Below are positions 1-64,000 of a DNA stretch of 64,000 nucleotides, piece by piece. The notes under the pieces are model-generated. The model worked only from the letters and a program-made list of their open reading frames with translations, did no database searches and had not been told where the DNA came from. The number at the start of each line of letters is the position of its first letter. Position 1 is the first letter of the stretch. A program made the translations under genes and the position numbers. This DNA comes from an uncultured delta proteobacterium (GTDB taxonomy: Bacteria > Desulfobacterota > Binatia > Binatales > Binataceae), in the NCBI GenBank assembly GCA_963842085.1, contig CAWJET010000001.1, forward strand, positions 1,440,001 to 1,504,000, given 5' to 3'.

Positions 1-8
1 GGCTGAGC

Positions 9-1445
9 TTGATCACGGGGACCGCCATCAATCACTTTCAGATTCCCGCCAACCCGAATCAGCCGCAGGCGTTCGTGCTGGCAGGAGTGCCGGTATATCC
101 GTCGGCCAAGGTACGCGAGAACCAAGACGAGCAAAACTACTTCGGTGTGCTGGCGCTGCAGGGCACGGTTGGAGACAATTTCGATTATCAGATTGCGCCG
201 TTCAGCCGTTACTCGGCGGTTACTTTCAATCCCGACCATACCGGCGACCTGATCTATGACGGCGCCGCGTCGCGAGTTTTTCGCAGCGACTGGAGCAACG
301 GTTTTCAGCTCGACACGGCATATCACGGAATCGCCAGCCATACATTTCGCCTGGGCGGATACTTCGATGCCGAGCGCGTCGAGATCGACAATCATGAGTC
401 GACATTCAAGGCCTTCCCGGACGGCACGCAAATGCCTCCTTACGTGCCCATCTCGTTCGTTGACGACGTCGGGCTGCAGACGTGGATCTACAGCGGGTAC
501 CTACAGGACGAATGGAAGCCGATCGAAAAATTGACCTTTAACTACGGGGTCCGCTTCGACCTGTACGACGGACTGGTGCGTGCGGATCAGGCGAGTCCTC
601 GTGTTGCGGCTGAATACAAACTATTCAGGGGCACGACGCTGCATGCTGGATACGCGCGGCAGATGACTCCACCCGAGACCGAACTGGTGCTGGTCAGCGA
701 TATAAAACAAACGGAAGGCACGACGGGAGCACCGCCGTCGAAGGGTAACGGCACACCGACGGTCGAGCGTGATCATTTGTTCGATGTGGGTGTGATTCAG
801 GACGTTCTCCCCGTTCCGGGGCTGCAAGTCGGGATCGATTCGTACTACAAGAAGGCTTCCGAACTGATCGACGAAGGACAGTTCGGACCCGCTCTAATCT
901 TCGAGACCTTCAACTACAACAAGGGGCGCGTCTGGGGAGTCGAGTTCACCGGTTCGTACAATCACGAAAATATCTACGCCTACGAGAACTTCGCCTATAG
1001 CGTCGCGCAGGGGACGCAGGTGGAATCGGGGCAGTTCAACTTCGCGCCGGACGAGCTGAAATATATCAACAGCCACTACATCTTTCTCGATCACGACCAG
1101 ACCTTCACCAATTCTGCCGGGGCAGTTTACAACTGGCGCGGATGGATGTTCAGCGTCGATGGAATATACGGGAGCGGGCTCAGAAGTGGGTTCGCGAACA
1201 CGGGAAACCTGCCATTCTATATCCAGGTGGATGCGGGCATCACCCGGCGCGTACCGGTGCCCAACAATGGTGGGGTGCTCGAGTTTCGTGGCGCGATCGT
1301 GAACCTCTTCGATCACACCTACCTCGTTCGCAACGGCACCGGCATCGGCGTGTTCGCCAATCAATACGGACCGCGCCGCGCGTTGTACGGCGGGATAAAA
1401 TGGGAACTGCCATTCACCAAACCTGCCGCTACGCAGGCGCCATGA
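9..1445 (+). CDS. TonB-dependent outer-membrane receptor (C-terminal barrel, 5' part outside window)
   Basis: Beta-barrel motifs (YLQDEWK, YGVRFD, SPRV, NLFDHTY...GPRR); lies directly upstream of exbB/exbD/tonB. Confidence 0.9.
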   Translation: MITGTAINHFQIPANPNQPQAFVLAGVPVYPSAKVRENQDEQNYFGVLALQGTVGDNFDYQIAPFSRYSAVTFNPDHTGDLIYDGAASRVFRSDWSNGFQLDTAYHGIASHTFRLGGYFDAERVEIDNHESTFKAFPDGTQMPPYVPISFVDDVGLQTWIYSGYLQDEWKPIEKLTFNYGVRFDLYDGLVRADQASPRVAAEYKLFRGTTLHAGYARQMTPPETELVLVSDIKQTEGTTGAPPSKGNGTPTVERDHLFDVGVIQDVLPVPGLQVGIDSYYKKASELIDEGQFGPALIFETFNYNKGRVWGVEFTGSYNHENIYAYENFAYSVAQGTQVESGQFNFAPDELKYINSHYIFLDHDQTFTNSAGAVYNWRGWMFSVDGIYGSGLRSGFANTGNLPFYIQVDAGITRRVPVPNNGGVLEFRGAIVNLFDHTYLVRNGTGIGVFANQYGPRRALYGGIKWELPFTKPAATQAP

Positions 1446-1493
1446 AACCCAGGTCGCGCATCGGGCGTCAGTTATCGTAAGGAGAGCTGAGGA

Positions 1494-2168
1494 ATGCAGG
1501 AACTATTAGTAGCGTGGAACGCCATCAAGTACGGCGGCGCGATGGTTTATCCGCTGCTGGCGCTCGGCGCTCTCGCAATCGCCATAACCATCGACCGCGC
1601 CGTGCTCTATACGCGATGCCTGCGGCTGCCGGCGCAGCTCGCCAACTTGATCGAGACGTTTGGATTTTCGTGGGTCGAGCTCGAGAAGCGGCTGCACGAT
1701 CTCGGGCCGCGCAACGCGTACGGGCGCTTCCTTCAGGTGATCGCCGACAATCGCAACAAGCCCGCGTGGTGGGTCGAATCGAGAGCCGGCGATGAAGCGG
1801 GCCGGATCGAAAAGACGCTCGCCCGTGGACTCTGGGTGCTCGAGACTGTTGTCACCGCGGCGCCGCTGCTGGGCCTGCTCGGCACCATCGCGGGCATGAT
1901 GCAGTCGTTCAACGTGATCGGCGCGTCAACGCTGGTCGCGCCGACTCAGGTGACGGCGGGCGTGGCGCAGGCGCTGATTTCGACCGCGCTCGGCCTGCTG
2001 ATCGCGGTGATTGCGCTGTTCGCGTTCAACCTCCTTTCCCGGACGCAATCGCAGGCGCTCGACACGATGGAGCGGCTGGGCTCGCGGCTGGTCGATCATA
2101 TTCGGCTCGACCAGGAAAGCGGCGGCGAATCCGAGCTCGTCCCGCGCCCGGCGGCGGTCGCGCGATGA
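1494..2168 (+). CDS. exbB: MotA/TolQ/ExbB proton channel protein
   Basis: APLLGLLGTIxGM and AQALISTALGL motifs; AGGAG RBS. Confidence 0.9.
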   Translation: MQELLVAWNAIKYGGAMVYPLLALGALAIAITIDRAVLYTRCLRLPAQLANLIETFGFSWVELEKRLHDLGPRNAYGRFLQVIADNRNKPAWWVESRAGDEAGRIEKTLARGLWVLETVVTAAPLLGLLGTIAGMMQSFNVIGASTLVAPTQVTAGVAQALISTALGLLIAVIALFAFNLLSRTQSQALDTMERLGSRLVDHIRLDQESGGESELVPRPAAVAR

Positions 2169-2190
2169 GCGCGCGCATCGGAGAGATACG

Positions 2191-2595
2191 ATGAAGCTCC
2201 AACGGGCGCGCCATTTTCGTCACGGGCGAATCGAAATCATTCCGATGATCGACGTGATGTTCTTTCTGCTGGTGACGTTCATGCTGGCGTCGCTGTCGAT
2301 GCAGAGTCTCAACTCGATCACCGTCAATCTGCCCAGGGGCGACGCCGAATCGCTCGAGCATCGCGAGCCGATCACGCTGACCGTCACCCACGACAGTCAC
2401 ATTTTCATCGACAAGACTCCCACCACGCTCGACCAACTGGCGTTCGTGCTCAAGCCGATGCTCAAGGCGAACGACCTCGGCGTGGTGGTCAACGCCGACA
2501 GCGACGCGCCTGAGGGCACCGTGGTGGAGGCGATGATCCAGGCGCGGCGCGCGGGCGTCGAGCATTTCCTGATCGCGGTGAAGCGCAAGCAATGA
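2191..2595 (+). CDS. exbD: ExbD/TolR biopolymer transport protein
   Basis: IEIIPMIDVMFFLLVTFM motif; start moved to ATG 2191 after GGAG. Confidence 0.9.
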   Translation: MKLQRARHFRHGRIEIIPMIDVMFFLLVTFMLASLSMQSLNSITVNLPRGDAESLEHREPITLTVTHDSHIFIDKTPTTLDQLAFVLKPMLKANDLGVVVNADSDAPEGTVVEAMIQARRAGVEHFLIAVKRKQ

Positions 2596-3338
2596 CCGAC
2601 GCCGCCCGCCTTCTCATGCAACCGCCCGAGCTCGACGAACCGGCGCGGCGCCTGCTCTTTGTAATCCCCGCTGCGATCGCGATCTGGGCGATCCTGCTGA
2701 GCGGATTTTCGCTCATCCTGATGCGCACGAAAGCGCCGCCCCCGGAGTTGCAGCCGATCGAAGCCCGGTTGGTCGAGATACCTCCGGCGGTCGGCGGGTT
2801 GCAGGGCGGCGGCGCGGTTCATGCACCGGCGCCGGCGATTCCTCATCCGACGACCGTACCGATCGTCAAACCCCATCCGGTGGTCCATGAGAAGAAGCTC
2901 GCGGCGCCGATGCCGCCGGTGATTCGCTCTCCTTACGGCACGGAGAAATCCACCAACGCGCCCAGCGTCGGAGAAACCTCCGGCGCGAAAGCGGGGACGG
3001 CGACGGAAAGCGGCGCGAGCGGCGGTTCAGAAACCGGCGAAGGCTCGGGCGGCGGCGGAATTGGCAGCGATACGGTGGGCGCGCGCGCGATCTACGCGCC
3101 GACCCCGATCATACCCGACGACCTGCGCGAGGACGTGATGCAGACCGAGGCCGTCGCGCGTTTCAAAGTCTCGTTCGACGGCACCATCGAGGTCACGCTG
3201 GAAAAGCCGACTTCGAGTCCGCGTCTCAACCAGGTGCTGCTCGACACGCTCAAGCAGTGGAAGTTTTTCCCCGCGGTGAAGAACGGCGTCGCGATCAATT
3301 CGTCGTTCGAAGTTCGAATACCTATTTCAGTTCAGTAA
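2592..3338 (+). CDS. tonB: TonB energy transducer
   Basis: N-terminal TM helix, Pro/Gly-rich linker, TonB_C-like end (QWKFFPA); ATGA overlap with exbD. Confidence 0.85.
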   Translation: MTDAARLLMQPPELDEPARRLLFVIPAAIAIWAILLSGFSLILMRTKAPPPELQPIEARLVEIPPAVGGLQGGGAVHAPAPAIPHPTTVPIVKPHPVVHEKKLAAPMPPVIRSPYGTEKSTNAPSVGETSGAKAGTATESGASGGSETGEGSGGGGIGSDTVGARAIYAPTPIIPDDLREDVMQTEAVARFKVSFDGTIEVTLEKPTSSPRLNQVLLDTLKQWKFFPAVKNGVAINSSFEVRIPISVQ

Positions 3339-3377
3339 ATCCCTTTTGCCTCATCCCAAGAGTTTGTGAGGAAAGTT

Positions 3378-3785
3378 GTCGGTTATCGGAGTGCCGGCTC
3401 CGAGTCATCGCTCTTACGAAGCGAGCGACGCGCCACAGCTTGTCATCCCGACAACGGGAGCGTTAGCGTCGGGAGGAGGGACCTCGGACAGCTTCGCGCC
3501 ACGCGAAGCCGGTTCCGGTCTCTTCGTTCGCACGCCGCGCGCGCTCCACTTCACTCTTCAGGAGGATGAACTCATCGGCCTGGTCGGTTATCGGAGTGCC
3601 GGCTCCGAGTCATCGCTCTTACCAACGAGCGACGCGCCACGGCTTGTCATCCCGACAACGGGAGCGTTAGCGACGGGAGGAGGGACCTCGGACAGCTTCG
3701 CGCCACGCGAAGCCGGTTCCGGTCTCCTCGTTCGCGCGCCGCGCGCGCTCCACTTCACTCTTCAGGAGGATGAACTCATCGGCCT
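3378..3785. repeat. Two tandem ~205-bp copies of a palindromic REP-like intergenic element
   Basis: Near-identical units 3378-3582 and 3583-3785; each has GTCATCC...GGATGA arms and an internal hairpin GCTTCGCG-cca-CGCGAAGC. Confidence 0.85.
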
Positions 3786-4096
3786 TATGCCCTCGACGCC
3801 AACGCGCTAGAATGCTTGACGATGGACAACGCTCATCGAGCGCGTCCGGTCCGGCTCCCCGAAATCATCCGACGTAATTCCCAGCGCGCCGCCCTCCGCT
3901 CAGTGCCGAGCGCCAGCCTCTTCCGAAAAACTAATTTTGACGGAACGAACCCACCGATAGTGGTACGCGGGTCGCAAACCACAATTAGTGGCCTGGATTA
4001 CTGTCCCGATCCCCGCTGCGGTTCCGGAAAGAACATCCTGATGTTGAGAGAATGAAACACGAATCGCTCAGAAATCGAGACACAACGACGAGGAAT

Positions 4097-5284
4097 TCAC
4101 GCGACACAGCACATGCGTTCGACGACTTTGCGAATCATCGCCGGCCCGCGTTCGAAGGCGTCGCGGCGGACGTACTCGTTGGGCTGATGCGCCTGCTCGA
4201 GGTCGCCGGGGCCGCAGATGAGCGAGGTGACGCCCGAGCCGGTGAACCATCCGCCGTCGGTGGCGTAGAGCGCGCCGCCCGAGGTCTTTGCCCCGGTCGC
4301 CTCGAACAGCGCGGCTTCCAGAGCCGTCCCGCGCGGCGAGTCGAGCGGCGGCACGACATTCGACAGTGCGATTTCAATTTTCGCGCGATGCTCGCTACCG
4401 GCATAGTCGTGGCCGTCGAGCGCGTCGAGCCGGCGCGCGATCTCGCGGTAAACGTCGAGCGGATCGGCGTCGGGCAGCGTGCGATAGCTGATGCGCAACG
4501 TGCATTGTTCGGCGATCATGTTGAGCGCGATCCCGCCGTGCACCGTTCCGAAATTCAGCACGTCGTACGGCGCATCGGGAAAAATCTTCGCGTATTCGGC
4601 AGGCCGCCGCGCGGCGAGCTCCCGCTGAAAACGGCCGATCGTGTCGATCACCCGGCCCATCACGGCAATCGCGTTGACGCCCCTTGCCGGTGCGCCACTA
4701 TGACCGCCGATGCCGCGCACGGTTACCCCGAACGAGACGATGCTCTTGTGCGCGTGAGACACGCCCCACGAAGTCGGCTCGCCGATCCATGCCAGGCGCG
4801 GCACCGGCGTGTCGCCCAGGATTTGTTTGAGCGCGGGCGCGACGCTATGGGCGCCGAGACAACCGACTTCCTCGCTCGCCGTGAAGACGAATACCAGCGG
4901 ACGTTTGAGCCGGGTCGAATCAAGCGTGCGCGCCGCGTCGAGGCATTGCGCGATGAACCCCTTCATGTCGCTGGTGCCGCGGCCGTAAATTCGCTCTCCC
5001 GCGGGTTCGAGCTTGAGCGGCTCACGCTCCCATCCGGGCTGTCCGTCGAAGGGAACGGTGTCGACGTGCGCTGAAATTATCAGTCCGTCGACGCGCGGCG
5101 GTCCAAGCCACGCCACCAGGTTGGCCTGCGAGACGCCGAGCAGCTCGACCGGTTGCAGTGCGGTTTTGAATCCCCGCGGTGCGAGTTCTCCTGCGATGAA
5201 TTCCATCGCGTCGCGATCGCTCTTTGCGCTGACCGTGTCGAACGCGACGAGCCGGGTTGCGACTTCGTACAGATAGTCATTCAT
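4097..5284 (-). CDS. argE: M20 family acetylornithine deacetylase-like amidohydrolase
   Basis: SAHVDTVP, GRGTSDMKG, SEEVG, IGEPT, AHQPNE metal-binding motifs; start at ATG 5284. Confidence 0.8.
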   Translation of the reverse strand: MNDYLYEVATRLVAFDTVSAKSDRDAMEFIAGELAPRGFKTALQPVELLGVSQANLVAWLGPPRVDGLIISAHVDTVPFDGQPGWEREPLKLEPAGERIYGRGTSDMKGFIAQCLDAARTLDSTRLKRPLVFVFTASEEVGCLGAHSVAPALKQILGDTPVPRLAWIGEPTSWGVSHAHKSIVSFGVTVRGIGGHSGAPARGVNAIAVMGRVIDTIGRFQRELAARRPAEYAKIFPDAPYDVLNFGTVHGGIALNMIAEQCTLRISYRTLPDADPLDVYREIARRLDALDGHDYAGSEHRAKIEIALSNVVPPLDSPRGTALEAALFEATGAKTSGGALYATDGGWFTGSGVTSLICGPGDLEQAHQPNEYVRRDAFERGPAMIRKVVERMCCVA

Positions 5285-5436
5285 GGTGCACCGGGCAAAC
5301 CTTGAGTCAGAAGATCGCACAATCGACGCGTCGATAACAAATCGACGTCTTATAACATGTCGGAAATACTGATTTATTAGTCACCATAGGGCCGGCAGGA
5401 TAGGCAATTGACCGCGCAGGCGGCTAGAATGCCGGG

Positions 5437-7742
<2,306 letters not shown>

Positions 7743-7746
<4 letters not shown>

Positions 7747-9224
7747 CGCGGCCGTCTGCCGCGGGATCGACGAGCTTGGACCCGTGCGTCGAAGATGTCG
7801 GCGGGGCTGCCGAAAAGGTGGCGCTATATCGCGACCAGCGAATCGCGTATTGGAACAGTTACACTCGCCGCCGTTCGAGTAATTACTATCATCGCAGAAT
7901 CGCCGAGATATATCGGTTTCTCATTCCGCCGGGGCAGCGCGTTCTGGAGCTGGGAAGTGGCGAAGGAGACGTGATAGCGTCGATCGAGCCATCGATGGGG
8001 GTAGGAGTCGATTTTTCGCCGGAGATGGTATCTCGCGCACGAGATAGACATCCCGAAATCGAGTTCTTACTGCAGGACGTTCAGGAATTGAACGTGCCCG
8101 GAACCTTCGACTACATAATCCTGTCCGATCTTGTGAATGATTTGTGGGACGTCGAAGCGGTATTCGAGCGGGTAGCCCGGCTAAGTGGGCCGCAGACCCG
8201 CATCGTACTCAACACCTATAGCCGTCTGTGGGAACTTCCGCTCGCTCTGGTACGAGCGCTCGGTCTCGCCAATCCGGCGATCACACGGAACTGGCTGACT
8301 ACGCCGGACGTCGAGAATATGCTCTACCTGAGCGGGTTCGAGATGATCCGGCAGTGGCAGGAAGTTCTTTTCCCGCTACGAGTCCCGGTGATTGACGCGC
8401 TGTTCAACAAATACCTGGTAAAGATTGGACCGTTTCGGCTTGCAGCGCTCACTAATTTCCTTATCGCGCGTCCCTCATGGCAGCGGGAGGGCGCGCGCGA
8501 TCGAAAACCGATGGTGAGCGTGGTAGTGCCGGCCCGCAACGAAGCCGGCAATATCGACAACATCTTCCGCCGCGTTCCCGAGATGGGTGCGGGCACAGAA
8601 CTGATTTTCGTTGAAGGTCATTCTACAGACGACACCTACGGCGCCATCGAGCGGACGGCGGCAAACTATCCAGCCAGGCGCGTGAAGATCCTTCGCCAGA
8701 GCGGACGCGGGAAAGGCGACGCGGTTCGCGCGGGATTCGCGGCAGCCGACGGTGACGTCTTGATGATACTTGACGCCGACTTGACGGTGCCGCCCGAAGA
8801 CCTGCCGCGCTTTTACGAAGTATTGCGCTCGGGCAAGGGCGAATTCGTCAACGGCGTGAGGCTGGTTTATCCGATGGAGGCGCAGGCGATGCGCTTCTTC
8901 AACCTGATTGGAAACAAGTTTTTCGCGGTCGCATTTTCGTGGCTGCTGGGGCAGTCAATCAAGGACACGCTATGCGGCACCAAGGTGCTGAGCCGTCAGA
9001 ACTACGAATTGATAGCTCGGAATAGAGACTACTTCGGGGAGTTCGATCCGTTTGGCGATTTCGACCTGATCTTCGGCGCTGCCAAACTCAATTTGAAGGT
9101 CGTCGATGTGCCGATTCGCTACGCGGAACGCACATACGGCGAGACCAACATCGCACGCTGGAGACACGGCTGGCTATTGATCCGAATGGTGATGTTCGCC
9201 TGCACACGGATCAAGTTCGTCTGA
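7743..9224 (+). CDS. Fused class I SAM methyltransferase-like domain + GT2 (polyprenol-phosphate glycosyltransferase-like)
   Basis: VLELGSGEG SAM motif, then SVVVPARNE, ILDADL (DxD), DTLCGTK; ATG 7743 overlaps the ppk1 stop. Confidence 0.85.
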
Positions 9225-9228
9225 ACCC

Positions 9229-10896
9229 TTGTTCACTCACCTGAAAGCAGGTTCTTCACCCAACATCGATAAGCGATTGCAATTTCTGCTCGTGATGGGA
9301 CTCACCTTGATCGCCGCGTGGTTGAGATTTTCATCGATAGGGTTCGGGCTTCCCGATCAGTTTCGTCCTGATGAAGAACGGACCGTTCCGACGGCGCTCG
9401 GCTTCGAGAAGGATTGGAATCCTCACTTTGCGATCTATCCGGCGGCTCAGACCTATCTCATCCACGGAGCCTTGCGATCTTACGCCACGGTCACGGGTGC
9501 TGGCGCCAATCTGGAGACCGCGTATGGTTCCAATAACCGAGCGCAAGCGTTTTTGATCGCGCGGCAAATTTCGGCGGCGATGGGCACTGCGACCGTACCG
9601 GTGCTTTATCTGGCGGTCGCGCCGGTGTTTGGATCCGCGGCTGCACTGGCCTCCGCAGTGATAGTAGGTGTCTGCTACATTCACGTGCGCGAATCCAAGT
9701 TCGCCAAGCCCGAGGTTCCTGCCGGCTTGTGGCTGGCTCTAAGTATCTTCGCGATTTTGCGGATTGCCACCCGCGGTTATCTTATTGACTACGTGTTGGC
9801 AGGTCTTTTCTGTGGCCTGGCGGCAGCAACGCACTATGCGGCCGGGGCGATAGTGATTGGCATTTTCGTCGCGCATGTGGAAGCGCGACGCCGGGAGAAT
9901 CAACCGATGCTTGCTTCCCGGTTGGCTCCGAGAATTTACCTGGCAGGTCTTGTTGCGATACTGACCTTCTGTTGCGCTGACCCTTATTTCTTTCTCGATT
10001 TACGGCAGACTGTTCTCGACTTCGCCTACCTGCGAAGCAGTTACAGAATGTGGAACGGTGGTCACTCGCCGGTCGGCTATGGATGGCCATGGCTTTTGCT
10101 TCGGGCGATGCCAGCGGGTTTTGGAATCGGGTTGGAAGTCTTCCTGTTCGCCGCAATGCTGTGGGTGATCTTTCGCCCGAGGCCCGGTACGTTCCCTCTG
10201 CTCGCATTCGTCGTAGTCTGTTTCTTGATGCTAACCGGCGGGCATCCGCAGCTCGAGTTTCGTTATCTCACAACTCCGCTGCTCGCAATGGCGGTGCTTG
10301 GCGGCGTGTTTGCCTCGGACATGACTGCGTTGGCATGCTCGCGGATTGGGGCGCGTCCAGGTCTCCTGATGGCTGGGTTTGTCAGCATCGTCATATTGGC
10401 GCCTTCACTGATAAGGGATGTGCAGCTCAACTGGCTTCTCGATCAGACGGACAGTCGCACGATTGCCCGCAAATGGATGATCGAGCACATTCCGCGGGCG
10501 TCCACAGTGGTCTTCGTCGGCGGCGATGGCTTCGGGAAACCACAGGTGACTGGGATCTACGACCCGCTACCGGTCCATAGCCTGGACTGTCTGAAGAGGG
10601 CTACCAAGTCGGCGCAGTGGGTCGTTTCGGACAGCTTTCCACCGCTTAGTACCTGGTCGCCGGGCGCTACGGATGCGGAGTTAGCTGAACTAAATTCCAA
10701 AGGCACCCTCGAGTTCGATATGGGATCCATGAGACCGGGAACCGATCCCGTTTTCGATCCAAATGACGCGTTCTATGTCCCCTTTACCCATGCAACAGAT
10801 ATGTTGAGGCCTGGTCCCAGAATCCGCATATGGAAAATCACGGCATCGCCAAGCGCTTCTACGGTCCCTGCCGCCTTCCCGCCAGGAGGGTGTTGA
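9229..10896 (+). CDS. GT-C fold (ArnT/PMT-like) membrane glycosyltransferase
   Basis: Multi-TM protein with the first-loop PDE acidic motif and a periplasmic C-terminal domain. Confidence 0.75.
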   Translation: MFTHLKAGSSPNIDKRLQFLLVMGLTLIAAWLRFSSIGFGLPDQFRPDEERTVPTALGFEKDWNPHFAIYPAAQTYLIHGALRSYATVTGAGANLETAYGSNNRAQAFLIARQISAAMGTATVPVLYLAVAPVFGSAAALASAVIVGVCYIHVRESKFAKPEVPAGLWLALSIFAILRIATRGYLIDYVLAGLFCGLAAATHYAAGAIVIGIFVAHVEARRRENQPMLASRLAPRIYLAGLVAILTFCCADPYFFLDLRQTVLDFAYLRSSYRMWNGGHSPVGYGWPWLLLRAMPAGFGIGLEVFLFAAMLWVIFRPRPGTFPLLAFVVVCFLMLTGGHPQLEFRYLTTPLLAMAVLGGVFASDMTALACSRIGARPGLLMAGFVSIVILAPSLIRDVQLNWLLDQTDSRTIARKWMIEHIPRASTVVFVGGDGFGKPQVTGIYDPLPVHSLDCLKRATKSAQWVVSDSFPPLSTWSPGATDAELAELNSKGTLEFDMGSMRPGTDPVFDPNDAFYVPFTHATDMLRPGPRIRIWKITASPSASTVPAAFPPGGC

Positions 10897-11603
10897 TGAA
10901 CGCGGAAAGATTTCATGAGAGCGAGCACCGTTCCGTGATAAACGACCAGCCTCAAGCCGATTTGCAACTAACTCTTGACCTGTTGAAGGGTCTCGTTCCC
11001 AATGGCCCGACCGATCCCATCGCATACTACAGGCGTCCGCTGATCGGGCGATTCTTTCGCGGGCGAATCAATCTCGGTTTGCGGATGATAGCCGATCGCC
11101 GCTACCCCAAGGCGCTTGAGGTCGGCTATGGAGCGGGCGCGGTATTGCTCGCCATCGCTGCAAGCGTGGACGAGCTGCACGGCATCGACCTCGACGCCGA
11201 CCCGGCCCCCGTCCAGGCGTGGCTCGGCGCATACGGGCGTACCGCCAAGCTCGTCCAAGGCAGTGTGTATGAACTGCCGTACGAGACGGCGGAGTTCGAC
11301 CTCGTGCTCAGCTTCTCGGTCTTCGAGCACTTGCATCGCTACGAGCAGGGGCTCAGCGAGATTGGACGCGTCCTCAAGCCGGGCGGCCGTTTTCTTCTCG
11401 GCATGCCGGCGGTGAACCCGATGATGGAATTGGGCTTTCGGATAATTGGATTCAAGGGCATCGAGGATCATCACATCACCACGCCGCGGGCCGCGGCCAG
11501 CGCCTTCGATCGCGCCGGCTTGCGGGTCATCCGCCATGCGCGGCTGCGGCTGATTCCCGGATTGCCACTATATTTCAACTGGTTGCTCGAAAAGGCCGCG
11601 TGA
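10896..11603 (+). CDS. Class I SAM-dependent methyltransferase
   Basis: LEVGYGAG, GIDLD, FDLVLSFSVFEH, RVLKPGG; ATG overlaps the upstream stop. Confidence 0.85.
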   Translation: MNAERFHESEHRSVINDQPQADLQLTLDLLKGLVPNGPTDPIAYYRRPLIGRFFRGRINLGLRMIADRRYPKALEVGYGAGAVLLAIAASVDELHGIDLDADPAPVQAWLGAYGRTAKLVQGSVYELPYETAEFDLVLSFSVFEHLHRYEQGLSEIGRVLKPGGRFLLGMPAVNPMMELGFRIIGFKGIEDHHITTPRAAASAFDRAGLRVIRHARLRLIPGLPLYFNWLLEKAA

Positions 11604-11636
11604 TCTTCACATCTCTCGATGCGGCTCATCCCTCGG

Positions 11637-13624
<1,988 letters not shown>

Positions 13625-13678
13625 CGGCCAGCCTGCGGCTGACCGCCTCAGGCTGGCCGATCGAATTAGCGAGTGCTG

Positions 13679-14041
13679 CTATTCGCCGGGACGCGGCGGA
13701 ATCGCAACGTAGTTGCCGGGATTGGCCGCCATCGCTTCGCGAATGTCCGGATGCGCCGAGAAGAAGTCGGCAAGTTCCGGATGCTTCTTCGCGTAGCCGT
13801 CGTTATTGATCAGCGATGGTTTGTAGGCGAGTTCGCGCGCGATCTTCGGATGCGCGCTCGCGAAGGCGCCCCAAGTCTGAAGCTTTTGCATGGCGATGTC
13901 GCTGGTGTCGGCGGCCTTGAACACGATCTCCGTATTTCCGTTGGCGACAGTGCCCAGCGTCGTTCCATTCTGCGCGAATGATGGAACGGCGAAAGCGACG
14001 GGAAGCGCAGCTGCGATCAACAGAGTCGATATCCGATTCAT
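13679..14041 (-). CDS. Secreted hypothetical protein with internal F-x-x-AHP-x-I repeats
   Basis: Signal peptide ending SFA; GAGGTG RBS; FASAHPKI and FFSAHPDI repeats. Confidence 0.7.
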   Translation of the reverse strand: MNRISTLLIAAALPVAFAVPSFAQNGTTLGTVANGNTEIVFKAADTSDIAMQKLQTWGAFASAHPKIARELAYKPSLINNDGYAKKHPELADFFSAHPDIREAMAANPGNYVAIPPRPGE

Positions 14042-14182
14042 ATTTTCACCTCTTTTCGCTTATCTTGGTAATCGGTAAGCCCAATACTAAGTGTGGAGGC
14101 AAATCTCATACCGGGTATATTTCCCTGTATTTGTGATACCTCATTCGGCTACCTTGGAGTGCGGACGTGCATTACTTACACA

Positions 14183-14878
14183 CTATTCAGTTTTTGCCTG
14201 ATCTTCGCCCATTGGGCTTATGGGGGATACTTCCGCGTGCTTTTTGGAATAGTTCAGCTTCGGCGGTGCGGCGGCGCCGCCCGACATGATGAAGGTCATC
14301 GCTTCGTTGATTGTCCAATCGAGCATCACAAGGCGGCTGGTCGGGACCAATTCCATGTAGCCTGAGGTTGGGTTGGGCGTGGTCGGGACGTAAACGGCGG
14401 CGATTTCCTCGCCGGTGTCGGCGTCGTTGAAAATCCTGGTCACAAGGCCGATGGTTTTCATTTCCGGCGAAGGAAATTCGATCAGCACCACGCGCTGGGC
14501 GCCGTCGGGGCCCGTCTGAAAACTCGTGACGAGTTGCCGCGCGGCGCCGTAGATCGATTGTACAATCGGGATTCGCGCCATCAGGTAGTCAAACGCGGCG
14601 ATCAATCGTCGTCCGGCGACGGCGGTCGCAATCTCGCCGAGAACGTACAGGGCTGCGAGGGCGAGCGCGACCGAGACCGTCGCTTGAAACCACTGCGCCG
14701 AAAATCCCGCGGCGAGGGTCGGCGAATGAATTCGCAGCCAGGATAGGCACGCACTGACTGGCGGACTGCCGAGGGCGACCAGGAGCCCGACCATGAAACT
14801 GATCACCCATACGGTGATCCAGATGGGAATGAAAGTCAGGATTCCCGCCACGACATTGTGACGGATCTTTGTGAGCAT
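14183..14878 (-). CDS. DUF502 family membrane protein
   Basis: AGILTFIPIWIT, RIPIVQSIY, VYVPTTPNPTSGY motifs; start at ATG 14878. Confidence 0.85.
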   Translation of the reverse strand: MLTKIRHNVVAGILTFIPIWITVWVISFMVGLLVALGSPPVSACLSWLRIHSPTLAAGFSAQWFQATVSVALALAALYVLGEIATAVAGRRLIAAFDYLMARIPIVQSIYGAARQLVTSFQTGPDGAQRVVLIEFPSPEMKTIGLVTRIFNDADTGEEIAAVYVPTTPNPTSGYMELVPTSRLVMLDWTINEAMTFIMSGGAAAPPKLNYSKKHAEVSPISPMGEDQAKTE

Positions 14879-14886
14879 CGTGCTGT

Positions 14887-15510
14887 TTATCCTCCAACGC
14901 GCGCGAGTTTGGTCGTGCGGCGGCGCAGCGTGATTGCAGCGAACACCGTTACCGCAACCGCTAGTATGGCGAGCGCCACAAGCATCCAGAAGTACGCTTC
15001 GACCTCGGTTCCGAACACTGCCGCCAACGCCAGCACGGCGCTGACCCAGTAGAAGCTGCGGTCCATGTGCACGCCTGCCATGAAACAGGTCACGGCGAGA
15101 ATCACCAATGTCATCAGGGCAACTGCGTCGGCGTCCATCTGTCCGCGCGCGAGTTGCAGAAAAATTATCCGCACCGCGACGATCGGTCCGAGCCAGTGTA
15201 GCGCTTGCCGCAAGATCCGCTTCCACACCGGTCCTTCGTGGCGACTTGGCCCGAGCAGTTCGTGCCAGAGGCTCACGCCGAGGAAGACCGGGAACATCGC
15301 GCTCCAGTAAAACCGCGCCTCGAGGTGATTCACGTTGGTCAGGAACAGACCGACCATCACGAGCACGCATAGCACGCCGACGATTAGCAGCCGTCGCAGC
15401 AGCACCGCTTCGATCCTGCTCGTCCACGCCGGCGCCGGTGGCGTCGCGATCGTTGGCTGATCGGGCGGACTCTGCGCAATGTCTTTTGATTCCGTTTCGT
15501 TCACCGTCAT
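14887..15510 (-). CDS. Hypothetical multi-pass membrane protein
   Basis: About 6 hydrophobic helices; co-oriented between the carboxylase and DUF502. Confidence 0.7.
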   Translation of the reverse strand: MTVNETESKDIAQSPPDQPTIATPPAPAWTSRIEAVLLRRLLIVGVLCVLVMVGLFLTNVNHLEARFYWSAMFPVFLGVSLWHELLGPSRHEGPVWKRILRQALHWLGPIVAVRIIFLQLARGQMDADAVALMTLVILAVTCFMAGVHMDRSFYWVSAVLALAAVFGTEVEAYFWMLVALAILAVAVTVFAAITLRRRTTKLARVGG

Positions 15511-15582
15511 ACCCTGATGACTCTAATGTCGATCGCGATCGGGCAGCCAGCAGACCAACATGCGGTGCGGGGCGACATCCCG

Positions 15583-18500
15583 TCACCAGGTATCGACGTT
15601 GGGCCGCTTCTTGTCGGCGCGCGGCGCCTTGGGCGGCGTCGAGCGCAGACCCGCCACGATCCACTTGCGCGAGTCGAGCGGATCGATGACGTCGTCGATC
15701 TCGAAGTGCGACGCGGTGTTGACCGCCTTACCGTGGCGATACATTCGCTCCACCATCTCGTCGAACAATTCCTTGCGCTTGGCGGGATCCTCGACCGCGG
15801 CAAGCTCGTTGCGATAGCCGAGCTTCACCGCGCCCTCCAGTCCCATGCCGCCGAACTCGCCCGTCGGCCATGCGACCGTGAAAATCGGCGCCTTGAAACT
15901 GCCGCCCGCCATCGCCTGCGCGCCCAATCCGTAGCCCTTGCGCAGTATGATCGTAAAAAATGGGACGCTGACGTTGGCGCCCGTCACGAACATCCGCGCC
16001 GCGTGACGCACCAGTGCGGTCTTCTCGACCTCGGGGCCGACCATGATGCCCGGGGTGTCGCACAGGAACAGCAGCGGGATGTCAAACGCGTCGCACAGCG
16101 CCATGAACCGCGCGGCCTTGTCGGCGCCGTTGCTGTCGATTGCGCCCGCGAGATGCACCGGGTTGTTGGCGATGAGTCCGACCGGACGGCCTTCGATCCT
16201 GATCAGCGCCGTCACCATTCCGGGGCCGAAATGCCGGCGTATCTCGAGCACCGAGCCGGTGTCGGCCAGGGTCTCGATGACCGATCGGACGTCGTAGATG
16301 CGAAGCCGATTCTCGGGAATGATCGTGCGCAGCAGACGCTGGTCGGCGCATTCCCAGTCGCGGACTTCGCCCTGAAAGTACGATAGGTACTTCTTGGCCA
16401 CTAGTACTGCTTCAGCTTCGTCGTTAACGGGAATGTCTACCACGCCATTAGCTACTTGCACGTCCATCGGTCCCACTTCTTCGGGGCGGAAGATACCCAG
16501 TCCGCCGCCTTCGATCATCGCGGGACCGCCCATTCCGATGTTGGATCCCTTGGTCGCGATTACTACATCGCAACATCCAAGCAATGCTGCATTGCCGGCG
16601 AAGCAGCGGCCCGAGTTGATACCCACCAGCGGGACCAAGCCGCTCAACTTTCCCCAGTAGTTGAACGCCATGCAGTCGAGTCCCGCGACGCCCAGCCCGT
16701 CGGTGTCGCCGGGACGTCCGCCGCCGCCCTCGGTGAAGAACACCACCGGCAAGCGCGACTTCTGCGCGATTTCGAACATCCGGTCTTTCTTGCGATGGTT
16801 CTGCTGCCCCTGGGTGCCGGCCAGCACGGTGTAGTCGTATGACATCAGGATGCACTGCGCTTTGGATTCCTCGAACAGGTCGCCGTTGACGCGCCCAATC
16901 CCCGCGACCATCCCGTCAGCCGGGGTATTCTTGATCAGGTCCTCAATCGTGCGCCGCCGCCGCTGCGCCGCGATCACCAGCGGACCGTACTCGACGAACG
17001 TGCCCGGGTCGCACAGGTCGTTGATATTTTCGCGCGTGGTGCGCTGCCCGGTCTTGCGCCGGCGCGCGACCGCGTCGGGCCGCGCGGCGTCGAGTCCGAG
17101 CGCATGACGCTCGACCACTTCCGCCAGGTCGGGACGCACGCGATCCAGGTCCACTTCCCTGGTTTCGGCGCTTTGCGTCGTTTCGACGTCGGCTTCCTCG
17201 ATGAACGCCAGCGGATGTCCTTCGAAGATTGCGTCGCCCGTGGCAACCGTGATCCGCCGCACGATTCCGCTCTTGTCGGCCGCGATGACGTGCTCCATTT
17301 TCATCGCTTCCATGACGAACAGTTGCCGCCCGCGATGCACGCGGTCGCCTTCGCTGACATCGATCGAAACGATCGTGCCCTGCATCGGAGCCTCGATGGC
17401 GACCGTATTTTCCGGCGCCGTGATGTCGTGCGCCTGCGGCGTCACGACCGTGGTGGACGCCGCAATTGGCGACGGCGCATTGCTCGCGGATTTGCCGTGA
17501 TGGAGCACGGCGAGCGGATCGCTCGCGTCGATCTTTGCTCCCGCGCGCCGTTCTCCGCCATGCCCGGTGCCCGCTCTGGGAGCCGGCTTTGGCTGATCGA
17601 AGAACAAACGCCGATGCTCGGATTTTTCACCGACCAGCTCCGCGATATTGTCCTCGACGAAGCGCGTGTGAATGCGGTTGGCGAGGAACTCCGGATGCCG
17701 CAGCAGGCTCTGGAGGAATCCGATATTTGTCGGCACGCCTTCAATTCTGAACTCGCATAGCGCGCGATAGGTCTTCGTCACCACGTCGGCGAAGTCCGCC
17801 GAATGCGAATGCGCGATCAGCTTGGCCAGCAGCGAATCGAAGTTCGGGCTCGTCGTGTATCCCGTGTACGCGAACGAATCGGTGCGCACCCGCGGTCCCG
17901 ACGGCGCCTCGAACGCGGTGATCGTGCCGCCCGCCGGCTTCGCGCTGCCGTCGGCGCGCATCGATTCCATGTTGATTCGCACCTGCATCGCGAACCCGCG
18001 CGGCTTGGGAATGTCCGCCTGTTGCATCCCAAGCTCCGCGAGCGAGCGGCCCGCAGCCAGTTGAATTTGCAGCTTGACGAGATCGATGCCGGTCACCTCT
18101 TCCGTGACCGTGTGCTCGACCTGGAGCCGCGGGTTGGCCTCGATGAAGGCGAAGCCCGCCTCGTCGTTCTGCGCGGGCGCGTCGCCGTTGACGAGAAACT
18201 CGAACGTGCCGAGGTTGTCGTAACGCACCTCCTTCGCCATCCGTACCGCGGCGGCGGTCAGCCGATCGCGGAGCGCCGGCGCGAGCCCCGGGCTCGGCGC
18301 CATCTCCACGATCTTCTGATTGCGGCGCTGGATGCTGCATTCGCGTTCCCACAGATGGCTGACGTTGCCCGAGACGTCGCCAATGATCTGCACTTCTATG
18401 TGACGCGCGCGCGGCATCAACTGCTCAACGTACACGTCGCCGTTTCCGAACGACGTGCGCGCCTCCGACTGGCAGCGCTTATATGCGCCCTCGATTTCCT

Positions 18501-19026
18501 CGACGCGCGAGACGGCGCGCATCCCACGTCCACCGCCACCGGCCACCGCTTTGATCATGATCGAAGCGCCCTCGCCCAGCGACAAAAAAAAGCGCCGCGC
18601 TTCGTCGAGGCTCGTCGGCCCCGAGGTACCGCGCAGAATCGGCACGCCGCATCGCTCGGCCAACGCTCTCGCCTGCACCTTGTTGCCGAAGAGCTCGAGC
18701 ATCTCGGCGCGCGGTCCGACGAAAGTGATACCCGCGGCGACGCATCGCCGGGCGAAGCCGGCGTTCTCGCTGAGAAACCCGTAGCCGGGATGGATCGCGT
18801 CGCAGCCCGCGTCTGTGGCGAGCGCAATAATCTGTTCTCCGTCGAGGTACGCGGCCGCGCCCACGCCGCTTAGACGGCGGGCCTCGTCGGCCTTTCGCGT
18901 ATGCAGCGAGGTGGCATCGTCGTCCGGGAAGACCGCCACCGTCCGGATGCCCATCTCGGCGGCCGCGCGGATGATGCGAATGGCGATCTCGCCGCGGTTG
19001 GCGATTAGAAGACTGTTCGGAGTCAT
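15583..19026 (-). CDS. Single-chain biotin-dependent acyl-CoA carboxylase (BC-BCCP-CT)
   Basis: LIANRGEIA, HPGYGFLSEN, RLQVEH (BC); EAMKM biotin site; YDYTVLAGTQG and CDTPG (CT); start at ATG 19026. Confidence 0.92.
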   Translation of the reverse strand: MTPNSLLIANRGEIAIRIIRAAAEMGIRTVAVFPDDDATSLHTRKADEARRLSGVGAAAYLDGEQIIALATDAGCDAIHPGYGFLSENAGFARRCVAAGITFVGPRAEMLELFGNKVQARALAERCGVPILRGTSGPTSLDEARRFFLSLGEGASIMIKAVAGGGGRGMRAVSRVEEIEGAYKRCQSEARTSFGNGDVYVEQLMPRARHIEVQIIGDVSGNVSHLWERECSIQRRNQKIVEMAPSPGLAPALRDRLTAAAVRMAKEVRYDNLGTFEFLVNGDAPAQNDEAGFAFIEANPRLQVEHTVTEEVTGIDLVKLQIQLAAGRSLAELGMQQADIPKPRGFAMQVRINMESMRADGSAKPAGGTITAFEAPSGPRVRTDSFAYTGYTTSPNFDSLLAKLIAHSHSADFADVVTKTYRALCEFRIEGVPTNIGFLQSLLRHPEFLANRIHTRFVEDNIAELVGEKSEHRRLFFDQPKPAPRAGTGHGGERRAGAKIDASDPLAVLHHGKSASNAPSPIAASTTVVTPQAHDITAPENTVAIEAPMQGTIVSIDVSEGDRVHRGRQLFVMEAMKMEHVIAADKSGIVRRITVATGDAIFEGHPLAFIEEADVETTQSAETREVDLDRVRPDLAEVVERHALGLDAARPDAVARRRKTGQRTTRENINDLCDPGTFVEYGPLVIAAQRRRRTIEDLIKNTPADGMVAGIGRVNGDLFEESKAQCILMSYDYTVLAGTQGQQNHRKKDRMFEIAQKSRLPVVFFTEGGGGRPGDTDGLGVAGLDCMAFNYWGKLSGLVPLVGINSGRCFAGNAALLGCCDVVIATKGSNIGMGGPAMIEGGGLGIFRPEEVGPMDVQVANGVVDIPVNDEAEAVLVAKKYLSYFQGEVRDWECADQRLLRTIIPENRLRIYDVRSVIETLADTGSVLEIRRHFGPGMVTALIRIEGRPVGLIANNPVHLAGAIDSNGADKAARFMALCDAFDIPLLFLCDTPGIMVGPEVEKTALVRHAARMFVTGANVSVPFFTIILRKGYGLGAQAMAGGSFKAPIFTVAWPTGEFGGMGLEGAVKLGYRNELAAVEDPAKRKELFDEMVERMYRHGKAVNTASHFEIDDVIDPLDSRKWIVAGLRSTPPKAPRADKKRPNVDTW

Positions 19027-19163
19027 ATTTCTCTCGTCTCGTTTCAGTGCGCTGAATCCCTGGCCTGAATTTCTATCTAAAGCATGACGAACCGCCCGCG
19101 CGAAAGCGGCCACGTTGCCGCCGGTGTCGAAGCACAGCTATAGTTCTCGACGACTCTGATCGT

Positions 19164-20054
19164 ATGCGATTCCGCATCAAACACGTAACTCGGTACGTTT
19201 ACGAACAGCCCGCCTCTCATTCGCACAACGACGTGCGGCTCACTCCCATCGACGCGCCCGATCAGAAGCGGCTCGCCTTCAGGCTCGAGGTCAGTCCGCG
19301 GGCGGAGATCTCCGAGTATCGAGACTCTTTCGGCAATCTCACGCATTCAATCGATATCGTGCCGCCTCATACCGAGCTGGTAATCAGCTCGGATTCGCTG
19401 GTCGAGCGGCTGGTGCTGCCCGCGCCACCGCCGCCTCGAATCACGGTTGGCGATTATCTGGCCGGCGATACGGCCAGGATGCGGGAGCACGGAGAATTTC
19501 TGAATCCCAGCCGGTATGTACCGTTCAGCGATCGGCTGCGAAGATTTTTCTGGTCGGTGCGGCCACAACTGTCCGAGGATATCGCCGGGTATACCGAGCG
19601 CATGATCCTTTACGTGCGCAATCAATTTGGCTACGACGGCGGCGCCACTCACGTACACTCCACCGTTGACGACATACTCACCATGGGCGGCGGAGTATGC
19701 CAGGATTTTGCGCACCTCAGCATAGGCCTGCTCCGACTGGCCGGCATTCCTGCCCGCTACGTTTCCGGCTATCTCGCCCCTGACCCTCACCGCAGCGCCA
19801 GCTCTGGACCTCCTGAACTGGCCAGCCACGCGTGGATCGAGGCGCTATTGCCCGGCACAGGATGGACCGGATTCGATCCGACTCATCGGAGCCGCACGAT
19901 GATTCGCCACATACGCCTCGCTGTCGGCAGGGATTACAACGATCTACCGCCGGTATCTGGCGTCTATACCAGCGCCGGTGGCGGCCGGTACATGGCCTAC
20001 GAGTTAGAAGTGAGTCTCGCGAGCCGCGTTGGCGCCGACGCGTTGAATGGATAG
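19164..20054 (+). CDS. Transglutaminase-like protein (Bact_transglu_N + core)
   Basis: GVCQDFAH, SHAWIE, GFDPT catalytic C-H-D triad. Confidence 0.88.
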   Translation: MRFRIKHVTRYVYEQPASHSHNDVRLTPIDAPDQKRLAFRLEVSPRAEISEYRDSFGNLTHSIDIVPPHTELVISSDSLVERLVLPAPPPPRITVGDYLAGDTARMREHGEFLNPSRYVPFSDRLRRFFWSVRPQLSEDIAGYTERMILYVRNQFGYDGGATHVHSTVDDILTMGGGVCQDFAHLSIGLLRLAGIPARYVSGYLAPDPHRSASSGPPELASHAWIEALLPGTGWTGFDPTHRSRTMIRHIRLAVGRDYNDLPPVSGVYTSAGGGRYMAYELEVSLASRVGADALNG

Positions 20055-20072
20055 GCGCGCAGCGGCGGCGCC

Positions 20073-20951
20073 TTACGACTTGATTTCCTCGGCACCGTCC
20101 AATCGCTTCGAGAGATCGATTGGATCGCCCACTGTCACCTGGCTTGGATCGACCTGGTAGGCCCATACATCGAACCTGGTCAGGAGGGCGGGTCCGTACA
20201 CTGTTGCAAAGGCGCACTCGACCGCGTCGAGACCTTGCGCGATCTTTATTCGGCCTATCCTGGGTTCGTTGTAGCGAGCGTCAAAGACATGCCATTGGCC
20301 GCCTAGATACACTTCGCTGTAGGCGTGAAAATCCATCGGCGAACCGGGATCTACATGTCCTATGTCGGGCAGATGACCGGTGACGTATCGCGCCGGTATG
20401 TTTAAGGCTCGACACAGCGCAATCGTGCAATGAGCAAAGTCGCGGCATACACCATAGCCTCGTTCGATCACTTGCGCGGCGGAAATGTCCGGCCTCCCCG
20501 AACCAAAGCGGTATTCTATGTTGTTATGAACCCAATCTGAGATCGCCTGCACGCGCTCGCCCGCGTCGTATATGGATCCGAACTTATCCCTCGCAAACGC
20601 AAACAGCTTGTCTGAGTCGCAATATCGGCTAGGTAGAAGGTAACGCAGAAACGCCGGCTCGAGCGTGGCCACGGACGGAGCGTTGCCGAATTGCTCGGAC
20701 TTGTCCGATGCGGTGGACACGTCTACCAGCGCGTCGTGCTGAATCCGGTTCAGTCCAGTTCCGAGAATCACCCGGTAGGCGACGTTGCCGTCTGCGTCGA
20801 CGAACGATTCGGACTTGGTAGTGCTGCCGAAATCGAGAATTTCCTGCCGTATGGGACGGTCGGCATCCAGGCGCGGATTGACCAACAGTATAACCGTCGC
20901 AGACGATTCGCATTCAAAGTGAATACTGCAACCGACCCGCACCGTAAGCAT
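20073..20951 (-). CDS. Transglutaminase-like protein
   Basis: YLLPSRYCDSD, GVCRDFAH, DFHAYSE, FDAR; start probably the ATG at 20951 (MLTVRVG). Confidence 0.85.
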   Translation of the reverse strand: MLTVRVGCSIHFECESSATVILLVNPRLDADRPIRQEILDFGSTTKSESFVDADGNVAYRVILGTGLNRIQHDALVDVSTASDKSEQFGNAPSVATLEPAFLRYLLPSRYCDSDKLFAFARDKFGSIYDAGERVQAISDWVHNNIEYRFGSGRPDISAAQVIERGYGVCRDFAHCTIALCRALNIPARYVTGHLPDIGHVDPGSPMDFHAYSEVYLGGQWHVFDARYNEPRIGRIKIAQGLDAVECAFATVYGPALLTRFDVWAYQVDPSQVTVGDPIDLSKRLDGAEEIKS

Positions 20952-20980
20952 CCGGCACCTGCAAAACACAACGCGAATAG

Positions 20981-21604
20981 CTAGCCGCCATTGCGGACGC
21001 GATCGAAGAATTCCGCGAACAACGAAAGATAAAGCGAATCTCGTTCCGGATGATATTGCACCCCGATGGCGTAAGGGTACGAACGTAGGCGCGCTTGTTC
21101 GACTATTCCGTCGCTCGCCGACCAGGCCTCAACTTCAATTCCGTCGGCCAACCTCTCGAGTGCCTGATGATGCGAGCTGTTTACCGCCGCGAATCGGTGA
21201 ACTGCCGTCGCGCTGTGCCTGAGCGGCTGGATGTTCGCCGTGTCCGCGTTGTCATGGCCGGGAATGTCGATGTGCAAGGTCCCGCCCGTCGCGACATTCA
21301 GCACCTGCAAGCCGCGGCAGATAGCAAGGATGGGCTTTCCTGAAAAGAGCATCTCGCCGACCGCCTTGAACTCCCACTCATCGCGCTCCAGGTCGGTGTC
21401 GACAATCAATGACGGTTCCGCGACCGGCTGGCGCAGAAAGCCGGCTGAGATGTCGCCGCCGCCCGTCAACATCAACGCATCCACCTGGCCCAGATCGACC
21501 GGATGCGTCCGCGCGTTCAGCAACGTCAGATGCGGATAACGGCTGAATATAAGCGCGAACCAATGTTCGTCGCATTGGCGAATCCACGTCGCGATACTCG
21601 GCAT
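20981..21604 (-). CDS. Peptidase C26 / gamma-glutamyl-GABA hydrolase-like class I glutamine amidotransferase
   Basis: LTGGGD, AICRGLQ, VNSSHHQ, GVQYHPE. Confidence 0.85.
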   Translation of the reverse strand: MPSIATWIRQCDEHWFALIFSRYPHLTLLNARTHPVDLGQVDALMLTGGGDISAGFLRQPVAEPSLIVDTDLERDEWEFKAVGEMLFSGKPILAICRGLQVLNVATGGTLHIDIPGHDNADTANIQPLRHSATAVHRFAAVNSSHHQALERLADGIEVEAWSASDGIVEQARLRSYPYAIGVQYHPERDSLYLSLFAEFFDRVRNGG

Positions 21605-21766
21605 TTCTAACCTGTCCGGAAAACTTCGATCATAGCCTCGACGACGACAAACGCCCGCTCTTGAGACTACGGATGACTCGCGATTGTCGCAAATTCACCG
21701 CGGCTCCGCTCTTGCGACGAATCGGCGCGCCACCTATTTACAGTGTCACCGCGAGGGGCGGTGAGC

Positions 21767-23473
21767 ATGAAGATTCCCCGGTTTGCGTCGGCGGCGATGA
21801 TTGCCGCACTGTGTTGCACCGCCGTGGTCGGCCTGGCCTTCGCCGCCGACTCTCCCGCGCCAACTCCAAGCGCGGCGCAAGTTGCTCAAGGTCCGGGTGA
21901 CCTCGGCGCTCTGATCGCCGCCGGCACGCTGCCAGACTTGCGCTGGCCGAATTTCAGCGACTACCGCGACGATGTTAAAAAGTTCTACGGCGCCGGTGGC
22001 AATTTGCTCGCCTGGATCCAGAACGGCAAGGCCAGCCCTCAGGCCGCCTCGATGATATCGCTCTTTGAGCAGGCTGCGTCGAAGGGCCTCAACCCCGAAG
22101 ACTATGACGCATCGCGATGGGACGCGCGGCTCGCCAAGCTCCAATCCACGGCCCCGAAGGCCTCCGACACAGACCTTGCGCATATCGATTTGGCGCTGAC
22201 CGTATGCGCGATGCGCTACATTTCCGACCTGCGCGTCGGAAGGGTCAATCCTCAACACTTCAAGTTCGGCCTGACGGTCGGACCCAAAAACTATGACCTG
22301 GCCGAGGAGCTGAGGACGCAGGTGCTGACGGCGTCTGACATTCCCGCTGTCATCGCGAAAGTCGAACCTGACTATGACGGCTATCGACGCGCCGAGGATG
22401 CGCTCCTCACCTACTTGAAGATGGCTGGCGCGGGCGATACTCCGCTCATACCCGTACCGCAAAAAGGCGTGCGCCCCGGAAATTCCTTTGCGGCGATGCC
22501 TCAGTTGATCTTGCGCTTGCGTCAGCTCGGAGACCTGCCCTCCAATGCCGACGTGCCCGCCGATTCGACCGTTTACGCGGGTGCCGTCGTCGCCGCCGTG
22601 AAACATTTCCAACGTCGCCATGGCTTGGATACTGACGGTGTGCTGGGTAAGGGCACCGCGACCCAACTGAACGTGCCGCTCAAGACTCGCGTGCAACAGC
22701 TCCAACTCACGCTGGAACGATACCGCTGGATACCGCCGGGCTTTCCCCAGCCGCCAATCGTCGTCAACATCCCCGAATTTCGACTACATACTTTGCGTCG
22801 CCAGCCTGCCGACTACCTAACAATGAAAGTAATTGTCGGCAGGGCCATGCGTACGCAGACGCCCGTGTTCGCAAATAGCATGAAGTACGTGATCTTCCGC
22901 CCGTACTGGCTTGTACCGCTCTCGATCCAGCGCGCAGAGTTGGTGCCAAAGACGCGGCGCGATCCTGATTACCTGGCAGATCACGGATTCGAAGTAGTCG
23001 ACGGAAGTGGCAACGTCGTGCCTTCATCGCCGGCGTCGGACGAGGTCATAAGCGGGCTCCGTTCCGGCGCACTCAGCGCGCGACAAGTACCGGGACCCAA
23101 GAATGCGCTCGGCCTGGTCAAGTTCATATTCCCCAATCAGTACAACGTTTACCTGCACAGCACGCCCGAGCAGGAGCTGTTCTCGCGGTCCCGCCGCGAC
23201 TTCAGTCACGGATGCATCCGGGTAGAGAATCCGGTGGCTCTGGCGGCGTGGGTGTTGCGCGGCAAGCCCGAGTGGACGGTGGACAAAATTCGCGCAACGA
23301 TGAACGGCGATACAACCGTACAGGTGAATCTCGACAAACCTATTCCAGTACTAATTCTCTATAGTACTGCGGTAGTCGAACCGGACGGCGAAGTCCGCTT
23401 CTTCGATGACATATATGGCTACGACAAGTCGCTGGAAAAGGCACTCGCGAACGGCCCGCCGTATCCGAGCTGA
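21767..23473 (+). CDS. L,D-transpeptidase, YcbB/LdtD type
   Basis: Signal peptide, PG-binding domain (AVKHFQRRHGL..DG), VYLHST...SHGCIRV catalytic motif. Confidence 0.9.
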   Translation: MKIPRFASAAMIAALCCTAVVGLAFAADSPAPTPSAAQVAQGPGDLGALIAAGTLPDLRWPNFSDYRDDVKKFYGAGGNLLAWIQNGKASPQAASMISLFEQAASKGLNPEDYDASRWDARLAKLQSTAPKASDTDLAHIDLALTVCAMRYISDLRVGRVNPQHFKFGLTVGPKNYDLAEELRTQVLTASDIPAVIAKVEPDYDGYRRAEDALLTYLKMAGAGDTPLIPVPQKGVRPGNSFAAMPQLILRLRQLGDLPSNADVPADSTVYAGAVVAAVKHFQRRHGLDTDGVLGKGTATQLNVPLKTRVQQLQLTLERYRWIPPGFPQPPIVVNIPEFRLHTLRRQPADYLTMKVIVGRAMRTQTPVFANSMKYVIFRPYWLVPLSIQRAELVPKTRRDPDYLADHGFEVVDGSGNVVPSSPASDEVISGLRSGALSARQVPGPKNALGLVKFIFPNQYNVYLHSTPEQELFSRSRRDFSHGCIRVENPVALAAWVLRGKPEWTVDKIRATMNGDTTVQVNLDKPIPVLILYSTAVVEPDGEVRFFDDIYGYDKSLEKALANGPPYPS

Positions 23474-23508
23474 TTAGCCACTCCAATAGTCACTCGCAAA
23501 TACATATT

Positions 23509-24345
23509 TCAGATTACGCCGTGCTCTTTGAACCAGGCCTGCATCCGCTTCCATCCATCCCTGGCGGCTTCCGGGTTGTAGCTTGGACGATAGTCGGCGT
23601 TGAAGCCATGACCGGCATCCGGATAGATCACGATTTCCGACGGCTTGCCGGCGGCCTTGAGCGCGGCGCGCAGCTGCTCGATCTGCGCAACCGGGATTCC
23701 CATGTCTTTACCACCGTAGAGACCCAGAATCGGCGCGTTGATCTGATTCACCAAATCGATCGGATTCTTCGGCCTGAGATCGGACGGCGGAAACCGCAGC
23801 GGCCCGTACCATGCGACTCCAGCTTTTAGCGCGGGGTTGTGCGCGGCATACAACCAGACCTGCCGGCCGCCCCAGCAAAAGCCGGTGATGCCGAGTTTCG
23901 TGGTGTCCGCCTTACCCGTGCTCTTCGCCCATGCCACGGTAGCGTCGAGATCGGACGACACCTGTTGGTCCGGTACTTTGGCGACGACCTTGACGATGAT
24001 CTGCTGGACGTCACCCATGCTCGCGACATCGCCCTGGCGCGAATAGAGCAACGGCGCCACCGCGAAGTAGCCGAGCTTGGCCAGCCGGCGGCAGATGTCC
24101 TTGATATGTTCGTGGACGCCGAAGATCTCGTGCACCCCCAGCACGGTCGGAAAGGGCCCTCCGCTCGCCGGCATCGCGCGATAAGCGGGAATCTCGCCGC
24201 CTTCGACCGGAATCTTGACCTCGCCGGCGATCAGTCCGTTGCTGTCGGTCGTAATGGTCTCTGCTGACACCGGCATCACCGCAAGCGCAAAGCCGGCCGC
24301 GAGACTTCCCACCACGAATGCGCGGCGCGAGATTTGAGTTTTCAT
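23509..24345 (-). CDS. Dienelactone hydrolase family protein with Tat-like signal
   Basis: SRRAFV Tat motif, HEIFG, GFCWGG, AGHGF; start at ATG 24345. Confidence 0.88.
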
Positions 24346-24368
24346 ACCTTCCAGTTTCTGCAAGGCCG

Positions 24369-25316
24369 TCAGCTGGAACGCAAGGGAGTTTCCCGCATGA
24401 ACCGGATCGTGTCTTCCAAATCGCGGATGCCGGCGTCCGAGCCAAGGCCTTGCGCAACCAACGCCGCCGCTGCATTGCCGAGTTTCATGCACTCCAATGG
24501 CGGCCATCCGGACCGCAGCGCGCGAATGAAGCCGGCGCAATATGCGTCCCCGCATCCCGACGTGTCGACTACCGCAATATCGTGCGCCGGCAGATGCACC
24601 CGGTCGCGCGCCGTCGCCAGGAAGCTGCCGTCACCGCCCATTGTGAGAACAACGCCGCCGACGCCGAGGTCGAGCAATCGCGAGGCTGCCTCCTCGGGCG
24701 TGTGGGATTCCGTCAGCCTGCAAGCTTGATCGGCGTTGGGCATGAACCAATCGACGAAAGGCAGACACGGCTTCAGGATGGCAAGCAGTTTGGGCGAGCC
24801 TTCGCTCAGGATGTCCATGCTGGTGGTCGCGCCGCCGTCGCGCGCGCGCTGGAGTATCTGCGCGGCCCCTTCGCGCCCGAGTCCACGCATCGAGTCGGTG
24901 CCGCCGAGATGCAGATGCGACGCGCGCTCGATGAGCGGCCACGGGACGTCGTCGATCGAATATACGGCGTTGGCTCCGATTGCGTGAAGCGCGGGCCGGT
25001 CGCCGTTTGGCCTGATCGGCAGGATGCTCGCCGAAGTTTGGACGCCGCTCTTGCGAACGACGTTGCTGGTATCGACACCGAAGCCATTCAGCGCGCGAAT
25101 TAGTACGTCGCCAAGAGCGTCGTCGCCGACCGCGCCGACGGTCGCGACCGAGAGTCCCAACTTCGCGAGCCCAACTGCTGTGCCCGCTGCAGCACCTGCC
25201 GGCGCCAGCCGAATCTCGTCGAGCAGCACGCTGCCCTGGCCTTCGGGAATGTGCGTGACGTAGCGGCCGAGGATGTCGAGGACGTGCGCGCCGAGCGTCA
25301 CCGTCGTGCCGCTCAT
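24369..25316 (-). CDS. PfkB/ribokinase family carbohydrate kinase
   Basis: GAVGDD and [10 protein letters not shown] signature. Confidence 0.9.
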
Positions 25317-26047
25317 TAGTGACTTGGCTCCGGCTCGCGAACCGCTTGCATCCGCGCGATGCGGCGTTCTTCCTTGCGCTCGATTTCGCGATCCTGCCGC
25401 GCGATGACCGCGGCGTGAAGCTGCGCCACAGTCTTTTCAGGAAGAACGGTCACCGGCTTGCCGGTCGCCAGCGCGTGCATATAAATCGTGGCGGATTTTT
25501 CGAGCAGCTCGACGAAAGTGAACGTCTTGTCGAGATCGGTGCCGATGCAAAGCGTGCCGTGGTTCTGCATTATGTAGCAATGGCATCGATTCGCGAGCTT
25601 GCGCGCGACGTTGTCGTGCAGTTCGCGCGAGCCCGACAGAGCATAGGGCACGACGTCGATCGTGTTGCCAATCGCCAGCGTGACTTCGTCGAACAGCGGC
25701 GGGATTGGCAGGTTCAGCACGCTGAGCGCGCTCGCAAACGTCTGATGGGTATGAATGACAGCGCTGACGTCGGCGCGCGCCTTGTACGTCGCGACGTGCA
25801 TCGGAGTCTCGATCGACGGTTTGCGCTCGCCCTCGATTCGCGCGAGGTCGAAATCCACCACGCAGATGTCCTCGACCGTCATTGCGTCGTAGGGAAGGCG
25901 CGTCGGCGTGACAACGACGGCATCCTCGCCCTCGACGAGCAGCGAAACGTTGCCCGCACTGCCCGACTTCGATCCGAAGTAGCCGTCTGCCGACAGGCGC
26001 CGGCTGATGCCAAGGACTCGCCGCTTGTAGTCGTCGTAGCGTCCCAT
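25316..26047 (-). CDS. Class II aldolase/adducin family (fuculose-phosphate aldolase-like)
   Basis: AGNVS, PSIETPMH, HTH, QNHG Zn ligands; stop overlaps the kinase start. Confidence 0.88.
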   Translation of the reverse strand: MGRYDDYKRRVLGISRRLSADGYFGSKSGSAGNVSLLVEGEDAVVVTPTRLPYDAMTVEDICVVDFDLARIEGERKPSIETPMHVATYKARADVSAVIHTHQTFASALSVLNLPIPPLFDEVTLAIGNTIDVVPYALSGSRELHDNVARKLANRCHCYIMQNHGTLCIGTDLDKTFTFVELLEKSATIYMHALATGKPVTVLPEKTVAQLHAAVIARQDREIERKEERRIARMQAVREPEPSH

Positions 26048-26051
26048 CTAA

Positions 26052-26107
26052 GAAAAACACCGCCCCCGGGTATCGCTCCACTCTCACGATACCGCGGGGG
26101 CGCTGTG
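26052..26107 (-). terminator. Intrinsic terminator after the aldehyde dehydrogenase
   Basis: On the minus strand, a long GC stem CGCCCCCG(C)GGTATCG...CGATACCCGGGGGCG is followed by TGTTTTTCTT. Confidence 0.7.
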
Positions 26108-26116
26108 CTTAACAAA

Positions 26117-27526
26117 TTATGAAAGCTTGACGGAGTTAACCACCTGAATTTCCGTGAAGCCGAGCAGCCCCCAGGTGCCGTTCTCCACGCCAATCCCCGA
26201 CCACTTCGCTCCGCCGAACGGCAGATTCGGTGCGATCGCGAGATGCTGATTGACCCACGCCGAACCGCATTCCAGTTGCGACGCGACCTCAGCGCCGCGC
26301 GCCGAATCGTTGGACCACACCGAGCCGCTCAGCCCGAAGTGCGTCGCGTTCGCGCGGCGAATCGCGTCATCGACATCCTTGTAGGGAATGACCGGAAGCG
26401 CGGGACCGAACTGTTCTTCATCGACGAGCCGCACGCCGTCGGAAATATTTCCGACAATCGTCGGCGCGAAGAAGTAGCCCTCCTTGCCCACGCGCGAGCC
26501 GCCCGAGACAATTTTGGCGCCGTGCCTCTTCGCGTCCTCGACCAGCTCCGTCACGCGCTCGAACTGCGGCTTGTTGTTGATCGGACCGAGCTGGGTGCCG
26601 GCCTCGAGACCGTCGCCCACCTTGACGCCGCGCGCGAGCTCGCCAAGGTTGTCGAGCAATGCGGCGTACATCTGTTCTGGAACGTACACCCGCTTGATCG
26701 CGCTGCAGATCTGCCCGGAGTTCTCGAACGCGCCCCAGAAAATCTTGGGCGCGACAGCCTTGGGATCGACGTCCGACAAGATGATCGCGGCGTCGTTGCC
26801 GCCGAGCTCGAGCGTAAGCCGCTTCAGATCGGGCGCGGCTGCCGCAGCAACCTTCTTGCCGGTTTCGATCGAGCCGGTGAATGAAATCTTTCTCGGCACC
26901 GGATGACTGGTCATCCAGGCGCCGAGGTCGTCGCCGCCCGAGACCACGTTGAGGACTCCGGGCGGAACGATGTCGCGCAGGATCTCGCCAAGCATCAAGG
27001 TCGTGATCGGAGTGAACGGCGACGGCTTCAGCACGATGGTGTTGCCGGCGAGCAGGGCCGGCGCGATCTTCCACATCGCGAGCATGATCGGGTAATTCCA
27101 CGGTGTGATCGCGGCGACGACGCCGAGCGGCTTGCGCTTGATTTCGATTTTGCCCTGCGGCGTGTCCTGAAGAACCTCGGCAGGCAAATCGAGCATCGCC
27201 GTGTATGCGCACCACATCGAGGTGCCCATGATTTCCTGTCCGGCCTTGTCGAGCGGCTTGCCCTGCTCGAGCGTGAGCGTCCGCGCCAGACCTTCAGGCG
27301 GCTGTTGCAGCGCGGTAGCGCATTCCTGCAGGACCTTGCGGCGCGCGTTGATGTCGCGGCCCCAGGCGGGGAACGCCTTTAGGGCAGCGGCCATCGCCTG
27401 GTCGAGTTCGGCCTTGGTGCAATCGGGAACCTCGGCGAAAACCTTGCCGGTGGCAGGATTGATGACGCCAGTGGATTTCGATCCCTTCACCGACTTACCG
27501 TCGATGGTCATGGTGTATCCGGGCAT
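26117..27526 (-). CDS. NAD-dependent aldehyde dehydrogenase
   Basis: ITPWNYP, FTGS, LELGG, GQIC, EEQFGP. Confidence 0.95.
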   Translation of the reverse strand: MPGYTMTIDGKSVKGSKSTGVINPATGKVFAEVPDCTKAELDQAMAAALKAFPAWGRDINARRKVLQECATALQQPPEGLARTLTLEQGKPLDKAGQEIMGTSMWCAYTAMLDLPAEVLQDTPQGKIEIKRKPLGVVAAITPWNYPIMLAMWKIAPALLAGNTIVLKPSPFTPITTLMLGEILRDIVPPGVLNVVSGGDDLGAWMTSHPVPRKISFTGSIETGKKVAAAAAPDLKRLTLELGGNDAAIILSDVDPKAVAPKIFWGAFENSGQICSAIKRVYVPEQMYAALLDNLGELARGVKVGDGLEAGTQLGPINNKPQFERVTELVEDAKRHGAKIVSGGSRVGKEGYFFAPTIVGNISDGVRLVDEEQFGPALPVIPYKDVDDAIRRANATHFGLSGSVWSNDSARGAEVASQLECGSAWVNQHLAIAPNLPFGGAKWSGIGVENGTWGLLGFTEIQVVNSVKLS

Positions 27527-27621
27527 GTGAATCTCCTTGTTGAGCGAATCCGTGGGGCAACTGTCAATTGATTCATTACAACGCCGGTCGCCTCGCGCGC
27601 AAACCGCGGCGCGCCGACGAA

Positions 27622-29007
27622 TCAGCCGGCGATCTTCTCATCCAATCCCGCCACCTTCAACGCCTTTCGCTTTGCACCCTTGAGGTCATAGTACCTGCGC
27701 GTGACGATTCGCTGCGCATAGAGCCCGCCGCCGGCCTGCACGTTGGTGACCGCCTTCCAGCCGCCGTAGGCGTCCGCGGTCAGATCGCGGATCGCATGAA
27801 AGAGCCGCGCACGATATTCACCGTCGATTCCACTGCTGGTTCCCATGTACTTGCGAACCAGCGGGCCCGTCACTTCGTTCTCGAGGTCGGCAACGCCCGG
27901 CGCGGTGAGGATCGAGCCGCCCGCGATGTCGTGCAGGTGCCGCACCATCAGGTTGTAGTTCGAGGCGCCATGATACTTGCCGGCATTCGTGTAGAGCTCG
28001 TCGGGGAATGCGCCCTGCTCGGTAATCTGGCAGTTTGCGATCGCCGCCTCGAGCGCCGCGCGAATCAAGGTGGCATGGATGAGCATCTCGGAGATCTTCT
28101 CCTTGATGTGCCCTTCGCCCGCCAGCCCGTTGGCTTCCGCTATGAGCTGGGCGAAGCCGACTAGCAGGTCGCCCTCCTCCGCCATCGCCGAAAGGCCGCC
28201 CAACCGCTCCCAGAGCCCAAGTGAATGAGCGAACACGGCGGCCTGCTGGACTGCGCCGTCGAGAAAGATGCGCTCGTTCGGCACGAAAACGTTGTCGAGG
28301 ATCACGAATCCTTCAGGCATATGGATTTTCGAGGAAACCGGAAATGTGCGCGTGTCGGGATGACGCGGCGCAAATGTCGTATCGATTATCTTGACCCCGG
28401 GCGAGTTGACCGGCACCGCGCATCCGATCGCGTACGCCTCCTCGCCGGGCTTCATCGCCTTGGTCGGAATCACCATCAGGTCATGCGCCATCGACGCGCC
28501 CGTGATGTGCAGCTTGGCGCCGCGAATCACGACGCCGTCGCTCCGCCGCTCGACCACCCGGGTGTATGCGTCCGGATCGTCCTGCTTGCCGGGCGGACGG
28601 CTGCGATCGCCCTTCGCGTCGGTGATGCATTCGACGATGCGGACGTCGCGGCGCTGCGCGGCTCGCACGTAATGCCGGATGCGCTCCGCATATTCAGGCA
28701 GGGTGTCCGCGATCCGAGTTGCCGCGGTCGTCAGCGTCATGATCGACTGGTAGGTCACGTTGGCAACGATGTCGGACTCGAGCAGCAGTGGGATCCGGTC
28801 GCGCAACTCGTCGGCCGACCGCGGAATTGCCATCAACGGACTGACGGCCCCGGGCTCGGGCGAGTAGAACTTGTCGTAGCCCTCGGCTATTCGCGAGACG
28901 CATTCGCCAAGCAGCGGGTGCGTAACGATGTCGCGGACGCGCTCGCCTTCGAAATAAGTTTCGCGGTTGTCATCCAACGACTTCTTGTATTGCTGTCCGG
29001 TCATCAT
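27622..29007 (-). CDS. HpaB / 4-hydroxybutyryl-CoA dehydratase superfamily flavoprotein (divergent)
   Basis: ITDAKGDRS, IRGAKLHIT, DNVFVPNERIF; lacks the Fe-S cysteines of true 4-HB-CoA dehydratase. Confidence 0.8.
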   Translation of the reverse strand: MMTGQQYKKSLDDNRETYFEGERVRDIVTHPLLGECVSRIAEGYDKFYSPEPGAVSPLMAIPRSADELRDRIPLLLESDIVANVTYQSIMTLTTAATRIADTLPEYAERIRHYVRAAQRRDVRIVECITDAKGDRSRPPGKQDDPDAYTRVVERRSDGVVIRGAKLHITGASMAHDLMVIPTKAMKPGEEAYAIGCAVPVNSPGVKIIDTTFAPRHPDTRTFPVSSKIHMPEGFVILDNVFVPNERIFLDGAVQQAAVFAHSLGLWERLGGLSAMAEEGDLLVGFAQLIAEANGLAGEGHIKEKISEMLIHATLIRAALEAAIANCQITEQGAFPDELYTNAGKYHGASNYNLMVRHLHDIAGGSILTAPGVADLENEVTGPLVRKYMGTSSGIDGEYRARLFHAIRDLTADAYGGWKAVTNVQAGGGLYAQRIVTRRYYDLKGAKRKALKVAGLDEKIAG

Positions 29008-29368
29008 CGCGGTCTTCTCTCTCCTTGGGTGTCGCGCGAACAAATCCTGCGGCCTTTCCAGTCGCAGCAGCGCAGAAGCCTAGTGCGGAATGCCGTTGGA
29101 TAAAAGCCCTCAGCCAGAGCACCAGGCTGCGCAGCGTCCATATCATCGGCAACCGCGCCGTCGAGTGCTGGTACACATCGGTCAGGCCGTGATATCGCTG
29201 AAGGGCACTATCGACCATTTGATGAATACGGTTTCAACTATCCGACTTTGCCGAATGCTATAAGAAACAGGCACTTGACGGTATCAACCGCCTCAGCGCC
29301 TGATGGGCGCGGTCGAGACGATTTCCGAGAGTAGCTTTCCCGGCAAGCTACTCTGAGGTAGGCCTCAG

Positions 29369-30241
29369 ATGCTAGCGACTTCAAAAGAGTTCCTTCTGCG
29401 GGTGTTTCGCGATTTCTCCAAAGACGAATGCCCGTCGATGGCGGCGGCTTTGGCATACGCGACGCTGTTCTCGCTGCCTTCTCTCCTGCTGATCGTCATT
29501 TATATTGCCGGCCTCGTTCTGGGGCCGCAGGCTGCGAGCGGCCAAATCGAATCGAAGCTTAGCGGCGCGATGGGCCCGCAGGCGGCCGCACAAATCCAGA
29601 CCATGGTCAGCAACGTGGCTCAGAACCATGCTGTCGGATTGATCGCGACGGCGTTGGGATTTGTCGGGCTCATACTTTCCGCGACCAGCGTGCTGTTGCA
29701 ACTTCAGCAGTGTCTCAACAAGGCGTGGAAAGTAAAGGCGGTTGGTTCCGGCATAAGGAATTTCGCGATGCAACGGTTCCGCTCGATTCTACTGCTGATC
29801 GGAGCCGGGATCCTCGCGATGGTTTCGGTGGCGGCGAGTTCGGCGATTTCGGCGCTGGCGCACATGCTGCCCTTCGCCGGGGCCGCGCACGCCGGGGAAT
29901 TGTTCACCTCATTGGTTCTGTTTGCGATCGTATTCGCGGCGATTCTGAAGGTAATGCCCGATGTCCAACTGCGCTGGAGTGATGTTTGGGTGGGTGGCGT
30001 GTTTATCGCCTTATTGTTCGTGGTCGGAAAATTCCTGATCGCCATTTACCTGGCGCACGCGGGGAAAGCCAGCGCCTACGGGGCTGCCGGGTCCCTGGCT
30101 ATAGTTCTACTGTGGACTTACTACTCTGCGCTGATCTTTCTGCTAGGAGTCGAATTAACCCAGGTATGGGTCCGCAGCCAGGGACGGAACGTTCTGCCAA
30201 AAGAAGGCGCCGTTCTGTTGGAGCCGCTGGCCAACAGCTAG
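29369..30241 (+). CDS. YihY/virulence factor BrkB family membrane protein
   Basis: AAALAYATLFSL, YGAAGSL, WTYYSA motifs. Confidence 0.9.
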   Translation: MLATSKEFLLRVFRDFSKDECPSMAAALAYATLFSLPSLLLIVIYIAGLVLGPQAASGQIESKLSGAMGPQAAAQIQTMVSNVAQNHAVGLIATALGFVGLILSATSVLLQLQQCLNKAWKVKAVGSGIRNFAMQRFRSILLLIGAGILAMVSVAASSAISALAHMLPFAGAAHAGELFTSLVLFAIVFAAILKVMPDVQLRWSDVWVGGVFIALLFVVGKFLIAIYLAHAGKASAYGAAGSLAIVLLWTYYSALIFLLGVELTQVWVRSQGRNVLPKEGAVLLEPLANS

Positions 30242-30578
30242 CGAGCCTCCACGAGTGTTGATCCCGTACTTCTTCAGCGCCGTGAGGATCACCTGGTTCT
30301 GCATCGAAAGGCCAGTGCCGTAGGTTAACTGTCAGTATGATCCTGTGCGCGAACCGAGCCAGGAGCGTGCGCTGCGTGGTCGGTTCCGGCAAGGTGCCAT
30401 GCATAACGCCGACGGTTTTCGGGAACCGCCTGCCGGCCTCGACCAGCCGCCAATTGGAGCAGTACTATAACGCTACATTTGGTTGACCAAACGATACGGA
30501 TTGGCGGATAAATTTCCAGTCTGGCCGTTGGTCGTGCCCGTGGCTGGCGGTCGGGAGACTCGTCAGGAGGTAGGTCGC

Positions 30579-31520
30579 ATGCCCAACTTTCGAATTCTGT
30601 CCTGCGACGGCGGCGGAATCCGGGGAGTGCTGAGTGCGGTGCTGCTTAATCGACTTCTCGGCAAGTATCCGGCGTTGTTGCAGGATCGACCCGGCACGAT
30701 CACGATGTTCGCCGGCACCTCGACCGGCGGAATCCTGGCTCTCGGTCTGGCTGCCGGTCTCACCCCCGCGCAGATTCGCGACCTCTACGTTACGAACGGA
30801 AAGCTGATCTTTGATTCCTCGTGGGGGCGCGATGTGGTCGAGCTGGGAGGACTCAGCGGCTCGAAGTACGACAACGTGAATCTCAAGCAGATTCTGCAGG
30901 ACACCTTCGGCGCTCTGAAACTCAAGGATCTGAAGCCACGCGTTCTGATCGCATCCTTCAGTTTGGACAATCAGGCGGCCGCTCCTTCCCCCCGCACTTG
31001 GAACCCGAAGTTCTTCCACAATTTTACCGGCGCCGACAGCGACGGCGAATCTCTGGTGGTTGACGTCGCCATGTCCACCAGCGCGGCCCCGACCTACTTC
31101 CCCTCGTACGGCGTGTTCATCGATGGCGGCGTGATTGCCAACAATCCGAGCATGGCCGCCGTGGTGCAGGCGATGGATGGCCGCAATCAGGCCGCCGAGC
31201 GAGCGACGCTGCAGGAGATCACGCTGCTGTCCGTCGGTACGGGCGCCTCGCTGCAATACATCGACGGGCAGAACCACGATTGGGGCGACGCGCAATGGAT
31301 CAAGCCAATCCTCAACGTGATGATGGACGGCAGCGTCGGGGTGGCTGATTTCGAATGCCGGCAACTCCTCGGCGATCGCTATTGTCGCGTCGAACCCATA
31401 TTCCCAGCCGGAAAGTCGTTCGCGATGGACGATGTCAGCAAGATCGTGGACCTGATGGACCTCGCAAATTCATTCGATCTCGCCGGCACCGTCGCATGGC
31501 TCCAGACCTCAGGATGGTGA
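30579..31520 (+). CDS. Patatin-like phospholipase
   Basis: DGGGIRG, GTSTG, SAAPTYF, DGG; AGGAGG RBS before ATG 30579. Confidence 0.9.
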   Translation: MPNFRILSCDGGGIRGVLSAVLLNRLLGKYPALLQDRPGTITMFAGTSTGGILALGLAAGLTPAQIRDLYVTNGKLIFDSSWGRDVVELGGLSGSKYDNVNLKQILQDTFGALKLKDLKPRVLIASFSLDNQAAAPSPRTWNPKFFHNFTGADSDGESLVVDVAMSTSAAPTYFPSYGVFIDGGVIANNPSMAAVVQAMDGRNQAAERATLQEITLLSVGTGASLQYIDGQNHDWGDAQWIKPILNVMMDGSVGVADFECRQLLGDRYCRVEPIFPAGKSFAMDDVSKIVDLMDLANSFDLAGTVAWLQTSGW

Positions 31521-31561
31521 GGCGTGCCGACGACTCCACCTAAGGTCGCGCGTCGACGGGA

Positions 31562-32071
31562 CTATTCAGTCGGCGGTCTCTCGCCGCGGTACTTGAGCGT
31601 GAGCTCCGCGACCCCGGCTGCGACGTTCAGTCCGTTCTGCCCTTCGACTGATACCGGCTGAAGCGCGATCGACTGATCGAAGCCTCCGACCAGCACATTT
31701 GCGCCCGCACCCACGCCAAGCGTGACGCTCGCGGCCACCCCGCCGTAGTGGCCGCTCAACGCCCCGGGCTTGAGATCTTTGGTCGGCGCCGCGACCGCCC
31801 ACAAGATCACGGATGATTTGAGATAGCCGATATCAGCGCCGAATTTCGAGACGCTTCCACTGTAGTATTCGACTCTTCCGCCATTGGACGAGTATGCGCA
31901 TTTGAGGTCGCGCGAAGATCCGAACACGAATCCCCATCCCGACGCTTCGTGACAAGTGAGATAGCCCGTCTTGACAGTGTACTTGCTGCCTTGGGCGTGC
32001 GCCGGTAATGACCAACAACTCAAGAAGAGAATACTGGTAGCGGCAAGCGCGATCCGAAGTCCTGGTTTCAT
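31562..32071 (-). CDS. DUF992 family secreted protein
   Basis: Signal peptide; G.LTC..GSS..L.C, GAGANVLVGG, IALQPVSV, GLNVAAG. Confidence 0.85.
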   Translation of the reverse strand: MKPGLRIALAATSILFLSCWSLPAHAQGSKYTVKTGYLTCHEASGWGFVFGSSRDLKCAYSSNGGRVEYYSGSVSKFGADIGYLKSSVILWAVAAPTKDLKPGALSGHYGGVAASVTLGVGAGANVLVGGFDQSIALQPVSVEGQNGLNVAAGVAELTLKYRGERPPTE

Positions 32072-32262
32072 CTCTCTCTCCTGAAGGCTAAGTAGTACGA
32101 TATCAACAGTCGACGTTAGCGAAGAACAACAACAGAGTTTTCCGCTTTACCTCTCCGATTTCAACTCTCCCCGCAAACCTAACGCCCCGGTTTGGTCCAC
32201 AAAGAACCGCCTCGACCGCTCTGGACGCCGACTAAGCGTCCCGGATTTTGATTTAGGCGCGG

Positions 32263-32370
32263 CTACCTCAGATCGCGGCCGGTGTAGCCGAGAATCGAGC
32301 GCGCGATTATCAGGCGCTGGATTTCGCCGGCGCCTTCGTAGATGTCGAAGATGCGGCCGTCTCGGAAGCA
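32263..32370 (-). pseudogene. C-terminal remnant of an acyl-CoA dehydrogenase
   Basis: Manual translation CFRDGRIFDIYEGAGEIQRLIIARSILGYTGRDLR*; in-frame TGA directly upstream and no start. Confidence 0.75.
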
Positions 32371-32449
32371 TCAATCCAACGGATAACCTTCCGAGAGAGC
32401 CTCCGGGCCGAGCAAGTTGGATGCATCCCTGGGTAATTTTTCGCGGGAG

Positions 32450-32479
32450 TTGACTATATAGACCACCATATAGTATCTT
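32450..32479 (+). promoter_or_regulatory. Sigma70-like promoter overlapped by a palindromic operator (candidate TetR site)
   Basis: TTGACT-N18-TATCTT; ACTATAT-N8-ATATAGT inverted repeat at 32453-32474. Confidence 0.6.
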
Positions 32480-32517
32480 TCCCAGTCGGTCGTCAAAACA
32501 CCGAAGCAGGTGCACAA

Positions 32518-33711
32518 ATGGCTGCGAAAGAGGAACTGACCCGGTACCGTTCAGAGGTAGTAAAGTTCATCGAGAGCGAGTTGCCTGACGCACTTCGGAA
32601 GGTGTCTACGATCCGCGGCGCCTTCGATGAGGAAGGACCGGAATCCGATCATTCCAATCCGTCGCTACGGAAAGCCAAAGCAAAATGGCGCGAGGCACTC
32701 CGCAAGAAGGGATGGCTGGCGCCCGCGTGGCCGACAAAATACGGTGGAGGCGGTCTCGGTCCGGCGCATCAGTTCATACTTATCGACGAGTTCATCAAAC
32801 ATAACGCGCCGCGATTCTTCGACATGGGCCTTGGGATGGTCGGCCCGACTATCATCTCCCACGCGACCGAAGAACAGAAAAATCGCATGCTCCCGCCCAT
32901 CCTCTCCGGAGAAGACGAGTGGTGCGAACTTTTCAGCGAACCTGCGGCAGGATCAGATCTCGCCGGCTTGAAATGCCGCGCGGTGAAACACGGCGACGAA
33001 TACGTGGTCAACGGGCAGAAGATCTGGACCACGTACGCAAACCGCGCAAACTGGGGTCTGCTGATGGCGCGAACGAATCCCGATGCGCCGCGGCATCGCG
33101 GGATCAGCATGCTTCGCGTGAACATGCATGCTCCGGGAGTAACGATCCGCCGCATCCAGAATCTCACCGATCACGAGTTCAACGAGGTGTTCTTCGAGGA
33201 TGTTCGTGTGCCCGCGAACGATCTGATCGGAGAGGAGGGTCGTGGATTTTACTACCTGATGAGCCTGCTCGATACCGAGCGCTCCGCGGTTTCCCAGGTC
33301 GCGACGATTGAGCGCACCCTCGATTCGCTGTTCCAGCTCGCGCGATCTCCAAATATTCCGCGCCTTTCGAACGCTGCGCGGACAGAACTCGTGAACCGTG
33401 CGATCGAGGTCGAGGTATTGCGCGGTCTTTCCCAGGGAGTCGCCGAGTTGCAGTTCCAGGGCAAAGTCCCCGTCCATCAAGCGTCCGTTTTGAAGCTCTA
33501 TCACACGGAACTCGCACAACGTCTCGCGGCCACCGGAATGAAGATGATCGAGACGCACGGACTGTTGTTCCGGGGCGAGAAGCGAGCGCCGCTGGATGGA
33601 ATGATCTCGCAGCAATACCTGTACGCGAGCACGCTCACGCTCCAGGTCGGAACCTCGGAGATCCAACGCAACATCATCGCGACTCGCGGGCTCGGATTGC
33701 CGCGCGCGTAA
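32518..33711 (+). CDS. Acyl-CoA dehydrogenase (catalytic subunit of a heteromeric FadE26-like pair)
   Basis: WPTKYGG, FSEPAAGSDLA, NGQKIWTT, FNEVFF, DTER, GTSEIQRNIIA. Confidence 0.9.
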   Translation: MAAKEELTRYRSEVVKFIESELPDALRKVSTIRGAFDEEGPESDHSNPSLRKAKAKWREALRKKGWLAPAWPTKYGGGGLGPAHQFILIDEFIKHNAPRFFDMGLGMVGPTIISHATEEQKNRMLPPILSGEDEWCELFSEPAAGSDLAGLKCRAVKHGDEYVVNGQKIWTTYANRANWGLLMARTNPDAPRHRGISMLRVNMHAPGVTIRRIQNLTDHEFNEVFFEDVRVPANDLIGEEGRGFYYLMSLLDTERSAVSQVATIERTLDSLFQLARSPNIPRLSNAARTELVNRAIEVEVLRGLSQGVAELQFQGKVPVHQASVLKLYHTELAQRLAATGMKMIETHGLLFRGEKRAPLDGMISQQYLYASTLTLQVGTSEIQRNIIATRGLGLPRA

Positions 33712-33775
33712 CGTTCGGAGGCTGCTGGAGCCGATCGAAGCAATATCGCACCTCGAACTTTGAAGGTCTCGAAGA

Positions 33776-34876
33776 ATGGACATAGGACTAAACGAAGAGC
33801 AGGAACTCCTGAAAAGCTCCGCACGCGCCTTCCTCGAGAAGGAATGTCCCGAGGAACATGTGCGTGCGATGGAAACAGATGAGAAGGGATACAGCCCGGA
33901 GTTGTGGCGAAAGATTGCCGAACTCGGCTGGCACGGACTGATGATTCCCGCGGAGTTCGGCGGAGCTGGATTGTCGTTTTACGATTTGTGCATCGTGGCG
34001 GAAGAGGCCGGACGATCGTTGCTGCCCGGGCCGTTCATTCCCAGCCAGGTCGCAGTTGGGCTTCTGCTGGAAGCTGGGTCTGCGGCGCAGCTGAAAACAT
34101 TTCTCCCCATGCTCGCAAACGGATCTCAGATACACACCTACGCATACACCGAGAGCACCGGCCGATGGGGTGCGGATGACTTGACATTGAAAGCGCGGCG
34201 CATCGGCTACAATATCGTGCTCGACGGGTCGAAGCTCTTCGTGCCCGATGCGCATGTGGCGGATCGTATATGGGTTCTCGCTCGAGATGAGAAAGGTTTC
34301 ATCGTGGTCGCGGTTCCTCGGACTGCAAAGGGTGTTCGGCTCGCGGCTCTCAGGACGATGACGGGACAGAAGCTCGCGGAACTCGTGCTGGAGAATGTCA
34401 GCGTGCCCAATGAAGACGTCATCGAGGTTCCCAACCTCGAGGTCTTCTCGAACCGGGCAACCGTCCTGGAGTGCGCATACCTGGTCGGTCTCGTGCAGAA
34501 GGATTTTGAGATTACGGTCGAATATGCGAAGCACCGCGAGGCGTTTGGCCGGCCGATCGGGTCATTCCAGGCGATTCAACATAAGGCGGCGGACATGGTG
34601 ACCGACGTCGATGGAATGAGATTCATCACCTACAGGGCGGCGGCTGCGATCAGCGATCGAGACCCATCTGCGAACCTGAAGGTCGCGATGGCAAAGGCGT
34701 GGTGCAGCGAGGCGAGCCGGCGCGTGGTCGCTCACGGGCAACAGATCCACGGCGCAATCGGATTCACCAAGGAGTACAGGATCCAGCTTTACTTCCGCCG
34801 TCAGAAGCACGGCGAGCTGTTCTGGGGCGATGCCGATTTTCATCGCGAACGTATCGCGCAAATGTTGAGCATCTGA
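33776..34876 (+). CDS. Acyl-CoA dehydrogenase (FadE27-like partner subunit)
   Basis: REAFGRPIGSFQAIQH, QIHGAIGFTKEY; lacks the SEP..GSD motif. Confidence 0.88.
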   Translation: MDIGLNEEQELLKSSARAFLEKECPEEHVRAMETDEKGYSPELWRKIAELGWHGLMIPAEFGGAGLSFYDLCIVAEEAGRSLLPGPFIPSQVAVGLLLEAGSAAQLKTFLPMLANGSQIHTYAYTESTGRWGADDLTLKARRIGYNIVLDGSKLFVPDAHVADRIWVLARDEKGFIVVAVPRTAKGVRLAALRTMTGQKLAELVLENVSVPNEDVIEVPNLEVFSNRATVLECAYLVGLVQKDFEITVEYAKHREAFGRPIGSFQAIQHKAADMVTDVDGMRFITYRAAAAISDRDPSANLKVAMAKAWCSEASRRVVAHGQQIHGAIGFTKEYRIQLYFRRQKHGELFWGDADFHRERIAQMLSI

Positions 34877-34877
34877 A

Positions 34878-35546
34878 ATGCCGACCGGCCGCGAAAAATC
34901 CGACCTGAGGAAAACGCGCAGCGAGCGTTCGTCGAAGCGCTTGCTCGAAGCCGCCACCGAACTGATTGCCGACCAGGGCTACAGCGCTACGACTATCGCG
35001 CAAATCGCTCAGAAGGCCGGATATAGCCACGGTCTCGTCAGCCAGCGCTTCGGATCGAAGAGCGACCTGATTCGGATGCTCGCGACCGAATTCCAGAACT
35101 ACTTCGCGATCGACAAACTCGAGCCAGAGCTCAAGGCGAGGAGCGGACTGGATGCGCTTATCGTGATTATCGAGACCTATCTCGACGCAGTCGCGGGAAG
35201 CGGCACACTCGGCCGCGCATACTACGAGCTATTTGGCGAATCGATCGTGCTGGTGCCCGAGATCCACGAGACATTCGTGCAAGCCGATCGCAACTTCCGC
35301 GATTTGCTGAGGAAAACGATTCGAGCCGCGATCGACCTGGGCGAGATTCCCGCAGTAGTTGACGTATCCGCGGTCGCAAGCGTGGTGCTCTCGATCGCGC
35401 GTGGCACCTCGATGCAATGGCTGCTCGACGGCGCCTCGCTCGATTTGCCGGCGATCAAAGCGGAAATCCGTCGCCTCTTTGAACTCGCGTTCTCGCGTTC
35501 CGCAACCGGCGCGCCATCGGCGAAGACCTCTAACGTGAACGGATGA
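34878..35546 (+). CDS. TetR/AcrR family transcriptional regulator
   Basis: N-terminal HTH (TTIAQIAQKAGYSHGLV..RFGSK). Confidence 0.9.
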   Translation: MPTGREKSDLRKTRSERSSKRLLEAATELIADQGYSATTIAQIAQKAGYSHGLVSQRFGSKSDLIRMLATEFQNYFAIDKLEPELKARSGLDALIVIIETYLDAVAGSGTLGRAYYELFGESIVLVPEIHETFVQADRNFRDLLRKTIRAAIDLGEIPAVVDVSAVASVVLSIARGTSMQWLLDGASLDLPAIKAEIRRLFELAFSRSATGAPSAKTSNVNG

Positions 35547-35562
35547 GCTGCGCAGATTTCCA

Positions 35563-36750
35563 ATGACGAACGACATCCTGAGCGGCGTGCGCGTGCTGGA
35601 CTTCACGACGATCGTGTCGGGGCCGCATTGCACGCGCCTGCTCGCGGATCTTGGCGCCGAGGTAATTAAAATTGAGCCGCCCGAGGGCGATTTCATCCGC
35701 ATGCAGCCGCCGATTCGTGCGGGCAAGAGCGCGTACTTCGCGCATCTGAATTGCGGCAAGAAGAGCCTGGCGATCGATCTGTGGCAGGCCGGGGCCATCG
35801 ATCTGGTTCAGCAACTCGCAACGAAGTCGGACGTGGTGGTCGAAAATTCGCGGCCGGGCGTGATGCAGCGGCTGGGGCTCGACTACGCGCCTCTCGCGCG
35901 GCTCAATCCGCGAATCGTGTACTGCTCGATTTCGGGGTTTGGGCAAAGCGGTCCGTGGGCGACCCGCAGCGCTTACGCGCCGATGCTGCACGCGGCCAGC
36001 GGCTACGACCTGGTCAACCTGTCTCATCAAGACGGGCTCGAGCGGCCGCTTAACACCGGCATCTACGTTGGCGACGTGCTGGGAGGGACGTACGCGTTCG
36101 GCGCGATTCAATCCGCGTTGCTCGCGCGCGAGCGCACGGGCCGCGGCGACTGCATCGATCTGTCGATGATGGACGGCGTGCTCAGCATGCTCATCTATGA
36201 GTTCCAGGAAGCGCAGTTTCCGCAGAAGAAAAGGGCCAACACGTTTCAGCCGACGCGCGCAAAGGACGGATTCGTGATGATCGCGGCGGTCAAGCCGAAT
36301 AACTTCGAGGCTTTGGCGCGCGCGGTCGGGCATACCGAATGGATGGAGGATCCGCGTTTCGCCACGGCTAAAGGCCGAGCGGCGAATTGGACGACGCTCA
36401 TGTCGATGCTGGATGAGTGGGCGTCGACGCGAACGGCAGCGGACTGTGAAGCGACGCTCAGCGAGGGCGGCGTTCCGTGCTCGCGGTATTTCGCTGTGCG
36501 CGAGGCCCTTCAGCATCAGCATCTCGAGCAGCGCGGAAGCTTCAGCGTGATCGATGACGGCGCCGGGCCGCTCAAGGTGCCGAATCCCGCGTTCAAGTTT
36601 GGCAATGCCACGGCCGCGGCGCGCGACTATGTGCCGGCACTGGGCGGCGACAATGCGGAAGTCCTTTCGACGGTGCTGGGGTATTCCGCGGATCGCGTAG
36701 CAGCGCTATACGAGAAACGGATCCTTCACGACGACAGCCGCCGCGCCTGA
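35563..36750 (+). CDS. CaiB/BaiF family III CoA-transferase
   Basis: GVRVLDF, LADLGAEVIKIE, VVENSRPG, SISGFGQ. Confidence 0.92.
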   Translation: MTNDILSGVRVLDFTTIVSGPHCTRLLADLGAEVIKIEPPEGDFIRMQPPIRAGKSAYFAHLNCGKKSLAIDLWQAGAIDLVQQLATKSDVVVENSRPGVMQRLGLDYAPLARLNPRIVYCSISGFGQSGPWATRSAYAPMLHAASGYDLVNLSHQDGLERPLNTGIYVGDVLGGTYAFGAIQSALLARERTGRGDCIDLSMMDGVLSMLIYEFQEAQFPQKKRANTFQPTRAKDGFVMIAAVKPNNFEALARAVGHTEWMEDPRFATAKGRAANWTTLMSMLDEWASTRTAADCEATLSEGGVPCSRYFAVREALQHQHLEQRGSFSVIDDGAGPLKVPNPAFKFGNATAAARDYVPALGGDNAEVLSTVLGYSADRVAALYEKRILHDDSRRA

Positions 36751-36769
36751 CGCGGGCCGGCGGGAGGAC

Positions 36770-37819
36770 ATGCAAATGGGTGAGATCCTGGCAGTTGGAA
36801 TAACTCACTATCCGCCTCTTGCCGGCAGCGACGAGACGATGTCGTGGATTTTGAAAAGGATGCTCCAAAATCCGCATCTGCCGGAGAAGTTTCGCGACGC
36901 GCAGGGCTGGCCGGAAGCAATGCGTGCGGAATGGGCCAACGACCAGGGCGTCGCCGCCGCGCGAATTCATCGCGAACGGCTGCTGCAATCGCTGCGCAAG
37001 GCGCGCGCGCAAATCGACGCGTTTCGCCCCGATTTCATCGTCGTGTGGGGCGACGACCAGTACGAAAATTTTCGCGAGGACGTAATTCCGCCATACTGCA
37101 TCTACGCGCACGAATCATTCGAGTTCGCGCCGCCCGCGCACAACGTGTGGCATGAGCCGCCCGACAAGAAATTCCGCTCGCCCGGTAACGTGGCGGCAGC
37201 CAAGTATCTGGCGGGTGGACTGATCGATGCCGGTTTTGACACCGCGTACTCGTACAAACCGCTGCATCATCCGCTCGGTCACGCGTTCGCCAACGCGGTG
37301 ATGTACCTCGATTACGATCGCAAGGGGTTTCCGTATCCGATCATTCCGTTCGCGATCAATTGTTATGGGCGGAAAGTGATCGCGCAGCGCGGCGGCCTGC
37401 CTGCGTTCGAAAATCCGCCGTCGGAAGCGCAGCTCGATCCGCCAGCGCCGACGCCGCGACGACTGTTCGATCTCGGCGGCGCAACCGCGCGCATCTTTGC
37501 GCAGAGTCCGTGGCGGGTCGCCCTGATGGCGTCGTCGGGATGGTCGCACGCGTTTCTCACGGCAAAGAATCATTTCCTGTATCCGGACACGGCCGCGGAT
37601 CGGACTCTGTTCGAAGCGTTGCGCGCCGGCAACTACGACGCGTGGCGGAATTATCCGGCGGCGTCGGTCGAAGCGAGCGGCCAGCAGGAAATCCTCAACT
37701 GGATGTGTCTCGCGGGCGTGCTCGCCGAACTCAAACGCAAGCCGGCGGAAACCGAATTCATCGATACCTGGATTTTTAATTCGTCGAAGTGTTTCCTGAC
37801 GGCGCCGCCGCCCCGCTGA
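36770..37819 (+). CDS. LigB/MhpB-type (class III) extradiol ring-cleavage dioxygenase
   Basis: THYP, GDDQYENF, LGHAF, SSGWSH, QEILNW motifs. Confidence 0.8.
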   Translation: MQMGEILAVGITHYPPLAGSDETMSWILKRMLQNPHLPEKFRDAQGWPEAMRAEWANDQGVAAARIHRERLLQSLRKARAQIDAFRPDFIVVWGDDQYENFREDVIPPYCIYAHESFEFAPPAHNVWHEPPDKKFRSPGNVAAAKYLAGGLIDAGFDTAYSYKPLHHPLGHAFANAVMYLDYDRKGFPYPIIPFAINCYGRKVIAQRGGLPAFENPPSEAQLDPPAPTPRRLFDLGGATARIFAQSPWRVALMASSGWSHAFLTAKNHFLYPDTAADRTLFEALRAGNYDAWRNYPAASVEASGQQEILNWMCLAGVLAELKRKPAETEFIDTWIFNSSKCFLTAPPPR

Positions 37820-37824
37820 ATCAG

Positions 37825-38643
37825 ATGAAGCTGAGTGGAAAAGTGGCGCTGGTCACCGGGACCAGCCCGAATATCGGCGGCGGCATCGCGGAGGGTCTCG
37901 CGGCCGAGGGTGCCGCACTCGTATGCGTCGACGCACGAGCCGAAAACGCCGCAGACTGCGCGCGCTACATCAAGAGCACGGGCGGCCGCGCCACGGCGGT
38001 GACTTGCGACGTCACCGACGAGCGCCAGGTGATCGCGGCGGTCGCGGCGGCGCGCGAGACGTTCGGTGGCGTCGACATCCTGGTGAACAACGCTGCCATC
38101 TTCAACAAGAAGGGCGTGATCGACATGCCGCTCGACGAATGGCGCCGACAGCTCGAGATCATTCTTGGCGGCGCGTTCCTGTTCACCAAGCATGTTGCGA
38201 GGTCAATGATCGAACAGCGCCGAAAAGGGAGCATCATAAATATCATCTCGACCGCGGGACATCAGGGCGAGCCGAACAACATCGCGTACTGCACCGGCAA
38301 GAGCGGTCTGCTGAACTTCACGCGCTCGGCCGCGATGGAACTGGCCGCGCACGGCATCCGGGTCAACAGCCTGACGCCGACAGCGACCGATCCGTCAGAG
38401 TCGCTCGAGCGCGCCGCGCGATGGGGCCGCCAGGTCCGCAGTGGAGATCAACTCAGGCAGGCGTTCGAGCCGTTTCGCAAAGGCGTGCCGATGCTCGAGC
38501 TGCCGAGTCCGAGCGACTACGGACGGGCTGCGGTATTTCTTGCGTCGGACGACGCCGGGATGATCACTGGGACTGATCTTCGCGTCGACGCCGGCGCGAT
38601 CGCGCGTTATTGGGCGTGGAATCCGTCGGACAAGCAGAGCTGA
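37825..38643 (+). CDS. Short-chain dehydrogenase/reductase (candidate cis-diol dehydrogenase)
   Basis: VTG..NIG, LVNNA, YCTGK (YxxxK); start at ATG 37825. Confidence 0.88.
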   Translation: MKLSGKVALVTGTSPNIGGGIAEGLAAEGAALVCVDARAENAADCARYIKSTGGRATAVTCDVTDERQVIAAVAAARETFGGVDILVNNAAIFNKKGVIDMPLDEWRRQLEIILGGAFLFTKHVARSMIEQRRKGSIINIISTAGHQGEPNNIAYCTGKSGLLNFTRSAAMELAAHGIRVNSLTPTATDPSESLERAARWGRQVRSGDQLRQAFEPFRKGVPMLELPSPSDYGRAAVFLASDDAGMITGTDLRVDAGAIARYWAWNPSDKQS

Positions 38644-38673
38644 CCGATCGCGACAAGGTACAGGAGCACCATC

Positions 38674-39966
38674 ATGGATAAATCAGCCGAGAGCTTCATC
38701 ATAGATGATCAGGACGCGGGACTGTTTCGGGTAAATCGGCGGGCGTTCACCGATCCCGAATGTCTCGCGGAGGAGCGGCGCCGGGTCTTCGACAAGTGCT
38801 GGATCTACGTCGGTCACGAATCCGAGGTTTCGCACGCGGGCGACTATCGCTCGCGCAACGTCGCGGGCCGGCCAATGATCCTGGTCCGCGGCGACGACAG
38901 CGTCGTGCGCGTGCTCCTGAATACGTGTACCCATCGCGGCTCGCTGGTATGCCGCCAGAAATCCGGCAACACCAGAACCTTCCAGTGCCCTTACCACGCA
39001 TGGACCTATAACTCGCGTGGCCAGCTGGTCGGGGTGCCGGGCGAGGACTCCTATAGTGAAGCGTTCAAGCGCGACGACCTGGGTCTGGTCGCCCCGCCTC
39101 AGGTGGATAGCTATCGCGGGTTCATTTTCATCTGTTTCGATCCCGCGGCGGATAGCCTCTATGACTACCTGGCGGGCTCGCGCGAGTACCTGGATCTCGT
39201 CGCTGATCAGTCTGAGCTGGGAATGAAGATCGTCGCGGGGCAGCAGTCCTATAGTGCGCGCGCCAACTGGAAGCTGCTGGTCGAGAACAGCTACGACGGC
39301 TATCACGGCCTGCCGACGCATCAGCGCTATTTCAGCTTTCTAAGTGACATAGGTGTCGACATGAAAGGCCGCGATGTCGCGTCTCCGTCCTATCAGAAGG
39401 CGCTCGATCTCGGTAACGGTCATGCAGTGGTGGAGTACCAGAGCGCGTGGGGACGTCCGATCGCGCACTGGGTCGCGCCCTTCGGCGAGCATCGCAAGGC
39501 GCACTTCGAGGAAGTGCGGCGCCGCTTCGACGAGCGCTTCGGTCCGGAGCGGGCGCGGCGCATCTGCGAGACCAGCCGCAACCTCGGGATTTTTCCGAAT
39601 CTCGTGATCAACGACATCATGGCGATCACGGTCCGCACCTTTCACCCGGTATCGCCCGACTACATGGAGGTGAATGCGTGGGCCTTGGCGCCGGCGGACG
39701 AAAGCGCGGAGGACTCTGCGCTGCGCCTCGACAACTTTCTGACGTTTCTCGGGCCGGGAGGATTCGCCACGCCGGACGACATCGAGATGCTGGAGTCGTG
39801 TCAGCGCGGCTTTGCCAATCGCGAGGTCGGCTGGTCCGACATATCGCGCGGGATGAAACGTGAGCATCCGTCGATCACCGATGAACTGCAGATGCGCACG
39901 TTCTGGCGTCGATGGAATCAGCTGATGACGGAACCTCAGCTGAAGCGCGCCAGGAAAGCAGCATGA
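38674..39966 (+). CDS. Rieske aromatic ring-hydroxylating dioxygenase alpha subunit (p-cumate/benzoate dioxygenase-like)
   Basis: CTH...CPYH Rieske motif; ENSYDGYH..TH and PDD mononuclear Fe site. Confidence 0.92.
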   Translation: MDKSAESFIIDDQDAGLFRVNRRAFTDPECLAEERRRVFDKCWIYVGHESEVSHAGDYRSRNVAGRPMILVRGDDSVVRVLLNTCTHRGSLVCRQKSGNTRTFQCPYHAWTYNSRGQLVGVPGEDSYSEAFKRDDLGLVAPPQVDSYRGFIFICFDPAADSLYDYLAGSREYLDLVADQSELGMKIVAGQQSYSARANWKLLVENSYDGYHGLPTHQRYFSFLSDIGVDMKGRDVASPSYQKALDLGNGHAVVEYQSAWGRPIAHWVAPFGEHRKAHFEEVRRRFDERFGPERARRICETSRNLGIFPNLVINDIMAITVRTFHPVSPDYMEVNAWALAPADESAEDSALRLDNFLTFLGPGGFATPDDIEMLESCQRGFANREVGWSDISRGMKREHPSITDELQMRTFWRRWNQLMTEPQLKRARKAA

Positions 39967-40454
39967 GTAGCGCGGAACTGCCCAGCCGCCAGGAAGTCGA
40001 GGACCTTCTATACAAGGAGGCCGCGCTGCTCGATGAATGGCGGCTCGACGAGTGGCTAGGTCTTCTCACTGAAGACGCGACCTACGAGGTTCCGCCGACT
40101 GACGTTCCTGAAGGAGACTCGCGAAATACGCTGTTCATTATTGCGGATGATGTGCTGCGCATCAGATCGCGCGTGAAGCAGTTGCTCGGCAAGGCGGCGT
40201 GGTCGGAAAATCCAAGGTCGCGCACCCGGCGGATGATAGCCAACGTGCGCGTCGTGGGAGCCGACGGCGATAACATTCTCGTCACCGCTAACTTTGCCGT
40301 GTATCGGATGCGTTATGAGTCGGTTGATACCTACATAGGACATTACGACTACAAGCTGGTTCGCCTGGCGAAGGATCTCAGAATCCGCGAGCGAAGAGCT
40401 ATCCTCGATAACGAGGCGCTGCGCCCGCACGGCAAAATCAGCTTCATCCTGTAG
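39963..40454 (+). CDS. Ring-hydroxylating dioxygenase beta subunit
   Basis: LYKEAALLDEW, ENPRSRTRR; ATGA overlap with alpha. Confidence 0.92.
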   Translation: MSSAELPSRQEVEDLLYKEAALLDEWRLDEWLGLLTEDATYEVPPTDVPEGDSRNTLFIIADDVLRIRSRVKQLLGKAAWSENPRSRTRRMIANVRVVGADGDNILVTANFAVYRMRYESVDTYIGHYDYKLVRLAKDLRIRERRAILDNEALRPHGKISFIL

Positions 40455-40487
40455 CGCAGCCGGCTTAAGATCACGTCGGAGAACGCG

Positions 40488-41471
40488 ATGGACGTCATCG
40501 ACATGCACAACCACTTCATCGCGCCCGAGATCGTCGATTTTCTGGCGCGCGAAGGCAAGCACTTCGCGACGAGGATCGTCGAGCGCGACGGGCGCCGATT
40601 TTTCCTGATCCAGGAAAAGGCGATGCGGCCGATCGACGGGCCGATTACCGACACGCGCAAACGCCTCGCGGACATGGACCGCGAAGGGATCACGGCGCAG
40701 GCCTTGTCGTGCGTTCCTTTTCTGATGTACCCGGAGGTCGATGCCGCTGTCGGACTTGCAATTGCGCAAGTCAACAACGACGCGATGGCCGCTCTGGGAG
40801 CGGCCGATCCCGCTCACTTCGCGCCGTTGGCTTCCGTCCCGATGCAGGATCCCGCTGCTGCCGCAAGGGAACTGGAACGCGCCGCGAAGCTTGGGCTTCG
40901 TGGAGCCGAGATTCCGCCGAAAGTCGCTGACCGCCAGCTCGACGAGCCGGATTTCGAAGTTTTCTGGGCGGCGGCTGAGGCGCTGCGGATGGTGATTTGC
41001 ATCCATCCGTTTGAAGCCGCGCCGGCCGGAGCGCTTGCCAGATATTTTCTCGGCAACCTGGTCGGCAATCTTTACGACACCGGCCTGGCCGCCGCGCTAT
41101 TGATTTACGGTGGCGTGCTCGAACGCCATCCGCATCTGCGAGTCGTTCTCTATCACGCCGGCGGCGCGCTGCCTGCGTTGGTGGGACGCCTCGACATGGG
41201 CTACCGGCTCGTGCCCGAGTGCCGCGGCGCAATTCCGCGGCCACCGTCGAGCTACGCAAATCAATTCTACTTCGATATAATCGCGCACAGTCGCGTCATG
41301 CTGCGCCATCTCGTGAATACCTACGGTGCGGATAGATTCGTGCTCGGAAGTGACTATCCGTTGCCGGCCGGCCTGGTCCATCCGGTGGACGAAGTCAAAG
41401 CGCTCAGCCTCGGCCTCGACGACGAGAGCAAAATACTTGGGGCAACCGCGCGCCGCCTGCTGCGGCTATGA
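40488..41471 (+). CDS. Amidohydrolase_2 family (ACMSD-like decarboxylase/hydrolase)
   Basis: DMHNH, IHP, HAGG, LGSDYP. Confidence 0.88.
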   Translation: MDVIDMHNHFIAPEIVDFLAREGKHFATRIVERDGRRFFLIQEKAMRPIDGPITDTRKRLADMDREGITAQALSCVPFLMYPEVDAAVGLAIAQVNNDAMAALGAADPAHFAPLASVPMQDPAAAARELERAAKLGLRGAEIPPKVADRQLDEPDFEVFWAAAEALRMVICIHPFEAAPAGALARYFLGNLVGNLYDTGLAAALLIYGGVLERHPHLRVVLYHAGGALPALVGRLDMGYRLVPECRGAIPRPPSSYANQFYFDIIAHSRVMLRHLVNTYGADRFVLGSDYPLPAGLVHPVDEVKALSLGLDDESKILGATARRLLRL

Positions 41472-41523
41472 CGATTATGCCGCCAGGACTTGGCTAGCAC
41501 ACAGATTTGGAGGTGACTGACTA

Positions 41524-42780
41524 ATGGCAAACAAGCCGCGAATGCTGGAAGGCTATCGGGTCCTGGATTTCACGCAATTCGTCGCGGGACCGACCTGCAC
41601 GCGGCTGCTCGCCGAGATGGGCGCCGAAGTGATCAAGCTCGAACTCGCTCCCTTTGGCGATCGCGTCCGCGCAGACGGGCTCAAGTCGCTCGCGCCCGAA
41701 TTCAAGAACGCGAGCCATAGCACCTACTACCTGCAGCACAACCACTCAAAACTGAGTTTTGCGATCGATCTCAAAAAACCGGCCGCGCGAGAGATCGTGA
41801 TGTCGATGCTTCCGCAGGTCGATGTCGTGGTCGAGAACTTCGCGCCGCGCGTGATCGACCGGCTAGGATTCGCTTACAAGGACATCAAGGCAGTCAATCC
41901 GAAAATCATCATGTGTTCGATTTCGATGGCGGGACAGACCGGACCGCTCTCGGTCAAGGCCGGCTACGACTTTATCGGTCAGGCCTACGCTGGCATCACT
42001 GACGGTATCGGGCAGGTCGATGGTCCACCCGCATTGACTACGATGGCAATCGGTGACGTTTCCACCGGCGTCGCCGCCGCAATGGCTATCGGTTTCGCGC
42101 TGTTGCATCGCGAGCGTACGGGGGAAGGGCAGTATCTGGACGCGTCGTTGCTGGATACTTACTTCCACATGCACGAGAAGACCGTTCCTGTGGTATCGCT
42201 GCGCGGCGACAAATTTCGTCCGACGCGAAGTGGTTCGTTGCATCCCGACGGTGGTACCACCGGCATTTTTCATTTCCGCGGTGACCAATACATTCAGATT
42301 ACTTCGACACCCCATCAATGGCCGCAGTTTGTACGCGCTTTAGGGATGCCTGAGCTGGCGACGGACCCGCGTTTCAAAGATGCGCGCGGGCGCCGCGACA
42401 ACAAGGAACAGCTGAGAGACGTGATCGAGGACTGGCTCCAGAAATTCCCTACTCGCGACGAGGCCATCGCCGCGCTCGACGCCGAACGCGTGCCGTGCGC
42501 TCCCGTGCTGACTGTGAACGAGGCTATAAGGCATCCCCATCTCAATGAGCGCAAGACAGTGCGCTGGGTCCAGGATCCTTTGTTGGGTAAGGTCGCGATT
42601 CCGGGTGTGCCGGTAAAGTTTTCGGCCTGGCCGGATAGGACAGATGTGCGTTCCGCGCGCCTTGGCGAAGACAACGAGCGAGTTCTTCGCGAACTGCTCA
42701 AGATGCCGGCGAATCAGATTCATAAGCTCTATACAGAAGGAATCCTGGTCCGCGATCCGACACTTGAAAGCAAACCGTAG
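41524..42780 (+). CDS. CaiB/BaiF family III CoA-transferase
   Basis: GYRVLDF, LAEMGAEVIKLE, VVENFAP, IGD. Confidence 0.9.
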   Translation: MANKPRMLEGYRVLDFTQFVAGPTCTRLLAEMGAEVIKLELAPFGDRVRADGLKSLAPEFKNASHSTYYLQHNHSKLSFAIDLKKPAAREIVMSMLPQVDVVVENFAPRVIDRLGFAYKDIKAVNPKIIMCSISMAGQTGPLSVKAGYDFIGQAYAGITDGIGQVDGPPALTTMAIGDVSTGVAAAMAIGFALLHRERTGEGQYLDASLLDTYFHMHEKTVPVVSLRGDKFRPTRSGSLHPDGGTTGIFHFRGDQYIQITSTPHQWPQFVRALGMPELATDPRFKDARGRRDNKEQLRDVIEDWLQKFPTRDEAIAALDAERVPCAPVLTVNEAIRHPHLNERKTVRWVQDPLLGKVAIPGVPVKFSAWPDRTDVRSARLGEDNERVLRELLKMPANQIHKLYTEGILVRDPTLESKP

Positions 42781-43140
42781 TACCTCATGCAAGGTCGGCC
42801 TGCACGTCACGGTGACTTGCAAACTCCGTCATTGTCTCCGCGACCTCTGTAATCGAGAATCCCGGTCTGGAAAATCGGTGCTATCACCTTATTCTTCAGC
42901 TAGAGGTGATATGGCAGTCGCGGAGCACTGGCATGGCTTGTGAGAAATACGTCTAGGCCTGTTCGACGCGGTCTCGGTCTGTCATAACTCTGTCGGACAT
43001 AGGTCTCATAGATCGTGACCAGCGCACTGACGACACACGCCACGAATGTGCTTCTGAATAAGACGCTCCGTCGATCGAAAACAGAGTCCAACACCTGGCG
43101 ACCTCATCAGGGCGCTAGTGTGCACGACTATCAGTCGATG

Positions 43141-44001
43141 TCACCCCGTTGGCGCCGTTGAGCTGACGAACCACAAGTCGCGAAATCCCACTTTGCCGCT
43201 CGTGACTCCGCCTAGCCCGGCTTCGTTCAGTTCCGGAATAACCTGGCGAATGTCGAAGTGCGCATGGTTTCGATGGCGCGCGATACGGCTGTGCCGTTCG
43301 CCCTCGGACCCTCCGAAATCGACTGCAAACAAGCGGCCGCCCGGCTTCAGGATTCGTCGAATCTCGCGGATACCTTGATGCCGCGCCTCGTCCGGCAAGT
43401 GGTGCAACATCGCCGAACTCAGGACGACATCGAAGGTCGCGTCAGGAAACGGTAACGCCTCGACTTCCGCGGTATCGAAGACCAGCTCGAGGCCCGTCTT
43501 GCTCGCTTTTTTTCGAGCCCTCGCAATCATCTCGGGCGACGCGTCGATCCCGTACACTTTTCCCGACTGACCGACGTGCTGCTTCGCCGCGATTGCGAGA
43601 GTTCCGGTGCCGCAGCCTACGTCCAAAACCGACTCACCCGATTTGATGTCGGCGAGGTCGATCTGCTTCTGCCGAAACGCTCGCTCTCGACCCAACGAGA
43701 TCACCCACAGCAAAAGGTCGTAGCGCCAGGCCCAATGGATGACGATTCCAGTCGTGCGCGGCGCCGCGGTCTGGTCCTCCGCCGGATGCCCGTGGAGCCA
43801 GCGGAGACCGTACCCAGCCAACGCCGCTCCGCCGAGTCCGACCGCAACCCAGTGCAATGTAATATGAAGCGCCAGGATTACCGCCGCCGTTCCTGCCCCA
43901 AACCACAGCCACTTTCTGCCGAGCACTAACGCCGAAACGGCAGCCATTGAGAGTACGAAGGCTATAAGCGCGCCAACCAGCGGCAGATGACGACGTCGCA
44001 T
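43141..44001 (-). CDS. SAM-dependent methyltransferase with N-terminal membrane segment
   Basis: 2-3 N-terminal TM helices; VLDVGCGTG, GIDAS, FDVVLSS, RILKPGG. Confidence 0.85.
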   Translation of the reverse strand: MRRRHLPLVGALIAFVLSMAAVSALVLGRKWLWFGAGTAAVILALHITLHWVAVGLGGAALAGYGLRWLHGHPAEDQTAAPRTTGIVIHWAWRYDLLLWVISLGRERAFRQKQIDLADIKSGESVLDVGCGTGTLAIAAKQHVGQSGKVYGIDASPEMIARARKKASKTGLELVFDTAEVEALPFPDATFDVVLSSAMLHHLPDEARHQGIREIRRILKPGGRLFAVDFGGSEGERHSRIARHRNHAHFDIRQVIPELNEAGLGGVTSGKVGFRDLWFVSSTAPTG

Positions 44002-45050
44002 CACGCGGTCCTCCTTTTCTCCTGTGTGACAATCGGCGCTTCCTGATTCTCCACAAGCCCGACGTGTACCGCGGCAAGCGCGGGCAAATGCTTCATAACT
44101 TCGAGCTTAAAGCGATCGGCGAGCTCGATACCCTCGCGGACGGAGAGGGTGGCGTCAATCGCAATGTCCGCCTCGGCGTGCAGACGATGTCCCAGCCAGC
44201 GCGCGCGCGTACCTATCACCTCGCGGACTCCAGCTACATGCTCAGCGGCGCGATGCATTTCGACGACCACCTGGGGCTCGACGCCGTCCAGCAGCCGTGT
44301 AAAAACGGCGCGCCCAGACTGCCACACGATTACAAGAATTGTTGCCGCGATAAGCAGGCCGACGATAGGATCGGTCAGCGGAAAGCCGAGCCACACGCCC
44401 GCCGCCCCTAGTATCACCGCGAGGCTGCTAAGGCCATCCGCGCGCGCGTGATACCCGTCTGCTACCAAGGCCGCACTACTCATCTCGCGGCCTACTCGGA
44501 TGCGCAATACGGCGGCAATCTCGTTCCCAATGAAGCCGATGACTCCCGCAATCGCGAGCGCCCAAAGATGATTGACCGGACGCGGATGAAGGAGGCGACC
44601 GACTGCCTGCCACACGGCGACAACCATGCTCGCGAAGATGATCATCACGATGAGTGCGCCCGCCAAGTCCTCGACTCTGCCGTAACCGTAGGTGAAGCGG
44701 GAGCTCGCTTTGCGGCGCGCGAACAGAAAAGCGACCCACAGCGGTACTGCCGTCGTCGCATCGCCTATGTTGTGGATAGCGTCCGCCAGCAGCGCGACAC
44801 TGCCCGACGCGGCAACTACCGCGAACTGCAACGCGGCCGCAACACCGAGCGCTACGAAGGACCACTTGATCGCCCAGATACCTCGTGCCGTCGTCGCGAG
44901 AGTCGGGTCGAGTGCACCATGCACATGCGGGTGACGATCGCCGCCGCAATTGACATGGACCGGGTGTGCATCGGGTCCTTCGACATCGCCGTGAGGATGG
45001 CTGTGTTCGTTCCGCGCGAAGCCAGACCGGTCGAGAAGATCGCGTCTCAC
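44001..45050 (-). CDS. Cation diffusion facilitator (DmeF-like Co/Ni/Zn exporter)
   Basis: His-rich N-terminus, ALLADAIHNIGD, YGYGRVE, ADGYHARAD. Confidence 0.9.
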   Translation of the reverse strand: MRRDLLDRSGFARNEHSHPHGDVEGPDAHPVHVNCGGDRHPHVHGALDPTLATTARGIWAIKWSFVALGVAAALQFAVVAASGSVALLADAIHNIGDATTAVPLWVAFLFARRKASSRFTYGYGRVEDLAGALIVMIIFASMVVAVWQAVGRLLHPRPVNHLWALAIAGVIGFIGNEIAAVLRIRVGREMSSAALVADGYHARADGLSSLAVILGAAGVWLGFPLTDPIVGLLIAATILVIVWQSGRAVFTRLLDGVEPQVVVEMHRAAEHVAGVREVIGTRARWLGHRLHAEADIAIDATLSVREGIELADRFKLEVMKHLPALAAVHVGLVENQEAPIVTQEKRRTA

Positions 45051-45074
45051 TGCACTACCCTGCCCGGCATCTCC

Positions 45075-45413
45075 TTAGAGATAGCGAGTGATCTCTTTGA
45101 ACTGGTCGATGATTTCCTTCTCGCGGCCGGCCATGGGACCCACTGCGGCCTCCAGGCAATGGTCGATATGGTCGTGAATCAGCACGCTCTTGGCGCACTC
45201 GAGGGCCCGGATGACGGCATGCATTTGCTGCGCGATTTGGGCGCAGTCGCGGCCGCCTTCGATCATCACGATAACGTTGCGCAGGTGTCCCTCTGCACGC
45301 CGCAACCGCGCCACCACGTCCTTGTGCGAGCGATGAAGCCGCGGCTCGCCCCGTGACGGCTCAACGGGGATACGCGTCGGAGAGTGTGCTTTCGGTTTGT
45401 CTTGGTTTATCAT
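45075..45413 (-). CDS. RcnR/CsoR family metal-sensing repressor
   Basis: RLRRAEGHL, RDC, HDHIDHC motifs; start at ATG 45413 after AAAGGA. Confidence 0.9.
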   Translation of the reverse strand: MINQDKPKAHSPTRIPVEPSRGEPRLHRSHKDVVARLRRAEGHLRNVIVMIEGGRDCAQIAQQMHAVIRALECAKSVLIHDHIDHCLEAAVGPMAGREKEIIDQFKEITRYL

Positions 45414-45416
45414 GGA

Positions 45417-45463
45417 ATCCTTTCCCTGGGGATAGGTATATCCTTCCCAGGGGGATAGGTCAA
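45417..45463 (-). promoter_or_regulatory. Tandem RcnR/CsoR-type operators overlapping the promoter
   Basis: Two ATCC-N9(C/G tract)-GGAT sites at 45417-45433 and 45440-45456; TTGACC-N17-TATACC on the minus strand. Confidence 0.7.
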
Positions 45464-45591
45464 CACCGTTTTTGGTCTTCAAGCCCTGCTGAGCGCAGCA
45501 AGCCAGAGATTTGACTCGCTTGTCCGTAGGTTCGAGGTGATCAAGCTCGCCTTTCGTGCGATTCGCCGCGGGGAGAGAGCGTACTTGATTC

Positions 45592-45640
45592 TATTGGTGG
45601 AGCTGAGCGGGATCGAACCGCCGACCTCCTGAATGCCATT
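45592..45640 (-). repeat. att direct repeat: duplicated 3' half of tRNA-Ala
   Basis: 49 bp identical to 57576-57624; extends to 60 bp with 2 mismatches. Confidence 0.95.
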
Positions 45641-45784
45641 TGTGCCGTCTCGAGAAACGAGCGATACAATTCCGTACCATCCGATGGCGCACGAAATCAA
45701 CAAAACCCTTGCGGCACAAGGACTCCCGACACTCGCCTCGACGCCACCGAACGCTAACAAGTGATCAGTACTGATCTCCGATCA

Positions 45785-45819
45785 GGGCACAAATCTGGGC
45801 ACAGTAGGGCACAAATTTG
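45785..45819. repeat. GGGCACA direct-repeat array (candidate integrase arm-type sites), continued at 47848-47854 beyond the IS
   Basis: GGGCACAAATCTGGGCACAGTAGGGCACAAATTTG; removing the IS restores a second GGGCACAAATTTGGGCACA. Confidence 0.6.
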
Positions 45820-45832
45820 GGGATTGATATAC

Positions 45833-45861
45833 TTGACACACAAGCGTTGTGCGTGTAGTAT
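45833..45861 (+). promoter_or_regulatory. Sigma70 promoter of the IS1595 transposase, probably leaderless
   Basis: TTGACA-N17-TAGTAT; ATG 7 nt downstream and no SD. Confidence 0.7.
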
Positions 45862-45868
45862 CTAGCTT

Positions 45869-46789
45869 ATGAAGACGCCACGGACACTGATTGAAGCGAT
45901 TCGATACTTTGCAGACCCAGAAATCTGTCGTAACTATTTGGCCGAATGCCGTTGGCCGACCGGCGTAAGATGCCCGCGAAGGGGTTGCGGATCGAGAGAC
46001 GTATGGTTCATCCAAACGCGGGCGATCTGGCGCTGCAAATCCAAATCATGCAGCAAACAGTTTTCGGTGAAGGTCGGTAGCATCTTCGAAGATTCGCCGA
46101 TTACGCTCGATAAGTGGCTCCCCGCCGTCTGGCTGCTCACTTGCTCGACAAAGGGCTATAGCTCCCACCGGCTGGCAAAGGCCCTAGGCGTCACACAAAA
46201 GACCGCATGGTTCATGCTCCATCGAATCCGGCTCGCGTTGAGGGCGGGCAGCTTCGAGACGCCTATGTCTGGGCCGGTTGAAGGCGATACTACAGGCATC
46301 GGCGGACTGGAGAAGAACAAACATCGCAGCAAACGCTTGCATCGTGGAACGGGCAACGTTGGCAAAGCCGTGGTCTTCGGATTGCTCGCAAGGCACGGGC
46401 AGATCCGTGCTAAATCCGTACCTAACGAACGGGCGGAAACGCTCCAACGTGTGATTCGTCGTAACGTCGAATCAGGCGCGATCCTCTATACCGATGAGGC
46501 AGCGGCCTTTCGCGGACTAGACGCAGACTACGCGCACGAAGTCATTAACCATTCTGAGGAGTATGTGCGTGGCGCGGTCCATACGAACGGGATCGAGAGT
46601 TTCTGGGCAAACTTCAAGCGCACGGTTTATGGGACGCATCATTTCGTGATGCCGTGGCAGCTTGATCGCTACCTTGACGACGCGACGTTTCGATTCAACC
46701 AACGGAAAATCGGGGATGGGGATCGCTTTGCGTTGGCGCTCGCTCAAGCCGATGGCAGAAGACTTACTTACAAGGAATTGACCCAATGA
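45869..46789 (+). CDS. IS1595 family transposase
   Basis: Zn ribbon CPRRGC..CKSKSC, HTH LGVTQKTAW, VEGD, LYTDE, HTNGIESFW, FRFN, RRLTY. Confidence 0.93.
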   Translation: MKTPRTLIEAIRYFADPEICRNYLAECRWPTGVRCPRRGCGSRDVWFIQTRAIWRCKSKSCSKQFSVKVGSIFEDSPITLDKWLPAVWLLTCSTKGYSSHRLAKALGVTQKTAWFMLHRIRLALRAGSFETPMSGPVEGDTTGIGGLEKNKHRSKRLHRGTGNVGKAVVFGLLARHGQIRAKSVPNERAETLQRVIRRNVESGAILYTDEAAAFRGLDADYAHEVINHSEEYVRGAVHTNGIESFWANFKRTVYGTHHFVMPWQLDRYLDDATFRFNQRKIGDGDRFALALAQADGRRLTYKELTQ

Positions 46790-47739
46790 AGAACTACTTT
46801 TCTGAATTGCGCCGCTGGTTACGAAATTCCGTTTTGGGCAAGACAAAGACAATAGAATTGCCCGGAGCCGAAGTCGATGAACTTCTCGCGAAATATTCGG
46901 CGGAAGACGTAACAACGGAACTGTTCGATTTCGGACAGATGTTGCTTACGGCGAACGAGGAGCGTGTCGGGCTCATAGATTCTAAGGCCACGACACTTGT
47001 TGGATATAGTAGTGCGATACTGGCGCTTCTGTTAATGCGCGGTGCTACTTGGACGCATTCGTGGCTTGAGCTGATCGCAATCGTGATCGTGGCTTTGGCC
47101 GCAGGAAGTGCGTGTCTCTTTTCTCTAATGGCACTTCACGGTGCACAGAATTGGAGCCAACTAAGTGAGGGAACATGGTTCCCGCGCGATCGAGTATTAC
47201 AAGGCTCCGATTCACTCAAGCGATTCTACATAAGCGCCATGCACCAAGTTCTACAGGACAATCATCGGATCGCAAATCACAAGGCTGATCAAATGATCAT
47301 GGCTCAGATCCTAGTCGCGCTCGCGGGCGTGCTCTTGGCAATTACTTTGGCGGCTGCCGTCGCAATGACGCTTGTTCGGTCGATCACTTCCCGCCCTTCT
47401 GAATTATATTCAACGAGCGCCGCGCCTCTGACTGATTGTTGTGCTGTGACGTGTTCAGCGTATCGCGCGGACTCACCTCCTCTTGCACAGTATTCAGTGT
47501 CTGTCGAGGGTTGGTGGTGGTCGCAGGAGGCACTGGGACGGGAGGTGTTACCGGCGCGGGATTTTGTCCTTGTTGATTTCCCTGCGCTGCGCCACCCGTA
47601 TTGCCAGCATTCTGATTATCGTCTGTCATTGAAGGAATCTCCCTATGAAGAAAAAATCACTGCCACTGTCCAAGATGCGCACGGCACTCCGGCGCATCGT
47701 CTCCGTCCCCAAAGACGAAGTGAAACAACTTCTTGCTGA
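46786..47739 (+). CDS. IS passenger: 3-TM membrane protein resembling Pycsar-effector (DUF5706-like) proteins; last ~115 aa probably non-conserved read-through
   Basis: DSKA before TM1, two adjacent TMs, N..IA..K before TM3; ATGA coupling to the transposase. Confidence 0.6.
   Translation: MKNYFSELRRWLRNSVLGKTKTIELPGAEVDELLAKYSAEDVTTELFDFGQMLLTANEERVGLIDSKATTLVGYSSAILALLLMRGATWTHSWLELIAIVIVALAAGSACLFSLMALHGAQNWSQLSEGTWFPRDRVLQGSDSLKRFYISAMHQVLQDNHRIANHKADQMIMAQILVALAGVLLAITLAAAVAMTLVRSITSRPSELYSTSAAPLTDCCAVTCSAYRADSPPLAQYSVSVEGWWWSQEALGREVLPARDFVLVDFPALRHPYCQHSDYRLSLKESPYEEKITATVQDAHGTPAHRLRPQRRSETTSC
47384..47629 (-). CDS. IS passenger: 81-aa Gln/Asn/Pro-rich peptide with three R-x-[TS]-L-N-x-x-Q repeats
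   Basis: AGGGAG SD; candidate promoter TTGACA-N18-TATGGT starting in the right TIR. Confidence 0.6.
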   Translation of the reverse strand: MTDDNQNAGNTGGAAQGNQQGQNPAPVTPPVPVPPATTTNPRQTLNTVQEEVSPRDTLNTSQHNNQSEARRSLNIIQKGGK

Positions 47740-47776
47740 CGAACGAGCGAAGCGCAAACCTCGCCAGAAAGCCTAG
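47645..47776 (+). CDS. 43-aa basic small ORF (MKKKSLPLSKMRTALRRIVSVPKDEVKQLLADERAKRKPRQKA), below the ORF-track cutoff
   Basis: Manual translation; AAGGA SD; from memory resembles small ORFs carried by IS1595 elements. Confidence 0.55.
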   Translation: MKKKSLPLSKMRTALRRIVSVPKDEVKQLLADERAKRKPRQKA

Positions 47777-47797
47777 GAATCCGCGTCATCGATGACC

Positions 47798-47827
47798 ACC
47801 ATATCGGAGCTGGGCCTTGTGTGTCAA
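47798..47827 (-). promoter_or_regulatory. Inward-facing promoter from the IS1595 right TIR
   Basis: TTGACA (47827-47822)-N18-TATGGT (47803-47798). Confidence 0.5.
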
Positions 47828-47927
47828 CTATATCAATCCCCAAATTTGGGCACACTGACTTGATCGCCGGACCATCATGTTCAGGGCCAAATGATACTCG
47901 TTCCATCATGAGATCTCGCGTGAAGCT

Positions 47928-50324
47928 TCACGGCTTCACGCTCAATTCGTCGAGCAGCGCTTTGGCGTCTTTCAGGTCGGCGGTGTCGAAGCCTTCGGTG
48001 AATTGCCCGTAGATCCCGGCGAGCATCGCGCGCGCCTCGTCGTGCTTGCCTTGTTTCGCGAGCAGGCGCGCGAGGCTCATCGTCGCGCGCAGCTCGAATC
48101 CTTTCGAGCCCATGCGCCGGGCGACGGCAATCGCCTCCCGGAAATCTCCCGCCGCCTTGGTTTCGTCGCCGCGCTTCAGATGCAACTCGCCCCGCCACCA
48201 CAACAGGCTAGGCAAATAGATCTGCTGTTCTCCAACGACAGAGAAGGCTTGCTCGATAGTTGCGAGCGCCTCCTCCAGTTGACCCGCGCGCGCCTGCGCC
48301 TCACTCAAAGCTCGGAACAACTCTGGCAAACCCAACCTGATGCCGAGCGTCGCCACGGAATCGAGTCCGGCGCGAATCAGCGCGATGCCTTCGTCAGTCC
48401 GACCCTGCTCGGCCATCGCCCAACCGCGATAAACCGAACCGGAGGCCGCCCATTGTGGGAGTTGTTGTTCGCTCGCGAGAGTGGATAGGCGTTCCGCGAC
48501 TTCCCGCACGGTGCCGGGCTCGCGAAGCTTCATGTAAAAACCGCTTGCGGTTCCGAGCGAGACCGCCAGACTCCCGGGCCTCTTCAAGCGCTCGGACAAG
48601 GAAATGGACTCACGAATTTTCGCTCGCCCCTGATCGCTGTTCCCCAAATGCCACAACACCGAGGCCATACAACAGAGCGCGTCGACATGAGGATTCCAAA
48701 CGTCCCCGGACCAGTCGCTCTCGTTGTATGACGCGATCGTCGCCTCGAGATGTTGCATCGCCTGGGTCAGCTCTCCGCGATAATAGAAGGATAGCCCCTG
48801 AGTAGTGGCCATACTCAGGCCGTAGCGAATCCCGCTGCGCTGGGCAATCTCCATCAATTGTTCCGCGATCTGCAGCGCGGCAGTCATTTCGCCCTGGAAA
48901 TAGGCCGCGGCCCAAGCGGCCCGCAACGCGTTTATGACTTGCTCCGGGTTGCCAGTCTTTTCGCCCAGCTCCCGCAAGTGTCTGGCCGCCCGCACAGTCT
49001 CATCCGTGGCGAAGCCGCGCGTACCTGCGAGCACCTGCCAAAGCGCGAACTGGAGATTGAATTCGCGGTTTATCCGCTCGGGAGTCTCGGGAGTCGTGCT
49101 CAGCGCAGCGATCGCCTGCTTCAGACAAAGCTCGGCTTCCTTGAGTGCCCCGCACTTGATTGCCTGCCGGCCGGCGCGGTCGAGGTACTCGACCGTTTTT
49201 TCGGTGTTCGAGCTGCGCGCGTAGTGATGAGCCAGCTCGGCGCAGTAATCTTCCAACCCCGCGGAATAGGTTCGCTCGATTGCGTCGGCCACCTCGAGAT
49301 GGAGCCTCTGGCGCCGCGCCGCCGATAAACCGCCGATCACTGCCTGGCGAACAAGCTCGTGAGAGAACTGAAAGCGGGCCTTGGGACTCTCCGCGACTGA
49401 GAAAAGCAGCCCCGCCTTTTCGGCTTCCTCGATGCACTTCAGAATCGAATCCTCATTGGCTGCGCTCGCGCGCGCAAGAATTTCAAAACTGAACAAGCGT
49501 CCAATCACCGCCGCCGTGGCGAGCATCTTTTGTGTCAGGTCGGTCAGCCGCGCCAGTCGCCGTGCGACCACCAGCCGAACGCTCGGCGGCGCCTCCAGCT
49601 CGCCGATCTCGAGCTCCGAACGAAACCGGCCGGCCGAGTCGTATAGCCGATTTTCCTCTTCGAGATGGCGGAACAGTTCCTCGACGAAGAAAGGATTTCC
49701 GTCAGTCTCCGCGTATATCTCGCTTACCACCGCGTCCGGCGGCGATTTTCCACTCAGGCTCTTCAGCATCGCGGCCACTTCATCACGCGGCAGGCCCTTG
49801 AGCCTCACCTGAGTTGCAAGCCGTCCGCGGAGTAAATCTTCGAGCGTCTTCGCCAGCCCGCCGGTCACATTGAGCCCAGCGTCACGGTAGGTGCCGACCA
49901 GCAGCAAGGGCAGATCGGAAAGCCTCTGCGTCAGGTGATCGAGCAGCGACAACGTCGAATCGCCGCTCCAGTGAAGGTCCTCGAGAACAAGTAGCAGCGG
50001 CTGCTCGCGAGCCACGCGCACTATGAAGTCGCGGTAACAGTTGAATAGCTGGCGCCGCGCCTGAGCTGGCGGCAAATCGAGCGGTGGTGGAAGCCCCGGC
50101 AAGATGTTCTTAAGTCTGGGTAGTAAGCGCGCCAACTCCGGTGCCTGCTCTCCCAGTGCCGTGCGCAGAGCGTCGGGGGTTGATGCACGATCGATGAAGT
50201 TCTCCAGGATTTCCACGAACGGCAGATAGGCGACGGCTTCGTCGCGCTCGGAGCAATGCCCGACAAGCAGCGCCATTCCCTTTGCATCAGCCAGGAGCGC
50301 AAGGCCCGCGCGCAGCGTAGCCAC
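47928..50324 (-). pseudogene. 5'-truncated STAND/AAA_16 ATPase-TPR protein
   Basis: Walker B LLLVLEDLHW, GNPFF, FSHELVR and GFDTADL C-terminus are present; Walker A and the N-terminal effector domain are absent. Confidence 0.75.
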
Positions 50325-50382
50325 GCTGGACGGAGCGGAAGGCCGCAGAGAAGATACCTGAACGCGATGCTCTGGGTGGAGT

Positions 50383-51606
50383 CTATCTCGCCAATTTATG
50401 GAACAACACTACTTCTTGGCTGGCTGGCGTTTTTCCTAGCTGGTCCGCGTGCCACTTACGATTAGGCACCGGCCTCCAGAGTCGGCCATCGTGCTCGTTG
50501 GCCATTATCGACAGCTGAATTTCCTCAAGGCCAGCCACGTTGTTCGCTTGGAGATACCGAGGCAGTTGCCACCAGGGTTCCGAAAAGGCGACGACCTGTA
50601 CCACAGTAGTATCTTCATCGCAGAGTCCGGCTATTGAATTCAGGGCAGCCTGCATCTGTTCGAAGTAGCTCCGTAGATTTGCAGCTTTGCGGTCGCCCAT
50701 GGAATAGAAGGCAGCTCCCGAACCATCGAGACGGTTAGCGATCCAAAATGGTGCCGGCGTTTCCTTGCGACCGTCCACTTGCCAGCGATGATAGAGAACG
50801 TGGATGCCTGGATAAGGTGGAGAGGTCAGAATCAGCTTCGGCTTTGCGTGATGCGGTATCTGTTGGTCATTTCCCACGTCTGCTGCGGACTTGTTTAGGC
50901 AACGAACGCTAGCGAGCCTACCGAGATTTTCACCTACGGCTGTTCGCAACTCACGAAGGCCGCCGATCATTTCCTTCGCCGACCGCATGAGCGATTCCCG
51001 GAACTCTTGAACGCCCGGTAGGCTCTTGCGACCATCGAGAGCCCGCTGCGCAGCTTTGAGAACAACACATCGCGCGAAAGCCTCCAACCTGGGCGAAGCA
51101 AGCTGGACAGCCGATGCAAGCGCTTGCTCGATCGCCTTGCGAAGACGCCACGTCATCCTGTTATCGAGATGACGATGGTAACCATTTTTCGCGTATTTTT
51201 CGAAATTGAAACCGGGGCGATGCATATCGACATGCGAGCGCAAACGCTTCGCCCACCGCTCCAGCATCTTGATTTCAGCATCTCTCAACAGGGTTGTTTT
51301 CACCTGAGCTACGAATACGGCTAGGGAACTAACATCTGTTCCGATAGCGTGGCGGCCTAGCGCAAGAGCCTCGACTAGAGTAGTTCCGCCTCCCATAAAC
51401 GGATCGACTATCAGATCACCGGGTGCAGTAAAGGCTTCTATCGCGGCCCGAACAAACTTCGGTGAGAACCTGGCCGGATACTTATAGAAGTTGTGTGTGA
51501 AACCGGAGACGTGTGCCGAATCTCGAGCAGCCTCCACAATCCGACGCTCCCACGCGCGGGTAGTGACATCCGACCCGTTCCTTCCTTCCCAGCTGACGAT
51601 GTTCAT
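50383..51606 (-). CDS. Orphan amino (probably N4-cytosine) DNA methyltransferase
   Basis: H..YKYPARF, DPFMGGGTT (motif I), TSPPY (motif IV). Confidence 0.88.
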   Translation of the reverse strand: MNIVSWEGRNGSDVTTRAWERRIVEAARDSAHVSGFTHNFYKYPARFSPKFVRAAIEAFTAPGDLIVDPFMGGGTTLVEALALGRHAIGTDVSSLAVFVAQVKTTLLRDAEIKMLERWAKRLRSHVDMHRPGFNFEKYAKNGYHRHLDNRMTWRLRKAIEQALASAVQLASPRLEAFARCVVLKAAQRALDGRKSLPGVQEFRESLMRSAKEMIGGLRELRTAVGENLGRLASVRCLNKSAADVGNDQQIPHHAKPKLILTSPPYPGIHVLYHRWQVDGRKETPAPFWIANRLDGSGAAFYSMGDRKAANLRSYFEQMQAALNSIAGLCDEDTTVVQVVAFSEPWWQLPRYLQANNVAGLEEIQLSIMANEHDGRLWRPVPNRKWHADQLGKTPASQEVVLFHKLAR

Positions 51607-51800
51607 GGTCTTGGTCGCCTCACATGAAAAAGAGGCATGTCGTCTGCGAGGAGTCGCTCAATTGCTTCGCGAACCATCCAAGCAGTAGAGACTCGATTCC
51701 TCCGGGCTAGCGCGAGCAACTCAGCGTGCTGTTCGCCCGACAAACTTACGGAGAGTCTTCGACTTTTCCTGTCCAGCGATTTGCGACGTGGAGACGACAT
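51603..51800 (-). CDS. Ribbon-helix-helix (CopG-like) regulator
   Basis: RLSVSL strand followed by two helices (STAWMVREAIERLL); ATGA overlap with the MTase. Confidence 0.8.
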   Translation of the reverse strand: MSSPRRKSLDRKSRRLSVSLSGEQHAELLALARRNRVSTAWMVREAIERLLADDMPLFHVRRPRP

Positions 51801-51808
51801 TGAAAGTG

Positions 51809-51862
51809 TGCACCATTCTGCAATCGGTGCGTGAATGCGTTACTTTACACCACTCTGGTGCA
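51809..51862. promoter_or_regulatory. Candidate RHH operator repeats
   Basis: CACCA(T/C)TCTG direct repeats at 51811 and 51848; TACACCA-CTC-TGGTGCA palindrome. Confidence 0.5.
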
Positions 51863-51949
51863 TACCTCAACTACCATCGTTCTTGATACGGTCATTCATT
51901 ACTCGCGGAATCTTCGATGGAGCCACCACCACGCAGTCATGGCCCAGCC

Positions 51950-53854
51950 TGCGCGGCGTCAACCATTTCTGCCGGACGCATTGACTCACGATTTTTGTTA
52001 CCGGGTCGGTGGTGGTTGCCTCACGTAGACTGCTACCCAGCAGCGGAGCCGCTGCGGGGTGGTGGGGGAGATGGCGAGGCAACTGAGGATGGCAACACGC
52101 CGGGAACTGAAGAACGCAATTGGAGAACGGTATCAGGCGACAACAGAGCGGTGCGAGCGGCGGCAGATTTTGTCCGAGTTCGTACGCGTAACCGGGTATC
52201 ATCGGAAACACGCGCTGCGCGTGCTGAATCAACCGCTGGCGGTGCGAAGCCGCGGGGCGCGGGGGCGGCTGTACCACGAGGCGGTACATCAAGCACTGAT
52301 GGTCCTGTGGGAGGCCAGCGATCGCATCTGCGGGAAGCGGCTTCGGGTTCTGATCCCGGTGCTCATCGACGCTATGGAGCGTCACGGCCATCTCGCGCTC
52401 GATCCGATGGTAAGAAGCAGGCTCCTGGATGTCAGCGCCGCCACCATCGATCGGCTGCTCCAACCGCAACGCGAAGCGGCAGGACGCGCGCGGCGGCGGC
52501 GCTGGGGCGCGGGTTCGGCAATCAGGCAGAGCGTGCCGGTGCGGATCTTCGCCGATTGGGGCGACCCTCCGCCGGGTTATTTCGAGTGCGATATGGTCGA
52601 GCACTGCGGCGGAATGCAGGAAGGCGGCAACTTCGTTCATACGTTGACCCTGACCGATATTCACAGCGGCTGGACCGAATGCGCCGCCCTTACGGTGCGC
52701 GAACAGAGTCTCGTGGTGGAAGGAATCGGCGCCATCGCCCAGCGCCTTCCATTCGCGCTGCGCGGCCTCGATACCGACAACGACACCGCCTTCATGAACG
52801 AGACGCTGCGCAGGGCTATTGCGACCGCCAGCGCATCGAATGGACCCGGTCGCGCTCTTACCACAAGAACGATCAGGCTTGGGTCGAGCAGAAGAACGGC
52901 GCGGTGGTGCGCCGGCTCGCGGGATACGGGAGATTGAGCGGGCTTGCCGCGGCCGCGACGCTCCAGCGCCTGTACGAGAGCGCGCGCCTTTATGTCAATT
53001 TTTTCCAGCCGTCGTTCAAGCTGGCGAGCAAGCAACGCCACGGAGCGCAGGTGAGTAAACGCTACCAGCCGCTCACGCCGTACCAGCGGCTGCTGGCCTC
53101 CGATGCAGTCGAGGAGACGGTTAAGCAACACCTGCGCGCGCAGTTTGCTGCGCCCGACCCGGTGGCGCTCCTGGAGACCATCCGCGAGGCACAGCAAGAG
53201 TTGCTGGCGTTGAATCATGAGGACCGCACGTCCGCCGCTACGGCGCAACCGCGGTATTTCGCTGCATTCGCGACCGCGTGGCACAGCAATAACCGCGCGC
53301 CCAGCGCGCGGAGAAAGATGGCCGCCAAGCACTGGTGGAGAACCCGCGTCGATCCGTTCGCGGAAAGTTGGCCACTCGTGGAAGGCTGGCTCGCGGCGGA
53401 ACCGAATATCGCCGGCAAGGAACTTATGTTGCGGCTGACCAATCAGCTTCCAGATCTTTATCCCACCGGCGCCCAACTTCGCACCTTGCAGCGGCGAGTG
53501 AAGGCCTGGCGCGCACAGTGGGCGCGCCATCTCGTGTTTGCCTGCAGCGCCGCTGCTCGAGCGGAACACGAAGCCGGCGTAATCCCAACCGAGACGATCT
53601 CGGCTCGCTGACGGACTAGATCTGGATCCAAGAAAGAAGTCCGAGGAAATGGGAACCGAGCTAATCGCCGCGATTGACAGCGCGAGGCCGAGAGAAGCAG
53701 CGTGCCCACTGAGCGCCAGTGGCTTTTCACGCGGACGGGCGAGAAGGGGCAGCCCCTCCTCGCGCTCCACCCCAGGACGGAACAGTGACGATTATCGGGG
53801 AGTAACATTTTTGGTTGAGGCAACACGACCGGCAGATTTAATTGTCGTTGATCA
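51950..53854 (+). mobile_element. IS21-like element with TG...CA ends, a single transposase ORF and no istB
   Basis: Imperfect terminal IRs plus internal TTG(A/C)CTCA...TAC repeats; 7-bp TSD CCCAGCC at 51943-51949 and 53855-53861. Confidence 0.82.
52071..53611 (+). pseudogene. DDE (rve-type) transposase, frameshifted near 52810
   Basis: TGYHRKHA, ECDMVEH, DTDND in one frame; KNDQAWVEQKN and LRTLQRRVK in the next. Confidence 0.85.
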
Positions 53855-54087
53855 CCCAGCCCTATGAGCTGACGATGAAGCCCGTATCCGCATCCACCGG
53901 CCTCATAAGCGTAGAGCACGCTCGGGTACAACCGGCCAATCTTCCGCGCTAACTTGATTACCGCTGCGGCCTCGTTACGAATCTCGCCTAGAAACCGAAC
54001 TTCGCCGCTGCGGCCCTTTTCGGCAACTGCGATCGCGATGCTCTCTTTGTGAACGTCCAGACCGACAAACGCGTTATGATCGCCCAT

Positions 54088-54193
54088 GGCCCGTCCCCTA
54101 TGCGTGAGGTTAGGTGCCAGCTCCATCGCCGGCGCAACCCTCGATACCGCATAGCCGGTGACGGGCCAACCCGTTCATCCGGTCATATCGTCT
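54088..54193 (-). ncRNA. IS110 5' non-coding end, structured (candidate bridge-RNA region)
   Basis: Nested hairpin GGCCCGTC/GACGGGCC, CTATGCG/CGCATAG closing just before the ATG; guides not resolved. Confidence 0.5.
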
Positions 54194-54309
54194 GCTGCTC
54201 CTCCGTGAAGCGGCTTCCTTTCATTGCCCGTCTCCTTTTCAGGCGACGGACTCTACCTCATTTCGGCGTAGTTTTCGGGGTGCATGTATGGACCCAGCCC
54301 CGTGCGCAA

Positions 54310-54530
54310 GGCTGTCGCTCCGACGATCTGATATCCGGTTGCAGGCATGTATCCGGCCTCTCGAATGGAACATGGTTGGTGTTCCGGGCCATGATGGATA
54401 TCCGCACGTCTTCCACTCGTCAGGCCATCGGCCTCATGGGCCTTGCACCCCAACAGGTTTGGAAAACGCCGGTCCGACCGGCTCGCCATCAGCAGACAAC
54501 CTTCGCAACTCCTTGGCAAGTTTTTTCCCG
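54310..54530 (-). ncRNA. Bridge/seek RNA of the IS1111-group element (boundaries approximate)
   Basis: Target guides at 54444-54451 and 54421-54427 and donor guides at 54391-54397 and 54346-54352 match the reconstructed target and the circle junction. Confidence 0.8.
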
Positions 54531-54539
54531 GCGGCCCCC

Positions 54540-55561
54540 TCAGGCGGCAGCCGGGACGCGGTACTCTTCAGCGCGGGTGAGCAACGCCCACACCACTCGC
54601 GCGTTCTTATTGGCCAACGCTACCGCCGCGATGTTTGACCCGCGTCGTTCCTTGAGCTTTTCAACCCAACGGCTGCGTGGGTCGCGTTTGCGCGCGACGT
54701 GTCGCAAAGTCGAGCGCGCCCCATGGATTAGCAATGTGCGTAGATAGCGATCGCCGCGCTTGCTGATACCAAGCAGCACGGTGCGCTCGCCGCTCGAGTG
54801 CTGGCGCGGCACCAGTCCAAGCCACGCACTCAGCTCCCGCCCGCTGTGGAACTGCCGAGCATCGCCCACCGCTGCTATCATCGCCGTAGCTGTCAACGGG
54901 CCGATTCCCTCTACCGCCATTAGCCGAATCGCTCGTTCGTCCGCGCGTGCCAGCCCTGTGATACGCAGGTCATAGCGCCTGAGCCGCTCCTCGAACAGCC
55001 GCAGGCGCTCGCTCATCTCGGAAAGTATCTCACGCAAGAGATCGCTCACCCGGGCTTCGTGGTCCGCGACGATCGTCGCTAGCGCCCGGCGCAGCGCGAG
55101 TGCTCCCTGCGCAACTACGACCCCGTATTCGGCCAGCAGTCCGCGCATCTCATTCATCAGCGCCGTCCGCTCGCGGATCAGTAACGATCGCACCCGATGT
55201 AGTGCCATCATGTCCTGTTGCGCCTGGCTCTTGATCGCGACGAAGCGCATCGACGGCCGCCCCACCGCCTCGCAGATCGCTTCCGCGTCCCGCGCATCAT
55301 TCTTGTTCGACTTCACATAGGGGCGGACGAACCGCGGACTCATCAACCTGACTTCGTGCCCGAGCTTGGTCATCTCGCGCGCCCAGTAGTGCGCGCCGCC
55401 GCACGCTTCCATCCCCACCAAGCAGGGTTGAAGCCGAGCTTGAACGATAACAACTGCCGGCGCCGCAGCTCGCGCTGCACCACGGTCTTTCCCCGACTAT
55501 CGACCCCGTGCACTCGAAACACGTTCTTTGCCAAGTCGATACCCAACGTTCTAATGTTCAT
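54540..55561 (-). pseudogene. IS110-family DEDD recombinase with a 1-nt frameshift near 55440
   Basis: GIDLAK, MEAC, KNDARDA (DEDD) and QHSSG catalytic Ser are present; frame break at LLSF/ARLQPCLVGME. Confidence 0.9.
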
Positions 55562-55815
55562 CTTCAGACCCTCCCTCGCTCATCGTCGTGATGGCGTCTG
55601 CCATCCTGGCCCATTTAGAGGCCGCATAGAAAAGCGAGGGCTGGGTCCATCCCATCAGGCCAAAAGCCGCGAAGCGTGCGGCGCGATCAATCCTCACAGA
55701 CCAAGCGCGGTCTTCATTGAAGCAAAGAGCCTTCTTCGAGCCGGAGTATATACTTGACGCAAATCAGGGGTTGGGTACGGCGGAACCGCGTGGAATGAAA
55801 ACTGAGACTGTCAGA

Positions 55816-56127
55816 TCAGAGATTGTACCAAGCGGTGTGAAGCGCGTTCAGAGCGTTCAGGAGCGTTTGCGGTGGAGCCGACTCTGCGGCAAGGGCATCC
55901 AGCATCGGTTGAGTCAAATTCTGTTCAATATGTTTGAGACGCGCTGCGCTGATGTGGCCCGAACTGAACTCATCAATAAGGGCTTGGAGCAACGAGATCA
56001 GAGAACCATAGAGAGCGGGACGCTGGAAAAAGTGCTGTTCAACCAGCTGCAGCAACTCGCGAAGATTGGTTTCGTAGAGTCCGCTTTTGATCAGATTTTG
56101 CGCTTTTGCCTTTATCGCCGGGTCCAT
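55816..56127 (-). CDS. Hypothetical alpha-helical protein (103 aa)
   Basis: Amphipathic-helix composition; overlaps the 3' end of the pyrE-like gene by 89 nt; start uncertain. Confidence 0.55.
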   Translation of the reverse strand: MDPAIKAKAQNLIKSGLYETNLRELLQLVEQHFFQRPALYGSLISLLQALIDEFSSGHISAARLKHIEQNLTQPMLDALAAESAPPQTLLNALNALHTAWYNL

Positions 56128-56686
56128 CAAAATTTCTAAGATCGCTGAGCGTGAAAAGAGCGTGAAATCTAACGCCCATCGCTTCAATATTCTTACGACC
56201 GTTTGATTCTTCGCGATCCACCATCGCAATTACGTGATCAACCTTCAAACCAGCCTGCCGAACAGTCTCTATTGCTTGAATTGCAGAGCTGCCCGAAGTA
56301 ATCACGTCATCGACAATCAGCACGCGGTCGCCCGATTTCGTGTCTCCGGCAATCAACGATGTTATTCCATGCTTTTTGTGATCCTTCCGAACAACGAACA
56401 CTCGAATCTTTTTCCCAGTGTCTCTGTAAATCTTGTCCGAGACGGAAGTAGCGATCGGGTAGGCCCCAAGCTCCAATCCCCCGATGGCATCCATCGGCAC
56501 ATGACCGAGCTTCTCAACGATTAAGGTCGCAAGGCAATCGCGCGTTTCTGGATCGGACAGGCCCTTCTTGCAGTCAACGTAATATTTGCTATCGATCCCT
56601 GAAGCGAGGTGGTAGATCGGAGCATCGCTCTCCAAATACGACGTGCGCCTAAGGATTTCGAGCAACCTGCGACGTTCTGAAGCCAT
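56039..56686 (-). CDS. pyrE: Orotate phosphoribosyltransferase-like type I PRTase (island-borne)
   Basis: LASG..SKYYVD, GGLELGA, VRK..K.HG, LIVDDVITSGSS PRPP loop, VDRE; GGAGG RBS before ATG 56686. Confidence 0.85.
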   Translation of the reverse strand: MASERRRLLEILRRTSYLESDAPIYHLASGIDSKYYVDCKKGLSDPETRDCLATLIVEKLGHVPMDAIGGLELGAYPIATSVSDKIYRDTGKKIRVFVVRKDHKKHGITSLIAGDTKSGDRVLIVDDVITSGSSAIQAIETVRQAGLKVDHVIAMVDREESNGRKNIEAMGVRFHALFTLSDLRNFDGPGDKGKSAKSDQKRTLRNQSSRVAAAG

Positions 56687-56827
56687 TGACCCCTCCGCCT
56701 CCACAGCCTTCTTCGGCAGGTTTGTCATTGTGATTGGGCGGATATTATTAGAATCGGTAATCCAAAAGCAACCAAGCACAAGCTATCAATACACAGGAGC
56801 TTGCGCTCTGTGGATAATAGTACGGCG

Positions 56828-57040
56828 TTAGTCGGATTCGGGCCAGCCCTCAGCAGGACGCTTCTTCTTCAATGATTCCTCGATTGCGTCCTTCCAATTG
56901 CCTTCGAGTTTCAGAATCTCCGGCTAGGGTCCAGGCGTCTTTTTTTCCCGGGCTCGTTTTTGCTTTCACGGGATCGGCGTCGCTAACAGTTTCTCGAACA
57001 TCAGACGCTTGCGGTCGGCCTGGACCTGATCTGTGTCGCG
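56828..57040 (-). pseudogene. Decayed IS1595-like transposase C-terminus plus a coupled small ORF
   Basis: ...ADRKRLMFEKLL..* overlaps the GTG of MKAKTSPGKKTPGP*PEILKLEGNWKDAIEESLKKKRPAEGWPESD (one extra A, one TAG). Confidence 0.5.
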
Positions 57041-57561
57041 CAAATGGTCCGCCAATACCGCATTTGTAGACTGCCACGCTATGAGTCATCAGGTGCGAGC
57101 CGTCGAGTTTTTTCGAGGAAATGCACCTGGGGGGGAAACGGGACCGTGTTGCCCGCTGTGCGGTGGCGAGATTCAACGGGAATCCAGAATTGAGGCATCT
57201 GTAGAAATCCGGAACAGTCGATCAATCCTAACTAGGCTGTGCTGTAGGGACCCTCGGCAAGAATCGGTATCGCTCAGCTACCTCTGCCCAGGGCCTCGGT
57301 TGACATGGAGTGACGCGGAGCGATGCCAGCCAATACCGACGAAAAACGCCAATTCCGCTACTCTCATGCAAGAGGTCCCTGGTTCGGTGCGTTCGCCAAC
57401 ACAATTCCTCACGCATGGCATGAAAAGTCCTGTAGCGTTCAGCAGTCGAGCGCGTAACTGTTGAAAGCAGTGAACCCATGCTCCAGCCAAGTCCTTGCAG
57501 CTTCGTGCCGCCGCCTACATCACGCCTACATGAGTGTCGCTTTGGAACCATAGCGATGCGC

Positions 57562-57574
57562 TAAGTATTTGATT
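57562..57574 (-). promoter_or_regulatory. IHF-consensus site beside att
   Basis: TAAGTATTTGATT is the reverse complement of WATCAANNNNTTR. Confidence 0.55.
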
Positions 57575-57578
57575 TTAT

Positions 57579-57655
57579 TGGTGGAGCTGAGCGGGATCGA
57601 ACCGCCGACCTCCTGAATGCCATTCAGGCGCTCTCCCAAACTGAGCTACAGCCCC
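57579..57655 (-). tRNA. tRNA-Ala(GGC)
   Basis: GGGGCTG acceptor with G3:U70, D arm GCTC/GAGC, anticodon loop ATGGCAT, TTCGATC T loop, encoded CCA. Confidence 0.97.
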
Positions 57656-57712
57656 ACCGCGGGCGAGACTTTTCAGCTAATCGGATACCGTGCGTGGAGT
57701 CAACCGACCTGT

Positions 57713-58813
57713 TCAGGCGAAGCCGTAAAGCGCTGCGACATTTTCCGACGTCATCAGCCGGCGCTCGTCGTCGGGCACACCTTCGAAGTCGCGTGCGATG
57801 ACCGCGAGTGAATTCGGCCAGGTCGAATCCGAATGCGGAAAGTCCGATCCCCACATCAGGCTCTTGACGCCGATAAAATGCCGCGTCACCACGCCGACGC
57901 GATCGTCCTGAAACGTCGCCGCAACCTGCCGCCGAAAATAGTAACTGGGCGGATTCGCAATCGCCGTTTTCTCCAGGTAGCGATACTTCTCGTACGAATG
58001 GTCGAGGCGTTGGAGAAAATGCGGAATCCATCCGATATCGTTTTCGACCGATACCAGCCTGAGCTTGGGGAAGCGTTCGAGCACGCCGGCAAAAATAATT
58101 TCGGTGAGCGATCGCTCGACCGAATGATGCAGCGACGGGTAGCCTTTCATCACGCTTTGAAAATCGCTGCCGCCGCGCCGCTCGGTCAGGATGTGCAGGC
58201 TGATCGGCGTTCCGAGATCGTGCGCCGCCGCCCAAAATGGATCGTATGACGGGTCGCTGTAAGGACGCTCTGCCGGCGCGGCGCCCCAAATCATCGCGCC
58301 GCGCAGACCCTTGTTCGCCGCGCGCCGAAGTTCCTCGACTCCTTCGAGCGGATCGTCGAGCGAAATCATCGCGACTCCCGCCAGGCGCCGCGGGCAATGC
58401 GAACAATAGTCGGCCAGCCAGTCGTTGTACGCGCGGAAGCTGGCGGCGCGCAGCTCACCGTCTTCCATTTGAAACAGGCGCATCCCGAGACTCGGGTACA
58501 GCACCTCGCCCGAAACGCCGTCGCGCTCCTGGTCTTTTATTCGGAGATCGGGATCCCACGCGCTCGGACGAACGCCGGGGTAACCGCCCGCCATCTTTTC
58601 GGCAAAGTCCCTGGGATCGACGCCGGCGACCGCGAATCCCGCAACCGGGAACGGGCGGAGTCCTTCGGCAACAAAGAAATCGCCTTCGCGACTACCGGCG
58701 CGCTTGATAACGCGCGGCGCTCGGTCGAGAAAGCGCTTGTCAATTCGCGCGGTCCACACGTCGGCGGGCTCGATCACGTGGGAATCCGCGGACAGGATTT
58801 TCTGCGCGTCCAT
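57713..58813 (-). CDS. Amidohydrolase_2 family protein
   Basis: SADSHVIE, EVLYPS, SLH, VEND.GW, WGSDFPH. Confidence 0.9.
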   Translation of the reverse strand: MDAQKILSADSHVIEPADVWTARIDKRFLDRAPRVIKRAGSREGDFFVAEGLRPFPVAGFAVAGVDPRDFAEKMAGGYPGVRPSAWDPDLRIKDQERDGVSGEVLYPSLGMRLFQMEDGELRAASFRAYNDWLADYCSHCPRRLAGVAMISLDDPLEGVEELRRAANKGLRGAMIWGAAPAERPYSDPSYDPFWAAAHDLGTPISLHILTERRGGSDFQSVMKGYPSLHHSVERSLTEIIFAGVLERFPKLRLVSVENDIGWIPHFLQRLDHSYEKYRYLEKTAIANPPSYYFRRQVAATFQDDRVGVVTRHFIGVKSLMWGSDFPHSDSTWPNSLAVIARDFEGVPDDERRLMTSENVAALYGFA

Positions 58814-58891
58814 AGCTGGGTCCTCCTCTCCAATTAAGCGGGAGCCTGATCGCCGTTTAGCGCCGGGGACGAAGCGGCGTCAAGCGCGCGG

Positions 58892-60589
58892 TCATTCCCG
58901 GGCGCGATCGAGCAGCTCGCGGGCGGCGCGGCGGAATTTGTCGGACACTTCGCCGCCGAGCATGCGCGCGATCTCCTCGGTGCGATCGCCGGGTTCCAGA
59001 ACCGCTACGCGGCTGCGCGTCGTCCCGCGTCGCTCTTCCTTTTCGACCGTGAGATGGCGGTCCGCGAACGCAGCGATCTGCGCGAGGTGCGTAACACACA
59101 AAATCTGGTGAAAGCGCGAAAGCTGTTTCATCTTGCGGCCAACCACCTGGGCAACTGCGCCGCCGATTCCGGCGTCCACTTCGTCGAAAATCATGGTGGC
59201 GACGCCGCGGCGCTGCGCCTCGAGGCGCTTGAGCGCGAGCATCACGCGTGAAAGCTCGCCGCCCGAGGCAATTCGGAGCAGCGGCATCGCAGGCTGGCCA
59301 ACGTTCGGCGAGAGATGAAACTCGACCGTATCGATACCGAACGGACCGAGCGCCAGGCCGCCGTGCACGAATCCGGCTTCGTCCGGGTCGAGCGCGCCGA
59401 GCCGCGGCTCGAACCCCGGCGAGCGCATCCCGAGCGTCTTCAATTCGGCTTCCATCTTGCGACCGAGCTCGGCGGCGGCGCGGTGGCGAATCGAGGAAAG
59501 TTTATTTGCGTGCGCGGCGAGTTCGTCGAGCGCCGCCGCCATCGCGGCTTCGACCTGCGCCTTTGACTCGCCAATTCCTTCGAGCTCGCCAATCTCGGCC
59601 CGAGATCGCTCCAACGTCTCGAGGGCAGTGTCGATTGACCCGCCGTATTTGCGCTTGAGCCGCGTCAGTTCCTGCAGGCGGTTGTCGATTTCCTCGAGGC
59701 GTGCGGGATCGGCCTCGACTTTGGACGCATACGCGCCCAGCGTGCGCGCCGCTTCCTCGAGGTTCGCGCGGGCCGACTTGATCATCTCGAGTGCATCGCC
59801 AAGTTTCGGGTCGAGCGCGGCCGCGTCGACCAGTCGCGCCTCGGCCCGCGAAACTGTGTCGGTCGCAGCGCCATCGGCGCCGTAGAGCGCCTGCTCGGCC
59901 TCGAGCGCAGCGGCAGCGAGCTTGCCGGCGTTCGAGAGCACGGTTCGCTCGCGCGACAGCGCTTCATCTTCGCCGGCGACGAGGCCGGCGCGCTCGAGTT
60001 CGCTGGTGCGGAACCGTGCGAGTTCCAGCAAATCCGCGCGTTCACGCTCGCGGCGATTCAGTTCCTGAAGACGGGATCGGACTTCTTCCGCGCACACATA
60101 GCGTTCGCGATAGGACGCTAGTTCGTTGTCGAGGTTTGTATAACGATCGAGAATCTCGCGATGGCTCTCGGCGCGGAGCAACGAATGCTGCTCGTGCTGC
60201 CCGTAGACCTGGACCAGCGACGCGCCGATTTTACCGAGGCTCTGCACGGTGGCAAGTTCACCGTCGATTGTCACGCGCGAGCGCCCGCCGCCCTCTGCGA
60301 TCACTCTGCGCACGAGCAGCTCCCGGCGGCCGCCGTTGGTTTTGCGGGCCGCCAGCTCAGGCAAAGCAGCCTCGCCTTCGAGTTCGAACAGTCCCTCGAC
60401 GACCGCTTCCTTCTCGCCGGCGCGAATCATATCGGGCGACGCGCGCGAGCCGAGCAGCAATCCGAGCGCGCTCAGGATGATCGTCTTGCCGGCGCCTGTT
60501 TCGCCGGAGAGCACGTTGAGGCCGGCGCCGAACTCGAGATGGGCTTCCTCGATTATCGCGAAGTTGCGGATGTGCAGTTCGAGCAGCAT
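58892..60589 (-). CDS. recN: DNA repair protein RecN
   Basis: GETGAGKT Walker A, GQHE, coiled coil, ASGGELSR, IFDEVDAG, VTHL. Confidence 0.97.
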   Translation of the reverse strand: MLLELHIRNFAIIEEAHLEFGAGLNVLSGETGAGKTIILSALGLLLGSRASPDMIRAGEKEAVVEGLFELEGEAALPELAARKTNGGRRELLVRRVIAEGGGRSRVTIDGELATVQSLGKIGASLVQVYGQHEQHSLLRAESHREILDRYTNLDNELASYRERYVCAEEVRSRLQELNRRERERADLLELARFRTSELERAGLVAGEDEALSRERTVLSNAGKLAAAALEAEQALYGADGAATDTVSRAEARLVDAAALDPKLGDALEMIKSARANLEEAARTLGAYASKVEADPARLEEIDNRLQELTRLKRKYGGSIDTALETLERSRAEIGELEGIGESKAQVEAAMAAALDELAAHANKLSSIRHRAAAELGRKMEAELKTLGMRSPGFEPRLGALDPDEAGFVHGGLALGPFGIDTVEFHLSPNVGQPAMPLLRIASGGELSRVMLALKRLEAQRRGVATMIFDEVDAGIGGAVAQVVGRKMKQLSRFHQILCVTHLAQIAAFADRHLTVEKEERRGTTRSRVAVLEPGDRTEEIARMLGGEVSDKFRRAARELLDRARE

Positions 60590-60602
60590 CTGCGGCGCGC
60601 GC

Positions 60603-61469
60603 CTATCCCCAGTGGAGCTTGTCGCGCCAGATTTCGAAATACGGATGGGCGGAGCGGATCAGCGAAACGGCGTGGCGTCCGCGATGGATTTTGATCGTGT
60701 CGGCCGGCCCCAATTGCGCCGACTCCTGGCCGTCGACAGTGATAGTCGTGTCGTGATCGGGCGCCTTGACGCAAATCTCGATCTCGTACGTATCCGGCAG
60801 CACCACCGGACGGTTGCTCAGAGTGTGCGGACAGATGGGTGCGAGCACGATCGCGCCCAGAGTCGGGTAAACGATCGGCCCGCCAGCGGAGAGCGCGTAA
60901 GCGGTCGAGCCGGTGGGAGTCGCGATGATCAAGCCGTCGGCGCGATACGAGCAGAAGGCCTCGTGGTTGGCGATTACGTCGAGCTCGAGCATCCGCCCGA
61001 GCGGGCCTTTGCCGACCACCACGTCGTTGAATGCCTGAAACGATTGCGCGAGCTGCTCGGATGCGCGCTCGACGATTGCCTCGAGCATGATGCGCCGATC
61101 GACCTCGTAGTCGCCGGCGAGCACGCGTCCCAAAGCGGCCCGCGCCTCCTTGATCGTCACTTCGGTCAGGAAGCCGAGCCCGCCGAGATTTACGCCGAGG
61201 ATCGGAATCCCCTGCGCTGCGACCAGCCGCGCGACGCCGAGCAACGTGCCGTCGCCCCCGAGCACGACGATGAGGTCGGCGCGCTCGGCGAGGCGATGCC
61301 GCTCGATGGGCTCGGCGCCGATCTTTTTCGCCGTCTCCGGGTCGGCGAGCGGGGTCTTGTGCTGGGTGCGGAGAAAGCTGGTGAGGGTTCGCGCGATGGT
61401 GATCGCTTCGGGCCGCTCGCGCTTGGCGACCAGGCCGACCGTCTTTATGGACCGCTTCACCGCCGCCAT
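60603..61469 (-). CDS. nadK: NAD(+) kinase
   Basis: GGDGT, GVNLG.LGFL, FND, TPTGSTAY; next to recN. Confidence 0.95.
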   Translation of the reverse strand: MAAVKRSIKTVGLVAKRERPEAITIARTLTSFLRTQHKTPLADPETAKKIGAEPIERHRLAERADLIVVLGGDGTLLGVARLVAAQGIPILGVNLGGLGFLTEVTIKEARAALGRVLAGDYEVDRRIMLEAIVERASEQLAQSFQAFNDVVVGKGPLGRMLELDVIANHEAFCSYRADGLIIATPTGSTAYALSAGGPIVYPTLGAIVLAPICPHTLSNRPVVLPDTYEIEICVKAPDHDTTITVDGQESAQLGPADTIKIHRGRHAVSLIRSAHPYFEIWRDKLHWG

Positions 61470-61532
61470 CAGACACTCATCATGCGCTGAAATCTGCGGC
61501 AACGCGAAAGCATTCAGAGCGCATTCTCAGTC

Positions 61533-61958
61533 TCACTGCGGCACCTGAGGGATCTTGTACGCGGTGCGGGCCGCGGCGGGATTTTCCTTGCCGTACACGA
61601 TCGCCACCGAATTGATATAGTAGCCGGTGGCAGATTCGGTGGTCTGCGCCTTGCTCGTCAGTATGACGATCGCATCAGCGCCCGTTTCACAGGCCTTGCG
61701 CTGCACTGCCGGCAACACGTCGGCCTCGGTCGCATAGACGTTGCCCAATGCCTCCACGATAGCGACTTTGCGATAGTCGGTCAGCGGCTCGTGGCGCAGC
61801 ACCGGCATGTTGCAATCGGGCGGTTTGGCGGCGCGGCCGGACGGCTCCACTTCCGACAGTGTCACCTGCGGCGGCAGCGAAACGACGTGAGCGCATCCCG
61901 CGGCGGCAAGCGCCAGCCCTACGATGATCGCGGTTCGCACGAGTAATGAAGTATCCAC
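61533..61958 (-). CDS. Hypothetical lipoprotein
   Basis: Lipobox AAGC after a hydrophobic stretch; GADAIV motif; start uncertain. Confidence 0.65.
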   Translation of the reverse strand: MDTSLLVRTAIIVGLALAAAGCAHVVSLPPQVTLSEVEPSGRAAKPPDCNMPVLRHEPLTDYRKVAIVEALGNVYATEADVLPAVQRKACETGADAIVILTSKAQTTESATGYYINSVAIVYGKENPAAARTAYKIPQVPQ

Positions 61959-62081
61959 CGATGGGCGTCGCGGGCAAGAGCGGTTGCGCACGCCTCCGCC
62001 GCTCGCTTTGGGCCGTCTTTAGTATAAAATCGCCAAGCGTTCGCGTCCGCAGATTTCGGAGCGTAAAGGCGGCAGCTCACG

Positions 62082-62957
62082 ATGGCAAACACCCGCAATC
62101 CCACTCGTCCACTCCTTGGTGCGCATATGTCGATCGCCGGAGAAGTCGGCGAGGCGCTGATCCGGGGCAAGCAGGTCGGCTGCGAATGCATCCAGATTTT
62201 CACCAAGTCGTCGCGCCAGTGGGCGTCAAAGCCGTACAGCAAAGAAGAGATCGAGAAGTTCAAACACAATCAGGTCGAAACCGGCATCGCGACCGTGATC
62301 GCGCACGACTCCTACCTGGTGAATCTCGGTGCGCCCGACGACGCTTTGCGAACCAAATCGGTCAAGGGATTTATCGACGAGCTGAATCGATGCGAAGCGC
62401 TCGGCGTGCCCACGCTCGTCGCGCATCCCGGCGCTCACGTCGGCTCAGGCGTCGAGAATGGAATCAAGACGATTGCGAAATCGATCGACGAGGCGCACGC
62501 CGCATGCAAAGGGTTCAAGGTGAAGATCGCACTCGAAATCACCGCGGGCCAGGGCAGCACGCTCGGCCACACCTTTGAGCAGATGGCGCAGATCTTCGAC
62601 GCCGTCGTGGAAAACGAACGCCTGCGCCTGTGTTTCGACACCGAGCACGCGTTTGCCGCCGGCTATGATCTGCGCACGCCGGAAGAATACGAAAATACCT
62701 TCAGCGAACTCGACAAATTCATCGGCATCAAAAAGCTCGCCGCATTTCATCTGAACGATTCGATTAAGGACTTCCACTCGCGCGTCGATCGCCATCAGCA
62801 TATCGGCAAGGGATTCATTGGACTCGACGCGTTTCGCCGCATCCTCAACGATCCGCGATTTTTCGGGCTGCCGATGTGCCTGGAGACGCCGAAGGGCCCC
62901 GACATGAAAGAGGATGTCGAGAACCTGGCGACATTACGCAGTCTATTCAAGAACTGA
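62082..62957 (+). CDS. nfo: Endonuclease IV
   Basis: [41 protein letters not shown]. Confidence 0.95.
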
Positions 62958-62968
62958 CTAGTTCACCG

Positions 62969-63967
62969 ATGACTAAACGAATACTCACCGGAGACCGTCC
63001 CACCGGGCCATTGCATCTCGGGCATTATGTAGGTTCGCTGCAGAATAGAGTACGCCTTCAGCAAGAATACGATACCTACTTGCTAATCGCAGATATCCAG
63101 GCCCTGACCGACAACTTCGAGCATCCCGAAAAACTCGAAGCCAATATCTTCGAGGTCGCACTCGACTACCTGGCGGTCGGCCTCGATCCGAACAAGGTGA
63201 AGTTCGTGGTGCAGTCGATGGTCCCCGAGCTGACCGAGCTGACCATCTATTTCATGAATCTTGTCACGACCGCGACGCTCGAACGCAATCCGACGCTCAA
63301 GGATGAAATAAAGCAGAAGAATTTCAGCAAGGGGCTGCCGGTCGGCTTCTACACCTATCCGATTTCACAGGCTTCGGACATCACGATCTTCAAGGCGCAT
63401 CTCGTCCCGGTCGGCGAAGACCAGCTGCCGATGATCGAACAGGCGCGCGAGATCGTGCGGCGCTTCAATCGCCTGTACGACAAGGTGCTAATCGAACCGA
63501 AGGCGCTGGTCGGCGAAATGGCGCGGCTGCCCGGAACCGACGGCGGCGCGAAAATGTCGAAGACGCTCGGCAATTGCATCTACCTTGGCGACCCGCCCGA
63601 GGTCGTGCGCAAGCGCGTGATGTCGATGTACACCGATCCGACGCGGCTGCATCCGACCGATCCCGGTCACCTCGAAGGCAATCCCGTTTTCACGTACCAC
63701 GACGTGTTCAATCCGGATAAAGGCGAAGTCGAAGAGCTGAAGGAGCGCTACCGCAAGGGCACGGTCGGCGACGTCGAGGTCAAGGAGAAGCTGTTCAAGG
63801 CGCTGAACGTTTTCCTGGAACCGATCCGCGAGCGCCGCGCGCATTTCGCGTCGAAGCCCGAGCGCGTCCGCGAGATAATCGTCGAGGGTACGCGAAAGGG
63901 GCGCGCCGTCGCGCAGGAGACGATGGCGGAAGTGCGCACCGCGATGAAGATCAGCTACAAGTTTTGA
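62969..63967 (+). CDS. trpS: Tryptophan--tRNA ligase
   Basis: TGDRPTG.LHLGH (HIGH), YP.SQ.SDI, VGEDQ, KMSKT; start at ATG 62969. Confidence 0.96.
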
Positions 63968-64000
63968 TGTTCTCGGGACGGGTACTTAGTACGCCTTGGC

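What the first reader, a model, noticed from the sequence alone, without database searches (positions are those of the whole stretch)
54283..55662. IS1111 bridge RNA with four readable guides, programmed against an IS3 terminal inverted repeat
Seen: excising 54285-55657 gives the empty target TTCGGGGTG-CA-GGCCA (+ strand) and the circle junction CCCAT-CA-TGTAT. The 3' non-coding end, read on the recombinase strand, carries four segments in order. GGGGTGCA (54451-54444) equals left target plus core. After a GGCC-catga-GGCC hairpin, TGGCCTG (54427-54421) is the reverse complement of core plus right target. CCATCAT (54397-54391) equals left donor plus core. ATACATG (54352-54346) is the reverse complement of core plus right donor. 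Known: this is the target-loop/donor-loop layout of IS110-family bridge (seek) RNAs, which IS1111 members encode downstream of the recombinase; IS4321/IS5075 target Tn21 IRs. Inference: this element is RNA-programmed to hit the first ~13 bp of an IS407-group IR, making it a transposon-targeting RNA-guided recombinase with a CA/TG core.
Basis: partly seen in the sequence, partly recalled or inferred. Interest (0 to 1): 0.88.

Follow-up and report, generated by a model that had tools for sequence, protein, structure and literature searches.

The report
RNA-guided IS inserted in IS3 end
This is a frameshifted copy of an IS1111-type insertion sequence whose own non-coding RNA carries short guides matching the tip of another insertion sequence (IS3 family), a correct reading that adds a new target to an already known mechanism.

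Summary
Window 54285-55657 (minus strand) is a 1373-bp IS1111-type element. It has a DEDD/PF02371 transposase broken by a one-base frameshift, 13-bp subterminal inverted repeats and a 255-nt 3' non-coding region. It sits between bases 5 and 8 of the terminal inverted repeat of an IS3-family element. Two unoccupied copies of that repeat end exist in the same genome.

A consensus structure from 20 relatives places the four reported segments in two internal loops closed by covarying stems. Across 10 target classes the two target guides covary with the flanks (52 of 60 and 47 of 50 positions, against cross-class means of 2.3 of 6 and 1.5 of 5).

Of 20 metagenome contigs with the same target loop, plus the window and one genome copy, 17 of 18 intact right junctions read TGC[A/T]CCCC. 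Thirteen of 14 left flanks end in TGGCC, and IS3 genes lie beyond. The RNA model also hits the 3' region of IS5075 and IS4321.

The mechanism (bridge RNA/seekRNA) is published. So are targeting of transposon inverted repeats (IS4321/IS5075) and of IS3 elements (ISEc21). I therefore rate this a new member of a known kind, of moderate interest.

The parts
54285..55657 (-). IS1111-type insertion sequence, 1373 bp including one copy of the TG core
   Evidence: Boundaries come from the empty sites and from alignment with paralogs and relatives. Relatives measure 1373-1381 bp.
55656..55657 (-). Core dinucleotide TG at the left junction (CA on the plus strand). The second copy is at 54283-54284.
   Evidence: TG flanks both ends here and in most relatives. 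Both target guides end on it.
55658..55662 (-). Left target: the 5-bp tip TGGCC of the IS3-family terminal inverted repeat
   Evidence: Thirteen of 14 copies with the same guides have TGGCC here.
54195..54284 (-). Rest of the IS3-family left inverted repeat (TG-CACCCCGAAAAC...) and the first 10 codons of orfA (MKGSRFTEEQ). The right target CACCCC is at 54277-54282.
   Evidence: 99% and 98% identical to the ends of the copies at G000:C2 and G000:C1. The C2 copy encodes HTH_Tnp_1 and rve/rve_3.
55638..55650 (-). Left subterminal inverted repeat ATGGACCCAGCCC, preceded by the 7-nt extension TGATGGG
   Evidence: The 7/3 geometry matches that described in the PMC11187229 introduction.
54288..54300 (-). 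Right subterminal inverted repeat GGGCTGGGTCCAT, followed by the 3-nt extension ACA (54285-54287)
55442..55561 (-). Transposase, N-terminal frame (ATG at 55561). The frame breaks between 55441 and 55440.
54540..55441 (-). Transposase, second frame to the stop codon. It holds the DEDD_Tnp_IS110 and Transposase_20 domains and the GLVPRQHSSG motif.
   Evidence: Pfam E-values 5e-12 and 3e-24. 40-41% identical over 98% of its length to transposases annotated IS5075/IS4321.
54338..54483 (-). Bridge/seek RNA core (match to model R1, 140 bits)
54443..54461 (-). Target loop, 5' side. The guide GGGGUGCA (54444-54451) is complementary to the top strand of core plus right target.
54430..54442 (-). GGCC-CAUGA-GGCC hairpin that splits the target loop
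   Evidence: Conserved in 20 of 20 sequences
54414..54429 (-). Target loop, 3' side. The guide UGGCCUG (54421-54427) equals left target plus core and so pairs with the bottom strand.
54462..54469 (-). Stem A, 5' arm GCGUUUUC. It pairs with 54406-54413 (GAAGACGU) and closes the target loop.
   Evidence: Five of its 8 pairs show changes on both sides.
54391..54402 (-). Donor loop, 5' side. CCAUCAU (54391-54397) is complementary to A-TG-ATGG of the circle junction.
54344..54354 (-). Donor loop, 3' side. AUACAUG (54346-54352) equals the right-end tip plus core.
   Evidence: ACA versus ATA covaries with the right-end tip across the family.

Best explanation
Window 54285-55657 is a degenerate copy of an IS1111-group insertion sequence (IS110 family, DEDD recombinase). 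Its 3' non-coding region encodes a bridge RNA (seekRNA).

Shown here:
- The RNA core (54338-54483, minus strand) has two internal loops closed by covarying stems.
- In the target loop, GGGGUGCA is complementary to TG+CACCCC, and UGGCCUG is identical to TGGCC+TG.
- In the donor loop, CCAUCAU is complementary to the junction A-TG-ATGG, and AUACAUG is identical to the right-end tip plus TG.
- The element sits in one orientation between bases 5 and 8 of the terminal inverted repeat of an IS3-family element (TGGCC-TG-CACCCC...).
- Relatives with the same guides sit at the same place in either inverted repeat of IS3-like elements.

Inferred by homology to ISEc11, ISKpn4, ISPa11 and IS621:
- The element excises as a circle joined right end-TG-left end.
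- The recombinase-RNA complex pairs each loop with both strands of target and donor, and exchanges strands at the TG core.
- Insertion separates the IS3 tip from the rest of its repeat and should disable that end.

This copy has a one-base frameshift in the recombinase gene and is the only copy in its genome. It is most likely immobile on its own.
For: - **Domains and layout.** Pfam DEDD_Tnp_IS110 plus Transposase_20. A 13-bp subterminal repeat with 7-nt and 3-nt extensions, and a 255-nt downstream non-coding region, as PMC11187229 describes for IS1111.
- **Empty sites.** Two in the same genome.
- **Structure.** 96.8% of cells paired against 36-48% when the partners are slid. Eight pairs and 35 cells change on both sides. 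0 of 500 shuffles reach the observed values. All four segments lie in the loops.
- **Guide-flank covariation, 10 target classes.** First guide against right flank: 52 of 60 own, cross-class mean 2.30 of 6, 1 of 50,000 permutations reaches it. Second guide against left flank: 47 of 50 own, cross-class mean 1.47 of 5, 0 of 50,000. With an eleventh class from an unpublished genome the figures are 57 of 66 and 47 of 50.
- **Same-guide copies.** 17 of 18 intact right junctions read TGC[AT]CCCC. 13 of 14 left flanks end in TGGCC, with 11 distinct outer 12-mers. Right flanks encode IS3 orfA in 4 loci, or the orfB C-terminus on the opposite strand in 5.
- **RNA homology.** Model R1 hits full length just downstream of the transposase in IS5075 (52.8 bits) and IS4321 (52.1 bits). 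In IS5075 the first-guide position reads AAAACGGAA, the reverse complement of its own right flank TTCCGTTTT.
- **Relatives are intact.** Seven of 7 relatives checked (6 with the same guides plus L016) have ORFs of 340-358 aa.
Against: - There are no expression or binding data. No RNA run was available, and no circle or excision joint was seen in contigs.
- The single-sequence fold is not better than shuffles (z = -0.70), and that minimum-energy fold differs from the consensus.
- The 5' donor guide hardly varies because the left end is conserved. In some classes (for example the paralogs, CCAUCUG) it does not cover the core.
- Seven of 17 same-guide right junctions read TGCTCCCC, which is one mismatch to the guide.
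- Two classes fit poorly with the automatic boundaries: L030 scores 1 of 6 and L040 scores 2 of 5.
- The recombinase gene is frameshifted, so nothing can be said about activity of this copy.
Confidence: 0.9

Rival explanations
1. The copy is not dead. Its own RNA and ends are intact, so it could be moved in trans by the recombinase of the three intact paralogs in the same genome (about 69% nucleotide identity).
For: Paralogs with ORFs of 361-363 aa are at G000:C1:550454, G000:C1:3241033 and G000:C2:1664630. The left end TGATGGGATGGACC is identical between them and the window element. PMC11187229 section 9 states that a seekRNA is not strictly confined to closely related transposases.
Against: There is only one copy of this element in the genome. 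Two empty targets remain unoccupied. No excision or circle joint was seen in contigs of 4 runs, though contigs cannot show rare forms.
Confidence: 0.12
2. Target choice is made by the protein alone. On this view the four matches in the non-coding region are leftovers of end or target duplication and have no guiding role.
For: The right-end tip and the 3' donor segment share ATACATG, which a duplication could produce. The single-sequence fold is not significant.
Against: The guides change with the flanks across 10 target classes while the recombinase ends stay the same. They sit in loops closed by stems with compensatory changes. Homologous RNAs have been shown experimentally to be required and reprogrammable in ISEc11 and others (PMC11187229 abstract and sections read).
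Confidence: 0.03
3. The order of events is reversed. On this view the IS3-family element inserted beside or into a resident IS1111-type element.
For: In L022 and L141 an IS3-like repeat start directly abuts the right subterminal repeat, and the right-end tip is missing. This looks like IS3 insertion into the other element.
Against: In the window the IS3 repeat is split exactly into TGGCC and TGCACCCC... around the element. The uninterrupted repeat exists twice in the genome. The same split occurs with 11 different outer flanks.
Confidence: 0.02

Closest known systems
[quoted passage not shown]
   Same: They share the recombinase family: 40-41% identity over 98% of the fragment. The RNA is homologous and lies directly downstream of the transposase (R1 scores 52-53 bits). 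The guide sits at the same model position and matches the flank. The target is the terminal inverted repeat of another mobile element.
   Different: The target here is the first 13 bp of an IS3-family insertion sequence, not a 38-bp Tn3-family repeat. The host is a soil bacterium, not an enterobacterial plasmid. The Tn21 target of IS4321/IS5075 is known to me only from the title of Partridge & Hall 2003, seen in reference lists. That paper was not held.
ISEc11, ISKpn4, ISPst6, ISPa11 seekRNAs (Siddiquee et al. 2024, PMC11187229)
   Same: The non-coding region lies downstream. Subterminal repeats carry 7- and 3-nt extensions. The segment complementary to the top strand lies 5' of the bottom-strand match, and the two matches overlap at the insertion point.
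   Different: Their targets are a linear site, attC sites and REP sequences. Here the donor loop can also be read. No experiment exists for this element.
IS621 bridge RNA (Durrant et al. 2024, PMC11208160)
   Same: It has a two-loop RNA with a target-binding and a donor-binding loop. Each loop reads both strands around a 2-nt core.
   Different: IS621 belongs to the IS110 group and its RNA lies in the left end. According to PMC11187229, guide order is reversed between the IS110 and IS1111 types. That IS621's core is CT is from my recall; here the core is TG.
ISEc21 (IS110 type; targets a conserved stretch inside IS3-family transposase genes; PMC11187229 section 12)
   Same: It is an RNA-guided IS110-family element whose natural target is an IS3-family element.
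   Different: [quoted passage not shown] This element hits the tip of the inverted repeat. They belong to different subfamilies with different RNA positions.

Membership tests
IS1111 group of the IS110 family | DEDD (RuvC-like) N-terminal domain plus PF02371 C-terminal domain | tested here: met
   Pfam PF01548 E = 5e-12 and PF02371 E = 3e-24 on the 293-aa frame
IS1111 group of the IS110 family | Subterminal inverted repeats of about 11-13 bp with asymmetric extensions (7 left, 3 right) | tested here: met
   The 13-bp repeat ATGGACCCAGCCC, with extensions TGATGGG and ACA. The criterion is taken from PMC11187229.
IS1111 group of the IS110 family | Long non-coding region downstream of the transposase | tested here: met
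   255 nt downstream against 96 nt upstream
IS1111 group of the IS110 family | GL-P----S(T)G motif and a transposase of 330-350 aa | tested here: met
   GLVPRQHSSG is in the window ORF. Four of the 7 intact relatives checked are 340 aa; the other three are 348, 348 and 358 aa as measured from the first in-frame M. The window copy itself is frameshifted.
IS1111 group of the IS110 family | Site- and orientation-specific insertion without a target duplication beyond the shared core | tested here: met
   17 of 18 right junctions and 13 of 14 left junctions are at the same site, and the orientation is the same in all.
Bridge RNA / seekRNA | [quoted passage not shown] | tested here: met
   Consensus structure with covariation. 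The segments lie in the loops.
Bridge RNA / seekRNA | Guides covary with the flanking target across relatives | tested here: met
   52 of 60 and 47 of 50 own positions against 2.30 of 6 and 1.47 of 5 cross-class. At most 1 of 50,000 permutations reaches these values.
Bridge RNA / seekRNA | The RNA is transcribed, binds the recombinase and is required for transposition | not testable with these tools
   No RNA run was available for this stretch. No experiment could be done.
Rfam family for this RNA | A match to a curated covariance model | tested here: not met
   In window 50000-60000 the only match at E <= 1 was a tRNA. Rfam 15 gave no match for this RNA.
IS3 family (the host element) | orfA with HTH_Tnp_1, orfB with an rve integrase core, and terminal inverted repeats starting with TG | tested here: met
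   L122: HTH_Tnp_1 E = 9e-27; HTH_21, rve and rve_3 also found, with orfB frameshifted. The repeats read TGGCCTGCACCCC... and TGGCCTGCTCCCC....
   No ISfinder reference was at hand. The only hint is a 4-bp TTGG repeat around the relic at G000:C1:1628624-1628734. That IS407-group elements make 4-bp duplications is from my recall.

The most novel reading that the evidence does not exclude
IS3-family elements of this soil lineage may be systematically parasitised by RNA-guided IS110-family elements that aim at their most conserved sequences. The locus shows two unrelated lineages doing this. One hits the inverted-repeat tip (this finding). The other hits the orfA codons EEQ|II (window 53830-54194; same site in L145). 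A 111-bp relic suggests both tips of one IS3 were hit. If insertion disables the IS3 end, these elements act as natural suppressors of IS3 spread while using IS3 copies as safe, mobile landing pads.
Probability: 0.3. Interest if true: 0.6.

Novelty: new member of a known kind. Interest (0 to 1): 0.42.

Why it matters
The locus offers a clean natural example of guide reprogramming. One genome holds two related elements with the same ends but different guides: one aims at the IS3 repeat tip, the other at a REP-like palindrome. One bacterial family holds at least 10 target classes. This gives a ready covariation set for working out the IS1111-type guide code, which is less studied than that of IS621.

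It also adds the terminal repeat of an insertion sequence to the list of natural targets. Together with the second element in the IS3 orfA, it suggests that RNA-guided IS elements often live on other IS elements. The mechanism itself is not new.

Tried and rejected
- **Rfam.** A scan of window 50000-60000 gave only a tRNA.
- **Single-sequence fold.** 54285-54530 is no better than shuffles (z = -0.70), and its minimum-energy structure is not the consensus. I relied on the alignment instead.
- **Promoter and terminator scan.** 54200-55750 gave no promoter-like site and one terminator-like site inside the coding region, within the shuffle expectation.
- **Sequencing runs.** No RNA holder was listed.
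- **Laid contigs.** Contigs of 4 soil runs showed no circle junction and no excision joint. The loose ends at 54284 that continue GGCCACC... are other, unoccupied IS3 copies, not this locus. Contigs cannot show rare forms.
- **Literature on the target.** Searches for IS1111 plus IS407, for IS110/bridge RNA/inverted repeat/other insertion sequences, for IS5075/IS4321 with seekRNA or bridge RNA, and for IS110 family plus IS3 family plus terminal inverted repeat found no paper describing an IS1111-type element aimed at an IS3-family repeat. They did surface ISEc21. Partridge & Hall 2003 was not held. Supplements are closed. Durrant Supplementary Table 5 and the Siddiquee target logos could already list such a target.
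- **Host subgroup.** A tblastn of the host orfA against plasmids returned only the label 'IS3 family transposase', so the subgroup stays open.
- **Second element's RNA.** Model R1 did not hit L145, so that RNA is a different family.
- **Rejected idea.** I considered that the frameshift is an assembly error. Independent contigs agree with the window, so I rejected it.

Full report
**What is there.** Window 54285-55657 carries, on the minus strand, an IS110-family recombinase gene in two frames. The ATG is at 55561, the frame breaks between 55441 and 55440, and the stop is at 54540. The long frame has Pfam DEDD_Tnp_IS110 (E = 5e-12) and Transposase_20 (E = 3e-24). It also has the motif GLVPRQHSSG. 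It is 40-41% identical over 98% of its length to transposases annotated IS5075 and IS4321, and up to 59% identical to unnamed IS110-family genes.

The ends, read on the recombinase strand, are TG-ATGGG-ATGGACCCAGCCC ... GGGCTGGGTCCAT-ACA-TG. This is a 13-bp subterminal inverted repeat with a 7-nt left and a 3-nt right extension. There are 96 nt upstream and 255 nt downstream of the gene. That is the IS1111 layout described in PMC11187229 (sections 4 and 6 read) and PMC11208160 (passages read).

**The observation.** The predicted empty target is not hypothetical. The 90 bp left of the element recur at G000:C1:1572380-1572469 and G000:C2:1571861-1571950, and both copies continue ...GGGGTGCAGGCCA before diverging. 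TGGCCTGCACCCC occurs exactly twice in the 4.93-Mb genome, both at those ends. In 200,000 shuffles of the non-coding region the four segments never occurred together.

**The host element.** The C2 copy (L122:1281-2656, 1376 bp) starts TGGCCTGCACCCC... on the orfA side. On the other side it starts TGGCCTGCTCCCC.... It encodes an 88-aa HTH_Tnp_1 protein and a frameshifted HTH_21/rve/rve_3 protein. It is therefore IS3 family. The IS407 subgroup label was not tested.

In the window only the 5-bp tip (55658-55662) and 90 bp (54195-54284) of this element remain. The insertion lies between bases 5 and 8 of its left repeat, with TG as the shared core.

**RNA structure.** The single-sequence fold is not significant (z = -0.70). 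A family-level search found the element or relatives in 50 of 165 genomes of the same family.

RNAalifold on 20 downstream regions (A1) gave the following features, listed 5' to 3'.
- A conserved hairpin (CCGGUC..ACCGG).
- Stem A (window 54462-54469 with 54406-54413), which encloses a loop split by a GGCC hairpin.
- Stem B (GCG/UGC plus GGCC/GGCC), which encloses a second loop with a variable hairpin.

On the pruned structure, 96.8% of cells pair, against 36-48% when partners are slid. Eight pairs and 35 cells change on both sides, and 0 of 500 shuffles reach these values. The four segments fall in the two loops as follows.

| Segment | Window position | Loop span |
|---|---|---|
| GGGGUGCA | 54444-54451 | 54443-54461 |
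| UGGCCUG | 54421-54427 | 54414-54429 |
| CCAUCAU | 54391-54397 | 54391-54402 |
| AUACAUG | 54346-54352 | 54344-54354 |

**Covariation with the flanks.** The same genome holds three intact paralogs (about 69% identity) in a REP-like palindrome. Their first guide reads CCACACACA against a right flank TG-TGTGTGG. Their second reads GAACCUG or GAGCCUG against left flanks such as GGAACC-TG. Their 3' donor segment reads AUAUAUG against a right-end tip ATATA-TG, where the window has AUACAUG and ATACA-TG.

I took one representative for each of 10 target classes and excluded the core.

| Comparison | Own flank | Cross-class mean | Permutations reaching the observed sum |
|---|---|---|---|
| First guide vs right flank | 52 of 60 positions | 2.30 of 6 | 1 of 50,000 |
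| Second guide vs left flank | 47 of 50 positions | 1.47 of 5 | 0 of 50,000 |

One search, which adds an eleventh class from unpublished G017, gave 57 of 66 and 47 of 50. Two classes fit badly with automatic boundaries. L030 scores 1 of 6, and its right end appears 2 nt longer, which would give 6 of 6 by eye. L040 scores 2 of 5.

The 5' donor segment varies little because the left end is conserved. In several classes it does not cover the core.

**The lineage is aimed at IS3 ends.** An exact-pattern scan of metagenome contigs for the window's target loop returned 20 contigs. I pooled these with the window and L013, a full copy in another genus.
- 18 have an intact right end, and 17 of those are followed by TGC[AT]CCCC: 10 by TGCACCCC and 7 by TGCTCCCC.
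- The exception, L125, abuts an inverted left-end tip plus GGCCA.
- 14 have a left end, and 13 of those are preceded by TGGCC. They carry 11 distinct outer 12-mers, so these are many independent insertions.

Beyond the right junction, tblastn finds the IS3 orfA reading inward in 4 loci. It finds the orfB C-terminus on the opposite strand in 5. Both inverted repeats are therefore used. Seven of 7 relatives checked (6 with the same guides plus L016) have intact ORFs of 340-358 aa, so the lineage is alive elsewhere.

**Link to known elements.** A covariance model of the RNA core (R1, 147 positions, 23 pairs) scores 140 bits on the window. It hits full length downstream of the transposase in distant relatives, among them IS5075 (52.8 bits) and IS4321 (52.1 bits). 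In IS5075 the first-guide position reads AAAACGGAA, the reverse complement of its own right flank TTCCGTTTT. The nearest named records with relatives are soil MAGs labelled uncultured (delta)proteobacterium or Candidatus Binataceae.

**State of this copy.** The frameshift is one base short against 10 of 10 aligned relatives. It is present in contigs from 4 soil runs of 2 studies, one of which is possibly the source. This is the only copy in the genome. I read it as an immobile relic whose RNA and ends are still intact. Mobilisation in trans by a paralog recombinase is possible but unsupported.

**Comparison and novelty.** RNA guidance in IS1111 elements is published (PMC11187229, PMC11208160). 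NCBIfam already names the family 'IS110 family RNA-guided transposase'. IS4321/IS5075 aim at transposon repeats; I know this from the paper's title only. ISEc21 aims at IS3-family transposase genes (PMC11187229 section 12). Four literature searches found no description of an IS1111-type element aimed at an IS3-family repeat. Supplements and ISfinder were not visible. I therefore file it as a new member of a known kind.

**Seen in passing.** The IS3 remnant is cut a second time. From 54194 downward lie the left end and the first 72 or so codons of another IS110-family element (NF033542, E = 9e-10). It sits right after the orfA codons MKGSRFTEEQ.

In G077 (L145) an 84%-identical element lies at the same codon of a diverged IS3 orfA. 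Its junctions read GAGGAGC-AG-ACGATATGACCGG and CCGGTCATAAG-AG-ATCATCGG. Its 3' region holds CCGATGAT (the reverse complement of the right flank) and GAGCAGA (the left flank plus core).

A 111-bp relic at G000:C1:1628624-1628734 reads TTGG|TGGCC-TG-left end...inverted left-end tip-CA-GGCCA|TTGG. This is what would remain of an IS3 hit in both repeats after loss of the interior.

Noticed in passing
window 53830-54194 (minus strand); L145:1494-2977: A second, unrelated IS110-family element (NF033542 fragment) cuts the same IS3 remnant right after the orfA codons MKGSRFTEEQ. In another genus (G077) an 84%-identical element sits at the same codon of a diverged IS3 orfA. That copy has a 9-bp subterminal repeat, an AG core, and 3'-region segments matching both flanks. 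The window copy is truncated and has lost its RNA.
   Followed up: partly
L006 (G000:C1:1628624-1628734): A 111-bp unit reads TGGCC-TG-left end (about 93 nt)-inverted left-end tip-CA-GGCCA and is flanked by a TTGG direct repeat. It looks like the relic of an IS3-family element whose two repeat tips were both hit, with everything between them deleted.
   Followed up: partly
L002, L003, L004 (G000:C1:550454-551814, C1:3241033-3242394, C2:1664630-1666051): Three intact paralogs (about 69% identity, ORFs of 361-363 aa) have the same left end but different guides. They are inserted in a REP-like palindrome GTGTGTGGCGAATT...AATTCGCCACACAC. This is natural reprogramming within one genome.
   Followed up: partly
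L022, L141, L015: In three same-guide copies the right-end tip is missing. An IS3-like repeat or IS3 interior abuts the right subterminal repeat directly. This may be IS3 insertion into the IS1111-type element, or a rearrangement.
   Followed up: no
L125; L132 vs L139: In L125 the right end abuts an inverted left-end tip plus GGCCA. L132 and L139 share a left flank but have different right flanks (the two repeat types). This may be recombination between copies or chimeric metagenome assembly.
   Followed up: no
L068:2101-2247, L069:2099-2242, L100:2091-2236, L080:2096-2245 and others: In alphaproteobacterial relatives a second full-length R1 hit lies just upstream of the left end. Their right flanks (TCCACACATG...) resemble a right-end tip. 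This suggests tandem or self-adjacent insertions.
   Followed up: no
window 52059-52937 (+), 57582-57655 (-): A weak IS481-like ORF (NF033577 E = 1e-4, rve E = 1e-4) lies next to the IS debris. A tRNA gene (62 bits) lies about 2 kb from the element.
   Followed up: no
L007 (G000:C1:3193182-3193239): A solo 58-nt left-end fragment (90% identity) is preceded by GTCGCC instead of TGGCC and followed by unrelated DNA.
   Followed up: no
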